Assembly (NCBI GenBank): GCA_051382335.1
Contig: JBBCAX010000027.1
Span: 1 to 25,790 of the forward strand
Origin: Deltaproteobacteria bacterium TL4
GTDB taxonomy: Bacteria > SAR324 > NAC60-12
Direction: 5' to 3'
DNA length: 25,790 bases
The notes under the pieces were generated by a model. That model saw only the letters and a program-made list of their open reading frames with translations, had not been told where the DNA came from and ran no database searches. Positions 1 through 25,790 of the stretch are shown here, one piece after another; position 1 is the first letter of the stretch, and each line of letters starts with the position of its first letter. A program made the translations under genes and the position numbers.

Positions 1-38
1 GTTTCTAAGGACACATGCTGCTCTCTTGATTGCGTCAT
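1..38 (-). CDS. 5' end (12 codons, truncated by window edge) of a probable Y1/HUH (IS200-like / RAYT-type) transposase
   Basis: The reverse strand reads AGGGAG (RBS, 50-45), 6 nt, then ATG(38) ACG CAA TCA AGA GAG CAG CAT GTG TCC TTA GAA = MTQSREQHVSLE. From memory this matches the N-terminus 'MTxxRxQxVSLxxTPYYHCxSRCVRR' of a widespread Y1 transposase family. Only 12 codons are visible, so no catalytic motif can be seen. Confidence 0.6.
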   Translation of the reverse strand, partial: MTQSREQHVSLE

Positions 39-73
39 ACCCTACTCCCTAAATTGGATTCCTTATTGTCAGC

Positions 74-101
74 AGACTAGCTATCCGATTTTCAATTGCA
101 A
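74..101 (-). promoter_or_regulatory. possible sigma70 promoter for the left-edge gene
   Basis: Minus strand TTGCAA (101-96), 16 nt, TAGTCT (79-74). The -35 box touches the first base of repeat copy 1. Pattern match only. Confidence 0.25.
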
Positions 102-316
102 GATAAATAAGTGGCTGTCCTTTTATTCAAGATAAATAAGTGGCTGTCCTTTTATTTCCTAGATAAATAAGTGGCTGTCCTTTTATTTTCCTTTTATTCA
201 AGATAAATAAGTGGCTGTCCTTTTATTTCCTAGATAAATAAGTGTCCTTTTATTTGGCAAGATAAATAAGTGGCTGTCCTTTTATTTCTAGATAAATAAG
301 TGGCTGTCCTTTTATT
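101..316. repeat. tandem direct array of 7 copies of AGATAAATAAGTGGCTGTCCTTTTATT (REP-like)
   Basis: Copies at 101-127, 130-156, 161-187, 201-227, 232-254 (4-bp internal deletion), 260-286 and 290-316. Junctions are CA, TCCT, TTCCTTTTATTCA, TCCT, TGGCA and TCT. Each unit has AATAA...TTATT inverted arms around GTGGCTGTCCTT. Confidence 0.97.
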
Positions 317-632
317 TCTTTTTAAGCGCTTCCAAGGCCACTTTCCCTTTAAAGGACGCACTATGAACTTTTCTTTTACTTTCCATAGTCTATTCTCTCT
401 TGAAGGTGATTCGTTACTTTGACTTCTGAAATTGATACGGAACTGAAGGCTTCCAGAACTCAGCGTTTTTTACAAGATTTTTCACCTTAAATACTGGTCT
501 AAAATATGGGGTCCATTATATGAGATCGTAAAGAATAAATGAAGATTCCTACTCTAGCACATTTTAATTTATGTTAAAAAACTTTTGATCGGGTACTTAT
601 CCTGTATCTCTCACATAAGTGATTAAATTTAC

Positions 633-695
633 TTGACAATTTGATCTGTTACCGCCCTATAGTACATTACAATGATCTTCTGGTAAACAGAAGAT
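633..695 (+). promoter_or_regulatory. candidate mgtE promoter and 5' leader hairpin
   Basis: TTGACA at 633-638 with TATAGT at 658-663 (19-nt spacer), or TTGATC at 641-646 with TACATT at 663-668 (16 nt). A perfect 8-bp stem ATCTTCTG-gtaaa-CAGAAGAT follows at 675-695. Confidence 0.35.
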
Positions 696-782
696 TACCC
701 AAGGAAAAGTCTCCACTTGAAGTGAAATCATTGAATGTTTAATTTTTTTAAAGGCACTCTTTCCGAACGACCAGGAGTAATT

Positions 783-2162
783 ATGCCTCATGTAGAAACC
801 AATAAAAACACATATTCAAAATTGATTAAAAAACTGGCTAATGCCCAGAAACCGGAGGCTCTTCGAGGTTTATTAGCGGACTTGGGAGCTTCGGAAATTG
901 CGTCTAGCCTCCTTCAGTTAAAATTGAAGCATCAAGTGACAGTTTTTGAACAACTCAGTCACGATCTTGCCTCAGAAGTTTTGACGTACCTACATCAGCA
1001 TACTCCTGTTTTAGAGAACTTGATTGAACAAATGCCTTTGAAACGGCTAGGTATTTTGATTGAAGATATGGATCGGGATGATGCGGCTGATGTCGTTTCA
1101 GCAATGGATGATAAGAAAGCCAGTGAGGTTTTGGACATTCTTCCTGAAGAAGAACGCCAGGAAATCACCTCATTGCTCCAGTATGACGAAGAAAGTGCGG
1201 GTGGGATTATGGACCCCCATGTGATTGCGGTCCGCTTGGGCGTTACCGTCGAACAGGCAATTCAGGTGATTCGTGTTTATTGTGAGGAAAAAGACCTGGA
1301 ACGTTTTTATGCGATTTATGTGGTTGACGAATTTCATCATCTGGTAGGACGAGTCAGGCTGGCACAACTCTTTCTTGCGGATTTAAAAAGGCCGATCAAG
1401 GATCTGATGGAAGCGAAGGTGATTTCGGTCAATGTGAATCAGGATCAGGAGGACGTAGTGCGATTGGCGCAAGAATATAATTTGACCACAGTTCCTGTTG
1501 TGGACAAATACTCCAGATTGATAGGACGTATCACCAGCGATGACTTAATGGATGTGTTACATGAAGAATATGAAGAAGATATCGGACAATTTGCTGGAAC
1601 CGGAGATGAAGAAGTTTTAGAACCCTCCGTTTTTAGTGCCAGCAGGGACCGTTTGCCTTGGCTGCTTTTAGGTTTAGGAGGCGGACTGCTTGCCGCCATG
1701 GTGATGAGCCGCTATGAACATTCGCTCGCAAGTTTGCCACAAGCCGCCTATTTCATTCCCTTGATCGCAGCACTGGGCGGAAACATTGCCATCCAGTCTT
1801 CATCCTTGGTTGTCCGAGGACTCACTACTGGAGAATTAAGTCACTTTGACATCATCAAACGAACCTGGAAAGAGTTACGGGTGGGCTTTCTGAATGGCAT
1901 AATTTGCGCGACGATTTTGACTTTTTCCGCATGGGGTTTGACGGGTGAAGTCCGAATGGGCGTAAGTACGGGGTTTGCCTTATTGGTGGTGATTTGTCTT
2001 GCCGCATTATTGGGAACAATCGCTCCCATGGGGCTCAAACGTTTTCGCCTGGATCCTGCCCTGGCGACAGGTCCTTTCATAACGACCGCAAACGATTTAT
2101 TAGGGATTATGGTTTATTTGGCGATTACTTTCGGGGTTTATAATCAAGCGCTCATCAAATAG
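783..2162 (+). CDS. mgtE: magnesium transporter MgtE
   Basis: MgtE_N helical domain (DDAADVV), YDEESAGGIM, CBS pair, TM region with RLPWL, GGNIAIQS and DPALATGPFITTANDLLG (conserved Mg-binding Asp). Start moved from 735 to ATG 783, which follows AGGAG at 773-777. Confidence 0.96.
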   Translation: MPHVETNKNTYSKLIKKLANAQKPEALRGLLADLGASEIASSLLQLKLKHQVTVFEQLSHDLASEVLTYLHQHTPVLENLIEQMPLKRLGILIEDMDRDDAADVVSAMDDKKASEVLDILPEEERQEITSLLQYDEESAGGIMDPHVIAVRLGVTVEQAIQVIRVYCEEKDLERFYAIYVVDEFHHLVGRVRLAQLFLADLKRPIKDLMEAKVISVNVNQDQEDVVRLAQEYNLTTVPVVDKYSRLIGRITSDDLMDVLHEEYEEDIGQFAGTGDEEVLEPSVFSASRDRLPWLLLGLGGGLLAAMVMSRYEHSLASLPQAAYFIPLIAALGGNIAIQSSSLVVRGLTTGELSHFDIIKRTWKELRVGFLNGIICATILTFSAWGLTGEVRMGVSTGFALLVVICLAALLGTIAPMGLKRFRLDPALATGPFITTANDLLGIMVYLAITFGVYNQALIK

Positions 2163-2187
2163 AAAAACTGGCTCTGATTGATTTGAA

Positions 2188-2263
2188 GTAAGGACTCAGC
2201 CACTAAGAACACAAAGTTCACAAAGTTTTTTCTCTTTGTATTCTTTCGTGGCCGAATCGTTAC
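2188..2263. repeat. 76-bp MITE-like palindromic element between convergent genes; may act as a bidirectional terminator
   Basis: Ends GTAAGGACTCAGCCAC (2188-2203) and GTGGCCGAATCGTTAC (2248-2263) match as inverted repeats at 13/16 positions. Internal CACAAAG occurs twice and can pair with CTTTGT. Confidence 0.65.
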
Positions 2264-2275
2264 CCTTTTTAGCAG

Positions 2276-5041
2276 CTATTGTTTGGTTCCTGACACATTG
2301 AATTTCATCAACAGCATGTCAAAGGTTTCACTGCCTGCAGCCGCATTGGGATAGCCATTGATATTTCCATCAATGTTTCCTTCGGTCGATCCCACGACAA
2401 AGATATCACCCAAGCTATTGACCGTGACCCCATAACCTTTTTCCTTGGTTGTGGTTTCGATCTTTTTCATCCACTGTTGCTCTCCAGATGAATTATATTT
2501 GACCAAATAGATATTGTTCTTTTTGGCATTACTTTCGTTAAAAATATCCTCAATGTCGCCTGTAATGTAAATGTTATCCGAGCTATCAATGGCTAAACTG
2601 TTGGCTTCATCCGAAGTATTGGATTTGATCATTTTTAACCACTGTTTCTCTCCTGCTGAATTGTATTTCATCAAATAAAGATCAAAAACATCGGAAGCCT
2701 TTTGATCATCCAAGGTCCCTGCGGTATGTCCTGTCACATAAACATTTCCTTTACTATCAATGGCGACATCATTGGCGAGATCCGCAAGCAGGTTGAACAA
2801 TATATTTTCTTGTCCGGTTGATCCCAGTTGACGGACCCACTGTTGATTGCCCTCAGAGTCAAACTTGACTAAAATAATATCGGATCTTTTGGGGGTTGTC
2901 GTTTGGTCCAAGCTCCCTTCTGTTGTTCCTGTGACATAAACATCACCCAGCGCATTAACCGCGACGCTCGTCGCACTATCATTTTTCGCGGTGCCAAATT
3001 GTTTGACCCACTGTTTGACTCCAGAGGAATTATATTTGATTAAAAACGCATCGAGTGCGCCCAGATTGGAATTATCCGCAAAGGCACCTGCTGTTTCTCC
3101 CGTGATATAAATATTATCAGAGGTATCAATCGCAATACCAAAGGCCAGATCGTCTTTGGAGGTGCCAATCAGTTTTGTCCAGGTTTTTTGCATTGAGGAG
3201 TTAAACTTCATCAAAAACACATCCGCATTTCCCGCATTGCTTTGTCCATCAAGAGTACCTGATGTTTGTCCAATGACATAGACATTATTGGCACTATCAA
3301 TGGCCACATCCAAGGCGGCATCCACATCTGAGGTTCCTAGCTGAAAATCATTTCTGGTTTGAGCTGTTTCGTTGAACTGAACGACAATGATATCAAAACT
3401 ACCGGCTTTCGCGCTTGCGGTGGTTAAACAACCTGCCGTATATCCAACCGCGTAGATATTCCCGAGATTATCCGTTGCGACGGCTCGACCTTCGTCCGTA
3501 TCATAGGTCCCTACCTGTTGGGTCAGGCTTGTTACTCCCGTTCGATTAACGCTATCACCACAATGTATGGTTGTTCCTCCTGTACTTCCACTGGTACTGC
3601 CAGAACTGCTGGTACTGCTGGTACTGCTGGTACTGCTGGTACTGCCAGATGAACTTCCACTGGTTCCTCCTGAGGTGCTACTGCCACCAGAATCATCCAG
3701 ACGACATTGGACTATTTTCTCATCGGTTCCAAGGGAGCTTTTCACATTGGTTCCAACAATAGTCTGGCAGGTCTGTTCACAGGCTGTTTTGCTGGTTTGG
3801 TCACTAATTTTAATATCTACTGAATCACATCCTGCTGCTTTTTCCTTACAATAGGCGATGCTATCATTAACGGCGAAGAAGCTGGCAGCATCCCGGCAAA
3901 GCAGATAGGCGATATCCGAACTTCCACCCGTCGTACTGGTGGTGCTTCCGCCCGTGGTGCTGGTGGTGCTTCCGCCAGTCGTACTGGTAGTGCTTCCGCC
4001 CGTGGTGCTCGTTGTACTTCCACCCGTGGTGCTGGTTGTGCTTCCACCCGTGGTGCTGGTTGAACCTCCAGTACTGCTGCCGCCTGAAGAACTTCCTCCA
4101 GAGGACACAACACACGTGACAACGGTACTGATCCAATTGCTGTTACTGTTATTAATGGAAACTGTGTCATTGTCGAGTGTGCATGTCTGACCGGCAGGAT
4201 TGCTTTTGATCGCAAGCGTGTATACATCGGGATCTACAGGTTCATAAAAGGTATAAGAGACGTCTTTCGCATTATTCGGAGAGATGGCTAATTCTTCAGA
4301 ATTGTTATTGTTTTTTAAGATCAACCCACTTTGAGCAAGACCTTTAACGGTTCCTCCGAGCGTTACAAAACCGTCTTGGATACAGACGACGATAACGTTG
4401 CCGACGTTGGCTTTATTAATTTTTCCTTCAGCGTTTTCCTTAACGGTACAAACATGATCAGCAGGTTTACTTTTGACAGTGATCTTGTATGCGGCTGCGT
4501 CACTGAGTTTGGTTCCAAAGATGAAATTTCCCTTGGCATCAACGCTCAAATCATCGCCCTTATTATTTTGCAGAACCAGTCCCCTTGTATTGAGTCCATA
4601 CACCGTTCCGCCAACTGTATATTCCACTTTGGCAACATTTCCGGTATTACTCCCGCTAGCATCTTTACAGGTAGCCACGGTATTGGGACTAAAGATACTG
4701 CCAATGTCCGTTCCAACCGTATCCGTACAGGCCGTAACACACGCCTCTTCGGTGTCATGTTCTGAAGTTGATTTATCGGAATTGTCACACCCCGGATCCT
4801 TGAGTCGGCAGTAAGCATCACTGGCCTTATTAGTAACCGCTGTATGGCAGAGAATCCATTTCGCAGCAACTGTTTGCTCCGTGTCTGTAGTCTCGGTGTT
4901 AGTATTACTATCTTCGGTTTTACTTGGGGCAGGTGTTTCAGAAGACGACGAACTACCCTTTCCGTCGTCGCACGACGCAACCGAAAGCAACAACCCGAAG
5001 GCAAGAATGAGGAGAAGAGCGAAATGCTTTTTGACGAACAT
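2276..5041 (-). CDS. large modular lipoprotein: 2 Cys-rich modules, 2 Ig-like repeats, Ser/Thr/Gly linkers, C-terminal SBBP-type beta-propeller
   Basis: Signal peptide with lipobox VAS-C24. Repeats YTVGGTVYGL..LVLQNN..C..C and VTLGGTVKGL..LILKNN..C..C. About 7 blades of the form 'xAxDxxxNxYVTGxTxGxL...DxFLxKYNSSGxxQWxKQxG'. Confidence 0.88.
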   Translation of the reverse strand: MFVKKHFALLLILAFGLLLSVASCDDGKGSSSSSETPAPSKTEDSNTNTETTDTEQTVAAKWILCHTAVTNKASDAYCRLKDPGCDNSDKSTSEHDTEEACVTACTDTVGTDIGSIFSPNTVATCKDASGSNTGNVAKVEYTVGGTVYGLNTRGLVLQNNKGDDLSVDAKGNFIFGTKLSDAAAYKITVKSKPADHVCTVKENAEGKINKANVGNVIVVCIQDGFVTLGGTVKGLAQSGLILKNNNNSEELAISPNNAKDVSYTFYEPVDPDVYTLAIKSNPAGQTCTLDNDTVSINNSNSNWISTVVTCVVSSGGSSSGGSSTGGSTSTTGGSTTSTTGGSTTSTTGGSTTSTTGGSTTSTTGGSTTSTTGGSSDIAYLLCRDAASFFAVNDSIAYCKEKAAGCDSVDIKISDQTSKTACEQTCQTIVGTNVKSSLGTDEKIVQCRLDDSGGSSTSGGTSGSSSGSTSSTSSTSSTSSSGSTSGSTGGTTIHCGDSVNRTGVTSLTQQVGTYDTDEGRAVATDNLGNIYAVGYTAGCLTTASAKAGSFDIIVVQFNETAQTRNDFQLGTSDVDAALDVAIDSANNVYVIGQTSGTLDGQSNAGNADVFLMKFNSSMQKTWTKLIGTSKDDLAFGIAIDTSDNIYITGETAGAFADNSNLGALDAFLIKYNSSGVKQWVKQFGTAKNDSATSVAVNALGDVYVTGTTEGSLDQTTTPKRSDIILVKFDSEGNQQWVRQLGSTGQENILFNLLADLANDVAIDSKGNVYVTGHTAGTLDDQKASDVFDLYLMKYNSAGEKQWLKMIKSNTSDEANSLAIDSSDNIYITGDIEDIFNESNAKKNNIYLVKYNSSGEQQWMKKIETTTKEKGYGVTVNSLGDIFVVGSTEGNIDGNINGYPNAAAGSETFDMLLMKFNVSGTKQ
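3605..3645. repeat. perfect 9-bp tandem repeat (ACTGCTGGT x4.5) coding a Thr-Ser-Ser linker
   Basis: Four exact copies at 3605-3640 plus ACTGC, inside the lipoprotein gene. Confidence 0.92.
3920..4069. repeat. 24-bp coding tandem repeat, GGSTTSTT x5 plus one GGSTSTT
   Basis: The peptide repeat is exact in the translation, while the DNA copies differ at synonymous positions. Confidence 0.9.
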
Positions 5042-5080
5042 GATACCCCTATTGGCTTGAATGAAATGAACAAAAAACGG

Positions 5081-5500
5081 TTATTCTTCTCCAAACTTTG
5101 GAAAAGGAGTCCCAGCTTTTCGGTAAGTTGACATAAATGTAATCTTGGTAGAACGTGCTTCAAGATTCAAGGTTACCATGTCATAAGTAAGTTTGACACG
5201 AAAAACCATATTTTCCCACCCTTTACTTGGAGGGGGTGCCCCCTTCTCCAGTTCAAAGAAACCATGATACTCATCTTTGATGGGGATATAATAAGCATAT
5301 CCAACCCATCCATTATTGGCTTTTATTTTGATCATATGAGGGGTTTCTTCTGTGATCGTGATGATACATTTCACACAGTCTCCCGCGGTGGAGGAGGTTT
5401 GCTGCCAATCGCCAACATCAATATTTTTTGAGTAACCTGTTGAAACCGTAATTAAAAACATTGTTACAGCCAGAAATATTGATCGTTTACTGTTCCGCAT
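5081..5500 (-). CDS. hypothetical secreted protein (about 139 aa, beta-rich, CxxC)
   Basis: Start MRNSKRS at 5500 follows GGAG. A hydrophobic signal peptide is followed by GDWQQ..DCVKC. Co-oriented with the lipoprotein gene and 39 nt upstream of it. Confidence 0.7.
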   Translation of the reverse strand: MRNSKRSIFLAVTMFLITVSTGYSKNIDVGDWQQTSSTAGDCVKCIITITEETPHMIKIKANNGWVGYAYYIPIKDEYHGFFELEKGAPPPSKGWENMVFRVKLTYDMVTLNLEARSTKITFMSTYRKAGTPFPKFGEE

Positions 5501-5774
5501 AACACACTCCAAACCCAAATAATTAGAAAATTTACATACATGACCTCTATAATGAAGGAGTACAACACGAAGCACTAAAGGTCAATAATTCCTTTATCAT
5601 GATTGTGTTTTTTTAATAGCGGATGATCGGAGTCTTCATTTTTAGAAACGTGGTTGTTTAAAATGCTTAAACTCGCATTGCATCTGTTCCTCATCTATTG
5701 TAACTTGAGTAAGGCGTGAGGCGTTTGGGGCAATATCCAACATTATGGAGAGAAACGGTATGGAGTCGGTGCCC

Positions 5775-6161
5775 ATGAGTAGAATCCTTGTCATTGATGA
5801 TGATAAAGTATTAAGGGAAACCTTAGGTGAAGTGCTGGAAAAAATGGGCTATCGTGTTGCCTGTGCCGTCAATGGTAAGGCAGGGATTCGGTTATTTGAG
5901 CAGGATCCTTTTGATTTGGTCATCACGGATATTGTCATGCCGGAAAGAGATGGCATAGAAACCATCATCTGGCTTCGAAATAAATATCCTGAAATCAATA
6001 TCATTGCGATTTCCGGTAGAGACAAAACATCCAGTAGCGATTATCTCTATGCCGCCGGGTATTTTGGCGCCATTTATACCTTCACCAAACCTATTGAACT
6101 GAATACATTTAAAAAAACGGTCCAAGAGATTCTGGAAGGTCCAGATTCTTCAAAAGAATGA
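5775..6161 (+). CDS. single-domain response regulator (CheY-like receiver)
   Basis: ILVIDDD, LVITDIVMPERDG (phospho-Asp), IIAIS, TKP. GGAG at 5762-5765 precedes ATG 5775. Confidence 0.93.
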   Translation: MSRILVIDDDKVLRETLGEVLEKMGYRVACAVNGKAGIRLFEQDPFDLVITDIVMPERDGIETIIWLRNKYPEINIIAISGRDKTSSSDYLYAAGYFGAIYTFTKPIELNTFKKTVQEILEGPDSSKE

Positions 6162-6234
6162 GCTGATAACCCCCGTTGCTGAGACTTCAGAAAAACAGAA
6201 TTCCCAAGTGAAGATAGAAGCCTGAGCTCCGGAT

Positions 6235-6708
6235 TTAATGCTGATCAAAGATTTTTTTCTTCTTCGGAGGAGACGGTTGCCTTGTTTGTGGGGGGGGGGA
6301 TTCTGTTTCAGCAGCAGGGATCTTCGTTTTCTGGATCAGCGGAGCACAAGGATTGGCAGGCACACTTCCCGTGTCCTTTGCCGGGGCTTCCTCAGGCCTG
6401 GGCGGGTAGGGTTCCATTGTTCCAGAGCAGATGATTTGAATGGTTCTGGGGCTGTAAATCCCCAACGTCATTACAGTCATAAGTCCCTGTGCGAGGGTGC
6501 TGTGAACTTGTACCTCAAAAACCCTGCCGTTCCTGCAATCTTCATATAACTCAAAACTACTTGCTCCAACGCTTCCCCAAAACCAATAGTCCCTGGTGTA
6601 ATTAAAGGCGGTTGAAGAAGAGGTTTCAGAGGGATAATTGAGCGTCACTTGACAACCCGTCATCACAAAAATTCCTAAAATAATGACTAGACGATTGATC
6701 GATGGCAT
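6235..6708 (-). CDS. Bor/Iss-family lipoprotein with Pro/Lys-rich C-terminal extension
   Basis: Lipobox MTG-C. YWFWG...C...TLAQGLMTVMTLGIYSPRTIQIIC parallels the lambda Bor C-terminus (GFITLGIYTPLEARVYC). Start MPSINR at 6708 follows AAGGTGAG. Confidence 0.78.
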   Translation of the reverse strand: MPSINRLVIILGIFVMTGCQVTLNYPSETSSSTAFNYTRDYWFWGSVGASSFELYEDCRNGRVFEVQVHSTLAQGLMTVMTLGIYSPRTIQIICSGTMEPYPPRPEEAPAKDTGSVPANPCAPLIQKTKIPAAETESPPPQTRQPSPPKKKKIFDQH

Positions 6709-6742
6709 CTCACCTTTAGAAGCATAAACAGGGGTTTTTATA

Positions 6743-7471
6743 TTAACCAATTAACTCAAGCTCCGCATCCTGGAGACCTTGATGAATTCGTATGGAACGA
6801 CCCGCTTGTATTCCGGCGCCAAGTACGGCTTCACTTCTGTAAAAATCACGGGAAGAGGCTCTACTTGCTAAATTCGGGAGTTGCTCTTTTACAAATTGAT
6901 TCAATTCAGATGACTCATCAATGACCACCAAGGCATATTTTTCCTCAGTTTTCTTTTTGGATTCTCTTAAAATCGCGTCCAAGCCAATGTAGAGTCCCAG
7001 CAGGTAGTCATTACGATATCTTCTGGTTGCTCCTGTTCTTTGGTAAAACTGTTTCCATAAACGTTCGAATTCCCTGTCCAGAAATTCATAAACATATTTC
7101 GCGATTTCGGTGTTTGTTTTTCTTCCAAAGAAACGAATCTTTCCCCTGTACTCATCATTTTCCTCCTGATACTCATTACTTTTAACAATTTTCACAAAGA
7201 AATAGGATTGCAAGATGTTGAGGATGTAATTGAACTTTCTGGTCCAATTCACAGGCGCTTTTGACGAACGCCCCTCAGTGAAGCGATCTTCCAGACTTTC
7301 GGAAAGGCCTTGAATTTCTTGCATATCAAGCTGGTATTTGACCAGGAGTTCTTCAACTTTGGCCATAGCCGCCTGGGTTTCAGCTTCAGTTGATTTGCCC
7401 TCAAATTTCAAAAGTTGCTGGATCTGTCTAATTATTTTTTCTCTTTTTTCATCGCTAAGATCAACAACCAT
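6743..7471 (-). CDS. DUF2786-domain protein
   Basis: N-terminal KIIRQIQQLL..STEAETQAAMAKVEELLVKYQL fits DUF2786. The C-terminal motifs FFGRKTNTEIAKYVYEFL, YLLGL and GIQAGRSIRI are typical of such proteins. Start moved to MVVDLS at 7471. Confidence 0.78.
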   Translation of the reverse strand: MVVDLSDEKREKIIRQIQQLLKFEGKSTEAETQAAMAKVEELLVKYQLDMQEIQGLSESLEDRFTEGRSSKAPVNWTRKFNYILNILQSYFFVKIVKSNEYQEENDEYRGKIRFFGRKTNTEIAKYVYEFLDREFERLWKQFYQRTGATRRYRNDYLLGLYIGLDAILRESKKKTEEKYALVVIDESSELNQFVKEQLPNLASRASSRDFYRSEAVLGAGIQAGRSIRIHQGLQDAELELIG

Positions 7472-7611
7472 TGCTTGCCCTTCATTTTTGTTGCAAGTCT
7501 GTAGAACCTTGTGAATTATCAGAACTTGTGAATACTCGCAGAGTGCGAAGAATATCTCAAGAAACGTAAAATACGAGACAAAATTGTAAATAAATTCCGG
7601 GATAGCGTCCG

Positions 7612-8082
7612 TCAACCATGATCCCAGAACGTGGCTTCAATCAATTGGTGATGTTTATAGGTTAATTTCCCGGAAAAACAAGGCCCTTCAAAAATTTTAG
7701 GCGTAAAATGATAGTCGCCTTCCCACATGGGCAATGAAGTCAGCTCGGCTTTGGGGATCCATTGCAGTCTTCCTTCCGCGCATTCAGGAATCAGCGTTCC
7801 AGAGAAAGAAAAGGTATGATAAATGAACACGTGCCATTCATCTCCGAACGGAGATTCCCCCTGATCAGGAAAAGATAACATTCCTTTGAAGGTCAGGTTT
7901 TGAAGGGTGAACCCCGTTTCCTCCCTGGTTTCACGAATGGCGGCTTCAAAAGGGGTTTCGTTTTTTTCTACCTTGCCTCCAGGCGCAAGCCAGAGTCCTT
8001 GATACTCGTCCTGTTTCTTCCGATGAAGCATTAAAACATGACCATCCTGTCTTTCAATATAAACCAATACACCTAATTTCAT
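7612..8082 (-). CDS. Nudix hydrolase, 8-oxo-dGTP diphosphatase (MutT/MutX/MTH1-like)
   Basis: Nudix box GGKVEKNETPFEAAIRETREETG, plus ECAEGRLQW and LPMWEGD motifs. Confidence 0.9.
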   Translation of the reverse strand: MKLGVLVYIERQDGHVLMLHRKKQDEYQGLWLAPGGKVEKNETPFEAAIRETREETGFTLQNLTFKGMLSFPDQGESPFGDEWHVFIYHTFSFSGTLIPECAEGRLQWIPKAELTSLPMWEGDYHFTPKIFEGPCFSGKLTYKHHQLIEATFWDHG

Positions 8083-8401
8083 GGATTCACCTTTGTTGAA
8101 GAGCTTGTGATTAAAGTCGTTTTTCCCTCATATCCTCAATTCACTCGAAAGGTCGACTCGTTTAGAAATTGGCTGAAGTGTTGCTCAAAATCAAGGAAGA
8201 ACAAACTCAGGAAATAAAAAAAAGAGAAAAGGCGTGTTTCAAAAATTAGAAAAAATTGACAATCCCCTCAATATTTGAGACAGACACGATAGGCAGGGGC
8301 CGGGTTAACTAACCAGTCGCTGTCGCGAAATCGCTTTAAGTAGTGAGGTCTGGCCTTTATTTACATGGAGATGACTGGTTTTTTGAACAGAGGTAATGCG
8401 T

Positions 8402-9679
8402 ATGTCAAAAATAAGTGAAGAAATCAAACTGGAACTCAAAGTAACAGGCGAGCAGCAACTTGATGGCAAACTGGGGGTGCTTGAATGGATCAATGTGGCC
8501 TTAGGTCGGGCCATCACCCTCGAAGCCAGTGATGTTCACATTGAATGTTTTCAGTATGAGACGAAGGTCCGGGTTCGGATAGATGGCTTGTTACATCGAC
8601 TTCCCCTCTCTCTCTCCTATGATCAATACGCTCCTACGATTTCACGATTAAAAATCCTGTCTAATCTGGATATCGCGGAAAGACGCGCAGGGCAGGATGG
8701 TCATATTTATGCGACATTTGAAGATAATCATTGGGAAAAGCGTCAAATCGATTTCCGCATTTCCTTTTTACCCGGTCCTTTTGGCGAAGACGTGGTGCTT
8801 CGTATTTTGGATAGTGATAAACCGCTTATTGGTTTGGAAAATCTGGGTTTTACTGTGGAAATGCTGGAGTGTTTTCAAACCTTGATCCACAATCCTGAAG
8901 GTTTGATTCTGGTCACTGGACCAACGGGAAGTGGCAAAACGACCACACTCTATGCCTCCATGATAGAAATCAACTCGGAACAAAGTAAAATTCTTACCGT
9001 TGAAGACCCTATTGAATACCTTTTTCCCAATGCCAATCAAAAACAAGTCAACGCGAATATGGGTTTTTCTGATTACGCGCGTGCGTTTTTAAGACAAGAT
9101 CCTGATATCATGCTGGTTGGAGAAATACGGGATGAAGAAACGGCGTCTATCGCGATTAGAGCCGCACAAACGGGGCATTTGGTTTTAAGTACGGTTCATA
9201 CCATTGATTCTGTTGGAACCATCAATCGCTTAAAAACGTTAGGCATTGAAAGTCCTCAAATTGCTGATTCTCTTCTGGGGACCCTTTCTCAAAGATTGAT
9301 TCGCCGCATATGTTCCCACTGCAAACGCGAGGTTAAGCCCAGTGACTTCACGCATAGTATTTTTCAGAAATATCAATTTTCCTTCCCTACTTATGAAGGC
9401 GAAGGCTGTGATCGTTGTTTTCAAACGGGTTACCGGGACAGGATAGGCATTTACGAATTGTTTTTATTGAATCAGCAAATTTCAGACTTGGTTAGTTCGG
9501 AAACGCCAGGGCAGCAAGTTCGTCAATTTGCCAGAAAACAAGGGATGCTATCCTTATTGGAAGACGCTCTGCTTAAAGTAAAATTTGGCATCACCACAAT
9601 GGCCGAAATCCAAAGAACGGTTCCCTTCCGGATCCTTAACGAATCTCCTTCAGAATCCTTGATTTACAATGGAAACTAA
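8402..9679 (+). CDS. GspE/PulE/PilB-family secretion/pilus ATPase, short form lacking the N1 domain
   Basis: ASDVHIE, RIDG, LDIAERR..QDG, Walker A GPTGSGKTT, TVEDPIE, LRQDPDIMLVGEIRD, TGHLVLSTVHT, Zn motif CSHC...CDRC. Confidence 0.93.
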   Translation: MSKISEEIKLELKVTGEQQLDGKLGVLEWINVALGRAITLEASDVHIECFQYETKVRVRIDGLLHRLPLSLSYDQYAPTISRLKILSNLDIAERRAGQDGHIYATFEDNHWEKRQIDFRISFLPGPFGEDVVLRILDSDKPLIGLENLGFTVEMLECFQTLIHNPEGLILVTGPTGSGKTTTLYASMIEINSEQSKILTVEDPIEYLFPNANQKQVNANMGFSDYARAFLRQDPDIMLVGEIRDEETASIAIRAAQTGHLVLSTVHTIDSVGTINRLKTLGIESPQIADSLLGTLSQRLIRRICSHCKREVKPSDFTHSIFQKYQFSFPTYEGEGCDRCFQTGYRDRIGIYELFLLNQQISDLVSSETPGQQVRQFARKQGMLSLLEDALLKVKFGITTMAEIQRTVPFRILNESPSESLIYNGN

Positions 9680-9904
9680 GAGCGGAATAACCACCGAAGC
9701 CGCAAGCCGGGGTGCCAAAGAGTCCATGTCGATCTCGAAAAAATTATTATGGAGCACAGCGTTCGGTTGAAGGGTTGAGTCCCGTCTTGCAATAGGTCGG
9801 GTATTTGTGTTACGTGAATATAGTTATAAAAAGTGAGATCCTTAACCGATATCCGTAGCTCCATTATTGATTCACGATCGTTCTTGATAAAGAAAGGAAC
9901 ACAA

Positions 9905-10528
9905 ATGAGGGAAGACGCGAAGGGAAAGTTGTTGATTGTTGATGATGAACCTGAAACACTTGAATTAGTTGAAGACATTTTTGAAGATACCGAGATTGAG
10001 ACCAAAACACTTACCTCCGGTGCGCAGTTGCATGAAGTTCTTCGTGAATTTAAGCCGGATATCTTGCTCCTGGACCGCATGATGCCGGGTAAAACGGGGA
10101 TAGCGCTTTGTAAAGAAATTCGAATGTATGATTTAAACACCATCATCATCTTCTTTTCTTCTCTCAGTGATTTTGATCATCAGGAAGAAGGCTATGCGGT
10201 GGGGGCACAAGACTATATTCCCAAACCTTTCAGCATGGAACTTTTGGAAAAAAAGATTGAGGAATGGCTTATCATCATCAATCATCACAAGGCGCTGGAA
10301 ACACGCTTGGCGTTTACCCTAATGATTGGCCAGCGTGTGGATTGTGCTTTGGAATGTGTGCGAACTGTTTTAAATCAGGCCGATTTACCCGAGTCTTTAA
10401 GGTTGCAGCAAGAAGAAGCGATTTCATGGTTAGAGGGAATAAAGAAATTTTATACGGTTCTTTCAAATCAAAAAAATCCGGGATCTAATGTGACCCCCAA
10501 TGATATCATCATCAATAAAAGCAAATGA
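9905..10528 (+). CDS. response regulator receiver with unrecognised helical C-terminal tail
   Basis: LLIVDDE, LLLDRMMPGKTG, FFSS, GAQDYIPKPF. ATG 9905 follows AAGGA. No HTH, GGDEF or kinase motif is recognisable in the tail. Confidence 0.85.
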   Translation: MREDAKGKLLIVDDEPETLELVEDIFEDTEIETKTLTSGAQLHEVLREFKPDILLLDRMMPGKTGIALCKEIRMYDLNTIIIFFSSLSDFDHQEEGYAVGAQDYIPKPFSMELLEKKIEEWLIIINHHKALETRLAFTLMIGQRVDCALECVRTVLNQADLPESLRLQQEEAISWLEGIKKFYTVLSNQKNPGSNVTPNDIIINKSK

Positions 10529-10659
10529 AAAGTAGCGTTGGTTGTGACGGGGCAACTCTTTACTGCCACAAGCTCTTGACGTGAGTGTATGTCAAAGTCT
10601 CACCGTCTTTCTTAGGGATGGTCGTGCCACCAAATTCAGGAAGAGTACAATGCGGGGCT

Positions 10660-11736
10660 ATGTTTTCTTTTAGAAGGAAGAACAAAAACGCACGGAGTTC
10701 GCTTCAAAATGCCGAAGTCTTGAGCCTCTGGAGACCGAAGCAATTTAAAGTGTTTGTTTCTTCAATGAACCGTGGTCTTCGTTTTACCAAGGTTGGTTTT
10801 TGGTTTACCGTTATTTCAACCTTATTAGGCATTGGCGCAATGAATACGGGGATCAACACCTTATTCATTTCAGTAGGCATTTTTCTAAATGTCATGATTT
10901 TATCCGGTTGGGTTTCAGAGCGGATCATGCGTTATCTGCAGTTACAGCTTGAACCCCTCGGAATTGCCGTGAGTGGAGAACCCGTGATCATGAAAGCCCA
11001 TGCGAGTAATCGTTCATCGTTTCTGCCCTTAATTGGTGTGGAATTGAGCAATGAAGAATGGGATTTTTTTAAAATTGTGCCCTTTGTGAGACCCGCAGAA
11101 ACAGAAGAAGTCTGGATTACGCTTAAACCCCAAAAACGAGGGATCTATCATGAACTTCAAGTGGAATGTTTGACACGATTTCCTTTTGGGTTGTTTGAAA
11201 AATATAAATATGTGGCTTGTCACTATCAGCAATTTGTCGCCCCGGAACGACAACGGTTATCCCCTGATATTTTAAATCGAATAGGAAGGTATGAAGATCA
11301 GGAACGGGATAGTAAAGGGGAGCATGAGTTCTATCAATTAAAAACCTACCAACACGGGGACCCCGTTAATCATATTCATTGGAAAAAAACAGCAAGTGCT
11401 CAAGAAGTGATTCTGAATGAATTTAATCAACCGATCACCCACGGAATTTATCATTTCTACTGTGATCCCCGTAAAGCCTTAACAGAGGCAGCCTATGAAC
11501 ATTTTTTGAGTATGGTTTTTTCTTTAATGGCGATACTCCATGAAAATCAACACCTGTTTGAAGTTTGGACTCCTGAAGGACAATGTTTGCGAAGTTATGC
11601 TGAAATAGGCAAATGGCTGGCGGGTTTGCCAGCGTTTGAAGATCGATTTAATATGCGGTCCCCCCTTGAATTCATCCCTGTTCAACGCTTGATCCCTCTT
11701 GACGAACTGTTAACTTCTGTCAACACAGCCTCATGA
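10660..11736 (+). CDS. DUF58 (VWA-like) membrane protein
   Basis: TKVG + two TM helices with AMNTGIN, KRGIY, TRFPFGLF, GEHEFYQLKTYQHGDPVNHIHWKKTA. The start position is uncertain (10585-10765). Confidence 0.9.
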   Translation: MFSFRRKNKNARSSLQNAEVLSLWRPKQFKVFVSSMNRGLRFTKVGFWFTVISTLLGIGAMNTGINTLFISVGIFLNVMILSGWVSERIMRYLQLQLEPLGIAVSGEPVIMKAHASNRSSFLPLIGVELSNEEWDFFKIVPFVRPAETEEVWITLKPQKRGIYHELQVECLTRFPFGLFEKYKYVACHYQQFVAPERQRLSPDILNRIGRYEDQERDSKGEHEFYQLKTYQHGDPVNHIHWKKTASAQEVILNEFNQPITHGIYHFYCDPRKALTEAAYEHFLSMVFSLMAILHENQHLFEVWTPEGQCLRSYAEIGKWLAGLPAFEDRFNMRSPLEFIPVQRLIPLDELLTSVNTAS

Positions 11737-13790
11737 AAAAACAGTTTTCATTTCCGCATCGTTCCATTTCATCCGCCTACCAGTTGTCCTTATTGATGCT
11801 CCTGGGGATGGCCTTTTTGTTCACCTATTTTAGTGACGCCCTCTCTGTTTTTGAACTTGCGACAGGAGTGGTCTTGTATGGTTTCATGAAGGTCAATTAT
11901 CGCAGGAAAAAACCGTGGCTGGATGACCGCTGGACTGGCGCTTTATTGATGCCTTTACTGGTTTACTGTCTTTATAACGTCATGATTTTGAAACAGAACC
12001 CGATGACACAATTGGTCCTGTTTATCTATATTTTGAACGCGATTTGGAATGGTGGACGGGCAAAGTTGGAAGATTATTGGAATCGTCATAGTTTTTTATT
12101 TTTGTTGGTCATGCTGACCTCCAATTATGACTTAACCTGGACCAGTTTCTTGATGTTCATCGTGTTCATCACCATTTCGATTCCAATTATGGGCTTAGGT
12201 TTTTTATATCGGCAGGAAAAAATGTCAGTGTCCCTGCTCTCACAAGAACATAAACTGCGCTCCCTGGTCCCCATTATTAAAGGCACGCCTCTGATTTTAA
12301 TCGTAGGACTCCTCATTTTCTTTATTTTTCCGCGATCCCCTTTTTCACTTTTTAATATTTCTCAAAACCAATCAAAACGGATGTTGGGCTATACCGATAA
12401 AATGGCTTTAACGGGGGAGGGTGAGATTTTGGTGGATACGACTCCGATGGTTCGTGTTTTTTCGAGTGTCCCGAACTGGGTTGCTCAATTTCCGCACTCC
12501 CGATACCTGAGGGGAAGCACTTTGGACCGTTTTGATGGTAAAGAATGGTTCAGTTCCGGCCAAGCCCTCAAGGAATTTAAAGGCTTCACACGTTTTCAAA
12601 TCAAGCAAAATGACCGTTCGGCCATGTCCTTGTTGGAGACAACCCTTTTGCTGGATTCCTCATTTAAAAAAGAAATCTTTTATCCTTCAGGCGATTTAAT
12701 TTATTTAGATGTCTTGGGACGATGGTTTACCCTCGAAAAAGATGATGATTTTAATCTCTACCGGACACGGCAAAATTATATTCGGATGAAGTATAACACC
12801 GGAGTTGCCCTTGAAATGCGGGAGGAAAAGCTGAAGGCCCAGCAGTTAGAACGTTATTTACAGTTTCCTGAAGATTGGAAGGGGAGTCCCGCCTTTCGCG
12901 AGTGGACAAACTCAGCGTTGAAGGTCACCGAAACCTTAAGTCCCAGTCAGTTGGTGGCACAATTGAAACAGTATTTTTTAGAAAATTTTTCAGGTTCTTA
13001 TGAAAATGAATTTGAGGGGGAAGATAAACTCATTTCCTTTTTAATTGACGAAAAAAGCGGACATTGTGAATATTTTTCCTCCGCAGCCGTTTTAGCGTTA
13101 AGGTTGCGTCATATTCCCGCCCGGATAGTCGGCGGGTATGCGGGCGGTGATTGGAATTCAATTACCAATGCCCTGACGTTTACCAACGAACATGCGCACG
13201 CGTGGGTTGAATATTACGACCAAGGAAGCTGGCATTTGTTCGATCCCACGGTTCCCAGCGCAAAGGCGGTACCTGATTCTGAATTAAGCAACTTATGGAA
13301 TCAATATATCGATGCCATTTCCTTTTGGGTGGAAAGCTACATGATTGAATACAGTTTCAGCAACCAAAAACAAATCGTGGAATCCGTGCGAACTTGGCTG
13401 CTCACCCAGGATAAAATAGCTGAAACCATGAAACTCCCGTTTTCAACAAAGGATGTGGACCCTTTTTTCATGTTCCTGGGGACGAGTGTGATCCTGGGGG
13501 GGGGGCTTTCCTATCTTTTATGGAAACGGTACCAAAAACAACGTCATCAATATTTTGAACGTCCTCACGTTTATGAGTTGGTACTTCAGCGCTTTGAGGA
13601 AGTTTATGGAACGATTGAACCGTCACAAAGTCCCCTTAAAGTTTTCTATGCGGTACAAAGTAAGTTATCACCTCAAGAATGCGTTGTCGCCAAAGAAATA
13701 CTGCATGATTATTATGCGTATCGTTATGGAAAAAGACCCTTCCCTCAGCAGGAACTCACGCAACGCTGGAAAGATGCGTCACCTCGGTAG
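11733..13790 (+). CDS. membrane transglutaminase-like protein (TgpA/DUF3488 type)
   Basis: N-terminal multi-TM domain ending IFFIFPR, YLRGSTLDRFDGKEW, catalytic triad GHCEYF / HAHAWVE / FDPT, and a C-terminal TM helix. ATGA overlap with the DUF58 gene. Confidence 0.92.
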   Translation: MKKQFSFPHRSISSAYQLSLLMLLGMAFLFTYFSDALSVFELATGVVLYGFMKVNYRRKKPWLDDRWTGALLMPLLVYCLYNVMILKQNPMTQLVLFIYILNAIWNGGRAKLEDYWNRHSFLFLLVMLTSNYDLTWTSFLMFIVFITISIPIMGLGFLYRQEKMSVSLLSQEHKLRSLVPIIKGTPLILIVGLLIFFIFPRSPFSLFNISQNQSKRMLGYTDKMALTGEGEILVDTTPMVRVFSSVPNWVAQFPHSRYLRGSTLDRFDGKEWFSSGQALKEFKGFTRFQIKQNDRSAMSLLETTLLLDSSFKKEIFYPSGDLIYLDVLGRWFTLEKDDDFNLYRTRQNYIRMKYNTGVALEMREEKLKAQQLERYLQFPEDWKGSPAFREWTNSALKVTETLSPSQLVAQLKQYFLENFSGSYENEFEGEDKLISFLIDEKSGHCEYFSSAAVLALRLRHIPARIVGGYAGGDWNSITNALTFTNEHAHAWVEYYDQGSWHLFDPTVPSAKAVPDSELSNLWNQYIDAISFWVESYMIEYSFSNQKQIVESVRTWLLTQDKIAETMKLPFSTKDVDPFFMFLGTSVILGGGLSYLLWKRYQKQRHQYFERPHVYELVLQRFEEVYGTIEPSQSPLKVFYAVQSKLSPQECVVAKEILHDYYAYRYGKRPFPQQELTQRWKDASPR

Positions 13791-13980
13791 TCCCTATCGC
13801 TCAAGGTCATTCCATTTCCCCGAGTCTTACAGCCCTCACACTACTTTGTGGAAACGATCTCACCTGCCTGCCTCTTGAGGGCAAATGTCTGTTGCGCTGA
13901 TTTTCACTCAAGAATTCGTAGAAATAACCGATAATAAGGGTGGATGATTACGTTTTTAATAGACTTTTAAAGGATTTATC

Positions 13981-15258
13981 ATGCGGCCTGTTCAAAGAAT
14001 TTTGTGCTTTATCTCCGTATTCCTGTATTGTAGTTGTGTTCTTGTTGCTGCGGATTTGGAAGATTTCACAGGAGGCGTCACCAGTACCAGGGTTTCTGAA
14101 AATCCCGCGTCTGTCGCTTTAATTGGTCGAAATCACATTCAATATCTCTCTTATTCTTTCTCCAGTTCCGCGATAAAGCCAGTCTATGTAGAATACTTTC
14201 GTGTGAATGACAGGGAAACCGAAATCCAAGGGACAGATCAAAATACTGAAGTCAAACAAATTCAATATGGTGAGGGAACGACCAACGGGAAGGATTTGGT
14301 GGTGGTGACTCCCTTTGAATACTTTTCCCTGGGGCTTGGATTCACAACTCAGCAATCCCTTTATAGAGATAGCGTTTTCCTTGATGAAAACAGTAATCCC
14401 ATTGATGAGGGAAGTGTTTATAAGGCGACCAACGCAAAGTATAATAAAGGCGCTACTGATTATTATCTAGGAATCCCCTTTAAAACCTTTTCCATTGGAA
14501 TCAAACGACAGCTCTGGTTGGTTGAAAACAATATTCAGTACCTCAGGTTCTATCAAGCAAAATTTTCTTACGATTATTTGGGCGCGGAGGATTACTTTTG
14601 GATGGAGGATCAACGCCTTGAATTAAAAGCAAAATCTACCTATCAAACCACAGAGTATGGCTTACTGATTCCTGATGCCTTGCCAGGAGTGGACTTTGGC
14701 ATGGTACACCGTCCCGAAGTTGACGCAAAAATGGAATTTAAATTAACGATTCATGAGGCCAGTCCTGCCTGGAGAACCGAAGATTTTGATTATAAAGTGC
14801 CTGCCTATACCTCTATTGGTTTTGGCTACACCGTGCCTTTCATCGAAGGCATTGGCTTACAGTTATTAGGGGATTTAGGGCAATTTTCAGAAATTGATAC
14901 AAATGAAGAGGGGCTCTCCAGCAGTCTGGGAAGCCAAAACGGAAGGCTGATCCGTTTAGTTTGGACCCCCTTGATTGACATCAGTTATGGCTTCATGACC
15001 CGTGAACTGGCCTCCATCACTTATGAGCAAACGACGACTACGGTTCAAATTCCATTTTTTCAGGGAAATAATCTAAAGCTTGGAAGTCAACGTTATCGCA
15101 TTATTAATGCGGAGGGTAAAACCATTGTGGATGTGACGTTAGTTAAGATTTCCTTCAATATGCAATTTGGAGAAAGTACCGGAAGTCGACGTTGTGGCTC
15201 AGTGGTCCCTAAACAAAAAGAACTGACCTTCATGGACCGACTGGGTGCCTGTAATTAG
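13981..15258 (+). CDS. hypothetical exported protein, probable outer-membrane beta-barrel (FadL/PorV-like features)
   Basis: Signal peptide ending LVAA, early ENPAS motif, alternating amphipathic strands (FSLGLGF, FSIGIK, VDFGMVH, SIGFGY, DISYGF, KISFNMQF). Confidence 0.55.
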   Translation: MRPVQRILCFISVFLYCSCVLVAADLEDFTGGVTSTRVSENPASVALIGRNHIQYLSYSFSSSAIKPVYVEYFRVNDRETEIQGTDQNTEVKQIQYGEGTTNGKDLVVVTPFEYFSLGLGFTTQQSLYRDSVFLDENSNPIDEGSVYKATNAKYNKGATDYYLGIPFKTFSIGIKRQLWLVENNIQYLRFYQAKFSYDYLGAEDYFWMEDQRLELKAKSTYQTTEYGLLIPDALPGVDFGMVHRPEVDAKMEFKLTIHEASPAWRTEDFDYKVPAYTSIGFGYTVPFIEGIGLQLLGDLGQFSEIDTNEEGLSSSLGSQNGRLIRLVWTPLIDISYGFMTRELASITYEQTTTTVQIPFFQGNNLKLGSQRYRIINAEGKTIVDVTLVKISFNMQFGESTGSRRCGSVVPKQKELTFMDRLGACN

Positions 15259-15558
15259 TCACTGTCTCGTAATGACCTGTTTTGTTTGAATTGAAAAATC
15301 AAGTAGACTTCTCCAGAAAAGTCGGCACCTTGTTATTTTTTTAGCGTTCCTAAGTTGTCTTACCGCGTCAATAGCTTTAAAGGGCTTTTTGTCAGGTAAG
15401 TTGGAGGCCAGTTGTAAGAAATCCTCATAATTTTGTTGTGTTTTTGACTCACATTCTGCCCTTTGTTTCGCATAGCGCTCTGAACCCAGGAGTTCCCATA
15501 AAAAAAGCAGAGAGTTACAATTACGACATTGCGGAACCGCAACGCTACAGGGATGCCA

Positions 15559-17535
15559 TTAAACCCGAATAGGCAGAATGGCAACTGGAATTCCCTGTTG
15601 GTAGAGCCTTCGTTGCAGGGCAAAAGCGGTATAGTTGTGTAACCAGCGCGTAAAAAAAGAATCTTTGGGAAAAACCAGTTGTCCGCCAAAAAAAACGGCA
15701 TGGGGAAACCGTTCCAGTAATTGAGTTGCCATCTTTTCCACTTCATCCATCACATCGCAGCCTATAGAAAACATTCCTTCCGCATAAAAACCATTGCGTT
15801 TCATGAAGTCCACGTAGCGATCCAAATCATGTTTGATTTGCATGGTGAGCAAATCCATTTCCGCAGCCCCCTTGAACATCCCGGCATCCATCACTCCAAC
15901 CTGTACAAACACGAAATTCCGGAACACATTCCCATACAACCGGAAAATCATGAACAGGGTATGCAACCCGATTCCGTTAAAACCATTGACTAGCAAAACG
16001 ACCGTTTTCGCATGGGGTTCCAGTTCTGGAGTCCCCTGTGTTGATCGTTGAGTATCTTGAAAAGGCAGAGAAGAACTAGCTACTTCCACAAGAGCATCAA
16101 GTCTGTGAAGTAATTGTTCTGTATGAAGATAATGACGCTTGACTAAAAGAGCGACACCAGCCAGTCCTCCTAACATCAGCAGGCCGAAAAATCCTCCCTC
16201 TGTAAATTTAAGGATCACCAGTGAAAACAAAATGAGGCTGGTGAGCAATAACCCAACTCCATTAATCAACAGATTTTGTTCCCATTGTTTTATAACGTTT
16301 CGTGATTTCCACCAATGGCGCACCATTCCCATCTGAGACAAAGCAAAGGTGACAAAAACATTCATTCCATAAAAAACAGCTAATATCGCTACAGAGGCCT
16401 GAGTGAGCCAGATCATCAAGAGGGCTAACCCGCCCATAATCAAGATGCCATTCTGAGTCATCAACCTGTCACTGAGACTTGCAAAGCGTGTTGAAGTCCA
16501 ATGATCTATGGCCATAGAGGCCAGTATTTGTTGTCCACATAAAAGACCATTTTGAGCGGCAACCATCAGAATGCCCACTTCGGCAATCAGGAGACATCCT
16601 AAAAATCCATAACCCCAGATTCCCCAGGGCAAGGTCATTCGTTCAAATAATACCGCATTCAGGGATTTTCCTAAAACAGGTTTTAAGTCATACCACCCAT
16701 AAGAGAGCATGATTCCGACGACAGCTAAGGCCAAAAGGATCGCTGTATAGAGAATCACACGAGTTCCAAGTTTGGCTCTGGGTTCTGGTAACACGGAGGC
16801 TCGATTACTGATGGATTCAACTCCTGTATAAGTAGAAGCTCCTAAGCTATAAGCCAATAAAAAAATCAGCACCAAAACGCCTACGCTGGTTTCAGCATAA
16901 GAATTTTGAACTCCTGTTGTTGTTTTCTGAAAAACTTCTTTAAAATTCGCGAAATGGGAGAACATGCTGTAAAAAAGCATGAGGGCATGAGTCAACAAAA
17001 ACGAGAACACAATTCCCGCGCCAACTCTGGCAGATATCTGAACACCACGGAAATTCAGGATGATGAGTATGCCTAAGAACAAAAGAGAGAGGTCCAACTT
17101 GAGAGAACCCCCTGTAAGAGGAAATAGACTAAACACAATCTCTGCGGCACAAGCACTGGAAATGGCGATGGTTGCCGCATAGTCCAGCAGCAACGCGCAA
17201 CCCGAAAGCATTCCTGCTTGAGGAGAGAGCAGGTTACTGGCAACCAGGTATCCACCCCCGCCTGTAGGAAATAATCGAATGATTTGAGCGTAACTGGCGC
17301 TAATAATAAAAAGGGTAAATACCGTGGCCAGTGCTACAAAAATCACTAAATCCGTGTGTTCATGCAGGACAGAGAACATTTGTTCAGGGCCATAACAAAG
17401 CGAAGAAAGACTATTGGCTCCGAGCATACTCAAAATTGATAAGGTAAGGAAAGGATTGCGGTTCCGCTGGCTTCCTGACTCAGGTTCAGGAGTGCTTCCC
17501 GCAAACTCCGATTTCAAAGGCGGTATGGTCAACAT
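15559..17535 (-). CDS. APC-family permease, KimA/KUP-like potassium-transporter type, linked to kdp
   Basis: LSSLCYGPEQ, SYAQIIRLFPTGGGGYLVAS, ALLLDY, YTGVESISN, about 12 TM helices, cytosolic tail ending LHNYTAFALQRRL..IPVAILPIRV. ATG 17535 lies 19 nt downstream of the kdpE stop; the track start of 17595 overlaps kdpE. Confidence 0.85.
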   Translation of the reverse strand: MLTIPPLKSEFAGSTPEPESGSQRNRNPFLTLSILSMLGANSLSSLCYGPEQMFSVLHEHTDLVIFVALATVFTLFIISASYAQIIRLFPTGGGGYLVASNLLSPQAGMLSGCALLLDYAATIAISSACAAEIVFSLFPLTGGSLKLDLSLLFLGILIILNFRGVQISARVGAGIVFSFLLTHALMLFYSMFSHFANFKEVFQKTTTGVQNSYAETSVGVLVLIFLLAYSLGASTYTGVESISNRASVLPEPRAKLGTRVILYTAILLALAVVGIMLSYGWYDLKPVLGKSLNAVLFERMTLPWGIWGYGFLGCLLIAEVGILMVAAQNGLLCGQQILASMAIDHWTSTRFASLSDRLMTQNGILIMGGLALLMIWLTQASVAILAVFYGMNVFVTFALSQMGMVRHWWKSRNVIKQWEQNLLINGVGLLLTSLILFSLVILKFTEGGFFGLLMLGGLAGVALLVKRHYLHTEQLLHRLDALVEVASSSLPFQDTQRSTQGTPELEPHAKTVVLLVNGFNGIGLHTLFMIFRLYGNVFRNFVFVQVGVMDAGMFKGAAEMDLLTMQIKHDLDRYVDFMKRNGFYAEGMFSIGCDVMDEVEKMATQLLERFPHAVFFGGQLVFPKDSFFTRWLHNYTAFALQRRLYQQGIPVAILPIRV

Positions 17536-17554
17536 AAGATTTTTATCTCTGAAC

Positions 17555-18256
17555 TCAAGGTGTTTTTTCCTCCGTAAGGGTAAGTCGATAGCCAATTCCG
17601 GATTCGGTGATCAGCAAGGCTGGATTGTTGGCGTCAACTTCTATCTTGCGTCGTAACTGCGCCATATAAACACGTAAATAATGGGTTTGTTCCACATATT
17701 GACCTCCCCAAACTTCCTTAAGGATTTGGCGATGAGTCAAAACTCTGCCCGCATGTTGAACCAATAAGCGGAGCAAGGCATATTCGGTTTTGGTGAGCTT
17801 CACTTCCTGCTCCTGTGTCCACACAAGTCGACGACTTAAATCGACCTTCAGGTGTCCAGTTTGAAAAACAGCGGATTCTGATTGAGGTTGGCTATGACGT
17901 TGCGCGACACGGATGCGAGCCAGCAATTCGGGCATACTGAAAGGCTTGGTGAGATAATCATCGGCGCCCAGATCCAGAGCCGCCACTTTCTCCCGTTCTC
18001 CCTCCCGAACCGAGAGGACAATCACCGGGATGTGACTCCATTCCCGCAACTGTTGCAGAACTTCAATTCCACTCATATCAGGAAGTCCCAAGTCCAGGAT
18101 AATCACATCCGGTTTGTTGAGTGCTACTTGAGTCAATCCCTCCTGTCCGTTAGCGGCATCTACGACTTGATAGCCATTGGCACTCAGGCTCAACCGCAGC
18201 AAGCGGCGAATTTGTACTTCATCATCAATCACCAGAACAATGGGTAAGGTATTCAT
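17555..18256 (-). CDS. kdpE: response regulator KdpE
   Basis: Receiver (DLGLPDMSG) plus OmpR wHTH (GRVLTHRQIL, HYLRVYMAQLRRKIE). ATGA overlap with kdpD. Confidence 0.96.
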   Translation of the reverse strand: MNTLPIVLVIDDEVQIRRLLRLSLSANGYQVVDAANGQEGLTQVALNKPDVIILDLGLPDMSGIEVLQQLREWSHIPVIVLSVREGEREKVAALDLGADDYLTKPFSMPELLARIRVAQRHSQPQSESAVFQTGHLKVDLSRRLVWTQEQEVKLTKTEYALLRLLVQHAGRVLTHRQILKEVWGGQYVEQTHYLRVYMAQLRRKIEVDANNPALLITESGIGYRLTLTEEKTP

Positions 18257-20988
18257 AAGGTGGTTTCCTGAACATGCGAAGGTGGCGTTTCTAACGGCAA
18301 TCGGATGATAAATCGAAGACCTCCTGATTCATGATGTTCTGCGGTAATCTTTCCCTGATGAGCTTCCACAAGTCCACGACAGATGGATAATCCCAATCCT
18401 GTACCTCCAGGAGGAGAGCCTTCAACTCGATAGAATTTTTCAAAGATTTTTTCCAAATCTTCTGCTTTGACCCCCACACCATGATCCACCACCATCAAGA
18501 GCAATTCCTGATTCTGAGCGGCGGCAAAAATTTCAATCAGTGTTCCCGCAGGGGTATAAGTTGCGGCATTGTCCAACAAGTTGATCAAGACTTGCTCAAG
18601 CAGGACAAAATCAAAGCGCACCAGGGGTAAATCCGGAGGGAGGTGTGTTTCCACCCGATGGTAGATGAGTTGAGGTGCTGTCCGTTTCAGAGCGACACTC
18701 ACCAGATCCGACACATCACACCAGTCGCGATGAGGTTTCAGATAGCCCGCTTCCAAGCGAGTCATATCCAGCAAATTTTCAACAACTCTTTTCAAGCGTT
18801 CGGTTGCGGTTTGAATTTCATTCACCAACCCTGAACGAATTTCTTCATGCCGGTTGACATGAGAATCCAGCAAACTGGCGGTTGCGCCAGCAATAGTGAC
18901 CAAAGGCGTTTTCAATTCATGGGAAATGGAATTGAGTAACGTTTTGTAGAGCCGCTTGGATTCAGCAACCACCTGAGATTCTTTGGCGATTTCAGTCAAA
19001 CAAGTTCTTTCAATCACCAAAGCCAATTGCCCGCTCAACGCTTCCAACAGGGCTTTCTGCTCAATTTCCAGGGGATTATCCAGCTTGATTCCCAAAGCGC
19101 CTACAATCCCTGAAGCCGTGGTTAAAGGGAGATAAAGATAATCTGCCATAGGCAGGGTGTCTGTGAATTTTCCTGCCTGTTTTCGGTTTTTGAATATCCA
19201 GGTAGCCACTCCAAATTCTTTTTCGCTGAGGACTTTATTGGTGCCTTGTGCTGTTAGCAATGAATTGGATAGGACCGCATCTTGAGGTGTCGTGGTTGAG
19301 GGAGCAAGAGGATTGATCAACTGCCCTGACGCGTCAGACAGCATCACCACGACAGGTGACATAAAGACATCTCCAATTCGTATCTCCGCATGAGTTATAA
19401 CTTCCTTAACGGTAACGGCGGTAGAAAATTCCCTGGATAAATTATACAGCACACTGAGGTGCTTTTCATTATGCCGGATAGCCTGTTCCCTGGAATGCAA
19501 GCGGGTAGTCAGGTGTCCCGTTACCAAGGCGATCACAAAGTACAGAACAAAAGTCAGCACGTCATTGATGTTATGAATATAAAACGTGAATTTAGGTTGC
19601 AAAAAAGCAAAATTCCATAAAAGCGCACTCATGGCGGCGGCAGCCAAGACAGGTCCTCGATGGAGCCATAAACTCAAGAGGCACACCATAAATAATAAAA
19701 TGAGACCCACTGAACGAGAATCAATCCATTCTAAAACAAAACAGCTCAATAATACCCCCAGCGTAATACCTAGTGCCAAGGCATATTCCTTGATGCCGGA
19801 AACAAAATATCGTTGCCAGGACCAATCCTCCCAGCGTGAATCCGCGTGTTTGGCTCCAACGACTGTAAAATCCAGTCCCTGTGCCTGTTTCATCAAGCGT
19901 TGGGTGAGTGATTTTTCCTGCCATAGGATCTTCCAGCCAAGCCAGGGCGACTGCCCCACCACAATTTGCGTAATGTTATGCTGTCGAGCCAGGCGTAAAA
20001 GCCCCGCAACCACATCTTCATCGTGAGTTACCACGATTTCTCCACCCAATGTTTGTACCAGTTCCAAATGTTCCGCCAAGCGTTGTTCGTCTTTAGGTAA
20101 AGCACGATGAGCGGTTTTGACATAGGCCGCAACCCAAGGAACTTCCAGGTTATAAGCGATTCTGCGTGTCCAACGAATCAGTTCTTCAGAAGAAGGACTG
20201 GCACTCACAGCGACCATCAGACGTTCTCCTGATTTCCAGGGTCCGGTGAGTTGCTTGATTTGAGCGTAATCCTGTAGTTGATGATCCACCCGCTCGGCGG
20301 TGAGCCTCAAAGCCATTTCACGCAAGGCCGTCAGATTGCTTTTGACAAAAAAATTCTGGATGGCCCTACCCACTTGTTCTCCCAGATAAACTTTCCCATC
20401 CGCCAGGCGTTTCAACAGTTCATCAGGAGTGATGTCAATCAATTCAATATCATCCGCAACATCCAGAATGGAGTCGGGTACCGTTTCATGAACCTGAATC
20501 TGGGTGATTTTGCTCACAATATCGGTGCGGCTTTCAATATGCTGGACATTGATCGTCGTTGAGACATTGATCCCTGCGTCTAGTAATTCCAATATATCCT
20601 GATAGCGTTTCAGATGCCTTGAGCCTGGAACATTGGAATGGGCTAACTCATCGACTAATACCAATTGAGGATGGCGTTGAAGAATTCCGTCCAGATCCAT
20701 TTCTTCCAGAACCACATTACGATATTCCAGACGTTTTCGAGGAAACACCTTTAAGCTTTGAAGCAGAGCCTCTGTTTCGACTCGGTTGTGAGTTTCGACG
20801 ACTCCAACAAGCACATCCATGCCCTCTTTTTGTTTTTCTTGGGCATCCTGGAGCATGGTGTAGGTTTTTCCCACTCCAGCCGACATTCCAAAAAAGATTT
20901 TGAGTTTGCCTCGATGTTGCCGTACCTCTTCTTTTTTCAAGGCAGCCAGCAACAAATCCGGATCCGGACGATTTTCTTCTTCAGCCAT
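18253..20988 (-). CDS. kdpD: sensor histidine kinase KdpD
   Basis: RPDPD, GKLKIFFGMSAGVGKTY, VDELAHSN, USP domain, 4 TM helices, GAF, SISHELKTPL, NLLDNA, GTGLGL. Confidence 0.97.
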   Translation of the reverse strand: MAEEENRPDPDLLLAALKKEEVRQHRGKLKIFFGMSAGVGKTYTMLQDAQEKQKEGMDVLVGVVETHNRVETEALLQSLKVFPRKRLEYRNVVLEEMDLDGILQRHPQLVLVDELAHSNVPGSRHLKRYQDILELLDAGINVSTTINVQHIESRTDIVSKITQIQVHETVPDSILDVADDIELIDITPDELLKRLADGKVYLGEQVGRAIQNFFVKSNLTALREMALRLTAERVDHQLQDYAQIKQLTGPWKSGERLMVAVSASPSSEELIRWTRRIAYNLEVPWVAAYVKTAHRALPKDEQRLAEHLELVQTLGGEIVVTHDEDVVAGLLRLARQHNITQIVVGQSPWLGWKILWQEKSLTQRLMKQAQGLDFTVVGAKHADSRWEDWSWQRYFVSGIKEYALALGITLGVLLSCFVLEWIDSRSVGLILLFMVCLLSLWLHRGPVLAAAAMSALLWNFAFLQPKFTFYIHNINDVLTFVLYFVIALVTGHLTTRLHSREQAIRHNEKHLSVLYNLSREFSTAVTVKEVITHAEIRIGDVFMSPVVVMLSDASGQLINPLAPSTTTPQDAVLSNSLLTAQGTNKVLSEKEFGVATWIFKNRKQAGKFTDTLPMADYLYLPLTTASGIVGALGIKLDNPLEIEQKALLEALSGQLALVIERTCLTEIAKESQVVAESKRLYKTLLNSISHELKTPLVTIAGATASLLDSHVNRHEEIRSGLVNEIQTATERLKRVVENLLDMTRLEAGYLKPHRDWCDVSDLVSVALKRTAPQLIYHRVETHLPPDLPLVRFDFVLLEQVLINLLDNAATYTPAGTLIEIFAAAQNQELLLMVVDHGVGVKAEDLEKIFEKFYRVEGSPPGGTGLGLSICRGLVEAHQGKITAEHHESGGLRFIIRLPLETPPSHVQETTL

Positions 20989-21034
20989 AAATTCCTGAAA
21001 ACATGATTCCTGTATGGGAAATGCAGTATGAACC

Positions 21035-21616
21035 TCAAAATCTTTCCATTTGATCCAAAGCCAGATTCAACAGCAAGACATTCACTCTGGGCGCTCCCAA
21101 AAAACCCCATTGATACCCTTCTGTGTACTTGTCCACAAGGCTTTGAAGTTGTGCTGTTTGTTGTAGTGAAAACTGTCTGGCTGTGGCAACTCGTGAGCTT
21201 TGCAAGTGAGCGGATTCCGGACTGATATGAGGATCTAACCCACTGCCAGAAGCCAGCAGCAAATCAGCGGGAATCCTTGTTTGGCTATCCCCTTGATGGA
21301 CTTGGCGGAGTTTTTCCGTTCGTTCCTGAACCGCTTGTACCAAGGCAGAACTGATAGGACTTTGATTGGTCCCTCCTGAAGGCAAAGGATTGTAATCCAC
21401 TGCTGAAGGACGTCCCCAAAAATATTTCAGATTTTCAAACTTCTGACCTATGAGTTTGGAACCCGCCGTGTGTTGATTTATCACAATCATGCTGCCATTT
21501 GCCTGTTCATGAAATAGACCCTGGCTCATCAGAAAAATAGCGCCCGGATAAACTAATCCGGTCAAAATAGTTAAGGTAAATAGTAACCGAGTTGCTTGTG
21601 TGATTATTGTAAACAT
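21035..21616 (-). CDS. kdpC: K+-transporting ATPase subunit C
   Basis: QANGS, GSKLIGQ, YFWGRPS, ASGSGLDPHIS, VNVLLLNLALD. Confidence 0.97.
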   Translation of the reverse strand: MFTIITQATRLLFTLTILTGLVYPGAIFLMSQGLFHEQANGSMIVINQHTAGSKLIGQKFENLKYFWGRPSAVDYNPLPSGGTNQSPISSALVQAVQERTEKLRQVHQGDSQTRIPADLLLASGSGLDPHISPESAHLQSSRVATARQFSLQQTAQLQSLVDKYTEGYQWGFLGAPRVNVLLLNLALDQMERF

Positions 21617-21626
21617 ACCCCTCTCC

Positions 21627-23720
21627 TTATGCTAAATGGAGTAATGTCAGAAGCAGATCAATGCCTTTGATTCCAATAAACGGTAGAATGAGTCCGCCCA
21701 AACCATAGATCAATAAATTACGTCTTAATACCGCGGAAGATCCTAGCGGACGATACTTAACACCCCGCAGGGCTAACGGAATCAGGGCGATAATGATCAA
21801 CGCATTAAAAATAACAGCACTCAAAATAGCGCTTTGGGGAGAAGCCAAACTCATAATATCCAGAACTTTCAACGGCCCGTTCTCCGACCCTTGAATCGCA
21901 TAAACTCCGGCAAACAAGGCCGGCAGGATGGTAAAATATTTCGCTACATCATTGGCGATACTGAACGTGGTTAACGCACCCCTGGTAATCAACAACTGTT
22001 TCCCAATTTCCACAATTTCAATCAACTTCGTGGGGTTGCTATCCAAATCGACCATGTTTCCAGCTTCTCGGGCAGCTTGGGTTCCTGTATTCATGGAAAC
22101 CCCGACATCCGCTTGAGCCAGTGCGGGAGCATCATTCGTTCCGTCTCCAATCATCGCGACCATGTGCCCTTGAGCTTGCTCTTCACGAATTCTCCTCAAT
22201 TTGGTTTCAGGCGTCGCTTCTGCCACGAAGTCATCTACTCCGGCTTCGGCGGCAATGGCAGCGGCCGTGAGAGGATTATCTCCTGTAATCATGATGGTCC
22301 GAATTCCCATCGTTCTTAAGTGAGCAAAACGTTCACGAATTCCGCCTTTTACCACATCTTTCAGTTCAATCACTCCGAGCGCTTCCCTCCCTTCAGCAAC
22401 CACCAGAGGCGTTCCTCCCTGCCGAGCGACTTGTTCCACAATAGCCGTCAGGTTTTCTGAAAATTGTCCGCCCAGGGCCTGGATGTATCGGGTAATGGCT
22501 TCCGCAGAACCTTTCCGAATGCATCGTGCCGGATTACGAGCCGTTGCGGGGAAATCGACGCCACTCATACGATTTTCGGCACTGAACGGAATGAAATGAG
22601 CATGATCTTCAGCAACCTCTCTTCCTCGTAAACGGTAGCGCTCTTTGGCGAGTGTCACAATCGATCGACCTTCAGGGGTTTCATCCGCTAAAGAAGCTAA
22701 TTGAGCAGCATCTACCAAGCGTTCTTCAGTCACACCAAGGGCTGGCAAAAAGGAGGTTGCCATGCGATTCCCCAAAGTAATGGTTCCGGTTTTATCCAAC
22801 AGTAACACATCAATATCTCCCCCGGCTTCTACAGATTTTCCACTCGTTACCAATACATTGTGGCGCAACAAACGATCCATTCCACTGATACGAATAGCGC
22901 TTAGCAACCCTCCAATAGTGGTAGGAATCAAACAGACCAGCAGCGACACATAAATGGGCACATTGATCAAAATATCGCGCTCCATGGCTTTTTCACTGTA
23001 TGCCGAAAATACGGGTAAACTCAGTACAACCAACAGAAAAATCAGAGTCAGCGCTGACAACAGGATAGTGAGCGCGATTTCGTTAGGAGTTTTTTGACGT
23101 TTTGCCCCTTCCACCATCCCGATCATACGATCCAGAAAGGTTTGCCCGGATTCTGCGGTAATCCGGATCAGAATCCGATCACTCAGCACCCTGGTTCCTC
23201 CCGTGACCGCACTACGGTCTCCCCCACTTTCACGAATAACAGGCGCGGATTCCCCGGTAATGGCAGACTCATCCACGCTTGCAATCCCATCGATCACTGT
23301 GCCATCCCCAGGAATCACCTCTCCAACAGAACAAACGACCACATCCCCAATTTTCAATTGAGTGGCTGAAATCAGTTCTTCGGTTTCTCCTCTCAGCCGT
23401 TTTGCCATCATCTGCTTGCGAGTCTGACGTAAACTGGCAGCCTGCGCTTTCCCTCTTCCTTCAGCCATCGCTTCGGCAAAGTTGGCAAACAATAGGGTAA
23501 ACCACAACCACACGGTTACCTGAAAGGTGAACCCCAAAGATGGTCCATGCGCAATCTGTAAGACTACAGAAAATGTGGACAGCACACTTCCCACAAACAC
23601 GACAAACATCACGGGATTGCGGATTTGCTGCCGAGGATCAAGTTTAATAAAGGCATCAATCAAGGCTTGTTTTAGCAATTGCCCTTGAATCAAGGAGGAT
23701 TGGATTGTTTTCTCAGACAT
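21627..23720 (-). CDS. kdpB: K+-transporting ATPase subunit B (P-type ATPase)
   Basis: [38 protein letters not shown]. Start MSEK at 23720 follows AGGAG. Confidence 0.97.
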
Positions 23721-23734
23721 AAATCTCCTGATAA

Positions 23735-25426
23735 TCAAAATGAACGTCCCAAAATCATCAACAGATGTTCCACAATGGGGCCCAGTGACAACACGGGAAA
23801 AAAGGTTAAGGCTCCAATGATCAGAACAACCGAAATTAAAAGCCCGACAAACAACATTCCATCCGTTGCAAAGGTACCTGCGGAAGCGGGAATTATTTTT
23901 TTACGAGCCAGACTTCCGGCAATGGCTAACACCGGCAGAATAATTCCAAACCGACCAAGGAGCATGGCAACTCCCAGTAACACATTGTAGAATTCTGTAT
24001 CAGCGTTCAATCCAGCAAAGGCACTCCCATTATTTCCAGCGGCAGAAGACACCGCATAGAGAATTTCACTCAAGCCGTGGGGGCCTTTATGGCTCAAGCT
24101 GACTAAGCCCACATCCGTCATGGCACAGAGACTGGCAAATAACAAAATCGTAGCATTGGGAATCAGAATGGCCAGCATGACCATTTTTATTTCGGCGGCT
24201 TCAATTTTTTTCCCTAGATATTCGGGGGTTCTCCCCACCATCAACCCGGCGATAAATACCGTCAGCAGAACAAACATCAACATCCCATACAATCCAGCGC
24301 CTACCCCTCCAAAGATCACCTCTCCCAGCATGATATTCAGCAGCGCCACCATACCCGCCAGGGGGGAGAGACTACTGTGCATGGCATTCACAGAACCATT
24401 GGAAGCCGCAGTTGTGGCCGTTGACCAAAGGACACTATTGGTTATTCCCAACCGGGTTTCTTTCCCTTCCATGTTCACAACGACTTGGGTGACAGGATGG
24501 GGTTGATATTCTGCCCAAAGCGATACTGATAAACCCACAATAAACAGGAAGAACATGGCCGCAAAAATCGCCCACCCTTGCCGTTGTGCCCCTACCATGG
24601 TTCCGTAAGTATAGGTCAGGGCCGCGGCAATCAACAAAAGAGCGAGCGCTTGCAGAAAATTGCTCAAAGGAGTTGGATTCTCCAGGGGATGAGAGCTGTT
24701 TGCATTATAAAAACCTCCTCCGTTCGAACCGATTTGTTTAATGGCAATTTGCGATGCGGCAGGACCTAACGGAATCGTCTGGGATTGTTGTTCCAGTGAG
24801 GTTACTGTCTCACTCGCTAAAAAAGTTTCAGGCACTCCCTGGTTGACCAGAATGAGCGCGAAGATGAGAGACAAGGGCAACAACACATACAAGGAACAAC
24901 GAGTCAGATCGACCCAGAAATTTCCTATCGTACTGCTTTGCCGTTTGATCAATCCACGAATCAAGGCCAATAGCACCGCAACTCCTGTGGCCGCACTCAC
25001 AAAGTTTTGCACGGTTAAGCCCAGCATTTGAGTTAGATAACTCCTTGTGGTTTCGCCCGCATAACTTTGCCAGTTGGTGTTCGTCATAAAACTGATGGCC
25101 GTATTAAACGCGGAATGCCAGGAAACATTGGGCAAATTCTGAGGGTTCAGGGGAAGTCCTTGCTGGAATACTTGCAGCAGAAACACGATCACGAAACCCA
25201 TCGCGTTAAAGAGCAGCAAGGCTCCCGCATAATGTTTCCAGGTCATTTCCTCTTGCGGATCAACCCCGCTCACCCGGTAGATCCCGGTTTCCACTCGTCC
25301 TAGCACGGGCGATAATATATGGCGTTGCCCCTGAAACACTTTAGCCATGAAGCTTCCCAACACGGGGGTCAATCCAATCAGCAGCCCCAAATACAGAATA
25401 ATTTGTAACCCTTCCTGCCATTTCAT
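23735..25426 (-). CDS. kdpA: K+-transporting ATPase subunit A
   Basis: Filter motifs TNTNWQ, GSNGGG, SNGS and NNGSAF, plus [13 protein letters not shown] 25426 follows GAGGTG. Confidence 0.97.
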
Positions 25427-25466
25427 AAACACCTCATTTTAGAATTTTAGAGTGAATGCCAGGTGG

Positions 25467-25556
25467 CTAGAACTTGTCTGGAAACCAGAGAGCATATCCT
25501 AAATATCCTAATAACCCTATGGCGGATAAACCTGCCAAAATTACATCAATAGTCAT
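25467..25556 (-). CDS. kdpF: K+-transporting ATPase subunit F (29 aa)
   Basis: Translated by hand: MTIDVILAGLSAIGLLGYLGYALWFPDKF*, with the KdpF signature YLxYALxxPxKF. AGGAGG RBS at 25566-25561. Lies directly upstream of kdpA and is below the ORF-track size cutoff. Confidence 0.95.
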   Translation of the reverse strand: MTIDVILAGLSAIGLLGYLGYALWFPDKF

Positions 25557-25618
25557 GTCGCCTCCTTCCATTGACGCCTATTACTAAAACAATCCCACCT
25601 GTGCAGGTACCTTTTTTT

Positions 25619-25646
25619 AACCACGGAAAACACTAAAAACACGAAA
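25619..25646. repeat. half-site of a 'CCACGGAAxACACxAAAxACACGAAA' interspersed repeat
   Basis: AACCACGGAAAACACTAAAAACACGAAA has 9-nt periodic CAC units, similar to the left arm of the 2188-2263 element. No clear inverted partner is visible. Confidence 0.45.
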
Positions 25647-25756
25647 TAAAACCTGCAAAATAGGGTTTCACGGAGGAATTCATTGGGGTTGGTCACATTT
25701 TCGGCCATGTGTCAAAAAACGGTCTTTGATTTACCACCTGGTTTGGGTTTTGTTCC

Positions 25757-25782
25757 GTAGGGGCCGACCTGTGTGTCTGCCC
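25757..25782 (+). repeat. GTAG-family REP sequence
   Basis: GTAG followed by GGGCCGAC-ctgtgt-GTCTGCCC (8-bp stem, 1 mismatch). This is the canonical tetranucleotide-plus-palindrome REP layout. Confidence 0.8.
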
Positions 25783-25790
25783 GGGATCAG

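What the first reader, a model, noticed from the sequence alone, without database searches (positions are those of the whole stretch)
1..316. Head-to-tail 27-bp repeat array abutting a probable HUH (Y1) transposase gene: candidate nuclease-plus-array system
Seen: seven near-identical direct copies of AGATAAATAAGTGGCTGTCCTTTTATT start 63 bp upstream of an ORF the track missed, which has a good RBS and reads MTQSREQHVSLE. Recalled knowledge: this N-terminus fits the 'TPYYHCxSRCVRR' Y1 transposase family, and RAYT-type HUH enzymes are typically flanked by their own target repeats. Classical REPs/REPINs are GC-rich GTAG hairpins, often in inverted pairs. These units instead are all in one orientation, with short AT-only arms around a fixed GTGGCTGTCC core. 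Inference: a distinct class of HUH-associated repeat that the enzyme recognises, cuts and amplifies locally, possibly also acting as an operator or an RNA array.
Basis: partly seen in the sequence, partly recalled or inferred. Interest (0 to 1): 0.85.

Follow-up and report, generated by a model that had tools for sequence, protein, structure and literature searches.

The report
Stuttered end of a Y1 transposon
The repeats are stacked copies of the left end of a small mobile element whose relatives encode a single-strand DNA-cutting (HUH) transposase, and they are likely scars of that enzyme nicking and resealing DNA about 11 bases outside its end motif, which would give this untested enzyme family a defined substrate and cut site.

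Summary
The array is real: six exact 27-mers, one copy with a 4-base deletion and one 10-base fragment (101-316). The ORF has only 12 codons before the contig ends, but they fit TnpA-Y1 subclass 2.3 (rank 2 of 142,891 peptides in the genome). The repeat core, read on the gene strand as GACAGCCA, is the family's end motif. It lies about 80 nt before the start codon (137 of 149 loci; held-out 53 of 69) and inverted about 200 nt after the stop (133 of 165; 37 of 57). So it is a terminal inverted repeat, not a REP, CRISPR or genome-wide repeat. About 42% of ends carry duplications (controls 3%). These start near 11 nt outside the motif, end at variable inner points and have blunt joints. Best model: the enzyme nicks there, stays bound to the 5' end, and the free 3' end is extended or trimmed before resealing. 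The protein class, TIR-flanked Y1 genes and nick-primed amplification are each in print. I did not find this motif or the stutter pattern in print. The scan noted both before on other DNA. No biochemistry exists here.

The parts
1..38 (-). First 12 codons of a TnpA-Y1 subclass 2.3 (HUH) transposase gene, cut off by the contig end
   Evidence: Profile score 18.0 bits, rank 2 of 142,891 Met-starting 12-mers; only the paralog on C392 scores higher.
45..50 (-). Ribosome-binding-site-like AGGGAG
   Evidence: Read from the sequence; function inferred
74..79 (-). -10-like hexamer TAGTCT of the predicted transposase promoter
   Evidence: the TTG-N16-18-TAnnnT pattern is present at 75 of 190 left ends and 1 of 170 right ends. 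The consensus scan did not report this site.
96..101 (-). -35-like hexamer TTGCAA, 18 nt inside the end motif
   Evidence: (TTG peaks at +16/+17 in relatives)
112..119 (-). Innermost end motif GACAGCCA, 81 nt before the ATG; likely enzyme-binding site of the true left end
   Evidence: Family median distance 79 nt.
101..130 (-). True left end: motif plus A-rich leader; predicted nick near position 130 (about 11 nt outside the motif)
   Evidence: Inferred from duplication starts, paralog boundaries and junctions with interrupted genes
130..156 (-). Exact copy of the left end
161..187 (-). Exact copy of the left end
189..198 (-). Leader-only fragment that stops at +2 of the motif, the commonest kind of stutter in the family
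201..227 (-). Exact copy; 130-200 and 201-271 form a 71-nt second-order duplication
232..254 (-). Copy with a 4-nt deletion in the core
260..286 (-). Exact copy of the left end
290..319 (-). Outermost copy with its leader
333..522 (+). Outer flank: copy of a different multi-copy ~210-bp IS-end/MITE that lacks the terminal repeat facing the array
   Evidence: full copy on C375; partial copies on C99, C115, C384, C435, C150

Best explanation
The array is seven tandem copies plus one fragment of the left end of a ~1.3-kb element bounded by inverted GACA[CG]CCA-type motifs, and it was likely built by the element's own HUH transposase, which is predicted to nick about 11 bases 5' of the motif and stay attached to that 5' end while host polymerase extends the free 3' end before the two are rejoined. 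Shown: the motif, its fixed position and inverted partner, the fixed outer start and variable inner end of the duplications, the blunt joints, and copies at different genomic sites. Inferred: the nick, its strand, the 5'-phosphotyrosine link (from established HUH chemistry), and strand-displacement synthesis. Each round adds one truncated end. Synthesis often stops at the motif itself, as if blocked by bound enzyme. Outer copies can be nicked too, which gives second-order duplications such as the 71-nt block here. If the 3' end is trimmed instead, flanking DNA is lost, which would explain one-sided junctions into unrelated genes. The array is then a by-product without a function of its own.
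For: End motif pointing inward: 58 of 63 left and 58 of 69 right ends in GTDB loci, against 0 and 10 in the other orientation; 137 of 149 and 133 of 165 pooled; 53 of 69 and 37 of 57 in a held-out metagenome set. Duplications starting at -16..-6: 52 of 125 left and 52 of 128 right ends; 16 of 41 and 17 of 34 held-out; controls 10 of 400 and 9 of 294. Without that window, 123 of 244 repeat starts fall in -15..-9 of an 81-nt range. Among 75 clean duplications the start averages -11.7 (sd 1.9), ends run from -5 to +239, and 43 end at -5..+4. Microhomology is 0/1/2/3+ nt in 39/19/14/3, close to random joining, with no dinucleotide preference. Paralogs at different sites fall to background identity beyond about -12. 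Eight of nine ends joined to interrupted DNA do so at -10..-16. In this genome the C392 paralog has the same motif with a stuttered leader, and the C206 C-terminal piece has the inverted motif 229 nt after its stop. The family folds like TnpA-REP (4er8, Z 11.5, rmsd 3.1, 158 residues). The same nick-prime-rejoin model is published for BIMEs (PMC3333891, Fig. 7B).
Against: Only 12 codons are in the window, so it is unknown whether this copy is intact. Its link to C206 is plausible but unproven (about 113 codons missing). No cleavage was measured. About 58% of ends show no detectable duplication. The 103-bp duplication on C80 starts about 44 nt outside the motif and does not fit the rule. No clean two-sided insertion was found (0 of 7 testable), so how the whole element moves is not shown. 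Known Y1 enzymes need ssDNA and a hairpin, and this unit has none. Many pooled loci come from two genera and are not independent. The motif pattern was read from the loci, so only one search is an independent test. Pfam Y1_Tnp scores are weak (1 of 5 full-length relatives above the cut-off).
Confidence: 0.62

Rival explanations
1. The element inserts repeatedly into or next to its own end, and later enzyme-driven deletions from the fixed end to random inner points cut the extra copies down to stubs.
For: It predicts the same fixed start, variable end and blunt joints. Long partial copies (over 200 nt, and about 1.1 kb in the G044 loci L041/L137) and many one-sided junctions exist.
Against: More than half of the clean duplications are only leader-sized and stop at the motif (43 of 75). 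That would need a whole insertion plus a near-complete deletion each time. Stubs match the local leader, which differs between paralogs.
Confidence: 0.17
2. Ordinary replication slippage or recombination expanded an AT-rich end sequence, with no role for the transposase.
For: The DNA is AT-rich. Once two copies exist, slippage can add more; the 71-nt block here and the C80 duplication could be of this kind.
Against: About 42% of ends against 2.5-3.1% of control anchors. Starts are fixed relative to the motif at both ends and therefore on opposite strands. Microhomology is at chance level.
Confidence: 0.08
3. The array is selected: several binding sites titrate the transposase or repress its promoter, or the array is transcribed as a guide or regulatory RNA.
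For: The innermost motif abuts a conserved -35/-10-like site (75 of 190 left ends, 1 of 170 right ends). Six cores here are identical.
Against: Arrays are as common at right ends, which lack the promoter. Copy number is 1 at 212 of 328 ends and differs between strains at one site (212 vs 385 nt between icd and the ATG). No unique spacers, no stable fold, no Rfam family at gathering level, and no cas gene among the 18 window proteins scanned.
Confidence: 0.08
4. The array is an assembly artefact near a contig end.
For: It lies 100 nt from the end of a contig in a 445-contig assembly. No reads could be laid on it.
Against: Linkers differ, one copy has a deletion, and the same pattern occurs in complete chromosomes and at the mid-contig paralog C392.
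Confidence: 0.05

Closest known systems
TnpA-Y1 subclass 2.3 (Quentin, Siguier, Chandler, Fichant 2018, PMC6006769)
   Same: Relatives are ~327 aa with NHxH, FWE and YVDLNP motifs, a long insertion between HUH and Tyr, several diverged copies per genome, and prevalence in Alteromonadales-like hosts.
   Different: [quoted passage not shown] Here they have a non-hairpin inverted end motif, defined boundaries, copies at different sites and stuttered ends.
TIRYT / TIRtron (Di Nocera, De Gregorio, Rocco 2013, PMC3733652)
   Same: A Y1 gene flanked by terminal inverted repeats at roughly fixed distances; TIRs can occur as dimers or clusters; the consensus GGGGWSAS resembles the G-GACA-S start of this motif.
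   Different: Quentin assigns the 26 TIRYTs to subclasses 2.1, 2.2 and 2.5, none to 2.3. This motif has an A-rich leader and continues CCA. In the passages read, no fixed-start duplications or cut site are described.
E. coli TnpA-REP with REP/BIME (PMC3333891, PMC8266576; PDB 4er8)
   Same: Best structural match (Z 11.5). Nick-primed local amplification was proposed for BIME arrays.
   Different: REPs are GTAG-tagged hairpins in inverted pairs, spread in hundreds of copies and cut at C|T or C|A over hundreds of bases. Here there is no hairpin, no genome-wide spread, and the breakpoint is set by distance with no dinucleotide preference.
IS200/IS605 (IS608, ISDra2)
   Same: Y1 fold; no target duplication detected.
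   Different: Those have subterminal hairpins and guide-selected cut sites on one strand. Here the two ends are inverted, so equivalent nicks would fall on opposite strands.
Rolling-circle HUH transposons: IS91/ISCR, Helitrons, Replitrons (PMC10288648)
   Same: Replication primed from a nick and one imprecise end ('fuzzy ends' in Replitrons).
   Different: Rep-type enzymes with non-equivalent or direct-repeat ends; this family has the TnpA-Y1 fold and symmetric inverted ends.

Membership tests
TnpA-Y1 subclass 2.3 | N-terminus and beta1 context of the family | tested here: met
   Rank 2 of 142,891; aligns with MTISREEQISLE-type starts
TnpA-Y1 subclass 2.3 | NHYH HUH motif in this copy | not testable with these tools
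   Falls in the assembly gap; no run was listed to extend the contig. Relatives: [SG]N-HxH in 150 of 180.
TnpA-Y1 subclass 2.3 | FWE and YVDLNP motifs with long C-terminal tail | tested here: inconclusive
   Present on C206, the only such C-terminal piece in the genome, at a contig end; that it joins this ORF is unproven
TnpA-Y1 subclass 2.3 | TnpA-Y1 fold | tested here: met
   For relative P0002: pLDDT 88.6; 4er8 Z 11.5, next Z 5.9 IS608 TnpA
TIRtron / TIRYT | Y1 gene flanked by terminal inverted repeats at conserved distances | tested here: met
   Family level. This copy: left end in the window, matching right end on C206 if the pieces join.
TIRtron / TIRYT | GGGGWSAS consensus | tested here: not met
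   The window reads AAGGACAG at that place; the family consensus is an A-rich leader plus GACA[CG]CCA. The paper allows other TIRs.
REPtron (RAYT with REP/REPIN) | GTAG-tagged hairpin repeats | tested here: not met
   No GTAG tag; folding z -0.9/-1.2
REPtron (RAYT with REP/REPIN) | Many dispersed copies in the genome | tested here: not met
   The 27-mer is found only at C27; related ends only on C206, C392, C80 and C250
IS200/IS605 | Subterminal hairpins and YxxxQ motif | tested here: not met
   YxxxNP in relatives; no hairpin
Insertion sequence (mobile unit) | Copies with shared ends at different sites; filled and empty sites | tested here: met
   Paralogs of 91-92% identity at different sites; icd-ilvI filled in 2 strains and empty in 5 other replicons; 2 of 61 related genomes match
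Insertion sequence (mobile unit) | Target-site duplication or a precise two-sided insertion | tested here: inconclusive
   No excess of 4-8-nt direct repeats (35 of 82 vs 33 shuffled at k=4, offsets 6-17 only); 0 of 7 two-sided insertions; empty sites too diverged
CRISPR array | Unique spacers of regular length and cas genes | tested here: not met
   Linkers of 2-5 nt; no cas family among 18 window proteins; the rest of the genome was not searched for cas
HUH endonuclease activity | Nicking with a 5'-phosphotyrosine link and strand transfer | not testable with these tools
   Needs purified protein

The most novel reading that the evidence does not exclude
Subclass 2.3 elements are a distinct kind of HUH transposon. 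They have symmetric inverted ends recognised as a short non-hairpin motif, are nicked by a ruler mechanism ~11 nt outside it on opposite strands, and move by joining their 5' ends to free 3' ends of other DNA. That is the reverse polarity of DDE transposons and unlike hairpin-guided IS200/IS605 or ori/ter IS91. It would leave duplications and one-sided deletions as a running record of activity.
Probability: 0.35. Interest if true: 0.75.

Novelty: new variant of a known kind. Interest (0 to 1): 0.5.

Why it matters
What TnpA-Y1 subclasses without REPs act on is an open point in the 2018 survey, which reports no flanking structure for subclass 2.3 and no evidence of mobility for class 2. These data name the ends, the strand and the approximate cut position, so a direct cleavage and strand-transfer assay can be designed. 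A tyrosine nuclease that binds an 8-base motif and joins its 5' end to arbitrary 3' ends would be a source of local duplications and deletions in marine bacterial genomes and a possible DNA-joining tool. The array in this window has no sign of a function of its own; it is an unusually long example (6 or more cores at 3 of 328 ends).

Tried and rejected
Extending the contig: no sequencing run was listed, and no RNA holder was listed; no contig end overlaps the start of C27. Pfam PF01797 on the genome gave 12 matches but missed C206 and C392; it is a poor probe for this subclass. A profile search of PDB sequences found nothing; Foldseek's best hit was E 0.002. The sigma-70 consensus scan found no site in 1-800. 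Rfam gave two weak miRNA matches far below their cut-offs. An 18-nt pattern in viral contigs gave one hit inside an unrelated long ORF, taken as chance. The genome-wide GTGGCTGTCC count is misleading: 34 of 46 hits are another MITE in which the core points outward. Empty-site mapping failed at icd-ilvI, at the G043/G211 site and between two P. piscicida-like replicons. Searches used an ORF filter that dropped the GACAG[GA]CA clade; one search repeats the counts with it, but the boundary profile and the target-duplication test were not repeated. Motif variants cluster on the protein tree (34 changes against 54-62 shuffled, 180 proteins), but kin share labels, so I do not count this as co-evolution.

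Full report
Observation. The window is the first 25,790 bases of contig C27 of a 445-contig genome. Six exact copies of the 27-mer lie at 101, 130, 161, 201, 260 and 290, with none expected by chance. A seventh at 232-254 lacks four core bases, and a 10-nt fragment lies at 189-198. An ORF starts at 38 on the minus strand and gives MTQSREQHVSLE before the contig ends. The unit does not fold better than shuffles. The remaining window genes (MgtE, kdpABCDE, response regulators and others) have no link to the array.

Which gene. A motif scan of the genome, with peptide patterns recalled from memory, found a C-terminal piece with FWE and YVDLNP at the end of contig C206 and a truncated N-terminal paralog on C392. 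The C206 piece has 6,832 relatives among 6,993 candidates. Their N-termini resemble the window peptide. A profile from 68 such starts ranks it 2 of 142,891 Met-starting 12-mers in the genome: 18.0 bits, behind the C392 paralog, with the next at 10.9. Length, motifs and hosts fit TnpA-Y1 subclass 2.3 of Quentin et al.. A model of the closest full-length relative (pLDDT 88.6) matches TnpA-REP best (4er8, Z 11.5, rmsd 3.1, 158 residues). C27 and C206 may be two ends of one gene with about 113 codons missing, since contigs under 1 kb are absent from the assembly. This is not proven, and the HUH motif of this copy is unseen.

The repeat is the element's end. On the gene strand the innermost unit carries GACAGCCA 81 nt before the ATG. 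In 79 GTDB loci a GACA[CG]CCA-type motif points inward at 58 of 63 left ends and 58 of 69 right ends with enough flank. The opposite orientation occurs at 0 and 10, and background is 0.38 per kb. Pooling further loci gives 137 of 149 and 133 of 165, at median distances of 79 and 203 nt; many of these come from Pseudoalteromonas and Paraglaciecola. In 80 metagenome loci not used to define the motif, the counts are 53 of 69 and 37 of 57. A -35/-10-like pattern follows the motif at 75 of 190 left ends and 1 of 170 right ends, and the window has it, although the consensus scan missed it. In this genome C206 has the inverted motif 229 nt after its stop. The C392 paralog has GACAGCCA behind a stuttered leader, split from the rest of its left end by an RT-encoding insertion. 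So the family is a TIR-bounded element of about 1.3 kb.

It moves. Near-identical paralogs (91-92%) sit at different sites. Their identity is near 1 inside the motif, intermediate over the 9-12-nt leader and at background beyond (66 pairs from 28 left ends, 13 pairs from 15 right ends). The icd-ilvI site is filled in two P. shioyasakiensis strains, with different arrays, and empty in five other replicons. Among 61 genomes around the window's own, only it and one other match the family profile, the other with fragments. No target duplication was detected, and no empty site was close enough to map.

The stutter pattern. Exact repeats that start 6-16 nt outside the motif occur at 52 of 125 left and 52 of 128 right ends, and at 16 of 41 and 17 of 34 held-out ends. 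Controls give 10 of 400 and 9 of 294. Without the window, 123 of 244 repeat starts fall in -15..-9. For the 75 clean tandem cases (ends with gaps at the joint were left out) the start is -11.7 +/- 1.9, while ends run from -5 to +239, with 43 at -5..+4. Microhomology is 0, 1, 2 and 3+ nt in 39, 19, 14 and 3 cases; random joining would give about 38, 22, 9 and 5 (my arithmetic). No dinucleotide is preferred at the start. Nine ends could be aligned to uninterrupted copies of their flank; eight join at -10..-16 and one, itself stuttered, at -23. In none of the seven testable cases does the interrupted DNA resume beyond the other end. The window's units start at -8..-12 and end at +2 or +19..+22, with one 71-nt second-order block. 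Its outer flank is another multi-copy element that lacks the end facing the array. One exception is a 103-bp duplication on C80 that starts about 44 nt out.

Mechanism. HUH enzymes form a 5'-phosphotyrosine and a free 3'-OH that can prime synthesis or attack the link (PMC8266576). A nick about 11 nt 5' of the motif fixes the element's 5' end. Extending the 3'-OH before rejoining gives a blunt duplication with fixed start and variable end; trimming it gives an outward deletion. The pile-up of ends at the motif fits a bound enzyme blocking the polymerase. These steps are inferred. The model is that of Fig. 7B in PMC3333891, but with a distance-set nick, no hairpin and apparently no second specific cut. 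I give it 0.62. Insertion next to self followed by deletion (0.17) predicts similar joints. Slippage (0.08), a selected operator or RNA array (0.08) and misassembly (0.05) fit less well.

Comparison and novelty. Works like: TnpA-REP amplifying BIMEs. Member of: subclass 2.3 by N-terminus and end structure, and a TIRtron in the broad sense; not a REPtron, IS200/IS605 element or CRISPR array. Quentin et al. found no REP-like structure beside subclass 2.3, which remains true, and saw no evidence of mobility in class 2. Di Nocera et al. described TIR-flanked Y1 genes with a related consensus and clustered TIRs. Six literature searches found no paper giving this motif or the fixed-start duplications; the library lacks most subscription papers, and ISfinder could not be searched. 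Papers seen: PMC6006769 abstract and sections 11, 12, 15 (part 1 of 2) and 28 (part 1 of 2); passages only of PMC3733652, PMC8266576, PMC5581495, PMC3333891 and PMC10288648. Four supplements of PMC3733652 were searched without hits; its figure and .doc alignment of TIRYTs may not be among them and could include a subclass 2.3 protein. The scan itself noted the same motif and pattern in other genomes. My reading was written down before those look-ups and they did not change it. The labels IS4, yefM, IS630-like, attC and group II intron ends are recalled from sequence features, not from a call.

Verdict. Real, explained as the stuttered left end of a known but untested transposase class. It is a new variant of a known kind; interest 0.5, mainly because it makes the enzyme's substrate and cut site directly testable.

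Noticed in passing
G000:C392:7063-10830 (L029, L117): A truncated paralog's left end is split exactly after GACAGCCA by a 3.5-kb insertion that starts GTGCG, encodes an RVT_1 protein and contains a second transposase-like region: likely a group II intron (recalled features) targeting the end motif.
   Followed up: partly
genome-wide, e.g. G000:C49:32987-33129, C240:12489-12630: A ~140-bp MITE family: CTAG-flanked GGWGGCTGTCCGAGAA inverted repeats wrapped around an inverted GTAG REP pair (56 terminal matches). It looks like a REPIN nested in an IS-type shell and shares 10 bases with the array core, in the opposite orientation.
   Followed up: partly
window 21035-25583 and G000:C206:2416-7071: The genome has two kdp operons, 80-86% identical. 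The C206 copy's identity stops at the element's right-end leader, ~25 nt before kdpF, so its upstream region has been replaced.
   Followed up: partly
G000:C230:120-260 (L030) and C86 (L031): A different Y1 gene (subclass 2.1-like, YIDLNP) has a GGGGACAG-type left end with the same fixed-start, variable-length stutter ahead of TTGACA.
   Followed up: no
G000:C80:466-642 and C250:91057-91118: Orphan right-end fragments of the element, each duplicated in tandem (103 bp and 29 bp).
   Followed up: partly
window 333-522: Truncated copy of a multi-copy ~210-bp IS-end/MITE; full copy with both terminal repeats on C375.
   Followed up: partly
window 2276-5041 (-), repeats at 3591-3645 and 3921-4062: 921-aa SBBP beta-propeller protein with 9-bp and 24-bp coding tandem repeats (Ser/Thr/Gly linkers).
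   Followed up: no
L122:4423-4462: A 40-nt stretch beside a subclass 2.3 element matches many Vibrio plasmids, likely an integron attC site.
   Followed up: no
L257, L220, L255, L131 left flanks: In Paraglaciecola-type genomes four left ends are joined at -10..-16 to four different internal points of the same other transposase gene (IS4-like, recalled), as expected for outward deletions from a fixed end.
   Followed up: partly
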